Positions 1 to 64,000 of a DNA stretch of 64,000 nucleotides are shown here, piece after piece. The notes beneath the pieces were generated by a model. The model was not told the origin of the DNA. It ran no database searches and worked only from the letters and a program-made list of their open reading frames with translations. How positions within the stretch are numbered: position 1 is the stretch's first letter; the number at the start of each line of letters is the position of its first letter. Source of the DNA: a virus. The position numbers were made by a program, and so were the translations under genes. Location of the stretch: the IMG/VR virus record IMGVR_UViG_3300046777_001673, positions 7,570-71,569 of that record; one strand, 5' to 3'.

Positions 1-292
1 TCACTCCACTGATAAAAGCTTTGAAGGAATTATCAAGATTGGGTTCGGTGTCAGTTTCACCACGCTCAGCATAATACAGAGTGCGGGATTTCATTTCTTT
101 CTGTTCCCAATCTTTATCAGTCCACAGAGAACTGATGTCACCGCCATCAATCAACTCTGCAGCTTGTTCGTAAGAGTTGAAGTGTTCTTTGAGTTTTTTA
201 CCATTCCACTCGGGATAGCCGTCCCAGTGACAATACACCGAGAGGACAGAGCCATCTTTGAGTTGAACACCAATGCGAGAACGAGTTGCCAT
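1..292 (-). CDS. Conserved phage hypothetical protein (partial, runs off window start)
   Basis: Manual translation MATRSRIGVQLKDGSVLSVYCHWDGYPEWNGKKLKEHF...; ATG at 292 directly downstream of a promoter cassette; absent from the ORF track because it is truncated. Confidence 0.75.
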   Translation of the reverse strand, partial: MATRSRIGVQLKDGSVLSVYCHWDGYPEWNGKKLKEHFNSYEQAAELIDGGDISSLWTDKDWEQKEMKSRTLYYAERGETDTEPNLDNSFKAFISGV

Positions 293-373
293 GGGTTTGA
301 TTGATTACTTGGCTAGTATGATGCACGATAGGGGTCTGTGGCGTCATCAGTGGACAGCCAGTGAAGTGTCACA
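287..373 (-). promoter_or_regulatory. Early-type promoter cassette with GACACTT-N6-CTGTCCAC motif, copy 1
   Basis: Aligns without gaps over about 87 bp to 990-1076, right up to the ATG. Confidence 0.65.
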
Positions 374-995
374 GGAACAAGTTTTTGTGAATGTGAAACA
401 GAACATTATACCGATTACTCGGATTCTTCTTACCCTCTCTTTGAAAGTGAAAGTAACTTTTTCCTTGCGAATTTTTCAGGTGAATACCACCACGCAGGAA
501 AACCCACTCACAATCATCCAACTTGTCAATGATTTCTTGGTAAGTCAACTCATATTCAACATTATTTTTAATGTCGTTGTAAATTACATGAGTAATGTTA
601 AATCCATTGCGAATCACAAGATCCACAACTTCTTTCTTATTCTCAGTCAAAAAGGTTCTGAACTCATCAACACATTCCGAATCAATCTGTTTGATAGTAT
701 AACGATCCTTTCCATTGTTGTTGAGATCCTTGTTACCACAGAACAAACGAATAAACTCAGCGGCATTTCCAACAATACCGAGAGTTTTAATAAAGTGATT
801 CTGAGTAGTTAAGTGAACTTGGGTGCTACTGCCACTTGCGTTCTTAATACTTTTATTGATGTCACCATTTGATCCATCAATCTTAGTACGGCTACCACCA
901 ATCTGTTGAAGATTATGTTTCTCACAGATCTGTTTTTCTTTTACATCAGAGTATTCTTCTCTGATCTTGTAACCTTGTTCAGCTGTGAGAGCCAT
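369..995 (-). CDS. Putative PD-(D/E)XK restriction-endonuclease-like protein
   Basis: TKID-x(8)-SIK spacing and a C-terminal FHFQREG motif reminiscent of HinP1I/MspI-type enzymes; recognised by eye only. Confidence 0.4.
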   Translation of the reverse strand: MALTAEQGYKIREEYSDVKEKQICEKHNLQQIGGSRTKIDGSNGDINKSIKNASGSSTQVHLTTQNHFIKTLGIVGNAAEFIRLFCGNKDLNNNGKDRYTIKQIDSECVDEFRTFLTENKKEVVDLVIRNGFNITHVIYNDIKNNVEYELTYQEIIDKLDDCEWVFLRGGIHLKNSQGKSYFHFQREGKKNPSNRYNVLFHIHKNLFL

Positions 996-1076
996 GATGT
1001 GAATTGATTATGAGGCTACTATGACTCATCCGTGAGACCAGAGGCGTCCTCGGTGGACAGCCCTGCAAGTGTCCTC
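990..1076 (-). promoter_or_regulatory. Early-type promoter cassette, copy 2
   Basis: GACACTT-GCAGGG-CTGTCCAC...GACGCC...TAGCC...TAATCAAT...CATGGC, same register as copy 1. Confidence 0.65.
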
Positions 1077-1207
1077 TTGCACCCATCCATGATGCAATCA
1101 ATAAAGTCCTGTTCCGTCCAAGTGTTTAAGATACTTTCGGTGGGATCATTTTCATCCCATGAAATATCAAATGAACCATCTTCTCTTTCTGTTACTTCAA
1201 TAGTCAT
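1019..1207 (-). CDS. Hypothetical protein, paralog of 50062..50283
   Basis: Both share an E-x-x-DGSF-x-x-x-WD-x-x-D pattern. Confidence 0.6.
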   Translation of the reverse strand: MTIEVTEREDGSFDISWDENDPTESILNTWTEQDFIDCIMDGCKRTLAGLSTEDASGLTDES

Positions 1208-1401
1208 TGTTGTTCCTTAACTACACAAGATGAATAAGAACACTTAAGATCACCAGAAGATCCAGAAACCGTAGATGTATGTTGTGGAGTCTTCATGTCT
1301 TGATTTACTGCATACAAATAAGTAATAGATGCAGACACACCAATGGCTGCGAATCCCCAAATAATACCAGTCACGAAACTTCTCATAGTTAATCCTCCCA
1401 A
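1204..1401 (-). CDS. Small hypothetical membrane protein
   Basis: N-terminal hydrophobic helix; operon-style overlaps. Confidence 0.5.
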   Translation of the reverse strand: MGGLTMRSFVTGIIWGFAAIGVSASITYLYAVNQDMKTPQHTSTVSGSSGDLKCSYSSCVVKEQQ

Positions 1402-1721
1402 GGTGGTTTACGATTCATAATTTCTCTAGTCCGTTCTACTATAACAGGATCTGGAGGTTCATTCAAGCGTTCTACAAGGGCATCAAAGTCCTTCGCAGGC
1501 AACACAATGCGTTCAGGTTTTACACCTTTACCCCAGAACTTCTCAAACTCCCACTGATAATTCATATCCAACCAACCACCATTCAGAGAGTTCCAAAACT
1601 CTCCCCAAACATGATAATCATCAAAGCGAAATCCTTGATGACTCATAAGACGATACCACCACCAGAATGGAGTGTAACGGAGCAATCTATTTGAAATAAT
1701 CCACTTGTTAATTAAGACCAT
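1389..1721 (-). CDS. Trp-rich hypothetical protein with a DUF1778/TacA-like C-terminus
   Basis: C-terminal RIVLPAKDFDALVERLNEPPDP. Confidence 0.5.
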   Translation of the reverse strand: MVLINKWIISNRLLRYTPFWWWYRLMSHQGFRFDDYHVWGEFWNSLNGGWLDMNYQWEFEKFWGKGVKPERIVLPAKDFDALVERLNEPPDPVIVERTREIMNRKPPWED

Positions 1722-1942
1722 CTTCCTAATCTTAGTTTGCGTTCAGGTGACATACGAGGATCATAAGGATCATCATAAGGATAGATGTATTCACAACACC
1801 AACCCCACGATAATGCCTCCCAGAAGTCATCATCCCCATAAGGATATTGGGTAGTGTAACAATCAATGATATACTCAATATTACGAAAACCCTCAATAAA
1901 CCATTCCCATTTGGTCATCTGCCAGTATTCTTTCCAGACCAT
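1712..1942 (-). CDS. Trp/Tyr-rich hypothetical protein
   Basis: ORF 1712..2059; likely start at MVWKEYW. Confidence 0.45.
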   Translation of the reverse strand: MVWKEYWQMTKWEWFIEGFRNIEYIIDCYTTQYPYGDDDFWEALSWGWCCEYIYPYDDPYDPRMSPERKLRLGRWS

Positions 1943-1946
1943 AGTA

Positions 1947-2129
1947 TTATCCGCAGTTGGGCATCCAGAGTGTAGAGAGTTTGTTTTTCTTTGCAGTGAT
2001 GTTGAAATGATCAATCTGACCATTCTTATGATAGATTCCACACCAGAGGAACCCATCATCCATCATCTCAAAGTGTACCATATCAATATCCTTGACGACA
2101 ATCTCATCAGGGTTCTTTTCATCGTTCAT
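1947..2129 (-). CDS. Hypothetical protein
   Basis: Fits the minus-strand gene tiling. Confidence 0.55.
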   Translation of the reverse strand: MNDEKNPDEIVVKDIDMVHFEMMDDGFLWCGIYHKNGQIDHFNITAKKNKLSTLWMPNCG

Positions 2130-2274
2130 TTTGCTTTCAGTGCAGCAGCTTGAATAATCTCACCAAGTTCCATCAGTTCCTGTTTCATTTCAGGTGTAGA
2201 AGTCTTTGCGACCTCATCATAGAACAGGGTAATAGCTGTTGTCAAGAGAATCAGTTGTCTGTATGTGAGGTTCA

Positions 2275-2835
2275 TCATGCTACACCATCCGCACTATCTT
2301 TGAATTCTTTTACTCTTTTCAGATACTCATTACTCTGACGATATAAACCATCAATCAAATCCTTGATGTCATCAATGGCAATCGTATCATACTCTACATT
2401 CATATTCTCACAACGGAGAGCGTCAATCATACATTCAAGTGTCATTGCCTGCATATGTTCTGGGGTAATTGGTGTGCCGTGAGGCATACCAGAACATTCT
2501 TCATTGTAGAAATGATTATATCGTGAGAGAACTGTTCTACTTCTTTCCTCTCGTTCCCATTGATCCTTCTCAATTTCAGCAAGACGAAGCATAGCATCCC
2601 CGTGTTTCTCATAGAGTTCATCAAGGGCATCAAGTGCCTTGCGTTCTGCTTCACGACGCTCAGCTTCCTCAAACATTGCATCAGGATAAGGTTCTTGGTT
2701 TCTCATAAGTCGTTTCAGTTGTTCTCTTCCGTATTCAGTGAGTTCGTGTTTTTTATTGCGAAGTTCTTCTATTTCTTCTTGGGAAAGATTGACCCACACC
2801 ATATCATCAGGGACAGGTAGATTGTGTTCAGTCAT
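2275..2835 (-). CDS. Hypothetical coiled-coil protein
   Basis: 186-aa ORF with ATGA overlap. Confidence 0.65.
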   Translation of the reverse strand: MTEHNLPVPDDMVWVNLSQEEIEELRNKKHELTEYGREQLKRLMRNQEPYPDAMFEEAERREAERKALDALDELYEKHGDAMLRLAEIEKDQWEREERSRTVLSRYNHFYNEECSGMPHGTPITPEHMQAMTLECMIDALRCENMNVEYDTIAIDDIKDLIDGLYRQSNEYLKRVKEFKDSADGVA

Positions 2836-3116
2836 CGCAACATCTCCTTCATTTTACGCAAACAATCATTAAATCCATCCACAAGTAATTCAGTATCTAC
2901 ATTTTGAGAACCAGCAGCAGATTGTTGTTCAGGCAACCATTCCTCAACAGCATCTACAATCTCATCACACATATCAATAGAGAAACCAAGTTTGTCTCTC
3001 ATAATGTACCAAAGCTTTTGTGCTTTAAATTTCTCAACTTGTTTGAGGATTACAAGTTTATCTTGAAGAGTTTTGATCTCTACTTCTAGTTTTTCAATTT
3101 CAGTCATATTTTCCAC
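2832..3116 (-). CDS. Hypothetical protein
   Basis: Shares the module TEIEKLEVEIKTLQDKL with 3100..3552 (TDIEKTEAEIKVLQKKL). Confidence 0.6.
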   Translation of the reverse strand: MENMTEIEKLEVEIKTLQDKLVILKQVEKFKAQKLWYIMRDKLGFSIDMCDEIVDAVEEWLPEQQSAAGSQNVDTELLVDGFNDCLRKMKEMLR

Positions 3117-3552
3117 CTTTTACCTCATTAAACCAAAGTCCTTCAAGAAGTCTTTCAGTTTCTTTATCAGTCACCATTACAAGTCTTGAAGTATCATCTT
3201 GTTTTTCTCGTCTCCACCATACAACATACCCATACTCATCAGTATATTCAATACGATAATAAGTTTTTTTATTATAAAAGACAATATGAACTTCACCAGA
3301 CCTTTCTGCTTCCATTCTTGGTTGAGATTTATGTGTCTCAATCTCTTTGAGGAGTTCCAGTTTCTTTTGAAGCACTTTGATTTCTGCTTCTGTCTTTTCA
3401 ATATCTGTGTTAAAAGTCATTTGTTTCAGGTAAGGAGTAGCATCCATCACACCATCCTCTTTTGCTTGTCTAAAAGCATTACGCAGACCTTCATCTACTT
3501 GCTCTGGTGTTTGTGGTGTTGGTTGAAAGTCAGTCATTTTCAGTTCCACCAT
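3100..3552 (-). CDS. Hypothetical protein
   Basis: Tiled minus-strand ORF; shared coiled-coil module. Confidence 0.6.
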   Translation of the reverse strand: MVELKMTDFQPTPQTPEQVDEGLRNAFRQAKEDGVMDATPYLKQMTFNTDIEKTEAEIKVLQKKLELLKEIETHKSQPRMEAERSGEVHIVFYNKKTYYRIEYTDEYGYVVWWRREKQDDTSRLVMVTDKETERLLEGLWFNEVKGGKYD

Positions 3553-3715
3553 AATAATGTTGTGCGTTGAGTGTTCTCCACATTATAATCTGTTCAAAAC
3601 ATTCTCCAAGATTACGACAAACGAAACTATCTTCATCCACCCCATCTGGCCCGTCCCAGATTGTAGCAGTATATCCTTTCGTGGGATGTGGAGTATAAGT
3701 AATTTCAATTCTCAT
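3530..3715 (-). CDS. Hypothetical protein
   Basis: Tiled ORF. Confidence 0.55.
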   Translation of the reverse strand: MRIEITYTPHPTKGYTATIWDGPDGVDEDSFVCRNLGECFEQIIMWRTLNAQHYYGGTEND

Positions 3716-3935
3716 TGGTCTTGGTACATCTCCCAGTATTATAACCCGTCAAGAAGGCTGAATGCAACCATTTGGTCATCAAGTCCTTACGGGTATTCAC
3801 ATCCTCAACTTCACAATCACCAAAGAACCACTCACAACGGAATGTAAAGTTACCATACTCTCCGTTGAACCATTCCTGAAATGCGACTTCGGCAGTATCT
3901 TCCCACTCCCATTCTGATGTAGGATGTTTAGTCAT
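3705..3935 (-). CDS. Hypothetical protein
   Basis: Tiled ORF. Confidence 0.55.
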   Translation of the reverse strand: MTKHPTSEWEWEDTAEVAFQEWFNGEYGNFTFRCEWFFGDCEVEDVNTRKDLMTKWLHSAFLTGYNTGRCTKTNEN

Positions 3936-4168
3936 TTGTTTTCGCAGTGTAGGAAATACTTATATTCTGCGGCTTGGTGTGGTGCATATCTTACTACATC
4001 ACATCCTTTGTATTGATCAACCACTTCAAATGATGGTTCCAATGGTTTACCACCTGAGGCAAAATAACCAAGCACAATCAAAATAAGAATGAAAACGCCG
4101 CAGGCACCAGCAAATACACCAAAACCACGGAGCAACTCTTTGAGTGCATACTTATCTTCAGGTGTCAT
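3932..4168 (-). CDS. Small membrane protein
   Basis: One TM helix plus FEVVDQYKGCDVVRY; likely start at MTPEDK. Confidence 0.6.
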   Translation of the reverse strand: MTPEDKYALKELLRGFGVFAGACGVFILILIVLGYFASGGKPLEPSFEVVDQYKGCDVVRYAPHQAAEYKYFLHCENK

Positions 4169-4350
4169 AGGTCTAATGGTTGTTGTGGGTCTTGATACCA
4201 AATTTCTTTATATGTAATCCACTTTTCTACATCAGTTTCCATTTGTGCCATCCAGTGAATACCATTTTTATCAATCGCATCAAGATAATGAATACCTGTC
4301 TTGGGGCAGATTACTCTGGATACTTGTGTGAATTTTACTCGTTCAGTCAT
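4165..4350 (-). CDS. Hypothetical protein
   Basis: Tiled ORF. Confidence 0.55.
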   Translation of the reverse strand: MTERVKFTQVSRVICPKTGIHYLDAIDKNGIHWMAQMETDVEKWITYKEIWYQDPQQPLDL

Positions 4351-4925
4351 TTCTCATCTATCCATACAAAAGAAAGACAATTTTTCATAAACCAACGACT
4401 AATCGCACTCGGTTTCTTATTCATATAATATCTCAAATATCCATTACCCATCGTATAATATCCTACTTCTTTACCACCAGATTTAATCACAAAATTGGAA
4501 GTAATATTACTACCAGTCGCAGTAAGTTTAGAACAATCTAAATTACCTATTGTAATTCTAGTTGGAAAACTACCATATTTTTTTGCGGATTCAAAGTTCT
4601 CAATAATACGATCAAACTTTTGATTGTACCGATACTCTTGATGGTATTTGAGTTGTGCGAACTTGTACTCTACATCCTCAATTTGTTTATCAATCTTCTC
4701 ATCAAACTCTTGTGAGATTTCTTCTAATGACTTGCGTGGTAATTGAAATGAACCTTTGATTTCAGGATGCTTATAAGGAATAGTGAAGTATTCCTTTGCG
4801 ACTTCATATTGTTCATTATCTTCACCCATAGAAGCAATCAAACCCATAGTATCAAAGACATTTTTTATATCTTTGATGGTTTTGAGTTTGCTTGTATCAA
4901 GTTTGTGATTTAATCTTTCAGTCAT
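4347..4925 (-). CDS. Hypothetical protein
   Basis: 192-aa ORF with ATGA overlaps. Confidence 0.65.
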   Translation of the reverse strand: MTERLNHKLDTSKLKTIKDIKNVFDTMGLIASMGEDNEQYEVAKEYFTIPYKHPEIKGSFQLPRKSLEEISQEFDEKIDKQIEDVEYKFAQLKYHQEYRYNQKFDRIIENFESAKKYGSFPTRITIGNLDCSKLTATGSNITSNFVIKSGGKEVGYYTMGNGYLRYYMNKKPSAISRWFMKNCLSFVWIDEK

Positions 4926-5179
4926 TTCAGTTCCTCTTCATCTTGTTCAATCTGAAAGATAGCATTTAGAAACTCCAGAGCATACTTACCCACAACCCAA
5001 GCATCTTTATCCTCAAAGAACCTATCACCGATGGTTCTCATATCATAACACTCTTTACCTTTATCAAAGAAAGCAATCACATAACAAATTTCTTTTCCTG
5101 GAATGTCTTCATACCACCTAACGAGTTCATACTTGTTATTGAACTTACACCAACGGAACTCAATATTACGAAATCTCAT
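4922..5179 (-). CDS. Hypothetical protein
   Basis: Tiled ORF. Confidence 0.6.
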   Translation of the reverse strand: MRFRNIEFRWCKFNNKYELVRWYEDIPGKEICYVIAFFDKGKECYDMRTIGDRFFEDKDAWVVGKYALEFLNAIFQIEQDEEELK

Positions 5180-5361
5180 GAGTAATACTCCGACTCATCA
5201 AATGTAAAGTATTCATGAATTGCAGACATCACTGCATCTTCAATAGCTTCTTTGATACTTTCTTCAGTGGGTTTCTCTACATGTTTATGGGCACGATGCC
5301 ATCCCCGTTTGACACCTTCCTCAACTGCAATATCAAGTATGTGATAGATTTTGGGTTTCAT
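5176..5361 (-). CDS. Hypothetical protein
   Basis: First ORF after promoter cassette 3. Confidence 0.6.
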   Translation of the reverse strand: MKPKIYHILDIAVEEGVKRGWHRAHKHVEKPTEESIKEAIEDAVMSAIHEYFTFDESEYYS

Positions 5362-5374
5362 GAGATTTCTGGTT

Positions 5375-5442
5375 TGATGTGGCCATCATACCACATCAGG
5401 TTTCTTCTGTCTCTTCGGGTGTGCCAGTTTCTGAAGTGTCCA
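5375..5442 (-). promoter_or_regulatory. Early-type promoter cassette, copy 3
   Basis: GACACTT-CAGAAA-CTGGCAC followed by TGTGG-TATGAT (-10) inside an 8-bp inverted repeat. Confidence 0.6.
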
Positions 5443-5767
5443 ACTCCACATCTTCTACAAGGTCTTTTAGTCTATTCATAAAGTCTTCATCCATTGGAAT
5501 TAACTTTTCTTCACCACGATCAATTCTGTCACACATTTCCATCAGGTATTCTAGAAACTCTTTTGGATATGTTTCATCCATATTGATGCTGCACCAGAAC
5601 CATTCGTAACACTCTTGATATGGATCATCTCGTTCCAGTAGAGCATAATCAGCATAGTTCCCACTGATGAGATCTCTCCACATCTTGAAGTTGTTCCAGA
5701 TCTCTCTCCAACCAGTCTGGAAACAGTGTCCGAAGTAATACTCAAACCAGTTCAGTTTTGTCTTCAT
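5396..5767 (-). CDS. Hypothetical protein
   Basis: 123-aa ORF. Confidence 0.6.
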   Translation of the reverse strand: MKTKLNWFEYYFGHCFQTGWREIWNNFKMWRDLISGNYADYALLERDDPYQECYEWFWCSINMDETYPKEFLEYLMEMCDRIDRGEEKLIPMDEDFMNRLKDLVEDVELDTSETGTPEETEET

Positions 5768-6038
5768 CTAAATTCTCCAAATGATCCCAACTCCAAGTAC
5801 GGGAAAGAACATCAATATCAAATCCAAACTTATATGCCCAGAATAGAATTCCCATAAAACCATTACTGCCAAATGTTATTTGACAATAAGGCCATCCAGG
5901 ATACTCATTCCAACTTACTGATACTTGGAGAAGTGATCTATTCTTTAGAAACTTGGGAAAATGTCTTCCCGTGTTTAAGATCTGAACATACCATTCGTGA
6001 CCAAAATCTTCACGATATTTGAGATTTATGAGATTCAT
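5742..6038 (-). CDS. Hypothetical protein
   Basis: Tiled ORF. Confidence 0.55.
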   Translation of the reverse strand: MNLINLKYREDFGHEWYVQILNTGRHFPKFLKNRSLLQVSVSWNEYPGWPYCQITFGSNGFMGILFWAYKFGFDIDVLSRTWSWDHLENLDEDKTELV

Positions 6039-6337
6039 TTATAATCGTCTCCATACTCAAGGCCAGACTCTGCGTTCATAAGTTCTACAGTAGTCTGATA
6101 TCCCTGTGCTACTGTGACTTCGTGTTGAATCGCAATATCCCGAAGTGTTTCTATATCATATTCAGGAGCAGTAATCCAACTGAATCCCTTACCAAAAGTA
6201 TTATCAGGGTTCACGATATACCAGTGGCAGGCAGTGTCGGGAACAAACACGGAACATTTAGTCCAGTCATTTTCCCATTGAGGAACCTGAACAAAAGAGA
6301 GTGCCGCAAAGATGAAACCAAGAAAACTAAGAATCAT
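6035..6337 (-). CDS. Hypothetical exported or membrane protein
   Basis: N-terminal hydrophobic segment. Confidence 0.55.
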   Translation of the reverse strand: MILSFLGFIFAALSFVQVPQWENDWTKCSVFVPDTACHWYIVNPDNTFGKGFSWITAPEYDIETLRDIAIQHEVTVAQGYQTTVELMNAESGLEYGDDYK

Positions 6338-6339
6338 GA

Positions 6340-6747
6340 TTAGTAACGATTACATCCGAACAATGCACCACCGATTGCTGCACCAACAGGAACAGACCAA
6401 TAGTAACCATTTCCACGGCTCATACTGGCAGCGACGCCACCACCCAATAGAGCACCTAATGCACTCTGAGTGGGATTGCAATAAACAGCGTTGTTGTAGT
6501 ACCTTGGCGCTGGTACTGGCGCTGGTGCAGGAGCATACTGCGGTTGTTGATAGGATACATCTCCACAAGGAACTTTATAGGATTGAGTCCTTACACTACC
6601 AGCAACATAGTTTCCATAACGATCATAGTATCCGGGTACATAAGTTTCACGAAACCTTGTGCAGGTCTGATACTCATATACCTGTTGAGCCTGAACTGGC
6701 ACTGAGAACAGAGATGCAACCAGTGGAAGTAGAAGCAGTTTTTTCAT
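6340..6747 (-). CDS. Exported protein with C-terminal glycine-zipper helices
   Basis: Signal peptide MKKLLLLPLVASLFSVPVQA; GALLGGGVAA and GAAIGGALFG. Confidence 0.65.
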   Translation of the reverse strand: MKKLLLLPLVASLFSVPVQAQQVYEYQTCTRFRETYVPGYYDRYGNYVAGSVRTQSYKVPCGDVSYQQPQYAPAPAPVPAPRYYNNAVYCNPTQSALGALLGGGVAASMSRGNGYYWSVPVGAAIGGALFGCNRY

Positions 6748-6800
6748 CGGTTTGATGTGTTTGACGCCACGATAACAGGTATTTAGGGTTTTGTCAAGGG

Positions 6801-7076
6801 CTACCAGAGAGACATTGGACATTCTGATGATTCAAATTTCCATTTCATTTGCATGTAACAACCACAGAGATAACATCTTTTACTATCTCTGTTGAATTGA
6901 GAACAATCGTTGCAAGTTTCTTCCCTTTGTTTATGTTTCTCATCCGAAACAAAAATGCCATCTCCAGCAACAATATTCTGTCCAACAGACTCAGCAAATT
7001 CCTTAAAATGTTTCATCTGTTCCCAAAAATCTGGATATTTTTTTGGATCTATAAAATCTGGGATAGGATCAGTCAT
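6801..7076 (-). CDS. Small Cys-rich (Zn or Fe-S binding) protein
   Basis: R-x-x-TCNDC...RCYLCGC...K...CP...W pattern. Confidence 0.65.
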   Translation of the reverse strand: MTDPIPDFIDPKKYPDFWEQMKHFKEFAESVGQNIVAGDGIFVSDEKHKQREETCNDCSQFNRDSKRCYLCGCYMQMKWKFESSECPMSLW

Positions 7077-7094
7077 ATTAAAACAAATAATTTA

Positions 7095-7156
7095 ATTGTA
7101 AAATAAAAAAAGGGGAGTTGTCAAGATTGACAAAGCCCCTTGAATATCTTTATAAT
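7095..7156. promoter_or_regulatory. Back-to-back sigma70-like promoters overlapping a terminator-like hairpin
   Basis: Minus TTGACA(7119-7124)-18-TACAAT(7095-7100); plus TTGACA(7127-7132)-18-TATAAT(7151-7156); AGGGG...CCCCT stem with a U-tract on the minus strand. Confidence 0.55.
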
Positions 7157-7176
7157 AACTCTGTGGAAGTTAAAGA

Positions 7177-7380
7177 TCAGTCTTTAGCTTCTTCTGAAGG
7201 TGGTGCAGGAATCTCTGTTCCTAAAGCGTTGAGAGCTTCTAATGCTCCTTGGATTTTAAGAAACTGTTCTTTCTTGATATTGAACTGTTTTTCAAGTTCC
7301 ATTAGTTCGTTTCTAAGTACATCAGCTTGTTTTACAAGTTGTGATGCCATATCATCTCTTTTCAATGAATCGTCAGCCAT
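7177..7380 (-). CDS. Small coiled-coil protein
   Basis: Follows the tail fibre; KIQGALEAL motif; CTAAATA late-promoter motif upstream. Confidence 0.65.
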   Translation of the reverse strand: MADDSLKRDDMASQLVKQADVLRNELMELEKQFNIKKEQFLKIQGALEALNALGTEIPAPPSEEAKD

Positions 7381-7410
7381 AAATTTCAGTAAAGGTGAAC
7401 TCTAACAATT

Positions 7411-10400
7411 TTATTTAGTACCCTTTAATTCGTCAAGTTCTGCACGAAGTTCGGAGATTTCGCCTTTGAGTTCTTTAATGGATTCGATGAGGACTGCAAC
7501 GATGTTTCCATAAGCAACCGACTTCATTCCATCCTCATTAGTGTGTACAACATCTGGAAGAATTTTTTCTACTTCTTGTGCAATCACACCAATTTGATGT
7601 TTCTCAATGTCAGTACGATCATATTCAACACCACGAAGTTGAGTAACTTTATCTAGAGCATTTTCAATAGTTTTGATGTTAGTTTTGAGTCTTTCATCAG
7701 AACTTGCGGTAATTTCACCAGAAGCACCAACATTTCCAGTGTTGTCTATGGTGAAAATTGCTGTGTCTGAACTTCCTCTAAATTCATAACCATTAGCTGG
7801 AGATCCAAAAATAGTTTTACCAGCGTTGGTAAAGTACAATCTATTTGCAGGTTCATCACTTTGTTGCCATACATTGGTGGCACCTCTAAGGAATCCCGTA
7901 CTATTTCTTCCATCTAATAAATCTGCGTTTAAGTTAGTACAGAGTGTTGTAGATACAACAGTAATTGGAGCTGTTCCAGTAGGAATTGCAGATCTGAATA
8001 GAGCAGCAGTAACAACACCGACAGGATTTCCAGTTGCACCATCACCACAATGAATGAGAGTAAGTTTATCGGATTGACCAAAGTTTGTGATAATACCAGC
8101 ATTAGCAAAAATACCTTGGCCAGAAGAACTTCCACTTAACCACAAACTTGCACCAACTTGTGCATTTAGATATTTGAGAGTTCCACCAGTAGCACCAGAA
8201 GCATTTCCACTTAAAGTTGTAATAATACCACTGTTGATATAACCAGTTGGAGCACTCATGTAATTGGTAATTACTGAGTTGGTTGTAAATCCAGTGTTTA
8301 CATAAGCTGTCGGGGCACCAAACCAACCATCAACTGTAGCACCCTGATAACCATTAGAGGGAACAATAAGAGTGGTTACAATTCCAGTGTTTACATATGC
8401 ACTTGTAATACCAGCGTTTGTACTTCTAAAGTTAGTAATAATACCAGTGTTAATTGTAGCAAGAGGAGTTGCAAGGGCAGTATTAGCTCTGACTCCTGTG
8501 ATAAATGCATCAGTTCCATTAATTGTAGTAATTGTGCAAGCAGTACCAGTTAATGATGTAATGATACCAACATTAAGCATGATTTGGCCCACTGTTTCAC
8601 CGATACCGGCATTTCCAAGGCCGCCGATGTACCTGGTACGAATTGCGGTAATAATACCTGAAGTGATATAAGCCTCTGTTGATACTGAAAGTCTTCCAGC
8701 ATTCAAATTGTTTATGATGGAATTATTTGATGTAAGTTGATTGTTGGTTAAAGTACCATTGACTAAAGTTCCAGCAATACTTGAAACACCAACAAAAGTA
8801 GAGTTAAATGATTCTGCAAAGGTTACTTTTGCAGTTGTAAATGTTGCAGCAGTTCCAGTAACTTCTAAGTTTTGGAATTGTGCAATCGTATTAGCATTTA
8901 CAGTTTGAATTGTATAGTTTGTTCCAACTCCAGCAAAGACAATGGTTTTGTTTAGATCAATAACATCAAATGCAGCATTACCAATCGCCTGAGCACCAGC
9001 GAAAGTAACAGCACCACCAACATAAAGGTTCTTAACTTTTACTGTTCCATTAACTTCAACTGCATCACTGAAGTTGTAAATACCAGAACTAGATCCTACA
9101 GCAATTTGATCTAATTTTAAGTAATCTCTATCTTTGTCTTGAGAAATCATTCCCCAACGACGCCAATCTCCATCAGCATAAACATGTCCAATATATCCAC
9201 CTGGATCTGGAGTTGCCAGGAATGTGATATCACCAACTCTCTTAGCCTCGGTAGGTGTTGCAATACCAACTGTAAGAAGTTTTGGTTGAGATGCAACACC
9301 CTTAATGTAAAGATCTCTAGTTTCTAATCCAGCATCAGCAGTGCTAGTTAGTTTTTGTGTGAAGTTTACTGGACCATAGAATTGTGATGTTTGGTTATTG
9401 TTTTCACCACCTTCAACGGTAAGTCTTTCTTTTACAACTAGGTCATCAAATACACCACTGTTTCTTCTTTCAACCGTGTCTCCTTCGTCTCCGAAGAATG
9501 TAACAACAGGAGCATCAATAGTTTCTTCTTCACCGGTAGAACCATTAATTTTGGTTGCGCCAGAGTAAAATTCACCTCTGTCGTTCATACCAGTATAAAC
9601 AACAGTACCACCATCTTGTTCTCTTGCTTGAGAAACTAAAACTTCTTCATTACTCAAGATACGATCTTGTTTTACAGGTAGACCAGTTGAATAGTTACCA
9701 GGACCGTAACCAAGATATTCAAATGTATGACCAGATGCACGAAGAATAGAAGGTCTACGAATCTCCATTGGGAGAATACGAATTTTTCTGACTACCGAAC
9801 CAGAATCACTTGCAGAAGCAGTAGTTGAGAACTGACCTCTTAGGACATTGAATACATTTGATGCAGCATCACTTACAAGACGAAGTATTTCTGAATTTAT
9901 AACGATATAATCTCCTTTCTTAAATCCAAACGCACTTGTCAACACAATAGATGTATCGGTTGATGTAATTGGATTTGCTAGAGTAGTGGTAACTCCGACA
10001 TATATGAAGTTTCCTCTACCACCAAGATTTTCTTCACCTAAACCTAAAGCTCTTCCATTTGCAGAAATTGCAGATTTCTGGATAGTTACTCCAGTCAAAT
10101 TCCAGGTTTGTGTGATAGTTGTAATACCAGTAAAGAATGAGAAAGATGTAATTCCTAGAGTTTCATTTACGATAAATTTCTTAGAGAAGAATGTGTTACC
10201 AATTCCTACAAGTTTGAATGAATTTCCTGAAAGTAATCCATGACCTTCGGTGGAAATTACAGTTGCAATACCAGCAGCCTTGTTATGAGTAATTGTGGTT
10301 ACCCCAACACCTTTTGCGGCCAAATATGCAATCGGCAATCTATCATCGTTTCTAGTTCTAAAGAGGGTTGATGGTACACCTTCTTCAATCAACACAGAAA

Positions 10401-13400
10401 CACTTCTAGATGAAGGAACATCTACAATTTTAAATGTTCCATTCATGGATGGTTCCATGAAACCATTCAAATCTAGAGAATCCCCAATGTTGTTATTGAT
10501 TGATGAAACTTGAACGAAAGCATAACTTAGTGGAGCTCCAGCAGGATCTGGAGAGACTGACATTGTATTTCCAATCGCATATGCACTACCTCCATCAACA
10601 ATTTCTACAGATGAAATTGTACTTGCTGCAGAAATAACTACTTTTGCTGAAGCATTTTTTCCAGGCAAAGAAGCATTCAACAATTCGGAAGAGTAAATGG
10701 TACTTGTAACTCCAGCATTATTGTTGTATCCTGCACCAGAATTAAGTAGTGTTACTGATTTTACTGAATTTAAATTATGATCTATGTCAGTAAATATGGT
10801 AACCGTTGTATTTCCAGCTCCACTGACGATTGCTCCAGTGATCGCATATCCCACTCTATTATTTTCAAAGAAGTAGTTTAAAGCTTCTTTGGTTATAGAG
10901 TTTTTCTTATCACTTGTTCTAACAACACCGAGAGGAGATAATTCTGCATAACTTACTGCAGGCAATGGATCTGAGTTGTAATTATCCCTATCAACTTGTG
11001 GGTATAGATTCTTAACATCCTGGTTAAAGTTTCTTTCACTTAATCCAAATCCAATAGAACTGTCTGGACTAATACTACCCGATAAAACCGTAAGGTTGTA
11101 GATACCATCTTGACCACCAGCACCAGGAATCAAAGGTTTAATTTCAGTGCTTCTATAGATGAATATACTATCTCTAGATTTTTCTTTTTGAATCGTTGGT
11201 AGAGCTTCAACTTGTTGTTGAGTTGATCTCTGGTTTACTTGATTTAAAAATGTTCCAGGATCTGAACTGAATCCAGTAACAGAAAATTCTCTAGGGGTGG
11301 CTACTGTTTGAACTACAAAAGATCCGTTATAAGATTCTATGGCATCATTTGAACTCACTACATTAGAGATTTTTACAATATCTCCTACTTGTAGATGGTG
11401 AGGTAGTTCGGTTTTTATGTTAGCATTTCCACCAGCATAAGAAGCTCTTGTAATAATTTTTGGATTTCTTAACTGAATTGTATCAGATAGTTGAGATAAT
11501 AAGTAAGATGCACTAGTGATTCCTGTTGTTTTTGATTCTTGAAGTACAAATCCATCAGTAGGTGGTCTAGCATTTACAAATTCTTTTGGAATAACATAAC
11601 GCAATTTATAAACTCTATCATCCAAACCTCTGTTATCAACTCTTCTGGTTATAAATGTAGATCCAGTTTGATTTCCTAGTAGAGTTGTTCCAATACCTAC
11701 GATACCATCGTAAATCGTATTGGAAATTGCGAGAGGTGTGGTTTGAACATACCAATGTTTTTGAGTATCATCGTACTGTATTGGGTGGCCAACTTCACCT
11801 GGCGATTTATCAGAAACATAACTGATAACTTCAAGTCTTCCTCCTCCATTTGAAATTCCAGTAATAGTATTACCAGAGCTAGAATCATTCAGAGTTGAGG
11901 CTAGTCTAATTTGGTTTGCACTTAATCCAGATGTATACGCATAATAAACTTTATCCGCAGATAGATTTTCTGGAAGATCACCGTTATCACTTATGACTCG
12001 TACTTTTTCACCATTGAATAGAGTGTGATTTGATGTTAAAGTTAAAATATTGGAAGTAATACTGTTAATTCCAGATTGTCTACCAACAACGAATGTCTTT
12101 TTAGATGAAGTTCCAATTCCACTTGGAACTTGCATCAAAATTGGAGCTCTAAAGTTACTCTGTTGAGCACCAAGAATTATATTTAAGTATAGTTCTTCTC
12201 CTTCTTTCGCTCCAACTCTATATGAGTCAATTTGGGACGGAGGTGGAACAGTCTTGCTTTCATATCCAGCAAGATATAGACGAGATGTAGTCGCTGCAGA
12301 AATAATTTTGGATACATCTAATGGTAACCAAGTTACATTAGTTTCTCTGTAAATTAATTCTCTAGGTGGAATGACATGAGTGATGTAACCAACATCGTCT
12401 CTATCAAATGACTCTGGTCTAAATCCAACAGATTCTAGAGATACTGCACCAAAGTTGGAGTTAGAGTTTGTAATTGATTGGTCACCACCACTTTCTGCAA
12501 CGAAATGTTTTGCATAACCAATAGCAAAGATCGAAACACACTGAATAATAGAATTATTACTACACTTCATGTGTACATTTTCCCAATCAGGCTTATAGAT
12601 TGCTCGGGAATTTGTATGTAAAGGTTTTTGAGATTCGGATACTGTTAAATTGTCATTATAAATTCCTGTTGTTGGATCATAAAGAATGAAAGCATTATCA
12701 TCTTTTTGTAGGGAAATACCAGTAAATTGGGCAGTCAACATGGACTTAAATCCAGTTGCTTTAGATCCATCGGCATGAAGTCCATTCATACCATATACAG
12801 ATCTCAAAGTACATGAGAAGATATATGGAGATGCTGAAGAAACACTATCTGATTCTACAATTGTTCTTGCATTTAGAATTTGTGCAGAAGATGGTAAAGC
12901 TATAACTGGAGTAGATGGAGCAACATACTGAAATTGAGTATCATTAAGTACATCACTGACTAAGAAAGATCCGTTATATTGATCAACACTTGTTGTAATG
13001 CCGCTAACAAGAACTGGAGTGTCTTTGTACAATCCATGTGGAGTTAATGTTGTTACGGTAATTGTCGTTGTTGGCACAAGACCATTACCAGCTCGGATGC
13101 TTGTGATACCAATAGCATCTGCACGAAGATCTCCAACAATTCTGAATTCATCTACAGAAGGTTCAAAATCTGAAACATTGTTTACTGGATAATTTGGAAT
13201 ACCTCTACCTGAAGTATCACCATAAGCATATGTTACCTTATAGTAATACATTTCAAGGTCGGTGAGACCTGCAGGTTCTATTCCAATGTAAGCTTCATTT
13301 ACACCATCAGCATATTCAAATGCAGTTAGTTTGTGGTGAGAAAAGTTTGGCGCAACTTTTGTTGCGGTTGAATCTTTATAGGCAGCTCTTTGGGGATCTG

Positions 13401-13977
13401 CATCAAAAATTGTAAATGCAGTAAAGTAACAAGTACCAGTTACTTTAAAAATAGACGAAGGTTCTACATTGTCATTCAATGGATCGGGTACATACAGTGG
13501 GCGAATCTTAGTCTTTCTAAGATCCAAACCAACAATAGAAGTACCTCTGGGTAGAATTACACCACCATAAATTGAGTTGTATTTGTGTAGATCATTATCT
13601 TCATCAAAAATATCAAAATTTGAGTTTTCTGTAAATTCTGTTAAAGTTGCTCCAACGGTTGTCCAAGTACCATTTGTAAATCTTTTGAATTCCGCTGTTC
13701 CGCCCTGGTTTGTAATTGAGTGTCCGGGTCTATTGTCAATGTAGTGAACACCAGGATATACTAAGATGGTTGTTGAGTCAATCTTATCGTTATTTCTTCC
13801 GACTACATATGAAAATCTTGCGGCTTCAATTACAGCTCTTTGAATAGTTTTGAAAGGTCTTGTGAGTGAGTTACCTCTATTCTCAATACTATCAGTAGCG
13901 TCAAAATCAGAAGGGTTTACATAAAGAATATTACCTTCGGCATTCTTAAGAAAATTCTCTAATCTACTTAAAGGCAT
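7411..13977 (-). CDS. Long tail fibre / structural protein with C-terminal S74 intramolecular chaperone
   Basis: Cyanophage-type N-terminus MPLSRLENFLKN; AYxNxGIIT repeats; SDERLKTNI...GVIAQEV...LIESIKEL chaperone signature. Confidence 0.85.
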   Translation of the reverse strand: MPLSRLENFLKNAEGNILYVNPSDFDATDSIENRGNSLTRPFKTIQRAVIEAARFSYVVGRNNDKIDSTTILVYPGVHYIDNRPGHSITNQGGTAEFKRFTNGTWTTVGATLTEFTENSNFDIFDEDNDLHKYNSIYGGVILPRGTSIVGLDLRKTKIRPLYVPDPLNDNVEPSSIFKVTGTCYFTAFTIFDADPQRAAYKDSTATKVAPNFSHHKLTAFEYADGVNEAYIGIEPAGLTDLEMYYYKVTYAYGDTSGRGIPNYPVNNVSDFEPSVDEFRIVGDLRADAIGITSIRAGNGLVPTTTITVTTLTPHGLYKDTPVLVSGITTSVDQYNGSFLVSDVLNDTQFQYVAPSTPVIALPSSAQILNARTIVESDSVSSASPYIFSCTLRSVYGMNGLHADGSKATGFKSMLTAQFTGISLQKDDNAFILYDPTTGIYNDNLTVSESQKPLHTNSRAIYKPDWENVHMKCSNNSIIQCVSIFAIGYAKHFVAESGGDQSITNSNSNFGAVSLESVGFRPESFDRDDVGYITHVIPPRELIYRETNVTWLPLDVSKIISAATTSRLYLAGYESKTVPPPSQIDSYRVGAKEGEELYLNIILGAQQSNFRAPILMQVPSGIGTSSKKTFVVGRQSGINSITSNILTLTSNHTLFNGEKVRVISDNGDLPENLSADKVYYAYTSGLSANQIRLASTLNDSSSGNTITGISNGGGRLEVISYVSDKSPGEVGHPIQYDDTQKHWYVQTTPLAISNTIYDGIVGIGTTLLGNQTGSTFITRRVDNRGLDDRVYKLRYVIPKEFVNARPPTDGFVLQESKTTGITSASYLLSQLSDTIQLRNPKIITRASYAGGNANIKTELPHHLQVGDIVKISNVVSSNDAIESYNGSFVVQTVATPREFSVTGFSSDPGTFLNQVNQRSTQQQVEALPTIQKEKSRDSIFIYRSTEIKPLIPGAGGQDGIYNLTVLSGSISPDSSIGFGLSERNFNQDVKNLYPQVDRDNYNSDPLPAVSYAELSPLGVVRTSDKKNSITKEALNYFFENNRVGYAITGAIVSGAGNTTVTIFTDIDHNLNSVKSVTLLNSGAGYNNNAGVTSTIYSSELLNASLPGKNASAKVVISAASTISSVEIVDGGSAYAIGNTMSVSPDPAGAPLSYAFVQVSSINNNIGDSLDLNGFMEPSMNGTFKIVDVPSSRSVSVLIEEGVPSTLFRTRNDDRLPIAYLAAKGVGVTTITHNKAAGIATVISTEGHGLLSGNSFKLVGIGNTFFSKKFIVNETLGITSFSFFTGITTITQTWNLTGVTIQKSAISANGRALGLGEENLGGRGNFIYVGVTTTLANPITSTDTSIVLTSAFGFKKGDYIVINSEILRLVSDAASNVFNVLRGQFSTTASASDSGSVVRKIRILPMEIRRPSILRASGHTFEYLGYGPGNYSTGLPVKQDRILSNEEVLVSQAREQDGGTVVYTGMNDRGEFYSGATKINGSTGEEETIDAPVVTFFGDEGDTVERRNSGVFDDLVVKERLTVEGGENNNQTSQFYGPVNFTQKLTSTADAGLETRDLYIKGVASQPKLLTVGIATPTEAKRVGDITFLATPDPGGYIGHVYADGDWRRWGMISQDKDRDYLKLDQIAVGSSSGIYNFSDAVEVNGTVKVKNLYVGGAVTFAGAQAIGNAAFDVIDLNKTIVFAGVGTNYTIQTVNANTIAQFQNLEVTGTAATFTTAKVTFAESFNSTFVGVSSIAGTLVNGTLTNNQLTSNNSIINNLNAGRLSVSTEAYITSGIITAIRTRYIGGLGNAGIGETVGQIMLNVGIITSLTGTACTITTINGTDAFITGVRANTALATPLATINTGIITNFRSTNAGITSAYVNTGIVTTLIVPSNGYQGATVDGWFGAPTAYVNTGFTTNSVITNYMSAPTGYINSGIITTLSGNASGATGGTLKYLNAQVGASLWLSGSSSGQGIFANAGIITNFGQSDKLTLIHCGDGATGNPVGVVTAALFRSAIPTGTAPITVVSTTLCTNLNADLLDGRNSTGFLRGATNVWQQSDEPANRLYFTNAGKTIFGSPANGYEFRGSSDTAIFTIDNTGNVGASGEITASSDERLKTNIKTIENALDKVTQLRGVEYDRTDIEKHQIGVIAQEVEKILPDVVHTNEDGMKSVAYGNIVAVLIESIKELKGEISELRAELDELKGTK

Positions 13978-14012
13978 TGTGTTATCCTACAGTGACAAAT
14001 CTATTCTTTTTA

Positions 14013-14020
14013 TATTTAGA
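14013..14020 (-). promoter_or_regulatory. T4-type late promoter (TCTAAATA) for the tail fibre
   Basis: About 35 nt upstream of the ATG at 13977. Confidence 0.6.
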
Positions 14021-14024
14021 CACT

Positions 14025-14051
14025 AAAAAACCTCCCAGATCGGGAGGTTTT
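14025..14051. terminator. Intrinsic terminator, possibly bidirectional
   Basis: AAAAAA-CCTCCC-AGATC-GGGAGG-TTTT. Confidence 0.85.
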
Positions 14052-14098
14052 AAAGTTCACACGGAAGGGATTTGTCGCTGGTGTCTTAGTACCACCAA
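14025..14098 (-). ncRNA. Candidate stand-alone small RNA of about 75 nt
   Basis: Own promoter TTGCCT(14127-14132)-17-TAATAT(14104-14109); 5' hairpin UGGUG/CACCA; single-stranded CCCUUCC; terminator; no plausible ORF. Confidence 0.5.
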
Positions 14099-14106
14099 AG
14101 ACTATA

Positions 14107-14718
14107 TTACCACTTAACTTCTTTCCAGGCAAGCTTGTCTTTCAATTCTTTTTGAAAAACCATAAGATACCGATGTTTACGAGAGCGATCCCTCCACTCA
14201 CCATCAGAACCTTTAGTACTACCCCTAGAATGTTTACTTCCATCAGCATAATAAAAGTCTTTTTTGGGGTCAGTTAGACCGTAGTATTGAAAATTGCAAG
14301 CTCTGTATATAGTTCCAGTGTGGTGATCAGAGTCAGCGTAACTAAGAATAGCAGAAACTGTGGCATCTTTCCTAAACCTCTTAATGCAACGACTAACAAA
14401 CCATGAAGTAATGTTATATTCTTCTTTCTGAACCTCTGGGTCTATGCATAAACGAGAAAGTTCAAATAAACCTTCTTGTTCATCTCTTTGGAGACCAAAT
14501 GCTCCTACAGCTATTTCTGGTACTGGGAGACCAGTAAAAACGCAAGCGCCAAGACACCCGCCAATTCTAAGGGGACATTCCCAGTCAGTATGCTTAAAAA
14601 GTCCATAGTTATATCCAGATTTAAAGTCTTTGGATTCGTCTTTTAAGTAATGATGAGTATAAAGAAGATCTTTAATTTCATCTTTACTAACTTTATCTAT
14701 GTAAAAATCACTTTTCAC
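14107..14718 (-). CDS. Mom-like GNAT-fold DNA modification protein
   Basis: HHYL, GACVF, FELSRL, SYAD...HTGTIYRACNF motifs of the Mu Mom family. Confidence 0.7.
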   Translation of the reverse strand: MKSDFYIDKVSKDEIKDLLYTHHYLKDESKDFKSGYNYGLFKHTDWECPLRIGGCLGACVFTGLPVPEIAVGAFGLQRDEQEGLFELSRLCIDPEVQKEEYNITSWFVSRCIKRFRKDATVSAILSYADSDHHTGTIYRACNFQYYGLTDPKKDFYYADGSKHSRGSTKGSDGEWRDRSRKHRYLMVFQKELKDKLAWKEVKW

Positions 14719-14727
14719 TGAGTATAA

Positions 14728-15282
14728 TTACTTATTAATGTTTTGATTTTCTAACAAATTGTTTTCTTCGCACCATTTAAACAATTCATCATAAGATAGT
14801 TTACCATCTTTAAATTTTACTGAGAACATAAATCTAGGTTTATCAAAATTTATTACACAGTGTTCTTTTGAAACATTATACAGATAAAAAGTTTTTTCTT
14901 CAAATATTAGTTCTTCAAATCCATATTGATATGTGTTATCTGTTTCTGGTTTATCTTTTTTAAAAATACTATGACTTATTCCAGATGATATTAACATATT
15001 AATTGCTACTTTCCTGGGTTCATCTATATGAAATTCACAACCAGTATTCTTTTCTAAGATAAAAATGCAAGCAAAACTTATTTCAAATTGGCCATGTATT
15101 TTTTTAATAATAGGTTCTTTTAAAAGATACTCTTTGTTTATTTTAATAGTTTTAAAATCAGCACGATTTATTAAAGTTTTTCTTTGCTCTTCGGTGAGAT
15201 TTTTTATTGCTGAATTACAGAAATCATATAAAAATATTGATTCATTTTTTAATTTTTTGTAAAATACATCACTGTTACTCAT
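14728..15282 (-). CDS. Putative 2OG-Fe(II)/cupin-fold oxygenase
   Basis: HxD (FHIDEPR), distal H (EHCV) and R (PRFMFS). Confidence 0.55.
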   Translation of the reverse strand: MSNSDVFYKKLKNESIFLYDFCNSAIKNLTEEQRKTLINRADFKTIKINKEYLLKEPIIKKIHGQFEISFACIFILEKNTGCEFHIDEPRKVAINMLISSGISHSIFKKDKPETDNTYQYGFEELIFEEKTFYLYNVSKEHCVINFDKPRFMFSVKFKDGKLSYDELFKWCEENNLLENQNINK

Positions 15283-15437
15283 TTTGAGTTTAAAATATAT
15301 TCTACTGTATTTGCAACATCATTCATAGCCCCACGCAAATCTTTTTGACTGCCAGCGTGTTGATCCATTGTTTGTGGATCTGTGAGAGTCCATCTCCATT
15401 GATCCATTTCTTGATTGTACCAGAGATTTATGATCAT
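15279..15437 (-). CDS. Small hypothetical protein (52 aa)
   Basis: Manual translation MIINLWYNQEMDQWRWTL...; ATGA overlaps on both sides. Confidence 0.6.
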   Translation of the reverse strand: MIINLWYNQEMDQWRWTLTDPQTMDQHAGSQKDLRGAMNDVANTVEYILNSK

Positions 15438-15988
15438 TTGAATTTTATATTACTGATGTTAAAGGCTATTGAAACTCTTTCTTCATTGGATTGATTTTCT
15501 TCAACACCGTGAATTAGCCAATAAGGAAAAAGTAAAAGTTCATTTTCAAGAGGAGTATAGGGAGCAACAGAATTTCCATCATTATAATACATTAATGGTT
15601 CTGAACGAAGTTGCATATAATTTCTAGGATCCTGAAAGACTATACTTCCAGAATTATTCGGAACTTTGATATACAAAATTCCAGAAAGAAATCCCCCTCT
15701 TGTTAAATGTTCATGTGGATCATTTGATGATCCTTTATAATTTATATTTACCCAAGCATCAAAATTATATTCTCCGATTCTTATATCTGGTCTTTGTGGA
15801 ATATATTGTCTTATTTTTTTCTCAAAATATTCGTCTTTAAAGTTTCCTCCTTGGTATCCACCATTATTGGAATACTCTCTGTTTGGAACCCTTTTTTCAT
15901 GATCCTTAACTTTTTTATACAGATACTCCAAATCAAAATCACACTGGTGTGAAAAAATTTGTGTTGGAAATAAATTAATAGTATCCAT
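15434..15988 (-). CDS. 2OG-Fe(II) oxygenase, TIGR02466-like
   Basis: LFPT, AWVN, PHEH, LSGILY, FQDPR, FPYWLIHGV, RVSIAFN. Confidence 0.8.
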   Translation of the reverse strand: MDTINLFPTQIFSHQCDFDLEYLYKKVKDHEKRVPNREYSNNGGYQGGNFKDEYFEKKIRQYIPQRPDIRIGEYNFDAWVNINYKGSSNDPHEHLTRGGFLSGILYIKVPNNSGSIVFQDPRNYMQLRSEPLMYYNDGNSVAPYTPLENELLLFPYWLIHGVEENQSNEERVSIAFNISNIKFK

Positions 15989-16003
15989 AATTTTATTTTA
16001 AAA

Positions 16004-16075
16004 AGCCCCCGACTGGATTTGAACCAGCGACCAACGGTTTACAAAACCGTTGCTCTACCACTGAGCTACAAGGGC
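16004..16075 (-). tRNA. tRNA-Thr(UGU)
   Basis: GCCCTTG-TAGCTCAGTGGTAGAGC-AACGG-TTTGTAA-CCGTT...GGTTCAAATCC-AGTCGGGGGC; CCA not encoded. Confidence 0.92.
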
Positions 16076-16087
16076 AAGAAAATCGGA

Positions 16088-16579
16088 TTATTTCCGATCA
16101 AATTCAAAAAATCCACCATTCACATTAGTGAATGACCCCCAAACATGTTCTCTAGTTGTCACATCATATCCACGATCAATTACTCGATAGTGGTTTTCAG
16201 AAAGAAAACTTTCCGTTAAAAGATATGTATCTCTACCATCTTTGTTTACATAACAAGTTTCGCAACAACTTTTTCCATGAAATGTGGTTCCATCCCACTC
16301 AAATATAGTATCACATCCATCTAAGTATGTCAACCCATCATCAGTTTCTTTATAATTTTTTGTAATAATTAAATCATTTTCCTGACAAACTTTTATGATT
16401 GTTGTTCTATAAGGTTCTGACTCATATGCATAACCTTGAGTGACTTTAAAAGTATCTTGTTCAATTGGTTTGTGATTTAATGCGATTAAAGCAAAATCTT
16501 GAGGATATGTGAATGCTTGTCTTTGATTGTCAAAGTAACCTACAAAATAGTTTTTAAATTTTTCAATCATAAACTTCAA
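16088..16579 (-). CDS. cpeT: CpeT/CpcT-type phycobilin lyase
   Basis: GYFDNQRQAF..P, EPYR, GCD..F, C.V, DRGYD..T..HVWGS...FFEF. Confidence 0.8.
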   Translation of the reverse strand: MKFMIEKFKNYFVGYFDNQRQAFTYPQDFALIALNHKPIEQDTFKVTQGYAYESEPYRTTIIKVCQENDLIITKNYKETDDGLTYLDGCDTIFEWDGTTFHGKSCCETCYVNKDGRDTYLLTESFLSENHYRVIDRGYDVTTREHVWGSFTNVNGGFFEFDRK

Positions 16580-16594
16580 TTATTACTTGAATCT

Positions 16595-16602
16595 TATTTA
16601 TA
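16595..16602 (-). promoter_or_regulatory. Late promoter TATAAATA overlapping the tRNA-Leu 3' end
   Basis: Exact gp55 consensus upstream of cpeT. Confidence 0.65.
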
Positions 16603-16685
16603 GGGCGAGAGAGACTTGAACTCTCACGGGTTATTCACCCAACGGATTTTAAGTCCGGTGTGTCTACCGATTCCACCACCGCCCC
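16601..16685 (-). tRNA. tRNA-Leu(UAA)
   Basis: GGGGCGG-TGGTGGAATCGGTAGACAC-ACCGGA-CTTAAAA-TCCG; long variable arm; GTTCAAGTC. Confidence 0.92.
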
Positions 16686-16691
16686 AAAAAA

Positions 16692-16913
16692 TTAACCTTC
16701 GTAGGTTTTAGGATTGTACTTCAGGTACTCAAAAAATGTCAACTTCATTTCTTTTTGAGTCATGCCACAGTGTTTTGCAGCCGCAGGTAAAGTCATCTTT
16801 GCATGAAATAGTCCTTCATTAGCTTCACGAACATTTTCTGGAGTTGTTTTTACTACAGTTTCGTAAAGAGTCTTGTAACTGATTTTGTAAGGATTCATAC
16901 TAGATTGGTACAA
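16692..16913 (-). CDS. Small HTH-like protein
   Basis: MTLPAAAKHCGMTQKEM helix-turn-helix pattern. Confidence 0.55.
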   Translation of the reverse strand: MYQSSMNPYKISYKTLYETVVKTTPENVREANEGLFHAKMTLPAAAKHCGMTQKEMKLTFFEYLKYNPKTYEG

Positions 16914-17049
16914 TCTCTAGGTTTTGGACATTGAGTTCGGTCTTAACATAAGACTCCCACCTCATTGCGTCTTCTATATTGTAGAATACCGCTTCGTGTT
17001 TGGCAAGACCCTTTTTCTTGGGTTTAAGGTACTGGACCTTATACTTCAT
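16900..17049 (-). CDS. Hypothetical protein
   Basis: Likely start MKYKVQYLKPKKKG. Confidence 0.55.
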   Translation of the reverse strand: MKYKVQYLKPKKKGLAKHEAVFYNIEDAMRWESYVKTELNVQNLEIVPI

Positions 17050-17215
17050 CTGCGACCACCTCACCACGCAGTTCTGCAAGTTTTGCAGTTGCAAGACATT
17101 CTACCATAGTCCAATAGAGTTCACCACTCATTGGAAAATATTCATCAACAAAGTGGGCTGCACAATCTTCTTGAAATTCACGAAGTTCCTGCAGGGTTTC
17201 ACGATCAACTTGCAT
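17039..17215 (-). CDS. Hypothetical protein
   Basis: Likely start MQVDRETL downstream of promoter cassette 4. Confidence 0.55.
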   Translation of the reverse strand: MQVDRETLQELREFQEDCAAHFVDEYFPMSGELYWTMVECLATAKLAELRGEVVADEV

Positions 17216-17240
17216 TAGGGTTGTTGGGAAGAACACTCTC

Positions 17241-17298
17241 ATCATACCAAGATATGATGAGGTCGTCAACAGGTCTGTGACAGTTCTTCAAGTGTCAT
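17241..17298 (-). promoter_or_regulatory. Early-type promoter cassette, copy 4
   Basis: GACACTT-GAAGAA-CTGTCAC then TTGACG-17-TATGAT. Confidence 0.7.
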
Positions 17299-19040
17299 TC
17301 AAATTCGGTAAAGTCCACAGACTCTAAAACATCAATTTGAGTTTTTAGAGTGTTTATTTCTTGAGTGAGGAATCCTATTCCTCTTTGCAAGGAAAATGCT
17401 CTACCCTCTTTTTCATCTCTCACATCACGAAGAGTATCTGAAGCATTTACATAATAATTCAATTTTGGTAAAACACTTGCAGATGTAATTCCTAGTTGAG
17501 TTTCTGCTGCGGTAATATTAGCTGTATATGTATTAGTACATGTCGTATTATCTGGTGCTCCTGGTGGTTTTGTACTTGTGGTGCTTAAAACTGGTTGAGC
17601 TGTAGTTAATCCCAATCCAATAACTACGGTATAACCTTCGGGTCTATAGACAGTTGTATATCCAACAATTGTTCTAATTGTATTTCCAACACCAGAATAT
17701 GCATAATTTGGTACTAATTGTACAGGCCAACTGGCAGCGCCAACATAGTAAGGAGCAAATCCAGCACCAACAGCAGGTTCTGGATCAATAACATCTCTCC
17801 ACTGAGCTGTAATATCTGGAGATCCATTATTAATTATTTGCAATGTGTGGCCATATCCCAGTTTGTTATTATTTTTAAGTAGTGATATTTCTACTGGGCT
17901 TGATCCATTTAAAATGGGATTAAAATTATCTGTTACATCTTCGTCCGTTCTAATTACTATAAGTCTACCATGATCAATATATGATGAAGTAGTAGTACTA
18001 ATAAAAATAGTAGGATAAACTGTACTAACGCCTACAGTAAATTCACCCAAACTAGTTGTAGCAATAGCTGGTTTACTTAAAATTATGGTGTTCACTGTGG
18101 TTGTTGTGATTCCAGGATCTCCCTCATCATCTATAATTTCTATTTGCGTTGAAGTTGTTCCAAATCCAACTACCACTGTGTCTGAAGAAGTGACTCCAAC
18201 TCTAATAATTCTATCCCCAGTAGAAATACCAACAGTTACAATACCAACTCCAGTATGAAGGAGAACTGTCGATCCTAACGATATACTTCCAGTAAATGTA
18301 GTGGAAGGCCCAACAACTGCAGTGGAACCAAATCCAACAATCTCTGGTAAATTTCCTACTTGAAATACGGTAGGATTTTCTAGGCTATCAGTGACAGTAT
18401 CATTGACTCTTAGATTGTATAGTGCGGTATTTAAATCACCAAAAACAATAATGTAAGTGCTTCCAATACCAACAGAAACATCTTCAAGTTCTTTGACTAA
18501 ATTTGCACCATAATCTCTGTTATGTGGTCTTCTGTAATATTTGGCTCCATAGTAATTGATTTGTCTATATTGATCGGGATCTTTTTTTACCTGCCAAGTT
18601 TGATATACAACATTAATAGATCCAAGAGCACCACCTTTACCATAAGTACCCGTATTAAAAAATGAAACTTTTCTCGTTTCTTCAGCAATTTTGATCCACT
18701 TTAAATCACTTAAACAGTTTACAGCAATTCTTGCATCATAAGCAGTTTTTACTGCAGTTATTTTTTCATTTATATCTGTAATTAAGTCTGGTAATGGTTT
18801 ATCCATGTTTACGATAAGTTTATCGTAACCATCAATTGTTACATCAGTCAATAACAACAAATCTTTTGTAGCGTTTCTTTGGTTTATTTTTGATTCTCTA
18901 TCTTCTTTGAGTGATTTAATAATTCCCTGGGAACTTATTTCTCCACGAGTTAGTCCTAAAGCACTCTTAATGAGAGAGTTTTCTTCATCACTAGTTTTTG
19001 GGACACTTGTAGTTCCGACTCCAACAGTTCCTATTGTCAT
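17295..19040 (-). CDS. Structural protein, baseplate/tail associated
   Basis: Thr/Val/Gly-rich, VGxGxT repeats, lies in the gp5 operon. Confidence 0.6.
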   Translation of the reverse strand: MTIGTVGVGTTSVPKTSDEENSLIKSALGLTRGEISSQGIIKSLKEDRESKINQRNATKDLLLLTDVTIDGYDKLIVNMDKPLPDLITDINEKITAVKTAYDARIAVNCLSDLKWIKIAEETRKVSFFNTGTYGKGGALGSINVVYQTWQVKKDPDQYRQINYYGAKYYRRPHNRDYGANLVKELEDVSVGIGSTYIIVFGDLNTALYNLRVNDTVTDSLENPTVFQVGNLPEIVGFGSTAVVGPSTTFTGSISLGSTVLLHTGVGIVTVGISTGDRIIRVGVTSSDTVVVGFGTTSTQIEIIDDEGDPGITTTTVNTIILSKPAIATTSLGEFTVGVSTVYPTIFISTTTSSYIDHGRLIVIRTDEDVTDNFNPILNGSSPVEISLLKNNNKLGYGHTLQIINNGSPDITAQWRDVIDPEPAVGAGFAPYYVGAASWPVQLVPNYAYSGVGNTIRTIVGYTTVYRPEGYTVVIGLGLTTAQPVLSTTSTKPPGAPDNTTCTNTYTANITAAETQLGITSASVLPKLNYYVNASDTLRDVRDEKEGRAFSLQRGIGFLTQEINTLKTQIDVLESVDFTEFE

Positions 19041-19045
19041 AATAA

Positions 19046-19915
19046 TTAAGTAGTCTCTGGATAAATTTTATTTTCTTCTACTGGTTGTTCAACAACAATT
19101 TTATCAATATCTTTTCTTTCTGCATGAATAATATAACTACAATCAATTTTACCACCAGAATTATTTATTACCTTGATTTCAGATCCCCAATTACCAATCT
19201 CATAATAAAGTTCTTGATAACAACCGCGTGGAGTCAAATGAACTGTAATTGTTTCTACATCAACTAAACCTCTCCAATAATCCGGAAGTTGAATAATATT
19301 TGAATCAACTAACCTACCTCTATAATAAACCCCGGCTTCTGGGCCTTCCAATGAAACATGAACTAATCTCATGTTTTCTTTTGTTGGGTGTGGTATATCA
19401 AATAACTTAAATGGTGCTGCAACTTGTGTAAAAGCTCCATAAAAAGCTTTGATTGTGGCAACATCAATGTCTTGACCAAATATTTTAGCGGTAAAGTTTA
19501 AAGAATCGCAATTAATTAATGGGCAATCTAGTACAGTGTCTACATTAACTTTTTTAAAATTATTGAGTGCGCTACCTTCATTCAAAGAATTTTTAATATT
19601 AACTCCATTTGTTAAACTCAAAGCATTTCTGAGAGTTATTCCAATTTTAGAAGTTAATCCAGTAACATTGGTAACTGCAAGTCTATTATGAACTCCAAGA
19701 AGGTTTGATATTCCTGTTACATTGAGAGAAACTGGATTTAATCCAGGCCCAATCATGCAATTAGCTATAGGAATTGGAGGCCCACCAGCACCAATCCAAA
19801 CAGGGCCATTTAATACTGTTGTTCCTGGTATAGATGGGACTGCAGGTAAGAATGAATAATCTATCTGACCTACTACAAGTTTATCACCAATATATTTTAC
19901 GGGTTCTGCAGGCAT
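19046..19915 (-). CDS. Structural protein, baseplate spike associated
   Basis: FDIPHP...L.H.SLEGPE.GVYYRG domain typical of cyanophage virion proteins; position downstream of gp5. Confidence 0.6.
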   Translation of the reverse strand: MPAEPVKYIGDKLVVGQIDYSFLPAVPSIPGTTVLNGPVWIGAGGPPIPIANCMIGPGLNPVSLNVTGISNLLGVHNRLAVTNVTGLTSKIGITLRNALSLTNGVNIKNSLNEGSALNNFKKVNVDTVLDCPLINCDSLNFTAKIFGQDIDVATIKAFYGAFTQVAAPFKLFDIPHPTKENMRLVHVSLEGPEAGVYYRGRLVDSNIIQLPDYWRGLVDVETITVHLTPRGCYQELYYEIGNWGSEIKVINNSGGKIDCSYIIHAERKDIDKIVVEQPVEENKIYPETT

Positions 19916-19928
19916 ATTTCACCTCCTA

Positions 19929-20483
19929 TCATTCATCTAACCATTTCTGGAATTTTGTAACAATTCCCATTAGTTGTGATAATATGGAGGATTGTGATTT
20001 TTCTACACCAGAGTTTTGGGTATTTTGCATATTTCCAGTGGTATCAGTTGCTTGAGCACCTGTTGAAGCACTGTTACTCATCACTGTATTTGAAATACCT
20101 CCTTTTATACTGTTGACTGGAGCATTAACAGCAAAATGTTTTCCAGAAACAACTGTTACTTCACCAGCGCCATCTAATGCAACAATTCTAATATTTTTTC
20201 CTCTTAAAATTATATCACCATCCATTGCTTCAATAATGATATCACCTTTTTTAGCTCTTATAACTTTTGCTGGTACTTTATCTGTTCCTTCTATTCCAGA
20301 AATGTCATAAGATGTTTTATTTGCTATTTGGGTATGATTTCCATCTGTAGTAAATTCAAATCCCTGAGCATTGTCAGTAAAAACTGCATAATCTATAGTT
20401 TTTCCAGTTACATCTTGCTTTGTACCAGATTTTACTACAAATCCTGGTTTCTTTTCGTAATACTCTTTTGGCTGATCTGTCAT
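19929..20483 (-). CDS. Putative baseplate spike beta-helix protein
   Basis: GDIIIEA.DGDIIL beta-strand repeats; directly after gp5. Confidence 0.5.
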   Translation of the reverse strand: MTDQPKEYYEKKPGFVVKSGTKQDVTGKTIDYAVFTDNAQGFEFTTDGNHTQIANKTSYDISGIEGTDKVPAKVIRAKKGDIIIEAMDGDIILRGKNIRIVALDGAGEVTVVSGKHFAVNAPVNSIKGGISNTVMSNSASTGAQATDTTGNMQNTQNSGVEKSQSSILSQLMGIVTKFQKWLDE

Positions 20484-20486
20484 GGG

Positions 20487-22712
20487 TTACACACAATCGA
20501 CTACATTTACAACTGAACCTATTCCAACATTCAAATCGGGATTGTCTGCAATGAATTGGGGAACAAACTGTAGAACTGGATAAATCACAGCTCCTTCACC
20601 TGTCTTTGTATTTATGCTGACGGCCGGGGTGGTTTTAAAAGTTTCTTTGCAGGTTCCATTTGATCTGAAATCAATTATCGAACCATTAACAGTGAGAATT
20701 GGTTGATAAAAACAGTTTCCAACTTGAATAGTATCTCCAGAAGTATATCCAAGTCCTGGTCTTTCTATAACAAGACTCGTATTAATTCCAACTACCGCAT
20801 TAGATAATCTTCGATCACCAACATCCAAACATGGTGATTGTTGAGTTGTTGATCCTATTTCCGCTGGAGATGTTTCTTCAGTTAAGTTAGTCTGACAATA
20901 TCCTTGACCGGGATTGACAATATAAATGGATGCAATTTTTCCGTCTACAATTTTTGTTTTTGCCTGAGCTCCCTTACCATAATTAGAGTTATCTACAATT
21001 TTGATTTCTGGTGGATATGTGTATCCTTTACCTGGATCACAAAGTAAAAATGTTACAATTGATCCATCTACATCAGAAACGACGGCTTTTGCTCTTGCAC
21101 CAATTCCATCACCATATATTGTTACTTCTGGTGGAATGCATTTGTAAAATTTTACTCCTATTGGCATGGGAGTAAGATCCTCTTGTGTTTGCGGATTTAC
21201 AATCTTTCTCCTGCAATCTCTAAATGGTGTATCTGAAGAACCAAACGCAGATAGATAACCCAGAGAAAAATCGGGAGTTCCTAATGAATTTAAGATATCC
21301 ATGTTAGATAAAACGCTTTGCCAACTATCTAACCTAGGGAATGAAGCTCCTGCAAGAGGATCCCAAGAAGTTGTAGTCTGACAAGCTAAAGAATCACAAC
21401 TCAGGAAACTTAAAATCTGAGAAATCATATTTAATCCACCAGTTAGAGTAGATGCGATAGAACTGATTCCATTAGCTAACCAATCAAGACCAGATAAAAC
21501 CGTGGACAAAGCTCCATCTATCATATCAGCAAGTTTATTCACCAATGCACCAGTTATTTCTTCAACTGCACATCTAGGTATATTTGGACTCTTACCTATA
21601 AGACCATTTAATAGACCCATAATAAAATCCATCAAAGGTCCAAATAATTTCTCAAAAAGACAGAAAATAATATTTAAAATATTTTTTGCAGCTTCTGAAA
21701 TAGGTAATTGTTGTGGTGATGGAATGGTGATACCAAGAAGTTTGAACAGTTTTCCAACTAATTTGAATATGTTATCTCTCATCCCATTAATCACAAATTT
21801 CATAATGGATGCTACAAGTCTTGCTACAGATCTAACCAATTGTTGTACATCTACGACAACATTTCTGATTGGATCTATAAATCCTAGTGCAGTTTTTTCA
21901 TAACCATTAATTGTTTGAATAAATGTCTGTAGAGAAGTTGTTATTTGAGATAAAATATCATTTCCACAACCATTTTCTCCTTTAACTGGACCAAGTTGTT
22001 TTACCGTGGCCAAGAATCCTGCTTCAGCTCTGTCTCCATAAAATAATTGATCTTGTGGAATATTTGGTGCTCCAAAACTTGCTCCAGCTTTATCACTCGT
22101 ATCGGTAGTAAGTGGTTTGAAATCTGGAGATAACTCTATACTTCCTACTGCATCTGTAGCAAATTTTGCATTTGAAAACATTTCAAATTGGGATCCAGGT
22201 CCAAGATTCTCATCGACTTCTTTAGCAGTACCATCATTTTGAGCTTTTTCTCTTGTTGCTTGTCGTTTGTCTCCACCTTTCGCAAAAGGCCCTTTACTTC
22301 CTGTAAAAGGTTCAAATGGATTTGGATTGTCAATGTTTTCTACAACTGGACTTCTATGAAAACATCCCATTACAACAGGTTGTTGTGCTTCTTCACCATC
22401 CAAGAAAAATCCAACTACAGATTCACCACCAACAAGTAATGGTAATTTGCCAAATCCACCTTGTCCTGGCGCACCATCAGATGCACTTGTTAAGATATGA
22501 GCCCAAGGCAAATCTTCATCTTTCAATTCATTTCTACTAAAACTATGATATCCAATAATTCTTACTTTACATCTATATCCCCAGGCTTCTTTTCCATTAT
22601 CAATGCGTGTTTTATCATTACGCCAGACTTTGGGATCGGCAACTTGACCAACCCACCAAACAAAACCGTCTCTACCTAAGAAATTAGATTTTAAAAAAGA
22701 TTCATCAATCAT
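20487..22712 (-). CDS. g5: Baseplate hub protein gp5 (OB-fold N-terminus)
   Basis: GRDGFVWWVGQV, RCKVRIIGYH, DEDLPWA, VVGFFLDG..AQQPVVMG. Confidence 0.85.
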   Translation of the reverse strand: MIDESFLKSNFLGRDGFVWWVGQVADPKVWRNDKTRIDNGKEAWGYRCKVRIIGYHSFSRNELKDEDLPWAHILTSASDGAPGQGGFGKLPLLVGGESVVGFFLDGEEAQQPVVMGCFHRSPVVENIDNPNPFEPFTGSKGPFAKGGDKRQATREKAQNDGTAKEVDENLGPGSQFEMFSNAKFATDAVGSIELSPDFKPLTTDTSDKAGASFGAPNIPQDQLFYGDRAEAGFLATVKQLGPVKGENGCGNDILSQITTSLQTFIQTINGYEKTALGFIDPIRNVVVDVQQLVRSVARLVASIMKFVINGMRDNIFKLVGKLFKLLGITIPSPQQLPISEAAKNILNIIFCLFEKLFGPLMDFIMGLLNGLIGKSPNIPRCAVEEITGALVNKLADMIDGALSTVLSGLDWLANGISSIASTLTGGLNMISQILSFLSCDSLACQTTTSWDPLAGASFPRLDSWQSVLSNMDILNSLGTPDFSLGYLSAFGSSDTPFRDCRRKIVNPQTQEDLTPMPIGVKFYKCIPPEVTIYGDGIGARAKAVVSDVDGSIVTFLLCDPGKGYTYPPEIKIVDNSNYGKGAQAKTKIVDGKIASIYIVNPGQGYCQTNLTEETSPAEIGSTTQQSPCLDVGDRRLSNAVVGINTSLVIERPGLGYTSGDTIQVGNCFYQPILTVNGSIIDFRSNGTCKETFKTTPAVSINTKTGEGAVIYPVLQFVPQFIADNPDLNVGIGSVVNVVDCV

Positions 22713-22924
22713 CAGTCTTCGTAAATTTTACACTCTGCTGCGTCAGGATGAGTATCGCAATAAAGTTCTAATGGTGTTGGGTCGTGATCATCTTCTGGAT
22801 GATTTACTTTATAAGCTTCTAGTGCTTCTAATTCTTCTTGAGTATGTCTTCTTGCCTGTGGAGAAGTTACAGGATTATCAAGAATTTCTTTGTCTTTTGC
22901 AATGTGTTCGTCGATGTTGTTCAT
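22712..22924 (-). CDS. cp12: CP12 Calvin-cycle inhibitor, phage type
   Basis: C-terminal DPTPLELYCDTHPDAAECKIYED. Confidence 0.88.
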   Translation of the reverse strand: MNNIDEHIAKDKEILDNPVTSPQARRHTQEELEALEAYKVNHPEDDHDPTPLELYCDTHPDAAECKIYED

Positions 22925-24222
22925 TGTTTTGCTCCATATAAACCGTAGGAGTCTCTGATGAGTTTTAATGATGAAATCATTTGACCGCCTTCAAAATGAT
23001 GCCTGACTTCTTTAATTAAGTAGTTTCCACTTTGTTCTGGATCAACCTCACCAGATTGAGATGCATCAACTTTAGAAAATTGTGCATAAATGATAGTTCC
23101 CGCTTTCAAATTAATGTTCATCGGTACTATCATATTTAGTGTTTGTGTAAACAACAAATTATAACGAGAGAATGATTTAGCCATATCAGTATTGTCTCTA
23201 CCCGAATCCTCCGCATTTCCTTCTGATTCTAACATTCCCACATCAGAAGATCTGAATAAAATTCTAGATGGTTTATCCCCAAATATTTTTGGGTATGGGG
23301 GAATTTTAGAACCACCTAGTTTTGATTTAACTTCAGAATTTAATTTATAAGTAATACCATCAATTTTATTTTTATAAAGATCATAAAAGTAAGTAACATT
23401 TGAATACATGCCAACTCTTAATGACTTCATTAAGTCTGTGTTCTTCTCAAAACTATAGTTAATTATATTAAAATTGCTGGCAGCATCATTTGATTGCGTG
23501 ATTCCAGGATCATATTTGTATTGCGGAACAGCCTCTTTCGATGTACTTGCATTTTGAGATTCTGTTGCAGAAACCAAAGTATCAATACTTCTGAAGTTAA
23601 ATCCATCCCTAGTTTCATAAAAGACAAATCCAGCAACTCCTTTTGCAATTTTTCCACTATTACCAGATGATGAAGTTGCTGGAATACCCTTTGGCCCTAA
23701 CCAAGTTAAAACATGAAATGGTTTCTTGAGTGTTCCAATGAAACTATAAGAATTTGATGTTTTTTCTATATTTTTTGATTTATATTTTTTAGTTTCTAAA
23801 ACATCCTTAAGGATTGATTCTACATGTTCATTGATTGGTTTTTTAGAATATTTTTTTTGAACTCTTGAGGTTTCATTTGTAAGACCTTCTCTTGAACATA
23901 AATGTAATGTAAAATATTCTTTCGTTCCGTCTGCGACAATTGAACTTACTTTATAAACATACATCGCATAATCGCCGGTCAATTTAAAGTTTCCACTATA
24001 AGTTTGAATATCCAATTCTACTTTTTCTCCACCACGAATTGGTAAACCATTATAGATTGAATATGTTGCAGCAACTTGAATGGTCATCATTATACATGGA
24101 GATAAAATATCTTCATAATAATCGCAAAAAACAATAGAACCCGTCAGATCAATCTTTTTATTAGTTTCTAAAGATTGAATTTCAACAAAATTAAATTTTA
24201 AAAGTGTTACTGCATTTGACAT
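22921..24222 (-). CDS. Putative baseplate hub protein (gp27-like)
   Basis: YYEDILSP, LPIRGGE, FYETRDGFNFRSID, SGNYLI..V.H; position between gp5 and gp51. Confidence 0.6.
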   Translation of the reverse strand: MSNAVTLLKFNFVEIQSLETNKKIDLTGSIVFCDYYEDILSPCIMMTIQVAATYSIYNGLPIRGGEKVELDIQTYSGNFKLTGDYAMYVYKVSSIVADGTKEYFTLHLCSREGLTNETSRVQKKYSKKPINEHVESILKDVLETKKYKSKNIEKTSNSYSFIGTLKKPFHVLTWLGPKGIPATSSSGNSGKIAKGVAGFVFYETRDGFNFRSIDTLVSATESQNASTSKEAVPQYKYDPGITQSNDAASNFNIINYSFEKNTDLMKSLRVGMYSNVTYFYDLYKNKIDGITYKLNSEVKSKLGGSKIPPYPKIFGDKPSRILFRSSDVGMLESEGNAEDSGRDNTDMAKSFSRYNLLFTQTLNMIVPMNINLKAGTIIYAQFSKVDASQSGEVDPEQSGNYLIKEVRHHFEGGQMISSLKLIRDSYGLYGAKQ

Positions 24223-24223
24223 A

Positions 24224-26308
24224 TTATGTTCCCGATAAGTTGGTCAACAACATAGTCTTAAATAAACTATTTAACACTTGATCTTGTGGAACTGGAGGCA
24301 TAATCGTTGTTCCACCTCCTCCGCCACCCGATGAAATTACCATCGGTCTTTGTTGAGATCCTCCACCGCCGCCCATCATCATTGGCACAATTGTGACACT
24401 ATTTTGTGACATATTGTATGATGGATATTGTTGAAGTTGTTGTGGTTGAACTGGTTGTTGTGAAACAGACTGTATCTGAGATTGCGCCAACATTCTTTGT
24501 TGAACATCTGGAAGATCTGGGAGATTTCTTGCATATTGAACTGCTGCAGATGTTTGACTTCCCACGACTCTTCTTCCTTGTACATTTGAACCTCCAGCTA
24601 TTCTTACTGCATTACTATCTCCGACAAATTCTGCACCTTTATACTTTTCTCTAATAGCTTTTGCGCTATCCATTGTCAAGTGAAGTGGATCAGATGAATC
24701 GTAAGTTCCTCTTTCGACTTGAGCTCCACCTGTTTTTGCAGCTTCCACCGAAGCTTTATGTGCAGCAGAATACGCAGACTCATTTGGTGGGACAATAATT
24801 GGAGTATATCCCTTGCGTCTTAAGTCATTAATAATTTGCAAAGTGTCTTTTTTTACTTTTTCTGGATCGCCGGCAGTATTTGTTCCAGTAGCCACAACTG
24901 CATACTTGCCTGTTGAGGGGCCCATAACACCAGTTTGAGATTTTACTTTTGGTTTTACTGTAACTTGTCCACCAAATCTAAAATATTTGTCATCATTATT
25001 ACCTTGTGAAGGATCTACTGAGCCAGATCCTCTTGGTGCATATTCATAATGCAAATGAGGGCCTGTTGAATTACCAGATCCATATGCACCAGCGGCACCA
25101 CCAGTATATCCTATTAAAGTTCCTGGTTCTATTTTTTGTCCTTGAGAAACTGCAGTTTTACTTAAATGTAAATATCTTGTATGTGATCCATCAGCGTGAT
25201 CAATATAAACAGATAAATTTCCTCCGCCATCCAATCCACTAAAAGCCACTGTTCCTGGTTGAATGACACTAATAGGAGTTCCTACATTTACGGGATAATC
25301 TATTCCATAATGTTTTCTTCCTCCCCGAGGACCATATGGTGAACCTCTCTTTGAACTTGGAAGACTGCCTCCCGATACTGAATAATCTCCAGTTTCTCCA
25401 GTTTGTTGATTATTATTTTGCAATTCTGGAGTATCCGGTTCCATCGGTTCTCCATCTTTCTCTTCCCCTTTAGTACCTTCATAATCTTCGGATATTGCTC
25501 CCAATAATCCACTACTAACTGCTCTTTGGAATTGCGATACAACACTATCAAATTTATCCAATACTTGTGGAAATGTAGTTTGTGAAACGGAAGCCTCAAT
25601 TTTTTGTTTTTGTTCTTGTTCTTTGAGTCTTGCTTTTGTTTTTTCCTTTGTCTTTCCTTCTCCAGTTACAGATTCGTATGCTCTATCGGCTAAATATCCT
25701 CCAGCCATGCCACCCAAAGCACCAACTCCAGCACCAAGAACAAATCCAAGTCCTGGAATTGGCACTAATGCTTGCCCAATGACACCAGCTAATGCAGAAC
25801 CTGCAAGGGCTCCACCGGCATAACCAGCTGCAGATCCCAATGCACCTGCACCAGCTTTACCTACAGATTCTCCACCAGCAATTCCTTGGGCAAAATCCAA
25901 TCCAGCAAGAGCTGTGGATATAATTGGCAATCCCCTAACTCCAGGAAGTCTTATTTTAGTTCCTTTTGGAGTTGGTTTTCCTGCTCTTGGATTTTTTTTA
26001 TTACCACCAAAAAAACTTCCAACTAAACCGGCAGCGTCTAAAGCACCACTAGCTAAACTTGATAATAAACTTCCTGCAGACCCAAATGTTGATGCAATAT
26101 TAATATTTGATAATCTTTTAACTTTTCGTTCATCTGGTAATTTTATCGCTTCTAAATTCTTAACTTCTACACTCATAAATCTTAAAAATTCATTATATGA
26201 AGTTTGGGTAGACCTCATTGCAGACTTTGATCTATTAATACTTACAATATTATTGAAAGCCTCTACCAAAGGAGATTTTAATGGAGTATCTTTTTTAGGT
26301 AGTGCCAT
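24224..26308 (-). CDS. Virion protein with M23 peptidase domain (tape-measure/hub associated)
   Basis: HYGIDY, YLHL, STGPHLH M23 motifs; glycine-zipper helices; C-terminal GTN/LH/VGDS SGNH-like elements. Confidence 0.75.
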   Translation of the reverse strand: MALPKKDTPLKSPLVEAFNNIVSINRSKSAMRSTQTSYNEFLRFMSVEVKNLEAIKLPDERKVKRLSNINIASTFGSAGSLLSSLASGALDAAGLVGSFFGGNKKNPRAGKPTPKGTKIRLPGVRGLPIISTALAGLDFAQGIAGGESVGKAGAGALGSAAGYAGGALAGSALAGVIGQALVPIPGLGFVLGAGVGALGGMAGGYLADRAYESVTGEGKTKEKTKARLKEQEQKQKIEASVSQTTFPQVLDKFDSVVSQFQRAVSSGLLGAISEDYEGTKGEEKDGEPMEPDTPELQNNNQQTGETGDYSVSGGSLPSSKRGSPYGPRGGRKHYGIDYPVNVGTPISVIQPGTVAFSGLDGGGNLSVYIDHADGSHTRYLHLSKTAVSQGQKIEPGTLIGYTGGAAGAYGSGNSTGPHLHYEYAPRGSGSVDPSQGNNDDKYFRFGGQVTVKPKVKSQTGVMGPSTGKYAVVATGTNTAGDPEKVKKDTLQIINDLRRKGYTPIIVPPNESAYSAAHKASVEAAKTGGAQVERGTYDSSDPLHLTMDSAKAIREKYKGAEFVGDSNAVRIAGGSNVQGRRVVGSQTSAAVQYARNLPDLPDVQQRMLAQSQIQSVSQQPVQPQQLQQYPSYNMSQNSVTIVPMMMGGGGGSQQRPMVISSGGGGGGTTIMPPVPQDQVLNSLFKTMLLTNLSGT

Positions 26309-26312
26309 GATA

Positions 26313-28079
26313 TTATCCGTCTATGATGTTATAAACCATTCTAGAATATAATGTAAGGAAATTATCAGTATTGGACGATGATAAGAATGGGACACTTATC
26401 CCGCCATTACTCATAACAGGAGCTGGCACCGACTTATCTCCAATTTTTGCAGATTGTGTTTGTGGACTCGCCATATTCATTGGAGCAACAGTAACTTGTG
26501 TCTGTTGTTGTGGTGGTGGTTGAGCCACTGTTTGAGCAACTTGTTGAGCGGTCTGTTGTTGACCTGCTGCAGGAGTAACTCGTGAGGGGGGCTTGCCAGC
26601 AACAGTACCTGTTGGTTGAGTTCCTAAAGTTCCAACTTTACCAGTAAAGTTATAAAACCAATTACCACCAGATCTAAATTGAATATCCGCAGCATTTTGT
26701 TGACGACCTCCATAAAAGTTCTGAGCATTTTTAACATTTTGTCGTGATGCAGCCAGATATTTTGGATCATTTAATAGTGTAGCCGCAACATTCGCAGATC
26801 CACCACCAAATATTTGTTGAAGTTTATTTAACCCATCTGGCTCTGCGGCAACTTGTTGTAAATATTGAAATTTTTCTTGAGGAGTATTTCCAGGCAGTTT
26901 TGCAGCAATAGGCCCATATTTTGCAGCTGCATTCTTATCTTTACTTTTTCCAAAAATTGCAGCAGATATTGGTGAAAATTGATCATAACGAGATAAAACA
27001 TCAGATAGACCTTTACCACTCGTGGCAGATCTATTTAACATAACTTGCATTGCATCGGCAGCATTTTCTGGAGATGAGGCTTCCATAGTTGCAACAAATG
27101 CTGCAAGTTTCTCATCTCCTGGGGCAGAACTTACTGCAGGACCAGAGGGTCCTCCTGGACCAGCTGGTCCTTGTTTTTTATCTTCCGATGCAGATGGTTT
27201 AGATGTGGATTTGCCTCCACTCGTTTGTGATTTTGGTTTATTATTACTAAGTGCATTTATCGCTGCAGAAAATCTATCTAAAATACTGTTAAATCTATCC
27301 AATAAAGAAGTTGGTACTGTACCTTCTGCCATTGGAGCGGCTTGAACGCCACCTCCAACATCCAACATTCCACTTACAACTTGAGAACCAAGTCCACCAG
27401 CTAATGCAGCACCTCCTAACATCATTCCTGGTCTGCGTCTTATTAGTCTGGAGATCGCACCCATTGGGCCTTTTCTGAGACTTCCTCCAGGAATATCAAT
27501 GTCTAAATTGAGGCCGCCGCCACCCGATGTTGCTGCAGGTAAGTTTGAAAGTTGTTTTACTATTTTTATAATTGTCTGACGAATTATTTTTGCAATGTTA
27601 AAAGTTTCGGTGAATACATTTTGTAAAGCTTTTAAGTTATCTCCCAGCGTCCTTACATTTTTTCTGTTACCTAAGAATTGGATATAACCAATAGCTTGTT
27701 TATATAAGTTTAAGAAATTTTGTAAGATTGAATTTGGTCTTGCAGAATCAATCTTATCTAACCTTTCTTTATAATCTTGTTCTAAACCACCAATAGTTTT
27801 ATTAACTATTTGAGTAACATTTTGATTTATTGATTGTACTCGATTTTCTACATTGTTTAGAATACTTGTAGATAGTGTTTGAATGATTCCCTGTAGGTCT
27901 GGTGGCCTTGCAGCAACTGCAGCAGCACCTCTCTGGAATCCTACAATTTTATTTGCAGCGGAAGCAACAACACCCTCTCCAAGAGGAGCTCCACCAGTAA
28001 TAAAATTCTGAGCAGCCTCAGATGTAGTGCCTCTTTCTCTTGCAATAGTAGCTGGATTAAGTGGAGAACTAATTGCCAC
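26313..28079 (-). CDS. Virion protein with putative cell-wall hydrolase (SleB-like) domain
   Basis: MEAS...DAMQVMLNR...VLSRYDQFSPI pattern. Confidence 0.5.
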   Translation of the reverse strand: MAISSPLNPATIARERGTTSEAAQNFITGGAPLGEGVVASAANKIVGFQRGAAAVAARPPDLQGIIQTLSTSILNNVENRVQSINQNVTQIVNKTIGGLEQDYKERLDKIDSARPNSILQNFLNLYKQAIGYIQFLGNRKNVRTLGDNLKALQNVFTETFNIAKIIRQTIIKIVKQLSNLPAATSGGGGLNLDIDIPGGSLRKGPMGAISRLIRRRPGMMLGGAALAGGLGSQVVSGMLDVGGGVQAAPMAEGTVPTSLLDRFNSILDRFSAAINALSNNKPKSQTSGGKSTSKPSASEDKKQGPAGPGGPSGPAVSSAPGDEKLAAFVATMEASSPENAADAMQVMLNRSATSGKGLSDVLSRYDQFSPISAAIFGKSKDKNAAAKYGPIAAKLPGNTPQEKFQYLQQVAAEPDGLNKLQQIFGGGSANVAATLLNDPKYLAASRQNVKNAQNFYGGRQQNAADIQFRSGGNWFYNFTGKVGTLGTQPTGTVAGKPPSRVTPAAGQQQTAQQVAQTVAQPPPQQQTQVTVAPMNMASPQTQSAKIGDKSVPAPVMSNGGISVPFLSSSNTDNFLTLYSRMVYNIIDG

Positions 28080-28254
28080 GGTTTGCTGCCTGTTGTGCCT
28101 TTAGGTTTTCTTCTTCAATATGAATTCTCAACAGGGTGAGATAAATATCTCTCTCCCAAGGCATCATGTTTTCAATCTCTGTCAAAGAGTATTTATGGAA
28201 CTGCATGAGAGCGAAGTTAATACGGAAATATGACTCAAGATCAATATGAGCCAT
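28069..28254 (-). CDS. g51: Baseplate hub assembly catalyst gp51
   Basis: NFALMQFHKYSLTEIENMMPWERDIY. Confidence 0.85.
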   Translation of the reverse strand: MAHIDLESYFRINFALMQFHKYSLTEIENMMPWERDIYLTLLRIHIEEENLKAQQAANRGN

Positions 28255-28256
28255 AA

Positions 28257-28985
28257 TTAGCCGAAAAAACTTGTCAGACCCTCCAGAGTTACTTCATTTT
28301 CAACTTTGGTATTTGGATTGACTACTGTAAATGTATGAGAGAGTTTAGGCATTGTCTCAAAGAACTTCTCAATTTTTTTAAATTGATCAGCGTTCATACT
28401 TTCAATAAATTCAATCAATTCTTTCTTAGTTACATCTGCAGCAGCCCAGGCTTCTTCTTCAGTAAAGATTGATTCAATACACGAAGAAATAATATCAAAA
28501 GATTTTTCAATAGTGGATACTGACTCTTGAGTAGTAAAATCAAAGTTATTTTTGATAAATTGTTCTAAAGATGGATATTTCATCTTGATCACAATTTGAT
28601 CATCAACTCTAATTTCTGTACTATGATCCGAATCTTTTTTAACTTTAATTTCATCAACATAGATTTTTACAGGAACTTCAGTAGTTCCATCATCCGAACA
28701 AGTAACTACAAGATCAATAGCTTCACCAACAGATTTTCCACGAACATTAAGGAAAATGTATTCAATATCAAAAGATGGCAATTCTTCTACCTTAACTCCC
28801 TTTGTGAGAATGCAGTCCTTAAGAACAGACTTGATAGCCAAAGTGATTTGTTTTACATCTTGACTTTCTAAAGCCAAAATCAAAACCTTTTCTTCTTTAA
28901 CTAGAAATGGTCTGTACTTTATAATTTTTCCTGTAGATGGCAACTCAAGTTCAAAAGTTGGAGTCGCAATTTTTGGTAATGGCAT
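28257..28985 (-). CDS. g26: Baseplate hub subunit gp26
   Basis: MPLPKI..P.FELELPS, RPFLVKEEK, RGKSVGE, LEGLTSFFG. Confidence 0.9.
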   Translation of the reverse strand: MPLPKIATPTFELELPSTGKIIKYRPFLVKEEKVLILALESQDVKQITLAIKSVLKDCILTKGVKVEELPSFDIEYIFLNVRGKSVGEAIDLVVTCSDDGTTEVPVKIYVDEIKVKKDSDHSTEIRVDDQIVIKMKYPSLEQFIKNNFDFTTQESVSTIEKSFDIISSCIESIFTEEEAWAAADVTKKELIEFIESMNADQFKKIEKFFETMPKLSHTFTVVNPNTKVENEVTLEGLTSFFG

Positions 28986-29008
28986 ATTAATGATGTAATC
29001 AGTTAAAT

Positions 29009-29986
29009 TTATTTAGAGGGGTTTATATAGGGGGAAGCGTCAATTGCAGAATTAACTCCAAATGGTGGTGGAGTTGCTGTTGTGTATGTATTATTTCCAG
29101 TCCAAGAAACACTTGGAGTTGCAAGAGAAACTGTCTCTCCATTTTCACTTACAGGTTCATTTGCATATTGATTTTGTCCAGTTCCAAAATGATTTAATAT
29201 TACATATCGATCATAATTAAAAGTCACAGTTGTTTTTGTAATTGTACTACCCTCATAAGTAACTGGTAATGCAGTTAAATTTGTTGGAAATGCATTAATA
29301 AATTTATAAGTTAACATGGAGGGTGTTCTTGTAACATCTTTAGTATTTGGATTTACGAAAATATCTCTTTCAAACTTTGTGATTGCTATGTCTCTTTTGT
29401 AAGTATCTGGATATCTAAATCTAAAAAATTGTTCATCATTAAATTGTCCTACGCCACCTCTAGGATTTGCTCTACTCAATCTACCCTCTTTATTATACAA
29501 AGGATTAATAAAATTCATCCATTCTTCAAATAGACGAATAATTCCATATTCAGCATCCACATAGAATGTCATAGTAATTTCTGGAAAATCTCTTCTAATT
29601 GGAAATCTTTCAATAACTCCTTGTCTACTTCCTGTTTCCTCTGCCATTGTTAGAGATGCACCTGGCAGAAAAGTTTCATTACACATAAACTCATAACGAA
29701 GACCACTTAAGTAAGTAGATCCTGCATCGGGCAAAAGTCCACCTAAAACTCCCGCAGTAACCAACCAAGCGTTGATGTCTGAATCGGAATTTCTATCAGG
29801 ATAAGTATCTCCAAGATATAAAGTTACTTTAAATTGACTCGTAACGGATAGTTCACCAAATAAATCTCTTACACTAGGAAGAGCAGCCCGATCATCATTT
29901 GTATTTCTAGGCAGAGTCATCCTCGCATAGATTGGATCCACTCTGTACTGATTTGCGGGGAAGTCAGGCCTAAATGGTTCAGCCAT
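29009..29986 (-). CDS. Tail tube / tube-initiator-like protein (gp19/gp54 family)
   Basis: C.ETFLPG, MTFYVD, FEEWMNFI, NAFPT, TVTFNY. Confidence 0.6.
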   Translation of the reverse strand: MAEPFRPDFPANQYRVDPIYARMTLPRNTNDDRAALPSVRDLFGELSVTSQFKVTLYLGDTYPDRNSDSDINAWLVTAGVLGGLLPDAGSTYLSGLRYEFMCNETFLPGASLTMAEETGSRQGVIERFPIRRDFPEITMTFYVDAEYGIIRLFEEWMNFINPLYNKEGRLSRANPRGGVGQFNDEQFFRFRYPDTYKRDIAITKFERDIFVNPNTKDVTRTPSMLTYKFINAFPTNLTALPVTYEGSTITKTTVTFNYDRYVILNHFGTGQNQYANEPVSENGETVSLATPSVSWTGNNTYTTATPPPFGVNSAIDASPYINPSK

Positions 29987-29987
29987 C

Positions 29988-29995
29988 TATAAATA
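29988..29995 (+). promoter_or_regulatory. Late promoter TATAAATA for the gp4-gp2-gp48-gp53 operon
   Basis: Exact consensus 20 nt upstream of gp4. Confidence 0.7.
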
Positions 29996-30014
29996 TTACT
30001 TAAGGATCTATAGT

Positions 30015-30458
30015 ATGTATATGAGTTATAAGGGAAAATACAGTCCAGAAAACCCCAGAAAATATAAAGGTGACCCCACAAATATTGTCTATCGTTCTTT
30101 GTGGGAAAGAAAATTCATGAGATATTGTGATTTAAACGAAAATGTGAACCAGTGGCAATCTGAAGAATTTTGGATTCCATATAAAAACCCTTTGGACAAT
30201 AAAGTTCATAGATACTTCCCAGATTTTTTTGTTAAGTATAAAGACAAGAATGGAAATACACGAACAGTTATTATAGAAATAAAACCCAAGAAAGAAGTAG
30301 AGATGCCTGAACAAAATCCCAAAAGACGAACAAAAGCTTGGGCTTATAAAGTACAAACATGGGTTAAGAATCAAGCAAAATGGAAAGCAGCAAGAGAATA
30401 TTGTGCTGATCGTAATTATGAATTCCGAATCATGACTGAAGAGGATCTGGGAATATGA
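30015..30458 (+). CDS. g4: Head completion nuclease gp4
   Basis: YKGKY.P.NP.KYKGD, YRSLWE, HRYFPDF, EIKP, NQAKW.AA. Confidence 0.92.
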   Translation: MYMSYKGKYSPENPRKYKGDPTNIVYRSLWERKFMRYCDLNENVNQWQSEEFWIPYKNPLDNKVHRYFPDFFVKYKDKNGNTRTVIIEIKPKKEVEMPEQNPKRRTKAWAYKVQTWVKNQAKWKAAREYCADRNYEFRIMTEEDLGI

Positions 30459-30985
30459 GTTGGAGAGATGAACCCTATATTGATGGAAAGGGTTTTGGAT
30501 ATGATCTACTTAAACAAGTAAAGGGAAAAAATAAAAGTGGAGATTGGTTCTCTGGTCAACTCAGACAATATCTAGGAGAACTTGACCAATCTGATGTTAA
30601 TCTTGAAGATACTGGTGGAATTGAAGTTGGACGAATGTATTTCTTCATTTATGGTGCAAGTACACAAGATCTTGGTTTCTTTGATAGACAACCTCTTGCA
30701 TACATTACGGAGGTTAATTATAGTAAGAACTATTTTATCGGAATTAATTTACATTATCTCAACAGACAATATCGTGAAGGAATTGCAAAAGGCCTAATAA
30801 ATAATGGCAGTACCGTAGGTGTACCTCGTAATACGATTCATCGTTACTTTTTTTCTGGAGTTGGTGGAGGATTTTTAAGAGTTCCAGAAAAAGATTGGCC
30901 CTCCGTTGCATTATTGCCCACTGAAAAATTTGTTGATATGAGAGGTCAACCTTTTCCCAATCATAAAGCCTGGAGCAAATCTTAA
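30455..30985 (+). CDS. g2: DNA end protector gp2-like
   Basis: GRMYFF.Y.A, FDRQPL, GINLHYL, LPTEKF. Confidence 0.7.
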   Translation: MSWRDEPYIDGKGFGYDLLKQVKGKNKSGDWFSGQLRQYLGELDQSDVNLEDTGGIEVGRMYFFIYGASTQDLGFFDRQPLAYITEVNYSKNYFIGINLHYLNRQYREGIAKGLINNGSTVGVPRNTIHRYFFSGVGGGFLRVPEKDWPSVALLPTEKFVDMRGQPFPNHKAWSKS

Positions 30986-32473
30986 GTGGCGTATACTAAT
31001 GTTAAACCATCATTAACCACTAAAAATGGGGTAGCGTATGATTTGCAATACGATCCCAACACCGGTAATGGTCAGATTATTCAACAAAATGCACCTCCAG
31101 GGACAAAACCAATTTATGAAAATGGAAAATGGAATGCTTCTGCAACTACATTGGGATTTACCTCTGCTGAACAAACACAAATTCATCAACAATCTATCGC
31201 ATCAATACAGGCAGCTTATAATACTATAGGTGGAGTAAGTTCTGGAGCAAAACTTGGTCAATGGGCTTCTAAAAATTTTACAACAGGTCAACCAGGTCAG
31301 ACATCTGTCACCCCTCAACAAGTAGCATCTGGAGATGGAAATACTAGTGGAAATGGACTTGCAAACGCGATAACATTTCTACAAAAACCCGCAGAATACT
31401 ATAAAAATTTAAGTGTAAATGGAAATAATTTTGGCGTAGGTAACGAAAGAGAAATATTCGGTGGAGAAACAAAATATCCGATAGATTTAATGATACAACA
31501 ACAAGATGTTTTTGTTATTTCTCAATTTCGTTACATTCCAACAAAAGCAGATGCAATATTTGGAGGAACAGCAGCTGCAGTTTCAACATTATTGAATGGA
31601 CTTCAACAAGGTTCATCCATAGGTTCTTTAGAATCTGTCCTTGGAACTGTATTCTTGCCAATGCCCAACACTATTTCAGATAGTAATAATGTTGTTTGGG
31701 GTGATGATGCAATGGGAAATCTTTCAGCTGCAATTGCTGCACAAACAACAAGTCAGTTAGCTGCAGGTGGCGCAACTGCTTTAGCTGGTGCTGCAGCTGG
31801 CATGGTTCTTCCTGGATCTGAAGGTCTTCTTGGAAAAGCTTTATTAGCAAAGAATTTAGGCGAGTTGATTGCCAAAGGTGCTGGAGGCCAAGAACTAATA
31901 GGATTGTTGGGAAGTGAAGGAATATCTAGAATATTAAAGTTTCAAGGTTTGGGAGTAGAGGCAGAATCAATTCTTGCAAGAGGTGCTGGCATTGTTCCAA
32001 ACTCAAATCTTGAATTATTATTCCAATCTCCAACTTTGAGAAAATTTACTTTTACATATAGATTATCTCCAAGAAGTGCAGAAGAAGCAAAATCTGTGAG
32101 AAAAATAATTAGATTTTTTAAACAAGGTATGGCCGCTAAGAAAATGAGAGGAAAGGCCGGAGCAGCTTCATTCTTTCTAGGTACTCCAAATGTTTTTAAG
32201 TTGGAATATAGAAGTGCAAACAGACCAATTGATGCAGTGAATAAATTTAAAACTTGTGCGTTGACATCGTTTAGTTGTAACTATACCCCAGATGGTTTAT
32301 GGGCATCTTATGAAAAGGGTCAACCAGTTTCTACAATTATGAATATGTCTTTTGATGAATTGGAACCAATTTATGATACTGATTATCAAGGATTTGATGC
32401 AAATGGCAATTCTCAGATTATGGAAGGCAGAACTGATTTATCTCCAATAAGCAATAATTCAGTGGGGTACTAA
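30986..32473 (+). CDS. g48: Baseplate tail tube cap gp48
   Basis: LPMP..ISD.N.V.W, NLELLF..P.LR.F.F, PRS..EA, C.L....NYTPDG, F.ELEPI. Confidence 0.85.
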   Translation: MAYTNVKPSLTTKNGVAYDLQYDPNTGNGQIIQQNAPPGTKPIYENGKWNASATTLGFTSAEQTQIHQQSIASIQAAYNTIGGVSSGAKLGQWASKNFTTGQPGQTSVTPQQVASGDGNTSGNGLANAITFLQKPAEYYKNLSVNGNNFGVGNEREIFGGETKYPIDLMIQQQDVFVISQFRYIPTKADAIFGGTAAAVSTLLNGLQQGSSIGSLESVLGTVFLPMPNTISDSNNVVWGDDAMGNLSAAIAAQTTSQLAAGGATALAGAAAGMVLPGSEGLLGKALLAKNLGELIAKGAGGQELIGLLGSEGISRILKFQGLGVEAESILARGAGIVPNSNLELLFQSPTLRKFTFTYRLSPRSAEEAKSVRKIIRFFKQGMAAKKMRGKAGAASFFLGTPNVFKLEYRSANRPIDAVNKFKTCALTSFSCNYTPDGLWASYEKGQPVSTIMNMSFDELEPIYDTDYQGFDANGNSQIMEGRTDLSPISNNSVGY

Positions 32474-32474
32474 C

Positions 32475-34805
32475 ATGGCATACTTTAGAGAACTACCAAA
32501 TTTACAAATATTAAACAGAACAAAGAATCAAGTTTCAAATGATGAAACTTCTATTGTCAAAAACTTCTTTAAAAGAGCTAAACTTAGAGAAGATATTGGT
32601 TCTGTAGTATCTGCATTTGAATATTATATTATTACTGGAGATGAAAGACCAGAACAAGTTGCAGAGAAAGTTTATGGAGACCCTGAACTAGATTGGGTTA
32701 TTTTGACTTGCAATAATATTATTAATGTTCAAGATCAATGGCCTCTAAACTTAGATTCGTTTAACAAATATATGTTAGACAAATATGGATCTGAAGATGC
32801 TTATAATGATGTTCATCATTATGAAACTATTTCTTATCTTGATTCATTTGGAAGAGAAGTTTTCCCAGGAGGATTAAAAGTTGACGAAACATTTTATAAT
32901 TCTCCTGCATATGAAACTATAGAAGAAACTCCTCCAGGAATCACTCTTCCCCCAATTTATATTCCAGGAACTCAAGCAGTATTAACGCCAGTTGTTGGAA
33001 TCGGATATTCCATCGTATCATTAAATGTTGTAAATCCAGGTCTAGGATATCAAGTAACTCCAACAGTTAACATATCTCCTCCACCAATTACAGCCAATGC
33101 TTCTGCAGCATGTACAATATCTCAGTTTAGAGTATCTGGAATTACAACTTTAAATGGTGGTCAAGGATATAATGCAGCTCCGACAGTGACATTTTCACCA
33201 CCAATTACATCTGTTCAAGCAACAACAGATTGTGAATTGGGAGATGGGATTAACATTGATAGAGTTTCTTTCATAACAAACTTAGTAGGCGGAATTGGTT
33301 ATGGATTAACTGCTCCTACAGTAACATTCTCAGATTCACCTAGAGTTGTTTATGGTACTTACAATAATCAATCAACTGGTTCAGTTGGAAATGATGTGGA
33401 GGGATTTTATTTTAAGTCTGACGGAACAAGATTATATACCGCAAGTTTCACTGGGGCAAATCAAATTAAACAATACAATCTGAGCGAGTCTTGGAAAGTA
33501 TCTACCATTTCTTTAGGCAATGAATTAAATGTTAGTGCTGATTTTTCATATACAACTGGTGTTGAATTTAAACCAGATGGAACTTTAATGTATGTAACTG
33601 GTGGAGTTGGAGTTAATTATAAAATCATTACCTATGAATTATCTACTGCATGGGATATTTCTTCAGCTACAAAGTTAAACGAAATTACCTTGGCATCTCC
33701 TGGTGGAATCCGATTTAAACCCGATGGAACTTCGGTATTTGTTTTAGATTTTTCAAATCCAGATGTAATTAAAGAATTTACTCTTAGTGGAGAGTGGAAT
33801 CTTCTTACGAGAAGTGGATCTGCAATTCGTACTTTAAATATCACAACACCTACTGGTGATAATGATATTCTTGGATTTAGTTTCAATTCTGATGGAACCA
33901 AGTTATTTGCAACCAGTGAGTCTACTTCCAGTGTATATGAATTTAATTTGGATTCTTGGCAAATAGATACTGCTGTTCTTTCGTATTCTTTCTTCGTTGG
34001 TGATAGACTTTCATCTCCTGCTGATATTTTTGTCAAATTAGATAAAGAAAAATTTGTTGTTGCTGGAGGTCCACTCGATAGAATTTTTGAATATAAAATT
34101 ACTTCCACAGCACAGGGAGTAGCTCAACTTACAAATGGATCTGTATCAAATATTATCATTACTCAGCCAGGATTAGCTTACACAGAAGCACCAGTAGTGA
34201 CAATAGCTTCTCCATATCCTGCAGTAACAGCAGAAGGAATTGCAAATATAACCAGTGGTATCGTCACAAGTATTACAATTACAAACACAGGTTTTGGATA
34301 CACTACTGCACCAACAGTGACTATTGAGGATGCTCCAATATCTAGAGAAGCTGTCATAACTGTTGAAATTTCACAGACAGGAATTTCAACATATACTATA
34401 TTCGATGGAGGATTGAATTATGTTAATAACCCTACGATTACATTAGATGTACCGGATGAAATATTAAATGTAGAAGTTAATGAAACTTATTCACAAAATT
34501 TAAGAACTTGGAGATGGACTGGAACTGTATGGCAAGAAAAAATTACAGAAGAATTTCAGTATTTTGATCCAAATACAAATTCAATTGTTAAACTTCCTGG
34601 ATCAGTTTTATCAAAACCAGTTACAAACTATGAATATGAAAATAACCTGAATGAAGAAAAGCGTAAACTTTTCATTATTAAGCCTGCATATCTATCCACA
34701 ATAATAACAGACCTCAGAAATATTATGAGTTATAATGAAGACGGTCCTAATTACATCAATGATAAATTAAAGAAAACTTACAACGAAAAAGTAATGGGTA
34801 TATAA
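32475..34805 (+). CDS. g53: Baseplate wedge gp53 with a large internal insertion
   Basis: N-terminal ERPEQVA..VYG..ELDWVIL..NNI and HHYET; C-terminal TNYEYE..LNE.KR; about 550 extra internal residues. Confidence 0.8.
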   Translation: MAYFRELPNLQILNRTKNQVSNDETSIVKNFFKRAKLREDIGSVVSAFEYYIITGDERPEQVAEKVYGDPELDWVILTCNNIINVQDQWPLNLDSFNKYMLDKYGSEDAYNDVHHYETISYLDSFGREVFPGGLKVDETFYNSPAYETIEETPPGITLPPIYIPGTQAVLTPVVGIGYSIVSLNVVNPGLGYQVTPTVNISPPPITANASAACTISQFRVSGITTLNGGQGYNAAPTVTFSPPITSVQATTDCELGDGINIDRVSFITNLVGGIGYGLTAPTVTFSDSPRVVYGTYNNQSTGSVGNDVEGFYFKSDGTRLYTASFTGANQIKQYNLSESWKVSTISLGNELNVSADFSYTTGVEFKPDGTLMYVTGGVGVNYKIITYELSTAWDISSATKLNEITLASPGGIRFKPDGTSVFVLDFSNPDVIKEFTLSGEWNLLTRSGSAIRTLNITTPTGDNDILGFSFNSDGTKLFATSESTSSVYEFNLDSWQIDTAVLSYSFFVGDRLSSPADIFVKLDKEKFVVAGGPLDRIFEYKITSTAQGVAQLTNGSVSNIIITQPGLAYTEAPVVTIASPYPAVTAEGIANITSGIVTSITITNTGFGYTTAPTVTIEDAPISREAVITVEISQTGISTYTIFDGGLNYVNNPTITLDVPDEILNVEVNETYSQNLRTWRWTGTVWQEKITEEFQYFDPNTNSIVKLPGSVLSKPVTNYEYENNLNEEKRKLFIIKPAYLSTIITDLRNIMSYNEDGPNYINDKLKKTYNEKVMGI

Positions 34806-34831
34806 AAAAGGAGGGTTTTACCCCTCCTTTT
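34804..34831. terminator. Bidirectional intrinsic terminator between gp53 and gp32
   Basis: AAAAAGGAGGG-TTTTAC-CCCTCCTTTT. Confidence 0.85.
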
Positions 34832-34837
34832 AGTTTA

Positions 34838-35761
34838 TCAGGACTCAGCGAGTTTCTGGAAGTAACTCAGAGCATCATCTGCATCTTCATCATCTTCTTC
34901 CTGAACTGCAGGACGAGCAATCTCAAAGGAAGGAGTGGAACGCTTCGGGGCAGATTCACCACGGCGTTCTGCTTCCCACTGTTCATCCTCTTCCACAGTC
35001 TCAGGATCCTGTCGTGCGGGAGCTTTTGCACCCAGAACATAATCTAGACGCTTCTTCAGTTCATCATAGGACTTGAAGTTTGATGCAGCACTGAACTCAT
35101 TCAGATCGTTCAGATTCTTGTAGATGCGTTCCAGTTTGTCGTCATCATCCAGAAGAGCAGAAGGCTTGTCAAACTCAGACTTATCGTAGTTCCAGTAACC
35201 TTCAACCTTACGAATCTTCAGTTTGAAGTTAGCACCAGTCCAGAAGTCAAAAGGATTGACGGCTTCTTCATCTGCAAACTGTGGTTGCATCGCTTCGGTA
35301 ATCTTATCATAGATCTTCTTACCGAACTTGTAGAGGAATACACGACCCTCATTCTCGGGATGTGCAGGATCACTCACCACATAGATGTTAGCGTAGTAGG
35401 AGAGTTTGCGTTTCTGTTTCCGAGCAATCTCCTTATCACGATCAGATCCAGAGTTCCACAGAACACGATTGTGTTCGGACACAGGATCTTTCTGTCCCAG
35501 AGTTGTCAGAGAGTTTTCGATGTACCAACCACCAGGGCCTTGGAATGCATGACTCCAAACTTGGGCCCAAGGAAGTTCACATCCTTCGGGTGCAGGGAGG
35601 AATCGGATGACTGCATAACCATTTCCGGCTTTGTCTACTTCAGGTTTCCAGAAACGATCATCAGCTCCACCTTCTCCACTATTCAGTTTTTCGACTTGTT
35701 TGATCAGTTTTTCAGTCAGTGAACCAGCACGAGACTGTTTCTTGAGATCAGCAAAAGACAT
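34838..35761 (-). CDS. g32: Single-stranded DNA-binding protein gp32
   Basis: DDRFWKP..DK.GNGYAVIRFLP, HAFQGPGGWYIENS, acidic tail LSYFQKLAE. Confidence 0.95.
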   Translation of the reverse strand: MSFADLKKQSRAGSLTEKLIKQVEKLNSGEGGADDRFWKPEVDKAGNGYAVIRFLPAPEGCELPWAQVWSHAFQGPGGWYIENSLTTLGQKDPVSEHNRVLWNSGSDRDKEIARKQKRKLSYYANIYVVSDPAHPENEGRVFLYKFGKKIYDKITEAMQPQFADEEAVNPFDFWTGANFKLKIRKVEGYWNYDKSEFDKPSALLDDDDKLERIYKNLNDLNEFSAASNFKSYDELKKRLDYVLGAKAPARQDPETVEEDEQWEAERRGESAPKRSTPSFEIARPAVQEEDDEDADDALSYFQKLAES

Positions 35762-35805
35762 TTGTATTCTCCGTATTGAGTGTATTTGGCCTTTGGGACG
35801 ACTTT

Positions 35806-35834
35806 ATCTTACACGGGGTAGGAAGGGATGTCAA
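35806..35834 (-). promoter_or_regulatory. Sigma70-like promoter for gp32
   Basis: TTGACA-17-TAAGAT with an extended TG. Confidence 0.7.
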
Positions 35835-35837
35835 GCC

Positions 35838-36107
35838 CTAGTCTTTAGGAAGTTCTTCGGGATTTTCGATTTGAAGTTCAAAAAGAAGTGGGTGACACAT
35901 TTCGTCAATCAAATAATTGGACCAACGATACATGTCTTCAGATGTATATTCGTAATTATTTTCGGCTTCTATTTGAATATAAGGATCTTGTTGCATGATT
36001 AATGGAATATCATCAAAGGTAAATGGTATTCCATTAATAAAATACATATCTACAATCTCACCATTGTGGTAGCAATATGAGGAGGTGATCTTGTAGTGGT
36101 ACGACAT
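35838..36107 (-). CDS. Conserved cyanophage hypothetical protein
   Basis: VDMYFINGIPFTFDD...HP.LF. Confidence 0.6.
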   Translation of the reverse strand: MSYHYKITSSYCYHNGEIVDMYFINGIPFTFDDIPLIMQQDPYIQIEAENNYEYTSEDMYRWSNYLIDEMCHPLLFELQIENPEELPKD

Positions 36108-36108
36108 C

Positions 36109-36438
36109 TTACATATCTGCAATTTTATCTAGACGGGACAGAGTGTTTTCCATCTCTGTGAATAGTTCATTAACATTGTTTCCATCAAATCCCAAAAACT
36201 TGGCAGCATCTTGAATTCTTTCTTTCATTTCAAGTGCTTCTGGGTCATCAGATAATGAGAGACGGAAATAAAGGTTCTTCTGTTTCTCTAGAAAAGTTCT
36301 CATGAGTTCCACATGTTCCTTCTTTTCTTCCCTACTCATAATAGGGGCTTTGAAGGTATCTTGAATAATTTGTTGTTGAAGTTCTTCCATCTCTTTGATG
36401 GCTTCCCTTACAATCTCGGATTGAAAAAATCCACTCAC
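36109..36438 (-). CDS. DUF1825-like protein
   Basis: FFQSEIV...LEKQK..Y.RL.LSDDP.A. Confidence 0.7.
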   Translation of the reverse strand: MSGFFQSEIVREAIKEMEELQQQIIQDTFKAPIMSREEKKEHVELMRTFLEKQKNLYFRLSLSDDPEALEMKERIQDAAKFLGFDGNNVNELFTEMENTLSRLDKIADM

Positions 36439-37025
36439 AATACGATCTCCTTTAGTGTCTGTGTGTACTTTTCCTTATCAATATTTAGGAAGGACTTGTA
36501 TTTTTTTATACGCAAACTGACGGATTCCCACACTGGGTCCAGTAATTTCTTATCAAAATTCTTTGAGAAATTAAGAATCATATCCATGATCACAAAGGTC
36601 TCTATGGATACGGCGTTTTGTAAATATTTTTTGAGAATTTCTGGATGAGATGAACCTTTGATTTCAAACAACGAATCAAAAGTATCTTTATGAAGAAACA
36701 CTTCCGCCTCTGTTTTGAAGAGATAAAAGAGGCTTTGTGATCTTTTTAACCAGTTTGCGTAATTCTTTTCACCTGACTCAATAATTTCACCGATCCAAAG
36801 TTTTGAAGGATCATCACATTCTACAAAATTAGCCAAGAAATATTGACGGATTTCATCATCAGACTTCTGACGAGACATGCGTTCAAAAAAGTAACGATCT
36901 TTTCTTTTGTTGAACGATTCTTTGGAAGCTCGTGACTTCCCACAATATTGAAAGTAATCGTAGTTTGGTTTAGTGAAATGATTCTTGAATGCCAGGTATG
37001 TTTTGTATACCTCTATTGGCGTCAT
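36435..37025 (-). CDS. g59: Helicase loader gp59
   Basis: YLAFKNHFT..YDYF.Y.GK, F.KRKDRYFF; position between gp33 and gp32. Confidence 0.85.
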   Translation of the reverse strand: MTPIEVYKTYLAFKNHFTKPNYDYFQYCGKSRASKESFNKRKDRYFFERMSRQKSDDEIRQYFLANFVECDDPSKLWIGEIIESGEKNYANWLKRSQSLFYLFKTEAEVFLHKDTFDSLFEIKGSSHPEILKKYLQNAVSIETFVIMDMILNFSKNFDKKLLDPVWESVSLRIKKYKSFLNIDKEKYTQTLKEIVL

Positions 37026-37288
37026 CAGAACATCAGTTTAGCACGACTTGTTTTCTTTAGAAAGTTAAGTTGAGTTGCCTCACATTTAATCTTTTCTTTC
37101 AGTGGTTTTGAAATCAGTTTAGATACTGATTCAAATTCAATACCATTTTCTTCACAATATGTGACAATAGCTTCAATATAATTGATTTTAGATGTAGCTA
37201 CCAGATATTCAATGTCCTGAGCAAACTTGGACTGACAAAGAAATTTTTCTTTTATAAGTGAATTTACTTCCTCAGTTGTGTTCTGCAT
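37025..37288 (-). CDS. g33: Late transcription co-activator gp33
   Basis: YIEAIV.YCEEN.IE.ESV.KLISKPLKEK; likely start MQNTTEE. Confidence 0.85.
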   Translation of the reverse strand: MQNTTEEVNSLIKEKFLCQSKFAQDIEYLVATSKINYIEAIVTYCEENGIEFESVSKLISKPLKEKIKCEATQLNFLKKTSRAKLMF

Positions 37289-37958
37289 AGGTTTCTGTTT
37301 TGTATGTGACAAATTCTCTAATGTATTTGGTAAGAAGTTTAATATAGTAACCCTTGTTTCTTTTTTCATAGACGAAGCATTCTCCATTGTCAGCAACCAT
37401 AATAGTAATCAGTTTTTGGACTGGAATACCAGTCATTTCATAATACATGCAAGCATATGCTGTTTCCTGGACAAAATAATTTTCAATCCATTCCTCAGGT
37501 TTAATTTTTTTTGAAGTCTTGAAGTCAATAACTGCGAGCTCTCCCTCGTACTCAGCGATGCAATCTACTCTGCCCGCAAGTCCCAAGTAGTCACTATAAA
37601 GTGACTTTTCTAAAGCATGTATATTATTTATACGATCTAGATAAGGTTTTGCCGCAAGAAAGAGAAACTTTGTTACAGGGAGAGGATTATACTTATCAAT
37701 ATCCTCATTTAACAAATACTTCTCAACAATATCATGAAACTTGGTTCCACGATCTGTAGCAACCTTGGTAATCTTATTGGCTTCTTCCTCACCAACTTTC
37801 TTACGCCAGTCAATAAATTTCTGTCTACCATAAAAACTGGTCACAGAAGTGATAGAAGGGTATAACTTACCAGAAGGGGTACGATAGAATCTCGTACCCT
37901 CAATATTTTCGGATTGTAAATCAACCTCTTCTTTCAAATAATCTAAATGAACAAACAT
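37272..37958 (-). CDS. PD-(D/E)XK exonuclease
   Basis: YPSITSV, RGTKFH, AGRVDCIAEY, IDFKTS, YFVQ..AY. Confidence 0.85.
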   Translation of the reverse strand: MFVHLDYLKEEVDLQSENIEGTRFYRTPSGKLYPSITSVTSFYGRQKFIDWRKKVGEEEANKITKVATDRGTKFHDIVEKYLLNEDIDKYNPLPVTKFLFLAAKPYLDRINNIHALEKSLYSDYLGLAGRVDCIAEYEGELAVIDFKTSKKIKPEEWIENYFVQETAYACMYYEMTGIPVQKLITIMVADNGECFVYEKRNKGYYIKLLTKYIREFVTYKTETYAEHN

Positions 37959-38722
37959 TACATACCTAAAGCCAATTTAGCAACAATATAGTTTTTGACA
38001 AGTCCAGAACGAACAATATCATCAACTCCAAATTCTACCATGGAAAAATCATATTCCATTGCACGAATAATTTTCATAAAATCAAGAATCCCATTCTTTT
38101 CATGGGTTTTAACAAGATCTGATTGAGTAGCATCACCACAAAATACGATCTTACTATTTTCACCAATACGAGTAATTATACTATCTAATTCGTGAAAGTT
38201 CAAGTTTTGCATCTCATCGACCAATACAATTGCGTTGTCGAGAGTAGTGCCACGAATAAAACTAGTTGACCAGAATGAAATAGTTTCCTGAGCTTTGAGG
38301 TTTCCATAGAGCATTTCAAAGTCAGCATCAGTAGGTAGCTCAAACATGTACTTACACATGTTCTTGTAAGGAATCTGATAGAGAGAGGACTTATCCTCAT
38401 GATCTCCAGGAAGGAATCCAATCTCACGAGTAGATACAAGAGACCTTACAATGTAAACCTTTTCATATGGAGTCCTATCATCTAGAACATCTTTGAGTGC
38501 AAGATAAAGTCCAACGAATGTTTTACCTGTACCTGCAGCACCATAGGCAAAAACATTTTTACCTTTCTTATACTCATCAAAAAAGATTTTTTGATTATCA
38601 GTCAACGGAGAGATATCCGTCATCAAGTCAGAGTTGATTGGTTTTTTACGACGCATTTGTTTTGCGCTCATACCAATACCGATGTTGCTGTTGCCGTTGG
38701 CAGATTTTCTTGATCTTGGCAT
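37958..38722 (-). CDS. phoH: PhoH family ATPase
   Basis: GAAGTGKT, IGFLPG, RGTT, DEMQN, GDATQSD, DIVRSGLV. Confidence 0.95.
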   Translation of the reverse strand: MPRSRKSANGNSNIGIGMSAKQMRRKKPINSDLMTDISPLTDNQKIFFDEYKKGKNVFAYGAAGTGKTFVGLYLALKDVLDDRTPYEKVYIVRSLVSTREIGFLPGDHEDKSSLYQIPYKNMCKYMFELPTDADFEMLYGNLKAQETISFWSTSFIRGTTLDNAIVLVDEMQNLNFHELDSIITRIGENSKIVFCGDATQSDLVKTHEKNGILDFMKIIRAMEYDFSMVEFGVDDIVRSGLVKNYIVAKLALGM

Positions 38723-38723
38723 A

Positions 38724-38972
38724 CTAGATTTTCTTTACACGAGAACCAGGTGCTTTTCCGGCTTTAGTGAGAACATCATTCCAGCCTGGATTTCTGGAGA
38801 TGAGTTTGTCTTTCCACTCGCCAACTTCACCCGAACCAGGACAGGTAGATGGATCGCTCCAATCTCTATCCCAATCTGGGTTATCTTGCTTCCACTGACT
38901 CCAGGCGTGGACACTCATTTCCACTTCTTTCTGTTCGCCAGTGATTTTGTTTATAACAGGATAGGTCGCCAT
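38724..38972 (-). CDS. Conserved T4-like hypothetical protein
   Basis: MATYPV.NK.TGE, GWNDVL, PGS. Confidence 0.7.
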   Translation of the reverse strand: MATYPVINKITGEQKEVEMSVHAWSQWKQDNPDWDRDWSDPSTCPGSGEVGEWKDKLISRNPGWNDVLTKAGKAPGSRVKKI

Positions 38973-39001
38973 TTAAGTAATAAAATTCAATTATGATTTA
39001 T

Positions 39002-39856
39002 TTATTGAGTAATTTTGTGTGCAATATAATTTTGATCTGATACTTGTTGTATATCCCATTTTATCACAGGTTCCATATAATAACTACTTCCTTCGGTTAG
39101 TTTAAACTTCTTGTGATTAGTTCTATTATGTTTTTCTAGAAGAAGTTTATGTACAACATTATCATCATCTACATTATTATATTTTTTAATATGTTCTCTA
39201 ATTGTGTTTTCTATGTTAGGAATTTCTGCATAGGCTTGAAAATTTTCAACTCTTTTTTTAGCTAAATGTGGCAAAGAAAACAAAGTGTTTAATCCAAATT
39301 TAATTTCTACATGATTTAATCCTAAAAGAAGTATTCTTTCATATATTTCGGTATCTTCCCAAGCGGCATAGTAATTCATATTTTCATTATAACCACCAAC
39401 CTTCATATAGTTTTCTTTTGTAATATACAAAGTACCCCAGAGAGCTTTGAAAAACATATGTTTTTGGTATTTTGCTGCATTTGAAGGATCTTTTTCTCCA
39501 TTCAAATTCCAAGATTCATCTGTACCAGTTAAAAATGACTTATTATCAATCTTATGATGATCAAAAAAATTAAAATATGGATTCATAACAGTATCCGAAT
39601 CCAATTTTAAAATGTATTCATTTTTTACTAAAGATGCAGCCAAATTTAATGGTTGAGGTTGATTGAAATAAGGTTCATTTGGAACCGTGATAACTTTAAT
39701 TCTGGGATCCAATTTAATCAAATGATCAATTGGATCATCAGAATTCCAATCGGTTACGATAATCTCATCTACTTCATCGAACTGAATCCATGAAGATATA
39801 GACACTGATAGGGCTTTACCTCTATTTTTACATGCGGATATTATAGAAACAGACAT
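39002..39856 (-). CDS. Glycosyltransferase (GT2/GT7-like)
   Basis: ACKNR, IIVTDWNS, KLDSD, VGGYNE...WEDTE; likely start MSVSII. Confidence 0.75.
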   Translation of the reverse strand: MSVSIISACKNRGKALSVSISSWIQFDEVDEIIVTDWNSDDPIDHLIKLDPRIKVITVPNEPYFNQPQPLNLAASLVKNEYILKLDSDTVMNPYFNFFDHHKIDNKSFLTGTDESWNLNGEKDPSNAAKYQKHMFFKALWGTLYITKENYMKVGGYNENMNYYAAWEDTEIYERILLLGLNHVEIKFGLNTLFSLPHLAKKRVENFQAYAEIPNIENTIREHIKKYNNVDDDNVVHKLLLEKHNRTNHKKFKLTEGSSYYMEPVIKWDIQQVSDQNYIAHKITQ

Positions 39857-39857
39857 T

Positions 39858-40037
39858 TTATTGGCTAATTTCAAGTTCAGAGTAATCTAATTTTTGAAGT
39901 TCTTCTGGTTTAATTTCTTTTGTCAAGAATTTTCCATCTTCATTATATTCTACAATATAATTATCCTCGGTTGTATCTACAATTGTGCATGTAGTCCAAG
40001 CTTCGTCTTTTGATACTGCTTTAGTTTGGTAGTACAT
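39858..40037 (-). CDS. Small hypothetical protein (59 aa)
   Basis: Manual translation MYYQTKAVSKDEAW...; AGGAGG RBS upstream. Confidence 0.6.
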   Translation of the reverse strand: MYYQTKAVSKDEAWTTCTIVDTTEDNYIVEYNEDGKFLTKEIKPEELQKLDYSELEISQ

Positions 40038-40066
40038 GTTACCTCCTTAAGGGGCATTGGTATATA

Positions 40067-40699
40067 TCACCACTCCAGAGCTTCTGCAACTGAAGGAAAT
40101 TGTTCTTTAAAAACTTCTCTACAAGAGAGGGCAATGTCCATATGTTCTTTCTGAGTTCCATGTGCAGAACGAAGATTGATATAATGAATCCAAGAACGAC
40201 AAGAGCCCGTCATGTAGATACGAGTGGGAGTTGCGAGAGGAAGCACAAAACGAGCACACTCCTTAGCAACACCTTGACTCAGAAGATAGTTATAGACATC
40301 CTGAGCGTCCCTGAAGAGGTCTTGAATCATCTTATTCATCACGAATACATTCTCTTCCTCCAGGTCATTAATCGAGTTCTGGCGGTTCTTGGTGTCCTGC
40401 CTACGCAGTTCTGGCACAGGAATATCAGTGCTCAAAAGATTTGTGTCTGCATACCGTTGTGAAAATTCTTGAAATGTAAACGAACGGTGTCGAAGGATCT
40501 GGGCTGCGATACCACGATTAGTTTCAATCTCAAGAGTCATAGAAGACTGTTCAAAAACAGACCAATGATTATGCTTAATACAATAAGCAAGCAACTTGGC
40601 ATAGTTTTCGTTGTCTTGATTCGCAGGATTAGAAACTCGCGCAATATACGCCATTGTTTTTTCTGCATCTGGAGTAATAGAAATAAGTTTTACAGTCAT
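40067..40699 (-). CDS. thyX: FAD-dependent thymidylate synthase
   Basis: HWSVFE, QILRHRSFTFQEFSQRY, ARFVLP, TQKEH. Confidence 0.95.
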   Translation of the reverse strand: MTVKLISITPDAEKTMAYIARVSNPANQDNENYAKLLAYCIKHNHWSVFEQSSMTLEIETNRGIAAQILRHRSFTFQEFSQRYADTNLLSTDIPVPELRRQDTKNRQNSINDLEEENVFVMNKMIQDLFRDAQDVYNYLLSQGVAKECARFVLPLATPTRIYMTGSCRSWIHYINLRSAHGTQKEHMDIALSCREVFKEQFPSVAEALEW

Positions 40700-40707
40700 T
40701 TAATTCC

Positions 40708-40875
40708 TCAGTCAGGGTATCCATCGTCATCGAAGACCTCATCATAATCGGAGATGTGGCCTGCGGGTTTAGGGGTTGGTTTATAAGAATCTGGATCAGA
40801 ATAAATTTCTGATTTAAGACATTCTACAAGTGACTCCAGATTTCTTACAATTAATTTAAGTCTTTCTCTGTCCAT
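40708..40875 (-). CDS. Small conserved cyanophage protein (55 aa)
   Basis: Manual translation MDRERLKLIVRNLESLVECLKSEIYSD...DDDGYPD. Confidence 0.65.
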   Translation of the reverse strand: MDRERLKLIVRNLESLVECLKSEIYSDPDSYKPTPKPAGHISDYDEVFDDDGYPD

Positions 40876-40906
40876 GATTATGCATAATCTTTTACTATTT
40901 TACTAC

Positions 40907-40932
40907 AAAAAAAGGGAGGTGTAAACCTCCCC
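40907..40932 (-). terminator. Intrinsic terminator closing the riboswitch operon
   Basis: GGGAGGT-TTAC-ACCTCCC-TTTTTTT on the minus strand. Confidence 0.85.
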
Positions 40933-40939
40933 GATGATT

Positions 40940-41038
40940 TCATTTATACAACCATTGAATATAAAAAGACAATAACATCGTAGTTAAAGCAATCGCAGCA
41001 GTAGATGAGACTATAACTTGTGCGATGGAAGACATCAT
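40940..41038 (-). CDS. 32-aa single-TM microprotein
   Basis: MMSSIAQVIVSSTAAIALTTMLLSFYIQWLYK; ATGA overlap; GGAG RBS. Confidence 0.6.
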   Translation of the reverse strand: MMSSIAQVIVSSTAAIALTTMLLSFYIQWLYK

Positions 41039-41133
41039 TTTGCTCCTACTAGTTGTGCTAGTTGTGCTTGGTGACGACGCTCTTCTTTTTGTTTTTGGTC
41101 TTTAATAAGTTGTAGGAAGTTAAGTTTCTTCAT
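41035..41133 (-). CDS. 32-aa basic helical microprotein
   Basis: MKKLNFLQLIKDQKQKEERRHQAQLAQLVGAK; ATGA overlap; GGAGG RBS. Confidence 0.65.
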   Translation of the reverse strand: MKKLNFLQLIKDQKQKEERRHQAQLAQLVGAK

Positions 41134-41294
41134 TTGCCCCCCTCCCAATTCCAGTTGTTGCATGGACGATATGCGGTTCCACGATATACATTCTGTGGAT
41201 GGGATGGAGCATGAGTTTCAGAATACCAGTGTTGATATTCTTGCTTAGGGGCGTCAGTATTATACTTGCACCCTCTATAGGTTGCTTGTGACAT
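41130..41294 (-). CDS. DUF4278-like YRG-motif peptide (54 aa)
   Basis: MSQATYRGCKY...VYRGTAY with two YRG motifs; AAGGAG RBS; this family is typically found downstream of glutamine riboswitches. Confidence 0.8.
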   Translation of the reverse strand: MSQATYRGCKYNTDAPKQEYQHWYSETHAPSHPQNVYRGTAYRPCNNWNWEGGK

Positions 41295-41326
41295 TAGGTT
41301 TTCTCCTTAGTTTTTGAGGTTAAAGA

Positions 41327-41498
41327 GCGTTCCTTCAGTCGGCTTTTGCGTCTATGAAATTACAAGTCCTTGGAGATCCCTCTTTGAAAATCTGAATGAG
41401 TTCAGATCTTGCAGGCTCATCCATTTTCAATTTTACATTATTAATGAGTTTTTGAGCCTCAATACAAGTCCAGAGAATTGTTTCCATAGATGAACGAT
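41327..41498 (-). ncRNA. Glutamine riboswitch (glnA class) aptamer 2, P2 loop expanded by an ORF
   Basis: 5' AUCGUUCA-UCUAUGGAA ... UUUCAUAGA-CGCAAAAGCCGACUGAAGGAACGC 3'; P1 CGUUC/GAACG; P2 9 bp. Confidence 0.8.
41335..41487 (-). CDS. 50-aa protein nested in riboswitch aptamer 2
   Basis: METILWTCIEAQKLINNVKLKMDEPARSELIQIFKEGSPRTCNFIDAKAD; ATG lies in the P2 5' strand and the stop lies in the aptamer 3' core. Confidence 0.65.
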   Translation of the reverse strand: METILWTCIEAQKLINNVKLKMDEPARSELIQIFKEGSPRTCNFIDAKAD

Positions 41499-41755
41499 CC
41501 GTTCCGAGTCGGCTTACTTCCGTCCTATTAAATTGTTTAGCACTTAAGTCTCACAACATCCTTTCGGAGTTCTGAAAGCAGTCGGTCTTCTCTTCTTTGG
41601 TCTACTACATCGTCGTTTTTAACGATGTCCATTAGTTCCCACGCTGCGTCGCAACTTATCGTAACTTGATTAGTTTGGGCAAGTTGTGGCGTAGAAATAG
41701 AAAGAAGTGGAACCCATGCTAAAAGCAAAAGTGCTTTAGTCATAGGATGAACGAT
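41499..41755 (-). ncRNA. Glutamine riboswitch (glnA class) aptamer 1, P2 loop expanded by an ORF
   Basis: 5' AUCGUUCA-UCCUAU ... AUAGGA-CGGAAGUAAGCCGACUCGGAACGG 3'; P1 CGUUC/GAACG; P2 6 bp. Confidence 0.75.
41537..41743 (-). CDS. 68-aa exported protein nested in riboswitch aptamer 1
   Basis: Signal-peptide-like N-terminus; C-x-x-A-x-x-L...SEL...C pattern shared with 41335..41487. Confidence 0.7.
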   Translation of the reverse strand: MTKALLLLAWVPLLSISTPQLAQTNQVTISCDAAWELMDIVKNDDVVDQRREDRLLSELRKDVVRLKC

Positions 41756-41763
41756 AGGAGATT

Positions 41764-41793
41764 AGTATACTCCCATTCATCCTATATAGTCAA
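41764..41793 (-). promoter_or_regulatory. Sigma70-like promoter for the riboswitch operon
   Basis: TTGACT-18-TATACT; predicted start a few nt before aptamer 1. Confidence 0.65.
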
Positions 41794-41801
41794 CCATTTT
41801 T

Positions 41802-41815
41802 GTAACTTTTGTTAC
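41802..41815. promoter_or_regulatory. NtcA binding box
   Basis: GTA-ACTTTTGT-TAC = GTA-N8-TAC, extended palindrome GTAAC-N4-GTTAC. Confidence 0.7.
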
Positions 41816-41819
41816 CAAA

Positions 41820-42071
41820 TTAAGAAGGATTCAATGCAAAATCCAAAGCTCTTTTGGCAGTTGAAATCAATCGGTACTTTCTCTTATCTTTTGCATAAGG
41901 TATAGAAAGAGAAAATCCCAGAAGATCTCCCTCAGGATCATCTGGGATTCCTACTGGTTGCACAAAAAATATTCCTGCATGTGCAACACATTTCCAACCA
42001 ATATCTACGAATCCTAAATCTCTCAACGCACATTCTAGTTTGAGAGAATAACACCCGTCCTCTAGAGTCAT
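41820..42071 (-). CDS. Hypothetical protein
   Basis: 83-aa ORF. Confidence 0.6.
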   Translation of the reverse strand: MTLEDGCYSLKLECALRDLGFVDIGWKCVAHAGIFFVQPVGIPDDPEGDLLGFSLSIPYAKDKRKYRLISTAKRALDFALNPS

Positions 42072-42093
42072 GTACGGAAAACCGAACTATGAC

Positions 42094-42291
42094 TTATTTA
42101 GAGTTGATTCTAGCCTCTAACTCGTTGATACGACTGAACTCAGCATAAGCCTGTTCAGATCTCTCATGAAGAATGTCCATGAGATCATCATAAATCACAT
42201 CAATGTCCACATAGTCATTGAAGTAAGTTTCAAGGGCTTCCCGAAGGTATCTCTTACGATTCCATTCTGGAGAATAGGGTTTGTATTCCAT
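42094..42291 (-). CDS. Hypothetical protein
   Basis: MEYKPYSPEW.RKRYL. Confidence 0.6.
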   Translation of the reverse strand: MEYKPYSPEWNRKRYLREALETYFNDYVDIDVIYDDLMDILHERSEQAYAEFSRINELEARINSK

Positions 42292-42325
42292 GATAAGGGT
42301 GATATATAATCCGATTATAGACTAG

Positions 42326-42475
42326 TTATTGTTGTTCGTCAAGCTCTCTAAGGTAGTCTATCCACCACTGAGGATCTTTCTGCATTTTCCAATTCGGAAC
42401 TTCTTTTCCTTGTTCAAAATACCATTTCCAAATGGCTTCATCAATAATCTCAGCAATTTCAGTCTGTCTCATTCT
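42326..42475 (-). CDS. Hypothetical protein
   Basis: Likely start MKRMRQTEI; WKWYFE, DPQWWIDYL. Confidence 0.5.
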   Translation of the reverse strand, partial: RMRQTEIAEIIDEAIWKWYFEQGKEVPNWKMQKDPQWWIDYLRELDEQQ

Positions 42476-42650
42476 CTTCATCAGTGTCTCCATATGGGTT
42501 TTCCACATAGGGTCCGTGTTCTCGTTTGGAATCTTCTCGGACATAATTGACTTCTGATACGCTAGAGGACAACCAGACAGATACTTTCATTATAACATAG
42601 ATTATCGCAAGTGGCAGAAAACATAAAGATACAATAAGTGCATGTTTCAT
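42459..42650 (-). CDS. Small membrane protein
   Basis: N-terminal TM helix. Confidence 0.55.
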   Translation of the reverse strand: MKHALIVSLCFLPLAIIYVIMKVSVWLSSSVSEVNYVREDSKREHGPYVENPYGDTDEENETD

Positions 42651-42847
42651 TCTTCTATCTCAAAACATTTTTCAAACTTATCTCTCAACTCATTCAGTTT
42701 TGTCTGTTCTTGAAACTCCATGATATGTGCGTGTATTTCTTTCTCTTCTTCAGTAAGTTTCATACGATATTTTTGTTTAATATCAATCAATCGCACCATA
42801 TCCATATAATGCTCTGGACTTTTATTAACAAACTCTTCGTAGGTCAA
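42647..42847 (-). CDS. Hypothetical protein
   Basis: Tiled ORF. Confidence 0.55.
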   Translation of the reverse strand: MTYEEFVNKSPEHYMDMVRLIDIKQKYRMKLTEEEKEIHAHIMEFQEQTKLNELRDKFEKCFEIEE

Positions 42848-43164
42848 TCTCTTTGCCTCCAGTCGTCTGGTTTATCTTCAGTCCACCAGTCAACCATATC
42901 ATCTACACTATCAAATCCACGCTTACCAAAACGATCAAATCCTGTACCACCAATATCAAGTTGGTTCAAAAAATCATCCATATCACCTTCTTGCATCGTA
43001 GGATTCTCTGCAGTCCTTCTTGCTTGACGAAGTATAGTGCCAGCAGTTCTATTTGCCTTTGCAAGTTTCTCTGCCCAAATCATATCTTCCAAACTCACCT
43101 CTTCATGCTTGGCAATCTTGTTGCAAATACCTTCCAAGCGTAGGCGATATTGTGTAGAGAGCAT
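42844..43164 (-). CDS. Conserved cyanophage hypothetical protein
   Basis: MLSTQYRLRLE.IC, DMIWAEKL, DWRQRD. Confidence 0.7.
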   Translation of the reverse strand: MLSTQYRLRLEGICNKIAKHEEVSLEDMIWAEKLAKANRTAGTILRQARRTAENPTMQEGDMDDFLNQLDIGGTGFDRFGKRGFDSVDDMVDWWTEDKPDDWRQRD

Positions 43165-43205
43165 GTGCAATCTCCATATAGGAATATTTAGAACTTATTT
43201 TAACA

Positions 43206-43892
43206 TTAAAAATATAGTTTAACAACTTCACTGTTAGGATCCACATAAAAATGACCTTGAAAAGTGATTCTATGTTCACCTTTCTTTAGTGAAAATGGGC
43301 CAATTCTGTGTGGAATCATTCCATGCCAAAAATGTAGAGTCCCATATTCATAATAAACTTTCTCAGATTTATCATCTAAAACAATATCCAAATAAGGAGG
43401 AGTTTCTGGAGATTCAATAAGAAGAACAAAAGATCTTATATTATTTTCATCTATGTCTGGATAATAATCTAGAATTCCACTATCTTGATGAACAATATAC
43501 TGTGCGTTTTCTATTTCATATTCACCAAAAACATGAAATCCTGGCACAGGTAAAGTCCTATCAAATTCAACTTTTTCAACTTTAAAGGTTTCTTTTATTT
43601 TTTGAAAAAGTCTGTCATACAACCAATCAAATGTATTAATAAGTTTATTTCTTAGTTCCCAATTTATTTCTTCCCTTCTACCATCTTGACCCTTTGTGTG
43701 AATCAGATATATTGCATCACCCAATACATGTTGTATTTTATCTTTATCCTGCAAAAAATTTCTATAACCCTCATACCTATCGTACTCAGAAATTGGTTTC
43801 CAATCGGATTTAAGAGAATGAACCTTATCTTTTAACTGTGTAATTTCTGACTCAGATACAAAGTTTTTTACATCATGTACAAATGAACTCAT
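43206..43892 (-). CDS. Putative 2OG-Fe(II) oxygenase-like protein
   Basis: PGFHVF, HQD, PHRI, RITFQGH. Confidence 0.6.
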   Translation of the reverse strand: MSSFVHDVKNFVSESEITQLKDKVHSLKSDWKPISEYDRYEGYRNFLQDKDKIQHVLGDAIYLIHTKGQDGRREEINWELRNKLINTFDWLYDRLFQKIKETFKVEKVEFDRTLPVPGFHVFGEYEIENAQYIVHQDSGILDYYPDIDENNIRSFVLLIESPETPPYLDIVLDDKSEKVYYEYGTLHFWHGMIPHRIGPFSLKKGEHRITFQGHFYVDPNSEVVKLYF

Positions 43893-44215
43893 CTTTCAAT
43901 ATAACTTAAAGTATGATTTGTTGCATATAGTTGTTCAATTATCATATCACAACCTATCTTAGGATCGCAATCTCCACATGTATAAACATCACAAGCAGCT
44001 TTACCATCTTCAGGCCATGTATGAATACTTATGTGACTTTCAGATAACAAACATAAAACGGTAACTCCTTGTGGATCAAACTTTTTAAAGATGGTTTGAC
44101 ATACAGTTGCCCCACTTGCAGCTGCGGCTTGTTCTAAGAGTTCCATAAGATAATGCTCATCGTTTAATAAAACGAATGAGCATCCAAAGAGATTTAGAAG
44201 ATAGTGTTTTCCCAT
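43889..44215 (-). CDS. speD: S-adenosylmethionine decarboxylase proenzyme
   Basis: MGKH, F.PQGVT, LLSESHISIHTWPE, DVYTCG. Confidence 0.92.
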   Translation of the reverse strand: MGKHYLLNLFGCSFVLLNDEHYLMELLEQAAAASGATVCQTIFKKFDPQGVTVLCLLSESHISIHTWPEDGKAACDVYTCGDCDPKIGCDMIIEQLYATNHTLSYIER

Positions 44216-44374
44216 TTATGCAGGATTATCCTCCTGATCCTTAAGTAAACGACTTACGATTTGTTCCCTTCCGTCCATCATGGCTACTGTGTAAATAGAA
44301 GATCTCATGTATCTTTTGATTTTCTTATACTGTTTTTTAACTTCTTTAAGAGCATCAAGATTCATCTCAATGTT
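44216..44374 (-). CDS. Hypothetical protein
   Basis: Likely start MNIEMNLD. Confidence 0.45.
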   Translation of the reverse strand, partial: NIEMNLDALKEVKKQYKKIKRYMRSSIYTVAMMDGREQIVSRLLKDQEDNPA

Positions 44375-44388
44375 CATATCACCAGAGA

Positions 44389-44646
44389 CTACTTTTTTTT
44401 CTTGTCCGTCTTCGATTGATAACCCCAAGTTTTCGGATTGATCGTTCCCTCTGTCCATTTAATACCTCTCACATCTCTGTATTTGTCCCAGTAATAATTA
44501 AAAATATCAATTTGTGATCCTGCTTGAACCACATCATATTGTGTTTCATCATCGACGCCATAAGATACCAAGTATGAATTTCTTGGTAGATCTCGGTTTT
44601 TGGCTGCCGAGGGATCACAATCTCCATGAATGATGTTCACAGACAT
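44389..44646 (-). CDS. Conserved cyanophage hypothetical protein
   Basis: CDP...LP.NSYLV.Y, IFNYYWDKY, G.INPK.WG. Confidence 0.65.
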   Translation of the reverse strand: MSVNIIHGDCDPSAAKNRDLPRNSYLVSYGVDDETQYDVVQAGSQIDIFNYYWDKYRDVRGIKWTEGTINPKTWGYQSKTDKKKK

Positions 44647-44647
44647 A

Positions 44648-45196
44648 TCAAGAACGATTCCCCCATTGGATATCGGGATACGCCTCAGAAACAAGTTCTT
44701 TGGTGATATTATATTTAGTTTGCAACTTTTTGTCCTTTACAAGACATAACACTTCAGCCTCACCAGGATGAAAGGACTCAAGCATATTGATAAACATCGT
44801 TTCTTTACGAAGTCTGTTCATCGCATCATTACCACCTTTCACGAAGTTATAGAACTTACTCCATTCTTTACGAATGTTTGAAGATGGGGATTTCTCAGCG
44901 TTCTCATTTTCCTGAATGGGAACTTCACCCTCAGGAAGAACAGACACAATGGAATCATCAAAGTTCCAGATCAACAGGGACTTAAGGAAATTCTCATTGT
45001 ATTGTTGAAGAATACCAATCTTCTTATCCTTAGTTCTTTCTGCAACTACTGCTGCAAAAATTTCATGAACATAAGAAGTTGGCGTCAGTTGAATTTTTTC
45101 TACAACTGGTTTTGCTGCGGGTTTACTAGTAGTAGTCTTTTTTGCGGCGGTAGAACTCTTTCTACTACTCGTCGTCTTCTTCGTCGTAGTCGTCAT
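44648..45196 (-). CDS. Conserved T4-like cyanophage protein
   Basis: LLIWNFD, LPEGEVP, FVKGGN, ETMFI.MLE..HP.EAE, KDKKL. Confidence 0.75.
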   Translation of the reverse strand: MTTTTKKTTSSRKSSTAAKKTTTSKPAAKPVVEKIQLTPTSYVHEIFAAVVAERTKDKKIGILQQYNENFLKSLLIWNFDDSIVSVLPEGEVPIQENENAEKSPSSNIRKEWSKFYNFVKGGNDAMNRLRKETMFINMLESFHPGEAEVLCLVKDKKLQTKYNITKELVSEAYPDIQWGNRS

Positions 45197-45392
45197 AGCT
45201 ATTTTCAAATCGTACTGCAATTACTTCATCTGGGATAAGATTCCCATGATCGTCAAACATTTCTGGATGCGCGAATACTTGTTGCGGAGTGGAGAAAACT
45301 ACATGTTCTTTCCATAACCATCCAACTATACCACCAACAATCAAGAACATGAAAGATACCATGCAAAAGATGGCAACTAATGGTGCTGTCAT
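45165..45392 (-). CDS. Small membrane protein
   Basis: TM helix then HPEMFD..GN..PDE..AVRFEN. Confidence 0.7.
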   Translation of the reverse strand: MTAPLVAIFCMVSFMFLIVGGIVGWLWKEHVVFSTPQQVFAHPEMFDDHGNLIPDEVIAVRFENSYDDYDEEDDE

Positions 45393-45411
45393 GGATCTGC
45401 CTCCGAGAGAT

Positions 45412-45588
45412 TTACTTCTTTTTTATATCCAATGAAAATTCAAAATAGATGTTTATCTCTCGTCTGAAGAGAGAAACCATCTTACCAAAACTAAGTTGAA
45501 ATGTTTTTGGTTCTTCAGGTTTTCTCCTCCTTTTTCTTAACAATAATTCCACACCTCTATTTATGTGTAGCTCATTAGGCTTACCCAT
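45412..45588 (-). CDS. Small basic hypothetical protein (58 aa)
   Basis: Manual translation MGKPNELHINRGVELLLRKRRRKP...FSLDIKKK. Confidence 0.6.
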   Translation of the reverse strand: MGKPNELHINRGVELLLRKRRRKPEEPKTFQLSFGKMVSLFRREINIYFEFSLDIKKK

Positions 45589-45591
45589 AAA

Positions 45592-45828
45592 TTAGATGAG
45601 TGAAAGTTCCTTTAGATACTGGATAGTATCAGTACAACCACCCAGATGTTTTTCATCAACTACAACTTGTGGAAAAGTAGAACCTTCTCCAAACTCAGCA
45701 TAAAACTCCTTTCTAGTAAAGTCTTCATCTAAAGTATAGACGACAAATTCTTTACCACAAAGTTCTAATACTTTTTTAACTTTAAAACAATAAGGACACT
45801 CTGGTTTAGAATAAACAATAAATCTCAT
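45592..45828 (-). CDS. nrdC: Glutaredoxin
   Basis: CPYC, TFPQV, LGGCTD. Confidence 0.9.
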   Translation of the reverse strand: MRFIVYSKPECPYCFKVKKVLELCGKEFVVYTLDEDFTRKEFYAEFGEGSTFPQVVVDEKHLGGCTDTIQYLKELSLI

Positions 45829-45919
45829 TGCATTTCGTTTTGTTGTAGTTCGTAATATTTAGAGTTATATTTCATACTCGTTTGTGTAATCATACACCAT
45901 GTATAATAATAAGTCAATA

Positions 45920-46129
45920 TCACTCGTCCATCGGATGACCAGTTCGCCAAACCTTCGTGTCAGGGGGATCACACTTTGCATCCCAAGATCGTACAAGCAA
46001 CTCAGTGAACAGCTCCATTTTTTCTGGATGAACTGCTGCAGGATTTTCGTTAATAGCCTCTTTCAAAGCAACAAGTTCCTTCCATTCTTCATCTGTAAGG
46101 GGTTTGACACTGGATTGCGAATAGGTCAT
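45920..46129 (-). CDS. Small hypothetical protein
   Basis: AGGAG RBS, own promoter region. Confidence 0.65.
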   Translation of the reverse strand: MTYSQSSVKPLTDEEWKELVALKEAINENPAAVHPEKMELFTELLVRSWDAKCDPPDTKVWRTGHPMDE

Positions 46130-46227
46130 TAGATCTCCTGTTGATTGTGTTCAAATTCTAACACAATCTTATATGACTATCTATAAACTTAATATTCTCT
46201 TTGGGATTGCGAAACACTTTGTTACAA

Positions 46228-46491
46228 TCAAATGTTTCCCTTTTCAATTTCTTTTTGGAGGAAATCTTCATATTCTTTTTCAAAATATCGAAGATGTTGT
46301 TGCATAATTGTCATACCAGTGACATTACCAGTATATAAAGTGGAGTTGTAGTGGCAAGATGTCCAAGTCAAAGCCAAATAATGATACAAATCTGGATATT
46401 CTTCTTTGTGTTGAGAAACTAAATCAAAAAGATCTTTAAGCATTTCCCGTGACATCATCCTTGGAGTTTTTTTAGGTGTCGTATCTTCCAT
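46228..46491 (-). CDS. Hypothetical protein
   Basis: Tiled ORF. Confidence 0.5.
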   Translation of the reverse strand: MEDTTPKKTPRMMSREMLKDLFDLVSQHKEEYPDLYHYLALTWTSCHYNSTLYTGNVTGMTIMQQHLRYFEKEYEDFLQKEIEKGNI

Positions 46492-47137
46492 TTTCTTTGG
46501 TTCTACATTTGAATCTGGGGTGAATCATTGGTTCAAACTGGTGATTTACTACTCTAGCCCACTGATGTCCAAAAATTCTGTGTCTAGACATACCACCAAC
46601 GGATGCCCATATTTTACCACGCTTTTCGGATCCGACAACAACTTTTGTTATATCTTCATTATTATAGTATACATCACCAAATTCAGGGTCACAGGGAAAA
46701 CAAGAAACAATCTCACCTTCACGAAATAAATTACTTGTTTGTACATGTTTCATGAATATGTGGTAATACTTCATGAAAAAATAAGTTGGCCTAGTTGTTG
46801 GATGCAACAACCAATCCATAGTGTAAATTACATCACTATCTAATACGAATTCTCTAAACCACTTTAGTTCTTGTCGTATATAATCTAAGTCAATATGATA
46901 TTCTGGTAATGGAGAAAGTGTAGCAAATAATGTATGAATTTCGTCCAAAGCAAATTCATACGATGTTCTACGCATTACTCTAAAAACAGTATTATCAAAT
47001 CTGTAGTCTATCCACCTACGAGAATAATTTAATTCATTCTCATCGAAGTATTCTTGAACTAGATCTTCAATTTGTTTTCCAGAAATTTCGTAATACTCTC
47101 TGTGTTTTCTGTTCTTAAACCTACGATACCAACTCAT
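46472..47137 (-). CDS. Hypothetical protein
   Basis: 221-aa ORF. Confidence 0.6.
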   Translation of the reverse strand: MSWYRRFKNRKHREYYEISGKQIEDLVQEYFDENELNYSRRWIDYRFDNTVFRVMRRTSYEFALDEIHTLFATLSPLPEYHIDLDYIRQELKWFREFVLDSDVIYTMDWLLHPTTRPTYFFMKYYHIFMKHVQTSNLFREGEIVSCFPCDPEFGDVYYNNEDITKVVVGSEKRGKIWASVGGMSRHRIFGHQWARVVNHQFEPMIHPRFKCRTKENGRYDT

Positions 47138-47499
47138 TCTCGGTTTTCCAAAAACTTATCAAGGGAATCAAGATCATCTTGCAGTTCTTTTTCTCTTTTC
47201 TTATCGTGATAATAAGACCAGAGAGCATTATGAACATCCATAAGTTCACTTACCCAGAAACCAGCAGGATAAACTCCAAGTGCATCTTGAAGACCACGAT
47301 GACTGATTCCCTCACTTTCTGCCTTACACATAATGTAACAGATTGCTTGGATCATATCAATCTTATCAGACTCAGAAAGCATAAAATACTTTCCTACTGA
47401 TCGTTCTAGACCTTCTTGATGGGACTTTTGCATCTCTTTGAATGTATCGGAATCCCACCATTCTTGTAGTGCTTTACCAAATTCATTAGGTTCAGTCAT
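47134..47499 (-). CDS. Hypothetical protein
   Basis: Tiled ORF. Confidence 0.6.
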   Translation of the reverse strand: MTEPNEFGKALQEWWDSDTFKEMQKSHQEGLERSVGKYFMLSESDKIDMIQAICYIMCKAESEGISHRGLQDALGVYPAGFWVSELMDVHNALWSYYHDKKREKELQDDLDSLDKFLENRE

Positions 47500-47968
47500 A
47501 GTGATACTGTTTCCACTCCTCTACATTAGTTTTTTCGAGATCAAAAATCATTTTATTTACAGGAGCTCTTGGTTTTCTTGCAAGTTTCATTCCAGTATGT
47601 TCTAAAAGCATACTGCCTTTTTTGGTATTGCATGAACTACACGCAACGACTAAGTTTTCCCAAGTATCTTCTCCACCTCTTGAACGAGGAAGAACATGAT
47701 CTATGGTTAGCTTAGACCTAGCACCACAATATTGGCAAGTATGATTATCCCTCTTGTAGATCATAGATCTAGAAGGAGTAATGTTCATAATCTTAGACAA
47801 TGGCAACTTTACATAATCCAAAAGTCGGATGACTCTACTTGAGAGAACTTGAGCTTTTTCTTTCAAGAGAAGAACAATTGCTCTTTTCCAGTTTGTAAAA
47901 TTGATTGGTTCATAACTAGAATTTAAAACCAATATTGTCTTGTAGGGTTCTATTGGTAACTCATGCAT
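47492..47968 (-). CDS. HNH endonuclease (McrA-like)
   Basis: LVLN.SYEP, RD..TCQYCG, TIDHVLPRSRGG...WENLV.AC..CN..KG. Confidence 0.9.
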   Translation of the reverse strand: MHELPIEPYKTILVLNSSYEPINFTNWKRAIVLLLKEKAQVLSSRVIRLLDYVKLPLSKIMNITPSRSMIYKRDNHTCQYCGARSKLTIDHVLPRSRGGEDTWENLVVACSSCNTKKGSMLLEHTGMKLARKPRAPVNKMIFDLEKTNVEEWKQYHYD

Positions 47969-48006
47969 GGGGGTTTCTTATGAGCTATGATTATCTATAT
48001 TCATAA

Positions 48007-48624
48007 TTACTCCCACCTAAAATCAAAATTTACTGTTGTCCTTTCTCCAATAGATTGGGGTAAAGTTCCATGAATTATCCAACTAGGAAATATCAATATC
48101 ATTTTTTCTTCAGGAACAAATCTAGGCATTCTTTGATATGTACTAGAAAATAAATCATATTCATCACAATTTAAAATAAAATAAATTGGACCATTATCTA
48201 TAGGAGATTCATAATTAAGAGTTTTAGTGTATATTACCATTGAAATACAATTTAATCCATGTTCATGTGGAGTGTGATAACTTCCTTCCTTTCCGCTCAC
48301 AGTCCATGCAGTACTGACTGATAGTTTATCCAAACGATCAGTAAATTTTTCATGGTGTTTAAGATATTTTGCAATTAGATTTTCATATTTCTTTTTTATC
48401 TTTTCCCAAGATTTTGGAATTTTCAAATTATGATCACAGTTCCAATAAGGAGATGGATTAAAAAAAATTCTTTGGCAAGAACCAGCCATTGCCGTTGTAA
48501 ATTCACTATAATCTTTTGGATCAGCTTGATCTATCAATTGATTCAAGTCATCAATGTCGTCAAGTTTATCAACTATGATCCAATTATTTTTATATTGTAT
48601 TAGTTTACTATTTTCTACGGTCAT
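48007..48624 (-). CDS. 2OG-Fe(II) oxygenase, TIGR02466-like
   Basis: AWTV.G..GSYH.PHEH, FPSWIIHG..PQ..GER. Confidence 0.7.
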   Translation of the reverse strand: MTVENSKLIQYKNNWIIVDKLDDIDDLNQLIDQADPKDYSEFTTAMAGSCQRIFFNPSPYWNCDHNLKIPKSWEKIKKKYENLIAKYLKHHEKFTDRLDKLSVSTAWTVSGKEGSYHTPHEHGLNCISMVIYTKTLNYESPIDNGPIYFILNCDEYDLFSSTYQRMPRFVPEEKMILIFPSWIIHGTLPQSIGERTTVNFDFRWE

Positions 48625-48635
48625 TATTTCCCCCA

Positions 48636-48869
48636 TCAAGATCCAAAAGGACCCCAACGACCCCGTTTAGAGTCATCATCACCATTCATTCTTTCTTCCA
48701 ACTTGTCAATGAGTTTATCTGCAGAAATAAGATTATCAATATCCATAATCATTTCAGCAATATGTTTACCAACAAATGGTTTCTCCTGACGGGCTGCATA
48801 AGCCAGTGCATTACGCAAAGCAGCTTCAGCTTCTCTCAAACTAGTTTCTACAGATTCAGATAGTGCCAT
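48636..48869 (-). CDS. Conserved cyanophage hypothetical protein
   Basis: MALS.SV..SL.EA..LRNALAYAAR.E.P. Confidence 0.65.
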   Translation of the reverse strand: MALSESVETSLREAEAALRNALAYAARQEKPFVGKHIAEMIMDIDNLISADKLIDKLEERMNGDDDSKRGRWGPFGS

Positions 48870-48871
48870 GA

Positions 48872-49033
48872 TTAAAAAATAGGGTTTGATCGTTTTTGTT
48901 GAAATTCTTCTACAATTTCTAGAATTCGTCTAGAGGTTTTCTTTGCTGCATCTTCATTCCAACTTTCATTGGAAAGATTCAGACTATAAATTTCATTTGA
49001 AATTGCATCAATCAGTTTATCGTAATTAGTCAT
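48872..49033 (-). CDS. Small hypothetical protein
   Basis: Manual translation MTNYDKLIDAISNEIY...; fills the gap with an ATGA overlap. Confidence 0.55.
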   Translation of the reverse strand: MTNYDKLIDAISNEIYSLNLSNESWNEDAAKKTSRRILEIVEEFQQKRSNPIF

Positions 49034-49272
49034 TTTTTTGAATTATATAACAAGTTGTGGTAACGAAGAATCTCTGGGTTTTCTAAGTCTTTACAACGAG
49101 GATAATAGATACCATCCTTATAGCAGGCATCTTTAGGATCTTGTTTGTCATATTTTAGCACAACATCAGGAGGTTGTCTAAAATTGCAGAGTTCTCCTTG
49201 TTTTGTCATAAAGTTTTCAAAACAAAGTCCAGCAACAAATGGGGCAAGAAATTGAAGTGTATACATCAACAC
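49030..49272 (-). CDS. Hypothetical protein
   Basis: Cys-containing; ACY.DG..Y..C. Confidence 0.55.
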   Translation of the reverse strand: MLMYTLQFLAPFVAGLCFENFMTKQGELCNFRQPPDVVLKYDKQDPKDACYKDGIYYPRCKDLENPEILRYHNLLYNSKK

Positions 49273-50099
49273 TCATCCATTCTAATTGCCTTAGGAACTT
49301 TTTTAAGGAGAGCAGATCCATCTCCCTGATCAATCCATTCAACTTCATCACCTTCCTTCAGGTTTGCTGCCTCCAGCAAATCATCAGGGAATGTTACGCA
49401 GTAAATATCTTCATCAGTGTCTTCATCTCTGACTTCTTCAACAGGAAGAACCCACTTCTTTACTTTGTCTTCTTTTACGACAATCTTTTCTGTAGATCCC
49501 ACTTTGCGTTTGGTTACGGTCTTACCACCATCGGGAGACTCGTAAATCCATCCACCTTCATACTTCAGACGAGTTGGATCATTTCTAGACACTTCCGGGT
49601 CTGGTGTCCACTCATATCCACCGGCTTGACGAATTGCTTCAATTTCTTCGGACAACCTTGAATCATATTCTTCTGGATAATAGTTTTCCTCCCAGAAGTC
49701 ATTCCATGCACCTTGGCATTCTGGAGATGGATCATCTTTATCACAAGAAAGAGGAAACTTTTCACCAGTTGCCGTATATTCATACTTTTTATTATTGGCA
49801 ATTTGATACTCAAGGTCACTATGTCCCCAAGGACGCATACCATCATCTATTTTTCCTTCATAATATTTTTTTTCTGCAAGAACAGTCTCTTTCCAAGCCT
49901 TTTTGAAATTTACATCAAATTCTTCAAGGTAATAACCAAGGAATTCATACGCAGCATTAGCCATGGCTTCTGCTCTATCATAATCGCGGTTTTGAATTGA
50001 CTCGGATACAATATCAATCATTTCACGGGCAGAACAAATCTTGGATGTTACCTCCTCAAGATCATTCATCACTTCCCATGTTTTGTTTGTGGAACTCAT
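49266..50099 (-). CDS. Mosaic protein with C-terminal AbrB/MazE-like domain
   Basis: VTFPDDLLEAANLKEGDEVEWID.GDG; internal IYESPDGGKTV module. Confidence 0.6.
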   Translation of the reverse strand: MSSTNKTWEVMNDLEEVTSKICSAREMIDIVSESIQNRDYDRAEAMANAAYEFLGYYLEEFDVNFKKAWKETVLAEKKYYEGKIDDGMRPWGHSDLEYQIANNKKYEYTATGEKFPLSCDKDDPSPECQGAWNDFWEENYYPEEYDSRLSEEIEAIRQAGGYEWTPDPEVSRNDPTRLKYEGGWIYESPDGGKTVTKRKVGSTEKIVVKEDKVKKWVLPVEEVRDEDTDEDIYCVTFPDDLLEAANLKEGDEVEWIDQGDGSALLKKVPKAIRMDEC

Positions 50100-50283
50100 T
50101 GGTAATTTCCTCTAAGAAATTTTGTTTTTCAACCGTTTCCTCTATAATACTCTTGATTTGATCATCTGTCAACCCATTCATCCAAGACCATCGTTCATCT
50201 TTAGGATCCCACTCAAAGGCAAAAGATCCATCAGAATTTTCAATGATGTTTAGACCAGATTCGTGTAATTTTGTTTCGCTCAT
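50062..50283 (-). CDS. Hypothetical protein, paralog of 1019..1207
   Basis: ENSDGSFAFEWDPKD. Confidence 0.6.
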   Translation of the reverse strand: MSETKLHESGLNIIENSDGSFAFEWDPKDERWSWMNGLTDDQIKSIIEETVEKQNFLEEITNEFHKQNMGSDE

Positions 50284-51804
50284 TTATCTACTAAGTAATT
50301 GTTGCGTTTCTTCAAACCAAAGATAATCTAAAGACGAATTATTTAGAGTGTCCAGTGCATCTCTTGGTGTTTCTACTAAGGGTTCTCCAGTCAAGTTAAA
50401 ACTAGTATTCAAAAGTATTCCATGTCCAGATAACTTCTTAAATTCTTGTAAAAGTTCATACAAATAACCGTCCGAGACAGTCTGAATTCTGCATGTATTA
50501 TCTACATGAGTTATTCCAGATAACATTTTAACATACTTTTCTCTTACTGGAAAACATATAGTCATAAATGGACTCGATTTAATCCTACCCATATCAAAGT
50601 AAATATTCGCATCTTCTTCCAATACTACACAAGCAAAAGGTCTATACCATTCTCTTTTTTTAATTATGTTTACTATGTCTTTCGCATCTGGATTTAATGC
50701 ATTAAAAAGTATAGAACGATTTCCAAGTGCTCTTTGGCCCGCCTCTGCAAAACCACTATAAACCGCAATAGATTTATTTTGATTTAATAAAATACCAATC
50801 TCTTTTATTGAAGTTATAATTCCATTATATGAAGACAAATCATGATGCAATCCATGAAAAGAAGTTGTCTCAATAGGATTGGGAGTTTTTCCAGTCAATT
50901 TAAAATAAGAATTCATTGCAGCACCAATACTTACCCCATTATCATTACATATTGGTTCAAAATAAAATTCCACATCAGGAAATCTCTGCAAGTAATAGTA
51001 ATTTGCAACAATATTCATACCATAACCACCAGAGATACAAACTTTTTTAACTCCTGTTTTTTCTATTGAGTCTTCTATTAAATCTCCAATTACTTTCTGC
51101 GTTTGTTGTTGTACTTCATAACAAAAATCTGCATGTAATTGATAATTATTTTGTTCTACCTTTTTGATAGGTCTTATGTCTACATTCTCTTGTGAGAATA
51201 AATTTTCAAATAATTTATTTGGAGCTCCGTAAGATGAAAGTCCCATTGCTTTTCCACAATCATCTGGGGTATTTCCAATCAAAACCGAAGCTATATCATA
51301 TAATCCACCCACTCCGACTTTGCCCCAAGGAAACTCAAATGCCGAGAATGACTCTATAACATTTTTATAGAGTAAAGTATTTTGTTCTCTATTGAATAAG
51401 AAAACACTTTCTACTTCTACAATATTATCACTTATTTCAGATCCTGATCCGTCAGCTACAACCACCAAACTTTCATCAAATTTACTATTATAAAAAGCCA
51501 AAGAAGCGTGATTTAGATGATGATCCTGTTCTAATTCTAATTTTAGATTTGAGTTATATTTTTTACATTCCTCAAAAATTATTGATATAAATCCACTTTT
51601 TTGTGGTGGGTTAAAATCAGATATGCAAATTATATCCACATTTAACTTGCGACAAATATTTTTAACTAAAGTTAATATTATTTTTTCATCGTAATCATAC
51701 TTTTTCCTTGTTAGTCTTTCTAACAAAAAATATTTTTTTACATGACCATTTTTTAAAAGACATATTGAAGAATTATGTCCTAAATGAACACTCAATATTG
51801 TCAT
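50284..51804 (-). CDS. Carbamoyltransferase (NodU/CmcH family)
   Basis: HHLNHA, DGSG, GKAMGL..YG, EAGQRALGNRSIL, KKREWYRPFA, LLNTSFN..GEPLVE. Confidence 0.9.
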   Translation of the reverse strand: MTILSVHLGHNSSICLLKNGHVKKYFLLERLTRKKYDYDEKIILTLVKNICRKLNVDIICISDFNPPQKSGFISIIFEECKKYNSNLKLELEQDHHLNHASLAFYNSKFDESLVVVADGSGSEISDNIVEVESVFLFNREQNTLLYKNVIESFSAFEFPWGKVGVGGLYDIASVLIGNTPDDCGKAMGLSSYGAPNKLFENLFSQENVDIRPIKKVEQNNYQLHADFCYEVQQQTQKVIGDLIEDSIEKTGVKKVCISGGYGMNIVANYYYLQRFPDVEFYFEPICNDNGVSIGAAMNSYFKLTGKTPNPIETTSFHGLHHDLSSYNGIITSIKEIGILLNQNKSIAVYSGFAEAGQRALGNRSILFNALNPDAKDIVNIIKKREWYRPFACVVLEEDANIYFDMGRIKSSPFMTICFPVREKYVKMLSGITHVDNTCRIQTVSDGYLYELLQEFKKLSGHGILLNTSFNLTGEPLVETPRDALDTLNNSSLDYLWFEETQQLLSR

Positions 51805-52766
51805 TACTCTCTTTCAAGATCTAGTGTCACACAATGAAAGCACCCACTTAAGGTTCTTGAGTGTCTCATAGGAAGCATTGCACACTCAATCCCATATTTT
51901 TCCAGTTCTTTTCGGGTAGGTTCTTGTCTTTCTTCCAAAGCAACTAGATTTGGACTTACACTGAAGAGGTTCATATTAACCCATTCTGAAGCATGATTAT
52001 ATCCAGGATAGTGTCCAATATCTACTGGTTCTGGACACCAAACTACATCCCAGTTCCTAAAAGGTTCTGGGAGAACATCTACCGACTTGATTCTTTCTGG
52101 ATTCAATAACATTAACCCCTCACGAAGAAATGCAATTGTAGTGTCTATATGCATATAACTATAAACACCTTGAAGAAGATGTACTTTTGCACGACCCCGA
52201 AGCATTTCTTGGAGTATTTTAGCCCCTGCAATATTCCCACTGTTAGACACGAGATACAAAACATCATCATTTGCACGAATAATGTTTGCTGCGTCAAATG
52301 CGGGAGTAACTTCTGTAAGTGCAAGAGTATCCTTATCTCCTACACAATTTTTGTTATAAAGTTCTTCTTTATGTTTGCACGGAACAATAATAGTACTACC
52401 AAGAGGATCAAGTAAAGGTTTCCATGCGTCTTTTCTACACTCCAATGGCATTGGAGTTGCAACAGTTAGGTCTTTATGAGTAAAAATTACATCTCTTGGA
52501 CAAAAATTGTAATACTCTGTTGGGGTTCTTTCCGGTCTTACAACTTCTACACCTTCTCTCAATAAAAACTCAACAAAAGTTTCCAAATCTTCGTTGGCTT
52601 CGTCTATAACCTGTTGAGGATACAATCCAACAGGAACATCCGAAACATCTTCTCTATCTGCATAATTAATTGTGCGGACACTCAAATCTACTTCAGGGAC
52701 TGTTGCATAATCTGCAACTCCTACGATTACTTTCTTTAGTTTATCCCATTCATTCTGACTTTTCAT
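51804..52766 (-). CDS. Amidinotransferase (glycine / inosamine-phosphate type)
   Basis: EWD.L..VIVG, CPRD, FDAAN, HIDTT, GCFHCVTLD (Asp-His-Cys triad). Confidence 0.88.
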   Translation of the reverse strand: MKSQNEWDKLKKVIVGVADYATVPEVDLSVRTINYADREDVSDVPVGLYPQQVIDEANEDLETFVEFLLREGVEVVRPERTPTEYYNFCPRDVIFTHKDLTVATPMPLECRKDAWKPLLDPLGSTIIVPCKHKEELYNKNCVGDKDTLALTEVTPAFDAANIIRANDDVLYLVSNSGNIAGAKILQEMLRGRAKVHLLQGVYSYMHIDTTIAFLREGLMLLNPERIKSVDVLPEPFRNWDVVWCPEPVDIGHYPGYNHASEWVNMNLFSVSPNLVALEERQEPTRKELEKYGIECAMLPMRHSRTLSGCFHCVTLDLERE

Positions 52767-53263
52767 TTAACAACACCCGTAATTTGAATAGCATATCGAT
52801 CTTTCATACTAAAATTATAAAATGCATGTATTTCGTCGTAATTCCAATAAAAACAATCTCCAGATTTCCATGTACAATGTGCAACATCTTTAATTTGTAG
52901 AATTTGTCCTGGAGAATTATCTTCCAACATTACCATGCACCTTATTACCTTACTAGAATCTACATCATTGATTTCTACATATTTTCCATACAAATCAGTA
53001 TGGAGAGGTAGATATTGTCCAGGTTTAAAATGATTAACTGCAGCAGCTACTTTGTCCAAAAAAGTAAAATGTGGAATAATATGCTCATCCACACACTTTG
53101 GCATAGGATTTGGCAATTGATACTTATAAATGGAAAGTTTTTCCTTACTATGACCAGACATCAAGTATTGATCAACCAACTCCTCATCTTTATGAGTGGC
53201 TAAAACATAATCAAGGTTATAAAAATCCTCAATATTCCAATTTGGTTCTATATGACTAATCAT
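52763..53263 (-). CDS. 2OG-Fe(II)-type hydroxylase-like protein
   Basis: PGQYLPLHTD, W..GD, H...N, R...QITG. Confidence 0.65.
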   Translation of the reverse strand: MISHIEPNWNIEDFYNLDYVLATHKDEELVDQYLMSGHSKEKLSIYKYQLPNPMPKCVDEHIIPHFTFLDKVAAAVNHFKPGQYLPLHTDLYGKYVEINDVDSSKVIRCMVMLEDNSPGQILQIKDVAHCTWKSGDCFYWNYDEIHAFYNFSMKDRYAIQITGVVK

Positions 53264-53847
53264 TTAAACACTGACATTTGCGTTAGATCGGGGTAATCCC
53301 TGTGGCTCCATTTTTTACCGGGAATTTTTTTCCGCTCATTTAGTAATTCAATTCCGATTTTGGCCACCTCGGGAGTCATGTAATAATGATAGCCCATTGT
53401 ATCTATGTCCTGTTCAGCCCATGGACGATTGAGATCACGACCATCATAAGACATTTTTTTAAGTGTATCATAATCACTTTTATTTTGCAATAGAATTGCA
53501 CCACCTCTTCCGAGATTTAAGTGTTTCTTGAACTGAAAACTTAAACACATAAAAGTATTAGGGATATAAGTATTCTCTCCCCAAAGAACTGCAGCATCAA
53601 TGATGTTAGTGAGTCCCAAGTAATAATAGTCAGACCAATCTTCATCTTTCCAAGTCCAATCCAGTCCAAGTTTCACACAAGTCATTGGGACTGAAACATA
53701 AGTCCTTTTGGGTATTGTAATATAATCTTCCTGAGTATGTCTTAAGCAAAGTTCTAGAGCATGAGTACACGAATCGGTAGCTACCGCATAAGGAGCTCCA
53801 AAAAACTCTGCAATCTGGGATTCAAACTCAGTAACATACTCAAACAT
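53260..53847 (-). CDS. Minimised DegT/DnrJ/EryC1/StrS aminotransferase
   Basis: EFE..IAEF.G..YAVA..SCT.AL, IIDAA, SFQFKKHL..GRGGA, GYHY.M. Confidence 0.8.
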   Translation of the reverse strand: MFEYVTEFESQIAEFFGAPYAVATDSCTHALELCLRHTQEDYITIPKRTYVSVPMTCVKLGLDWTWKDEDWSDYYYLGLTNIIDAAVLWGENTYIPNTFMCLSFQFKKHLNLGRGGAILLQNKSDYDTLKKMSYDGRDLNRPWAEQDIDTMGYHYYMTPEVAKIGIELLNERKKIPGKKWSHRDYPDLTQMSVFK

Positions 53848-53848
53848 T

Positions 53849-54745
53849 TTAATACAATCCGATATCGTGATCTAATTCTTTTTCCAACTCTTTGGGTACA
53901 ATAATTCTATCATTTGGCTTGCCATAAGTAAAGAACTCTTCAAGGGTATAATCATCTCTTAATTGCGTCCACCACTTTTTATAAGCTTTATAACAGAATT
54001 CTAAATCCTTCCTTTCATTTTTTCTATCAATATTTTGAGCCCAACTGCCCAGATTTTGATTTACAGAAATAAGTGGCATACAATATGTTTTTCCATTGTG
54101 CCCAAGGAAATAATCGGTGGTGAAATTTGGCATTCCCATTCCAGTGTAATATTCGATTCCTCTAGCGGACCATTTATAATTACAAATATTTTGAGACAGA
54201 TCAAACTTACCTTCTTTATAGTGAAGACTTATAATTTTCTCTGCATATCTTCTATTGATCAGGGAAGCTCCTGTACTATGTCCAGATAGAATGGGATGCA
54301 AATAACAGGGAACAATTCTATCGTTCTCAAAACTCATCTGAATACAATCCCAATCATATGGGATGTTATTCATCAGATATTCCCAATCAAAGTGCCAATA
54401 TTCTATGAAACTAAGATCGTAATCATCTTCCATGATGATTACATAGGGATCATTCGTACTCTCTAACCAATTTTTAATGTTAATTAAGTGAGCAAGAGTG
54501 ATAGAAATCTCTGCAATATGTTGTTTCTTTCTTTTATAATCTTCAGGAAATGGATTTAAGATAACTAAGTCTTTCCAGTAATCTTCATAAGTTGAGAGTT
54601 GATACTTGGATCCAGAAACTTTTGTATAGTTTTTTATTCCCCAATAATCATACTGAGTTTCTGTATATTCTTGTCTATCTTTTCTCTCATCAATAGTAGC
54701 TAAAATAATTGGTGGAAGACCTTTTAATTTATCCTTTAAATTCAT
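53849..54745 (-). CDS. Glycosyltransferase family 25-like, copy 3
   Basis: R.DR, H...I..W, IMEDD, W.FDW, P.DWDCIQ, LINR.YA. Confidence 0.75.
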   Translation of the reverse strand: MNLKDKLKGLPPIILATIDERKDRQEYTETQYDYWGIKNYTKVSGSKYQLSTYEDYWKDLVILNPFPEDYKRKKQHIAEISITLAHLINIKNWLESTNDPYVIIMEDDYDLSFIEYWHFDWEYLMNNIPYDWDCIQMSFENDRIVPCYLHPILSGHSTGASLINRRYAEKIISLHYKEGKFDLSQNICNYKWSARGIEYYTGMGMPNFTTDYFLGHNGKTYCMPLISVNQNLGSWAQNIDRKNERKDLEFCYKAYKKWWTQLRDDYTLEEFFTYGKPNDRIIVPKELEKELDHDIGLY

Positions 54746-55553
54746 GATTCACTTCCATGATTAATTGTTTTCTTTTACTTGAGTCCAGATGAAAAAGATC
54801 GTCCAAAGTATAATCTTTGGATTTATTTTTCCACCAATCCAAAACAAGGATATCACAATTCTTAGACATGTGATTTATTTTTCCATTTCTAAGTCCATCA
54901 CTTACAAAATTGTATTTTGTAGTAAAAAGTGGAATTGAGTAGGTAACTCCTATTTGATATAAAACAAAGTCTACAGATTGATAATGATACTCTGGCCAAT
55001 TTTTATTGTATCCATAATTTGAATACAATTTGAATTTATTATCTATGTAATGAAGATTGATAAGTTTTTGTGCGTATGATCTATTGATTAATATACATCC
55101 TGTGGAATGATTATTTCTATACCACTTCGACAAATTCATTGATAAGAACTTTTCACCAATGATGTGAAGTTGAACACACTCCCAGTTGCAAGGCAAACTA
55201 TTGAAAAAAGTTTTCCAATCAAAGTTCCAGTGATCGACTGTTTCTAAACAAAAATCGTCTTCAATTACTAAACAAGTCTCAGATATATTTGAGTTATACC
55301 AGTCAATTATACCATGAATTCTGTCAATTAGAGTAGCAAGAAACCATACTTGCGTTCTAAGTTTATCAGTGATAACTTTAGGTTTCCATTCTTCATAATT
55401 TTCAACAGAATATCTAGAAGAATTGACTCTATAGTAATTTGTTATTCCGTAATCGGAGAATTGTTTTTCTAAGTATTCTCTACGATCCTTTCTGTGATTC
55501 AAATTAAAGTAGTAAATTGGAGGGAGATCATCCAATTTAGAATGAATAGTCAT
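54729..55553 (-). CDS. Glycosyltransferase family 25-like, copy 2
   Basis: YYFNL..RKDRR, IEDD, WECVQL, LINRSYA. Confidence 0.75.
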   Translation of the reverse strand: MTIHSKLDDLPPIYYFNLNHRKDRREYLEKQFSDYGITNYYRVNSSRYSVENYEEWKPKVITDKLRTQVWFLATLIDRIHGIIDWYNSNISETCLVIEDDFCLETVDHWNFDWKTFFNSLPCNWECVQLHIIGEKFLSMNLSKWYRNNHSTGCILINRSYAQKLINLHYIDNKFKLYSNYGYNKNWPEYHYQSVDFVLYQIGVTYSIPLFTTKYNFVSDGLRNGKINHMSKNCDILVLDWWKNKSKDYTLDDLFHLDSSKRKQLIMEVNHEFKG

Positions 55554-56347
55554 TGATACTTCAGAAATTCAACCATGTCGCCATCATTTTCTTTACCGTA
55601 AGAAAAAAACTCATCTAAAGTAAAATTATCTCTTTTATTTTGCCACCATTCATAATAGATATCTCTACAGAGAAAATGATGTTTCTTTGGTATCTTATCT
55701 AGATATGGATTCTGTGTTATCAATGGCATTTGATATGTCTTTCCAAGAAAAGGAATAAAAGTATCTAATGAGACAACTCTATAGCCAGTATCAAATGGAT
55801 GTCTACCGTACTTGCGAATTAACATGTATTTGTCTTTGACATAATGCAAATTAATTAATTTTTGAGCAAAATGTCTATTAATTAGAATCGGTCCATAAGC
55901 ACTTGTTGGATCTTTAGGATGAAGAAAAAATTGAATATATCTTGTAGATTCAAATCCAAGTTGAATACAATCCCAATCATATGGAATATTATTCATCAAA
56001 TATTCCCAATCAAAATGCCAATATTCAATTAAATTTAAATCATAATCATCTTCAAATAAAATCAAATGTTTTTCATCGGTTGTTTCTAACCAATGTTTTA
56101 TGATCTCAAGAGTAGAAAGAGTAATTGAAGCAGCCAATTGATGTGGTTTTCCGGTAATTAAATGAGGAAAATGTAGTACATCTTTCCAGTCATCATAATT
56201 TTCTGCAAGATAGTGAGATCCAGAAAATCTTTTTACATTATCAATTCCCCATTTTTCAAATTGTCGTTCCATATATCTTCTTCTATCCAACTCACAATCC
56301 AAATTGAGATAGTAGATACTAGGAATCCCTTTGAGTTTATCAGACAT
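55550..56347 (-). CDS. Glycosyltransferase family 25-like, copy 1
   Basis: YYLNLD...DRR..M..QF, FEDD, WDCIQL, LINR.FA. Confidence 0.75.
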   Translation of the reverse strand: MSDKLKGIPSIYYLNLDCELDRRRYMERQFEKWGIDNVKRFSGSHYLAENYDDWKDVLHFPHLITGKPHQLAASITLSTLEIIKHWLETTDEKHLILFEDDYDLNLIEYWHFDWEYLMNNIPYDWDCIQLGFESTRYIQFFLHPKDPTSAYGPILINRHFAQKLINLHYVKDKYMLIRKYGRHPFDTGYRVVSLDTFIPFLGKTYQMPLITQNPYLDKIPKKHHFLCRDIYYEWWQNKRDNFTLDEFFSYGKENDGDMVEFLKYQ

Positions 56348-57560
56348 ACCAAGTAATAATTGAATATCTAGTTCCAGATGTTACAGGCATTATTTCATGA
56401 GGGAACATGAAATTAGAGGGGAACATTACAATAGATCCTTTTCCCCCTCGGATCATAATTTCTCTATCAAAAAATGCAAACTCACCGCCTTCATAATCAT
56501 CGTTTAAAAGAAAAGAACAACTTACGGATCTCTGTTGACCTTTAAATGAGTCAGTATGTTGAATATAAAATTGTCCTTCGTTATACCTTAGTAGATCGTA
56601 TCCCGTATCAATTTCTGAAGCAACATCTGGAAATAACTTCCTATACTCGTTAATTGCATTTGAAGCACAAATGTAAAAATCTTCGTCAAGTTTTTTTCTA
56701 ATATCAAAATTTTCTTCTAGTATCCTACCTTCAGAAATGTTGATGACATCGCAGTTTCTAATTTTATTGTCCGTAGTCCCATCACCAACCATGGTTGGAT
56801 TCCAGAGATTTGATCCACTATATTCTTCCAAAATTCTATCGCACAATTCTTCGGGAACAACATTTTCTAATGTAAAAATATATTCCTCTAAAGTTCTTGT
56901 ACTCCTGTAAGAGATCGATTTTACTTCCACTTCTTTATTCTCAACAATTGGTTCTTGAACGAGTGGTGGTTGTTCTTCAACAGGTTCTTTCACAACTTTA
57001 GTTGCAGTTTCTGGTTTGGTTTGTTCATTAAGTTTGTCAAAATATGCATAAGCACAATCTCCACGACTTCGTACATAGTGTAGAAACACTTGTGTATAAT
57101 ACTCTCCTTCATAACGATCTCTCCAATGAGGAGCTGTTCTTCCCAGATAGATCATAGCATCTCCAGGATTTAGATCAACAGATCGTTGTTCTCCATTTGG
57201 AGTTTCAATCCATATGGGCCAAGTAGAATCGCCATGCAAATGCAAAGTCAAAGATATCTCACAGGCATCTCTATCTGTATGGCGCAACAACTCACTTCCA
57301 TTTTTATACACTCTCGCATAGGTGTAAGTAGGCAAAACAACTTCTCCTATTGCAGAAGAAATTTCTGGAGTTTTTTCGCAAAGAAGTTCTAAAAATGGAA
57401 GATAGTTATACAAAGAATAAGAATCTGGAGCTTGTGCATCGCCTTCCAGATTATTTTCTTTGCAGTGTTTTAAAAATTCAAATGACAGATCAGACGATCT
57501 CTCTTTTGAAATAAAATCAGGCAAAACAATATAATTGTTTTCAATTAATTTATTATTCAT
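56340..57560 (-). CDS. Tandem two-domain 2OG-Fe(II) oxygenase
   Basis: Domain 1 HTDR.ACE.S...HWR...FLHYV; domain 2 (P4H-like) HTD...YEGGE...PHE..PV..G.RYS. Confidence 0.85.
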   Translation of the reverse strand: MNNKLIENNYIVLPDFISKERSSDLSFEFLKHCKENNLEGDAQAPDSYSLYNYLPFLELLCEKTPEISSAIGEVVLPTYTYARVYKNGSELLRHTDRDACEISLTLHLHGDSTWPIWIETPNGEQRSVDLNPGDAMIYLGRTAPHWRDRYEGEYYTQVFLHYVRSRGDCAYAYFDKLNEQTKPETATKVVKEPVEEQPPLVQEPIVENKEVEVKSISYRSTRTLEEYIFTLENVVPEELCDRILEEYSGSNLWNPTMVGDGTTDNKIRNCDVINISEGRILEENFDIRKKLDEDFYICASNAINEYRKLFPDVASEIDTGYDLLRYNEGQFYIQHTDSFKGQQRSVSCSFLLNDDYEGGEFAFFDREIMIRGGKGSIVMFPSNFMFPHEIMPVTSGTRYSIITWYV

Positions 57561-57577
57561 AATTTAAAATCAGTAAT

Positions 57578-58048
57578 TTAAATTTCTTTTAGGAGTTCCT
57601 CAATATCATAGAATATATTTTCTTCTTCTTCATCGTCATTTTCATTTACTTCTTCACCAGTTTCTTCATCCAATGTAGGAAGATATCTTTGATTAAAGGC
57701 AAGGAAATTAGCTTGTAATAGTTCCTCTTCTTCTTTTTTCAGTCTTTCTTGTTCAGCTAAGTATGCTTGATATAAAGCCTCTTCTTCTTCCTTTTTTTCA
57801 TTCCATTGATCAATTGCTTTTTGAAAACTACAAAATCCTTCTATTCCCAAAGTAGTGATTTTCAAATTTTGATCGGGACCAACAAATTCAATTTCACCTT
57901 CTCCTATACCATCATCATCTTCATCCAACCATTGAATTGCATGAACTTTTTTATCATCGATATCTGGAATCCAACTCAGATCTATATTATGATAACACTT
58001 TTGATCTATATAAACAGCACCATCTATGGGAATAATGGTTAATTTCAT
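57578..58048 (-). CDS. Putative tail fibre assembly protein
   Basis: MKLTII..D..V..D, VHAIQW, GEIE; follows the tail-collar-like genes. Confidence 0.55.
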   Translation of the reverse strand: MKLTIIPIDGAVYIDQKCYHNIDLSWIPDIDDKKVHAIQWLDEDDDGIGEGEIEFVGPDQNLKITTLGIEGFCSFQKAIDQWNEKKEEEEALYQAYLAEQERLKKEEEELLQANFLAFNQRYLPTLDEETGEEVNENDDEEEENIFYDIEELLKEI

Positions 58049-58051
58049 GAG

Positions 58052-58393
58052 TTATTCTCCTGTTCCTGGTAATGTATTTGTATCTGGCAAAGAAGTTACA
58101 TTTACTGGCATTATGCCATTTTGTTGAATTATATCAATATATAGTTGTCTATTTTGATCGTTAGCTTTTACTACTTCGTTTCTAAACGATTCTACAGCTG
58201 CGCCAGTGGATCTTTGTTGTTGAGAGTTTTCAATAGTCAACATAGGCATCCAAGTTACTGCACATGCCCAGTGATCTACATCTTCTCCAGTGTTCGGATT
58301 CATACCTCTTACATGGACATACCAAGAACACTTATGTTCTACACAATCTTTTTTAATCAGAGGACAAAAACTACCAGATTGATTTTTTTTCAT
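58052..58393 (-). CDS. Cys-rich protein associated with tail-collar genes
   Basis: CPL..KDC...C.W, D.W.CA..W.P.L.IENSQQQR.T.AAVESFRNE. Confidence 0.65.
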   Translation of the reverse strand: MKKNQSGSFCPLIKKDCVEHKCSWYVHVRGMNPNTGEDVDHWACAVTWMPMLTIENSQQQRSTGAAVESFRNEVVKANDQNRQLYIDIIQQNGIMPVNVTSLPDTNTLPGTGE

Positions 58394-58427
58394 ATTGACA
58401 AAGTATTTTTTCAAATTATATCACAAA

Positions 58428-58949
58428 TTATGCAAAAGTACAAACAATAACATCTATGTATTGAAGTCTAAGATCAAAAGTAGTTGCAAAATTAGCAGTT
58501 CCAGACCATGGGTGAGTATGAGAACCACCTCCAGATGCAGGTCCAGGTCCAGTTATTGGGCTACTCCTAGTCCAACCTGCACCACTAGCAACATCTCCTC
58601 CACCAGGAGTTAATCCAACAAAACCACCGTTAGGATGTGTGTGCGCTGGTAGTTGACCTTCCGTAAGAGTTGTACTTCCTGTGGTTCCACTTAATGGTAT
58701 GTTTGAAACTGATATTGGAGTAGTAGAAGTAGGGAAAATAGTACTAAAAGCTGTGGTTCCTCCAGCACCTCCACCAGTTCCACTTACAACTCTAAGTGCT
58801 TTATCATTGTTGGATGTTGATTTTGTCCACCCAGTAGGAGCAGATGCCTGATAAAAGATTGATACCGAGTTTTGTGGAACAATACCATACTTTGAAGTTA
58901 AAGTAGTCAAGTCACCAAAAGTTATTCCCGCTGCTGTTAATTTAGCCAT
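58428..58949 (-). CDS. Short tail-collar-like fibre protein, copy 2
   Basis: FYQASAPTGWTK, LT..QLPAHTH, H.H, QYIDVIVC. Confidence 0.7.
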   Translation of the reverse strand: MAKLTAAGITFGDLTTLTSKYGIVPQNSVSIFYQASAPTGWTKSTSNNDKALRVVSGTGGGAGGTTAFSTIFPTSTTPISVSNIPLSGTTGSTTLTEGQLPAHTHPNGGFVGLTPGGGDVASGAGWTRSSPITGPGPASGGGSHTHPWSGTANFATTFDLRLQYIDVIVCTFA

Positions 58950-58986
58950 TTTATATGATGTAAACTACAGATATTATTATTAGTAT

Positions 58987-59562
58987 TTATCCATTAAAAG
59001 TACAGACAATAACATCTATGTATTGAACAGCTAATGAAATGGGAACGCTAATTGGAGCGGTAGCTGCAACGGGGTGAGCATGACCTGTACTACTTCCGAT
59101 AGGTCCAGTTGCGGGAGAATTTCTAACCCAACCTCCAGCTACACCAGGAGCCGGTCTACGAACATCCCCACCATTCCAACTATTAAAACTGCCATCAGGA
59201 TTATTGATTTGGGGAACTGCACTTAACGCATAATTAAGAGGATTCATTGTATGAGTATGGGCAGGGATTTGAGTATCAAGCAATCCCGTATTACCAGTTG
59301 GAGTTGCAACACTTATAGTTCCAGAGTAATTCAAATATGAACTGGTCATTATGGTCGTGAAAGCATTTGTTCCTGCAGAAACTCCGCCACTCCCAGACAC
59401 AACTCTAAGGGCTTTATTATCATTACTTGTTGATTTTGTCCATCCAGTAGGGGCAGCTGCTTGGTAAAAAACCCAAGCGGTTCCCGATTGAAACATCCAA
59501 CTGCGATTGTTTATTTCATCTCCTACAGCAAATGTTATTCCAGCGGATGTCAATTTGGCCAT
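58987..59562 (-). CDS. Short tail-collar-like fibre protein, copy 1
   Basis: FYQAAAPTGWTK, QIPAHTH, HAH, QYIDVIVC. Confidence 0.7.
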   Translation of the reverse strand: MAKLTSAGITFAVGDEINNRSWMFQSGTAWVFYQAAAPTGWTKSTSNDNKALRVVSGSGGVSAGTNAFTTIMTSSYLNYSGTISVATPTGNTGLLDTQIPAHTHTMNPLNYALSAVPQINNPDGSFNSWNGGDVRRPAPGVAGGWVRNSPATGPIGSSTGHAHPVAATAPISVPISLAVQYIDVIVCTFNG

Positions 59563-59594
59563 AGTTTATTCCAGCATCTTACCTACTTTTAGAG

Positions 59595-59602
59595 TATTTA
59601 TA
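59595..59602 (-). promoter_or_regulatory. Late promoter TATAAATA
   Basis: Exact consensus about 33 nt upstream of 59562. Confidence 0.7.
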
Positions 59603-59604
59603 AT

Positions 59605-59736
59605 TTAATCTTTTGGCTTAGGTTTATTACACTCATTACACCAATAAGAAAAACCACTCTTAAAGTATTTTACTCTTTGATAAAAGTCTGAAGTTAATGG
59701 TTTTTCTTCACCACACTTATCACATGTCCTTAGCAT
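59605..59736 (-). CDS. Small Zn-finger protein
   Basis: MLRTCDKCGEEKPL...WCNECN. Confidence 0.55.
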   Translation of the reverse strand: MLRTCDKCGEEKPLTSDFYQRVKYFKSGFSYWCNECNKPKPKD

Positions 59737-59893
59737 ATTGTTTTTTAGCTCGTTTGAGTTCTTTGAGTTCTGATTTGATTTCTTTATAAGCGGAAAGAGA
59801 ATCAATTTTTCCTCCCATTTCAAGAGCAATGATGATATCCACTCTTGTACCGAAGTGGGCAAGTGCTTTTTCAAATGCATCGAATTCATACAT
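59720..59893 (-). CDS. Conserved hypothetical protein
   Basis: FEKALAHFGTRV..I.ALE.GGK...AY..IK.E. Confidence 0.6.
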   Translation of the reverse strand: MYEFDAFEKALAHFGTRVDIIIALEMGGKIDSLSAYKEIKSELKELKRAKKQYAKDM

Positions 59894-60101
59894 CGTAATT
59901 AACTCCACAATGTTCTGCAATAATATCTATACGAGAATCTAAAGAATTCTCCATACGGTATAATTCGTTTGTAGTACTTATATTTTCTTCTTCAAGAACT
60001 CTAACTCTTTGTTCAAGATCTACAATTCTAGAATAAAGTTCATCAATTAAAACAGGATCATCAAGACCCCATTTCTTTTGAAACCAATTTGTTGCAATCA
60101 T
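59886..60101 (-). CDS. Coiled-coil hypothetical protein
   Basis: LEEENI.TTNELY. Confidence 0.55.
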   Translation of the reverse strand: MIATNWFQKKWGLDDPVLIDELYSRIVDLEQRVRVLEEENISTTNELYRMENSLDSRIDIIAEHCGVNYDV

Positions 60102-60411
60102 AATACACCTACTTCTTTAAGATACCTTCTATATGCCATGAATCTGCGAAGTGAAGGTTGTCCTGGTATTGGACCTAGACTTTCACAGATCTCACAGTAA
60201 CACAACCAATCATACCACGGCGTTGTTGGATCCAGTGCTGGATGCAGACTTGTTTGAGTGTAGTTCTTTAAGGAGTTTAACCAATTCTGGAGTTTCATCC
60301 CATTCCCATACTTGAGTGTGTGTTGGATCTTTCTTTTCAATCGTGTAAGTTCTCTTAGCCATAATTAAATTCATCCGTTCGTTTTTAGTATAACACTTTT
60401 TTAATTTTTCA

Positions 60412-61674
60412 TCAAGTCTTTGGTTTGACTTTGATTACATCCCAAATTCTCTGAAACTCTGGAAATGTTTCTATAATATTTTCATCCCTTATTTTATCAA
60501 ATCTTCTCATAGATTTTAAAAATTCAGGAATTAATTTTTGTTCTTGATAAAGATCAATATAAGTTATCAGACTCTCACAATACTCAAGGCATATTTTTGA
60601 TTTGTTTGGAATGAGAAAATTATCAATATGATTTCTTATATTTTCTTTTGCGGCTTCTTTTGTTTTTTTATCTAAAATCCAGACAGACATTTCTCTTGGA
60701 GTTTGTAAAAAATTCATAAAAAAGAAATCAATATCTGACATTAATCCACTATTATAGAGATATTGATGTAGAGTAACAAAATCAAAAATATTTAATGCTT
60801 GAATTGTGCAATCAAAATGCAATTGGTGAGTATGTTCTTTATTTCTAAATCGATCTCTAAATTGTTCCGCATGAGATACAAATCTATCCCACTTAAATCC
60901 TTTTCGGATTAGTTCCCCCCTAGCTCCGACACCATCAACACTAATATGTACCTGCATTTCTCTGTTAAATTGATCCCATAGATCAAAAATATGCCTACCT
61001 TTATACACAAGATTACTAAAGTTAGTATTACCTGCTACAGTGACCTTATCATTCCTACCCAATTCAATTAGTTTATCCATTATTTTCCAATATTCATCTA
61101 TAATTAAAGATTCTCCACCGGAAAAATATAGATGTTCTACAACTCCAAGAAATGGTTCCACTTCCTCATAAGTCTTTTTTGCTGCATCCCATTTACCAGA
61201 TATTTTTCCAAATTGTTCCAATTCAAAACTAGAACTTGCAGTCCAACTACACATTCTACATTTAAAATTACATTTATTACTTAGTTTTAGATCCCAAAAA
61301 ACGAATCCAGGTTCATTAACTGAGTAATCATCATTAGTTTCATAAACAAATCTTTTATAATTATGCCACCAATCGGCCATCCAGTCAAACAAATTTCGAT
61401 TATAATCTTCCCGCATGGAACTTTTTCCTGCAGCTTGATTATTGTAACATACCTGACAATTTTTATTTGGTATACCGTTCACCATACCTTCACGAAATTT
61501 CTTAATTGGTTCATCATTCCAAATTTCCCACAAAGATTTTTCATTTATATCACCATAAACATAATCGCAAACACAACAAGGATTGACTTGACCATCTTGT
61601 CTGATATTTAAAGTCATCCAAGGAGCTACGCAAAAAACTCCGTTGTTTTTGTCAATTTTATTTTTGTCAAACAT
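60412..61674 (-). CDS. Radical SAM protein with N-terminal twitch/SPASM domain, copy 2
   Basis: CNFKCRMC, FSGGE, NTN; FC.APW...PCC...C..C. Confidence 0.88.
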   Translation of the reverse strand: MFDKNKIDKNNGVFCVAPWMTLNIRQDGQVNPCCVCDYVYGDINEKSLWEIWNDEPIKKFREGMVNGIPNKNCQVCYNNQAAGKSSMREDYNRNLFDWMADWWHNYKRFVYETNDDYSVNEPGFVFWDLKLSNKCNFKCRMCSWTASSSFELEQFGKISGKWDAAKKTYEEVEPFLGVVEHLYFSGGESLIIDEYWKIMDKLIELGRNDKVTVAGNTNFSNLVYKGRHIFDLWDQFNREMQVHISVDGVGARGELIRKGFKWDRFVSHAEQFRDRFRNKEHTHQLHFDCTIQALNIFDFVTLHQYLYNSGLMSDIDFFFMNFLQTPREMSVWILDKKTKEAAKENIRNHIDNFLIPNKSKICLEYCESLITYIDLYQEQKLIPEFLKSMRRFDKIRDENIIETFPEFQRIWDVIKVKPKT

Positions 61675-62959
61675 TATTAATCATCCCCTCCAACTCTGGA
61701 AAAACTTCTAAGGAATTTTCATTTCTTATAATATCTAGCGTAGAAATATATGATTTAAACACAGGAAGAAGATGTTCTTTTTTCTCTGTAGATAAGAGTT
61801 TAAGAATCGACATGTATTGTTTGATCGAGTTATGTGCTTTCGCAGGCACAAGATAATTCTTAATATGATATTGTATTTTTTCACCCAATAACTTTCTCGA
61901 TTCCGAATCAAGAACAGTTACTGAAAGGTACTCTGGAGTATGCAATAAACATAAATTAAAATCATCCCAACTATTAATTATACCTCTCAAATAAAGTTCT
62001 TTCTGAGCATCCATAGAATGGAAACAATTCATGGCTTGAATAACAAAATTAATTGATACATTTTTATTGGGAAACCTGCTCCTGAATTTTTTAAAATTAT
62101 CTAAAAATTTTTGCCAATCAAATCCTTTACGAATCAACTCCCCTCTTCTTTCGGTTCCATCAAAACTTATAGCTAAATGTAAATTTGGAAACCTCTCCCA
62201 CAACTTAAGGACATCATGATCTTTATATTTTAAAGTACTAAAATTTGTATTATATGCAATCCTAACCTTTCTATTTCTAAATTTTTCGATCAACTTATTC
62301 AGAACTTCGTAATGATGATCAGAAATTAAAGGTTCTCCACCAGCAAAATATATTTCTTCAACGATATCATACAATGGTTCGATATCTTGACGAACCATAT
62401 CCACATCAATCTTTGGATACTCACCTTCAATATTAAAGTGTTTCCGCATTTCTTGTTCCCAAGAACTACTGTACCCAGGACCACACATTCTACATTTGAA
62501 ATTGCAAACATTGTTTAATCTAAAATCCCAATAAACAACATTAAATCTTTCAAAAGTTCCATCTTCTTTAGTCTCTTTTACATACTTAAAATTATTTGCG
62601 TACTTAGTATTAAATATTTGTCTAGGGGAACCATGTCCAATTTCTTCTTCTTTGTAACATGCTGTACAATAACTAGACTTCTCTCCCGACATCATGTTCC
62701 TGCGAAGTTCTCTCATGTTTTCATTGTTCCAAATCTCTTTAAGAGATTCATCCATCAGAGAACCCATTCTAAAATCTCTTGGAGTTCCATTACACTCCGA
62801 AGCAATAGCTTCTAAAGTTGATTCTCCAATACCATTATCAGAAACATCTTTTTCTATATCACATATAGGCATCAAACAACATGGATAAACATCTCCATTC
62901 GGAGCAATGTTCATGTGGACCCAAGGAGCCATACAAAAAGTTTTATTTTCTGGGTTCAT
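61667..62959 (-). CDS. Radical SAM protein with N-terminal twitch/SPASM domain, copy 1
   Basis: CNFKCRMC, FAGGEP, YNTN; FCMAPW...PCC...CTAC. Confidence 0.88.
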   Translation of the reverse strand: MNPENKTFCMAPWVHMNIAPNGDVYPCCLMPICDIEKDVSDNGIGESTLEAIASECNGTPRDFRMGSLMDESLKEIWNNENMRELRRNMMSGEKSSYCTACYKEEEIGHGSPRQIFNTKYANNFKYVKETKEDGTFERFNVVYWDFRLNNVCNFKCRMCGPGYSSSWEQEMRKHFNIEGEYPKIDVDMVRQDIEPLYDIVEEIYFAGGEPLISDHHYEVLNKLIEKFRNRKVRIAYNTNFSTLKYKDHDVLKLWERFPNLHLAISFDGTERRGELIRKGFDWQKFLDNFKKFRSRFPNKNVSINFVIQAMNCFHSMDAQKELYLRGIINSWDDFNLCLLHTPEYLSVTVLDSESRKLLGEKIQYHIKNYLVPAKAHNSIKQYMSILKLLSTEKKEHLLPVFKSYISTLDIIRNENSLEVFPELEGMINNV

Positions 62960-63603
62960 TGATTTCTCTCTGTTTTTGATTTAATTCCATCCCAAACCTG
63001 ATCATCTAACCAATATTCATCAACATATTTAATGTATTTTTTATTGGGATCTTCAGTAATAAATTTAAAGATGTCAGGATTATTATAGTCAATTGGAAAA
63101 TCTAAGAGTTCACTCATCCACTTCAAATAATATCGTCGATGTAAAAAGAATGCCTCATTATCTAAGAAGTGAACTTTAAATCCATTTCCAATGATATTAT
63201 TTTGATAATAATGCATTGCAATTGGTAAAGTTACCTCACCACGAACTCTCTTTTGTTGTTCTGAATTGATGTTTTGATCCCTTACAATAATGCAGATCTG
63301 AACATCAATCCCTAAAGACTGAGCTTTTTCTGCAAATTCTTGAACCTTTGGAATATATCTTACTCCATCATAATAGAATGGGCAACTTACATTTGCCAAC
63401 CAGTAGTCATATCCTTCAAAATCTTTCTCTGACAATTCTTCTGGATTCACCCAATACTTAGCAAAGTATTCTTCATCACTCGGAACCCAATACTTTTCTA
63501 GAAGACTTTTCCACCCACCAACCTTAGGGTGAGTACTAAAAACTCTACTGAAAAAATGATTTCCAGATCCCTGTGGCCCAGTAATGATGACTAGTTTTTT
63601 CAT
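62956..63603 (-). CDS. Sulfotransferase-like P-loop protein
   Basis: IITGPQGSGNH (5'-PSB-like loop), IIVRD. Confidence 0.5.
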   Translation of the reverse strand: MKKLVIITGPQGSGNHFFSRVFSTHPKVGGWKSLLEKYWVPSDEEYFAKYWVNPEELSEKDFEGYDYWLANVSCPFYYDGVRYIPKVQEFAEKAQSLGIDVQICIIVRDQNINSEQQKRVRGEVTLPIAMHYYQNNIIGNGFKVHFLDNEAFFLHRRYYLKWMSELLDFPIDYNNPDIFKFITEDPNKKYIKYVDEYWLDDQVWDGIKSKTERNQ

Positions 63604-64000
63604 AATGACTTCAGAGGTACTCCAGTTTTGTTACAGTTATCTAAAAAATATTCCTCAACATGATGCACATACTTATCGTTTGGATCATTGGATAAGATTT
63701 CATCAACTCTAGGATCATTCCAAGCAATAGGAATACCAACATCCAAACTTTTTAGATAGTCTTGTTTATAGAGATACAACAACTCATAACTTAGGAAGAT
63801 TGGATTAACAAATTCTGGAAGTTGTTTCATGAACAAAGGAAGAGTACTCTCACCTCTCAAACGATTCTGTTGATGTCTAAGAATGTTTTGATCTCTACCA
63901 ATTACCAATACTTGTGTCTTAATACCAAGTTTTTCTACCTCATTGACAAATGACATAATGTTTGGTTCCCACTTCTTCTCTTGAATACCAAGGGGAACAC
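63600..64000 (-). CDS. Paralogous sulfotransferase-like protein (5' end outside window)
   Basis: IGRDQNI...QQ.R.RG..T, SYE, D.N.KY shared with 62956..63603. Confidence 0.55.
   Translation of the reverse strand, partial: VPLGIQEKKWEPNIMSFVNEVEKLGIKTQVLVIGRDQNILRHQQNRLRGESTLPLFMKQLPEFVNPIFLSYELLYLYKQDYLKSLDVGIPIAWNDPRVDEILSNDPNDKYVHHVEEYFLDNCNKTGVPLKSL

Follow-up and report, generated by a model that had tools for sequence, protein, structure and literature searches.

Glutamine-I riboswitches (the glnA RNA motif, RF01739) include tandem forms, the best-characterised example being the gifB (IF17) leader of Synechocystis (PMC6212724; PMC2864571). According to PMC6212724, glutamine turns translation on in switches of the gifB type, and a helix that blocks the ribosome-binding site has been proposed for gifB itself. 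The second class, glutamine-II (the Downstream-peptide motif, RF01704), shares with the locus analysed here the CGUUCA...GGAACG pairing and a CGCA junction, but is compact (~55 nt), lies wholly upstream of its own ORF and has no gene inside it. In the group I introns of T4-type phages, homing-endonuclease ORFs are looped out of peripheral stems. Like our locus, these introns place a gene in the stem loop of a structured RNA, set folding against translation and are found in T4-like phages; there, however, the RNA is a ribozyme and the gene serves mobility, whereas here the RNA is of a metabolite-sensor type and the start codon is itself part of the sensor helix. Upstream ORFs were reportedly described in atypical B12 riboswitches of Mycobacterium tuberculosis by Kipkorir et al. 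in 2024, with translation of the short ORF coupled to the riboswitch, which is the point of resemblance; these ORFs are said to sit in the expression platform rather than in an aptamer loop, and not to belong to conserved protein families. We found no description in the literature of a gene inside a riboswitch aptamer; the supplements of PMC6212724 (Table S1/S2) and PMC9964418 (Table S7) may list phage aptamers.

The window, by which we mean the whole 64-kb stretch of DNA analysed, comes from a freshwater cyanophage. We read the element on its minus strand, with a probability of roughly 0.7, as the leader of a small, nitrogen-tied cyanophage operon, in which a two-core, type-I-like glutamine riboswitch has each of its P2 helices (140 or 225 nt) enclosing a real gene. 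The likeness to glutamine-I lies in the P1 helix (CGUUC/GAACG), the junction ACG[G/C]AAGUA, the GGAACG end, a covarying P2, the tandem arrangement and the position ahead of a DUF4278/IF17-like gene; as in gifB, the sequence that follows P1 can pair with a ribosome-binding site. Unlike known glutamine-I elements, P2 here encloses 140-225 nt with a translated-type gene whose AUG is in the stem, and one of the ORFs has its end within the 3' core. Of the AGUA/GAA pair, only one half is present in each core, and the window has no full-length Rfam match.

Core 1 occupies positions 41753-41500 (all features are on the minus strand), with its 5' half at 41742-41753 and its 3' half at 41500-41528. The 5' strand of P1, CGUUC (41753-41749), is followed by an A (41748) and by the 5' strand of P2, UCCUAU (41747-41742), which includes the AUG (41743-41741) of the first nested gene, ORF1. 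This gene (41743-41537; 68 aa, type A) encodes a protein with a hydrophobic N-terminus and two invariant cysteines. After it come the 3' strand of P2, AUAGGA (41528-41523), and the conserved core (41522-41500), which carries AGUA and ends in GGAACG, the 3' strand of P1 (41505-41500). A 3-nt linker, GAU (41499-41497), would supply the loop if the junction folded into a hairpin (GAACG-GAU-CGUUC), and separates core 1 from core 2 (41496-41328; 5' half 41482-41496, 3' half 41328-41359). There, CGUUCA (41496-41491) precedes the P2 5' strand UCUAUGGAA (41490-41482), which includes the AUG (41487-41485) of the second nested gene, ORF2 (41487-41335; 50 aa, type C, again with two invariant cysteines). 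The P2 3' strand UUUCAUAGA (41359-41351) leads into the conserved core (41350-41328) with its UGA (41337-41335), GAA and P1 3' strand GGAACG (41333-41328), so that the last five codons of ORF2 (DAKAD) and its stop are encoded by the riboswitch core. P2 comprises 6 contiguous pairs in core 1 and 9 in core 2, and in each core CGUUCA and GGAACG stand, without a mismatch, where they should. A regular expression for the 3' core matches exactly twice in the window, both times here, against 0.23 matches per shuffled window, and the minus strand holds just two copies of CGTTCAT (41753 and 41496). An earlier note on this DNA had described glutamine aptamers whose P2 loops each contain a gene, with both start codons in the 5' strand of P2 and the ORF2 stop on the UGA of the 3' core; re-reading the sequence located every core, helix and ORF where that note had put it, with the start and stop codons as described.

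Upstream of core 1 lie a candidate NtcA-like box, recognised by its letters (GTA-N8-TAC, 41802-41815), and a predicted sigma-70-type promoter (41764-41793; -35 TTGACT at 41793-41788, an 18-nt spacer and -10 TATACT at 41769-41764), with a predicted transcription start near 41757. Among 127 related loci, 100 have an NtcA-like box in the 100 nt that precede the first CGUUCA, mostly 58-62 nt away, compared with 4 for a control window, and TAnnnT is found 6-22 nt ahead of CGUUCA in 120. Metatranscriptome contigs cover 41285-41761; contigs reach 41761 and 41753, and in run X16 the summed depth falls from 755 to 12 across 41760, although contigs of this kind cannot prove a start. The RNA runs are all contigs, possibly including DNA, and neither differences in depth nor uncovered parts, such as 41146-41268 in three runs, count as evidence. 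Beyond the cores, an expression platform (41295-41327) contains CUCUUUA (41327-41321), which can pair with UAAGGAG (41309-41303), a sequence that holds the Shine-Dalgarno sequence of the downstream gene. The corresponding hairpin has a predicted energy of -7.4 kcal/mol in a fold of 41334-41288 and makes up 79% of the ensemble, with 16 of 200 shuffles equally good, and its letters are identical in S-CREM1, DSL-LC03 and S-SRM01. The downstream gene itself (41130-41294) encodes a 54-aa DUF4278-like (IF17-like) protein with YRG motifs. It matches Pfam DUF4278 (PF14105) at E 0.0031 and 18.3 bits, under the 25.3 cut-off, and phrog_5049 at 5e-10; all nine homologues drawn at random match DUF4278 at E<=0.0025, five of them above the cut-off, and 91 of 93 distinct downstream ORFs carry Y[RK]G close to the N-terminus.

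As the earlier note had forecast, a standard covariance search misses the element: RF01739 gives no match at its gathering score in the window, and none at E<=10 in the region or in the whole 71.6-kb record. That gathering score is 35 bits, and uninterrupted phage relatives score just below it (33.3-34.2). When the 3' halves were searched alone in truncated mode, RF01739 was the sole family reported out of 4227, weakly, with core 2 aligned to model positions 14-53 (13.1 bits, E 0.55) and core 1 to positions 17-53 (12.7 bits, E 0.62). Glutamine-II (RF01704, threshold 33 bits) gave no match in the window at E<=10, and matches in the region to snoR97, StyR-143 and PreQ1 (E 3-10) were set aside as chance. 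The 5' half of core 1 has the same letters as that of uninterrupted relatives scoring 33-34 bits against RF01739, and the few variants of the 3' core recur whether P2 is long or short; by its letters, the window shares its conserved cores with uninterrupted phage glutamine riboswitches. Neither window core is a canonical aptamer: core 1 has AGUA but lacks GAA before GGAACG, while core 2 has GAA but lacks AGUA. In the Rfam model, CGGAAGUA faces GAAG at the junction to give the AGUA/GAA pair; within either core this element is incomplete, and it becomes complete only with the two combined. We take AGUA to be one half of an E-loop and GAA to be its partner. In the Rfam alignment of relatives, P3 is a 2-bp AG/CU stem around CCGA. 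A canonical single aptamer found elsewhere (L354/L355), which has AGUA, a true P3 hairpin and GAA, also holds a nested gene, of type B.

Relatives carry the same cores at the same locus either uninterrupted or with one or both inserts, in agreement with the view that genes in P2 loops split the cores. Both cores are uninterrupted in S-PM2 and S-CREM1 (33.3 and 33.5 bits against RF01739; the first S-PM2 core reaches 24.4 bits); in DSL-LC03 the first core is intact (34.2 bits) and the second is split by a homologue of ORF2; and in P-SSM3, P-SSM4 and P-RSM3 both cores are split. We surveyed 130 tandem junctions, made up of 9 named phage loci, 120 IMG/VR loci and the window, which were collected with a junction pattern that fixes part of both cores and presets the linker at 2-5 nt. 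P2 lengths in this set are bimodal: first cores have either 10-28 or 190-225 nt, second cores either 4-22 or 138-199 nt, and the range from 28 to 138 nt is empty. The first and second P2 are short/long in 54 loci, short/short in 37, long/long in 20 and long/short in 13, with 6 cut by contig ends. In every one of the 110 long inserts, an ATG lies 3-6 nt beyond CGTTCA, within the 5' strand of P2 as in the window, with an ORF of 49-69 aa that spans the insert; in 72 of 76 long second cores the core's U(G/A)A serves as the stop of the ORF. The description of P2 as normally short needs qualifying, since in cellular filamentous cyanobacteria structured P2 arms without ORFs measure 44-85 nt. In cellular genomes, a loose 3'-core pattern with matches in at least 120 loci returned 43 true short aptamers, 78 chance matches and 2 apparently long forms, of which one proved to be an 85-nt structured arm and the other chance; no nested ORF was present among the matches listed. 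No relatives of P0203 were found in viral contigs.

Two checks suggested by the earlier note, on codon conservation in the ORFs and on covariation of P2 across the inserts, both came out in support of its description. The nested ORFs are under purifying selection, with dN/dS of 0.21-0.51 in four groups, both cysteines invariant and dN<dS in 1295 of 1356 usable pairs overall. For type A (ORF1), dN/dS is 0.30, with dN<dS in all 77 usable pairs of 78, and for type C (ORF2) it is 0.26, with dN<dS in 224 of 225 pairs. Substitutions are most frequent at third codon positions, then at first and then at second. By these measures, the enclosed ORFs evolve as proteins. Type A has homologues in 245 clusters. 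When loci were retrieved starting from the proteins, both aptamer halves were present in 75 of 80 type-A and 78 of 80 type-B loci, the exceptions being contig ends, a start that the script missed, a single internal stop and a single AUG at an offset of 8; CGUUCA stands ahead of the AUG in all 79 evaluable type-A loci (one of the 80 had no detected start) and in 79 of 80 type-B loci. In these protein-first searches, types A and B occur only within aptamer halves. Free-standing homologues of the nested protein, with putative signal peptides, lie just upstream of glutamine-II riboswitches, and in the four loci tested a glutamine-II element (50-50.8 bits) was directly downstream in every case. One protein family ends in a GRK tail when it sits in first-type cores and in a DAKAD tail in second-type cores, implying that the RNA dictates the tail of the protein.

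Comparison of profiles relates type B to type C at E 1.6e-5, with cysteine aligned to cysteine, and type A only weakly to types B and C (E 0.003-0.004); a single superfamily is therefore likely only for types B and C. AlphaFold2 models ORF2 as a two-helix hairpin (pLDDT 82.7) and ORF1 poorly (pLDDT 58.9). ORF1 matched no Pfam or PHROG family, and the nested proteins matched no Pfam family, with phrog_504 reached only at E 0.0047. A Foldseek search of the PDB with the nested-protein model returned nothing at E<=0.001, and a likeness to PipX (probability 0.18; best rows E 3.7-5.5) was taken as chance; in the ESM Atlas, the nested proteins find just unnamed clusters, under 0.9.

For the P2 helix, pairs were counted from the helix base over distinct strand pairs only, MAFFT having shifted the register in the 72 long second cores by aligning their ATGs. 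Positions 2-6 are paired in 91.6% of cases in long second cores against 65.4% after shuffling, and more modestly, in 88.3% against 79.8%, in long first cores; in neither case did any of 2000 shuffles reach the observed value, a count that overstates independence, since the sequences are related. In the long second cores, position 3 is CG in 31, UA in 16 and UG in 8; position 4 is CG in 24, AU in 15, UA in 9 and UG in 6; and position 5 is AU in 27, UA in 19, UG in 6 and CG in 2. Such alternation indicates that the long-range P2 pairing has been kept by compensatory change. The letters of P1, by comparison, are constant across the 130 loci and give no covariation. In predicted folds, native long aptamers reach P2 pair probabilities of 0.67 and 0.81, compared with 0.27 and 0.22 when their interiors are shuffled. 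In the window, P2 of core 2 has a predicted probability of 0.998 and that of core 1 only 0.02, where a local hairpin (41746-41713) competes with it and, in the predicted fold, likewise hides the AUG of ORF1. Forcing P1 and P2 together carries no energy penalty in 25 of the 31 long first cores; for the window the penalty is 0.8 kcal/mol.

These data bear on three other readings of the inserts. The reading of the inserts as non-coding extensions of P2 with accidental ORFs draws on the ORF-free arms of filamentous cyanobacteria and on the window RNA, which folds better than its shuffles (z -2.96). We reject it as having next to no probability, given that every long insert is open from an ATG at a fixed offset and that substitution patterns, invariant cysteines and free-standing homologues mark the products as proteins. 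Scarcely more credible is a permuted local aptamer, in which the 48 nt formed by the 3' half of core 1 and the 5' half of core 2 would be the functional unit, the GAU loop closing P1 and P2 left open, with the outer halves as leftovers. That stretch is the best-conserved piece in blastn searches against phage genomes (query 473-520) and can fold into the junction hairpin, yet adjacent halves make only 2.1-3.0 in-register P2 pairs against 4.8-7.8 for cognate halves (in long cores, 3.0 contiguous pairs against 5.7 and 7.8), they reach at least 5 pairs in only 6 of 115 distinct loci and in none of 17 long/long loci, and the outer halves are as well conserved as the inner ones; the pairing counts led us to reject it. 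Improbable too, to a lesser degree, is that inserted cassettes killed the sensors and that the halves persist as relics, kept as start and stop contexts, as tail-coding sequence and as homology arms between co-infecting phages. Close relatives do show all four short/long combinations, the RNA contig of one relative has a 20-nt hairpin loop in place of ORF2, a given short P2 module or protein family can occupy either core position, and the cores encode the ORF tails. Against this, P2 strands 138-225 nt apart still pair through compensatory changes around proteins that have diverged to 21-68% identity, and native interiors favour P2 over shuffled ones. Moreover, the core variants, which are shared by cores with and without an insert, alter the encoded residues (K to Q, A to V) instead of drifting at synonymous sites, and CGUUCA is kept ahead of the AUG.

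A further alternative concerns the topology of the cores and leaves the logic of the nested genes unchanged. The earlier note had two aptamers abutting; two cores are indeed there, while their being separate aptamers is in doubt, given the split of AGUA and GAA and the RNAalifold result below. In an interlocked double core, to which we give somewhat less than an even chance, the first CGUUC would pair with the last GAACG, the junction would form a hairpin, and AGUA of core 1 would meet GAA of core 2, yielding one cooperative sensor with two gene-bearing P2 arms on a single fold. In 155 of 159 distinct non-edge arrays (two triples included), AGUA is found only in the non-final and GAA only in the final core. 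RNAalifold, applied to 32 distinct uninterrupted tandems, returns the nested topology with the junction hairpin and an extra inter-core helix, one pair of which shows GC 25/GU 7. The junction hairpin also appears in the minimum-energy fold of the window's 478-nt RNA, where predicted folds have it competing with both P1 helices, and the first S-PM2 core scores nearly alike against the two classes (24.6 bits for glutamine-II, 24.4 bits for glutamine-I). On the other side, all pairs that distinguish the topologies are invariant or changed on one side only, RNAalifold energies ignore tertiary contacts, and there is one single array of each core type away from contig ends, besides the canonical single nested aptamer L354. 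With the letters of P1 invariant, covariation cannot choose between side-by-side and interlocked cores.

Returning to the two-core, gene-enclosing riboswitch, the closure of each P2 around a complete gene means that glutamine sensing and nested translation should compete on one mRNA. During transcription, the nested AUG would be free until the distal strand of P2 is made, and ribosomes could load. A ribosome on a nested gene would have to melt P2, and one terminating on ORF2 would also cover the 3' core and the 3' strand of P1, so that the sensor could not fold on an mRNA being translated there. With the nested genes empty, P1 and P2 would form and hide the nested start codons, and glutamine binding would, as in gifB, open the CUCUUUA/UAAGGAG hairpin and release the Shine-Dalgarno sequence ahead of the downstream DUF4278 gene. 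On this scheme, the nested 2-Cys proteins are predicted when glutamine is low or at an early stage, and the IF17-like protein when glutamine is high, with both outputs coming from one transcript that is probably NtcA-dependent as well. We infer both the glutamine response and the reciprocal translation of the split RNA. More tentatively, and with distinctly less than even odds, the element may be a gene-wrapping riboswitch that takes glutamine and ribosomes as inputs, gives mutually exclusive outputs (an exported 2-Cys protein or an IF17-like GS regulator) and uses its cores as docking arms for gene cassettes.

A riboswitch aptamer is usually pictured as a compact domain that codes for no protein and precedes the gene under its control. 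In this element, conserved protein genes lie within the aptamer, and their start codons and one stop codon are parts of the sensor. A 2017 census (PMC5473149) counted only two glutamine aptamers in cyanophage genomes; since at least one gene-bearing core is invisible to Rfam in 90 of the 130 tandem loci sampled here, surveys based on covariance models undercount phage riboswitches. Provided that glutamine is still sensed by the split form, ligand sensing and translation would physically exclude each other on a single RNA, which would allow reciprocal control of two sets of proteins without a protein regulator. Isolates with both layouts exist, uninterrupted in S-PM2 and doubly split in P-SSM4, making this directly testable, and the outcome bears on how cyanophages read the nitrogen status of their hosts.

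The window, which lies within an IMG/VR virus record of 71.6 kb, has the gene content of a T4-like cyanophage (thyX and two tRNAs), and its nearest DNA matches come from freshwater metagenomes. Reading along the minus strand, a candidate NtcA-type box, GTA-N8-TAC (41815-41802), and a predicted promoter, TTGACT-18-TATACT (41793-41764), precede the CGUUCA of core 1 (41753-41748). This is followed by ORF1, a gene of 68 codons whose AUG (41743) lies inside UCCUAU, by the complementary P2 3' strand AUAGGA (41528-41523), and by 23 conserved nucleotides with GGAACG at their end (41522-41500). After a linker of three letters directly before 41496, core 2 has the same order: CGUUCA (41496-41491), the AUG of the 50-codon ORF2 (41487) inside UCUAUGGAA, the complementary P2 3' strand UUUCAUAGA (41359-41351), and a conserved 23 nt that includes the UGA stop of ORF2 (41350-41328). 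A short expression platform lies between core 2 and a DUF4278-like downstream gene of 54 codons (41294-41130). Within the window, a regular expression for the 3' core matched the two cores only (0.23 expected by chance), and the only minus-strand occurrences of CGTTCAT are those in the two 5' halves.

As the earlier note had predicted of a standard covariance search, Rfam scans of the window, region and record found no glutamine riboswitch family. When the 3' halves were scanned alone in Infernal's truncated mode, the sole family was the glutamine-I riboswitch (RF01739, glnA RNA), with weak scores of 13.1 and 12.7 bits. A blastn search of phage genomes matched 29 records. In S-PM2 and S-CREM1 both cores are uninterrupted, with short P2 hairpins, and score 33.3 and 33.5 bits with RF01739 (the first core of S-PM2 scores 24.4 bits, vs 24.6 for glutamine-II); the S-CREM1 record labels its element a glnA riboswitch (PMC9964418). 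In DSL-LC03, core 1 is intact (34.2 bits) and core 2 is interrupted by an ORF2 homologue, a layout common to DSL-LC02, S-SRM01 and P-RSM6, while both cores are interrupted in P-SSM3, P-SSM4 and P-RSM3, as they are in the window. Since relatives carry the same cores uninterrupted and with RF01739 matches, we identify the window cores as glutamine riboswitch cores, bearing out the reading of a gene within a glnA-class P2. A published census counted no more than two glutamine aptamers among cyanophage genomes (PMC5473149), and no account of a riboswitch aptamer enclosing a gene came up in the literature searched.

A search for the inter-core junction pattern returned at least 120 IMG/VR loci; adding the window and the phages named above brought the set to 130 junctions. 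Among the matches listed, P2 lengths were strictly bimodal, at 10-28 or 190-225 nt in first cores and 4-22 or 138-199 nt in second cores. The first/second combinations in this set were short/long (54), short/short (37), long/long (20) and long/short (13), the 6 junctions cut by contig ends falling outside these classes. All 110 listed long inserts have an ATG 3-6 nt past CGTTCA and an insert-length ORF of 49-69 aa. Again among the matches listed, this ORF ends on the core's U(G/A)A in 72/76 long second cores; for the 34 long first cores the end is on the core UAA (14), inside the P2 3' strand (7), or, as in the window, 9-17 nt 5' of the core (13). In glutamine-I aptamers of filamentous cyanobacteria (loci L222, L215, L218, L270 and L317), the P2 arms are extended and structured, measure 44-85 nt and hold no ORF, which makes P2 length flexible among cellular members as well; the description of P2 as normally short has to be qualified accordingly.

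Pairing within P2 was counted from the helix base over distinct strand pairs and compared with 2000 shuffles of partners. Although the counts are inflated by relatedness of the sequences, positions 2-6 were paired in 91.6% of cases in long second cores (65.4% shuffled) and 88.3% in long first cores (79.8% shuffled), values reached in 0/2000 shuffles in each case. At each of positions 3-5, three or four kinds of pair occur, and they shift jointly with the overlapping codon (I-D, W-D, K-D or E-D before the core); coding constraint alone does not account for the joint change. Adjacent non-cognate halves form 3.0 pairs, vs 5.7 and 7.8 for cognate halves, and reach five or more in 0/17 long/long loci. 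Predicted P2 pair probabilities were 0.67 and 0.81 for native long forms vs 0.27 and 0.22 with shuffled interiors, and for 25/31 long first cores the fold of minimum energy was the one with P1+P2. Of the two window P2 helices, both said to pair, that of core 2 is predicted to be very stable (probability 0.998), but that of core 1 loses by 0.8 kcal/mol to a strong local hairpin at the ORF1 start (41746-41713, minus strand), in which codons 9-11 base-pair with the AUG region; across other type-A relatives (the ORF1 group) the predicted probability ranges from 0.02 to 0.99.

By their codon substitution patterns, the nested ORFs are real genes. Over interior codons, dN/dS was 0.30 for the ORF1 type (A; dN<dS in 77/77 usable pairs), 0.21 for type B (85/85), 0.26 for the ORF2 type (C; 224/225) and 0.51 for other second-core ORFs (909/969), and differences were most frequent at third, then first, then second codon positions. 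All three protein alignments contain two invariant cysteines, spaced by about 35 residues. Profile comparison relates type B to type C (hhalign E 1.6e-5, Cys aligned to Cys) and links type A to them only weakly. Type C is predicted to form a two-helix hairpin (pLDDT 82.7), and structural and family searches with it gave no match. Searching from the protein instead, we found CGUUCA directly 5' of the AUG and a core 3' of the stop in 75/80 type-A and 78/80 type-B loci, the exceptions being contig ends and single cases of an internal stop, a script miss and an AUG at offset 8. The type-B tail reads GRK in a first-type core and DAKAD in a second-type core, and core variants are identical between split and unsplit forms; the protein tails are thus imposed by the RNA.

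The odds are roughly even that the tandem is one interlocked sensor rather than two side-by-side aptamers. The earlier note had two glnA-class aptamers abutting: there are indeed two cores in tandem, but a linker of three letters intervenes and the Rfam consensus element AGUA...GAA is divided between them (41522-41328, minus strand). Among 159 distinct arrays away from contig ends, from listed loci L010-L209 and L330-L409, AGUA occurs in non-final cores only and GAA in the final core only in 155 (153 as AGUA only, then GAA only; 2 as triples with GAA in the last core only). RNAalifold, applied to 32 distinct uninterrupted tandems, paired the first CGUUC with the last GAACG, nesting the cores, and folded the junction as a hairpin with an extra helix between cores; however, the pairs that distinguish this interlocked fold are all invariant but for one GC/GU pair. 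One array also stands against it: a canonical single glutamine-I aptamer (AGUA, true P3 hairpin, GAA) whose P2 loop encloses a type-B gene of 63 codons (L354/L355, 491-726). This aptamer, which Rfam did not detect, is preceded by an NtcA-like box and followed by a YRG gene. Gene-bearing P2 arms are supported under either topology.

The downstream protein of the window scores under the Pfam cut-off for DUF4278, which 9/9 of its homologues match at E<=0.0025 (5/9 over the cut-off). DUF4278 is a mark of IF17, the glutamine-synthetase inactivating factor, and the leader of its Synechocystis gene gifB is a glutamine-ON translational switch, with melting of a helix over the ribosome-binding site as the proposed mechanism (PMC6212724). 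A comparable candidate helix in the window (CUCUUUA with UAAGGAG) has a folding energy no better than chance. When the 478-nt RNA is folded to minimum energy, UCUCCU (41756-41761, minus strand), near the predicted transcript start, pairs 450 nt away with AGGAGA (41302-41307), the Shine-Dalgarno sequence of the downstream gene; UCUCCU may fall 5' of the true start, and by eye neither S-PM2 nor DSL-LC03 conserves the pairing. Downstream of the DUF4278-like gene are further very small ORFs (40907-41163, minus strand), of 42 aa (41163-41035; weak phrog_545 match, E 0.001) and 32 aa (41038-40940).

A GTA-N8-TAC box lies within 100 nt upstream in 100/127 loci (the window and listed loci L010-L129) vs 4/127 control windows, and among the matches listed is mostly 58-62 nt 5' of CGUUCA (19-20 nt in 16 loci), which suggests that nitrogen control of the riboswitch operon extends to transcription. 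Metatranscriptome contigs, which show presence in RNA libraries only, span 41285-41761, with summed contig depth in one run of hundreds to thousands within the operon vs about 6 ahead of the promoter. Two RNA-library runs (X16 and X18) contain a close relative with a 20-nt hairpin loop instead of ORF2, exactly at the P2 boundaries (41351-41490, minus strand); versions with and without the gene thus share the same waters.

A type-B profile search of 1.84 billion representatives returned 88 clusters, some with long N-termini before the W-x-M-[ST]-C...K-V-x3-C domain. These N-termini look like secretion signals, and the 2-Cys domain is probably exported. CGUUCA precedes the AUG in 0/23 phage loci with such homologues (L412-L436, e.g. 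L417 501-823); they are free-standing. A compact riboswitch lies within 60 nt 3' of the gene in 8/23, and in 4/4 loci tested it is glutamine-II (RF01704, 50-50.8 bits). Glutamine-II thus adjoins its 2-Cys gene, whereas the window element holds one inside the aptamer, and the 2-Cys family is tied to glutamine riboswitches in two layouts. Glutamine binding by the split RNA, and the direction in which it would regulate, we infer by analogy with gifB. Because AUGs, stop and P2 strands are observed to be shared, sensor folding and translation of the nested genes would compete on the same RNA.
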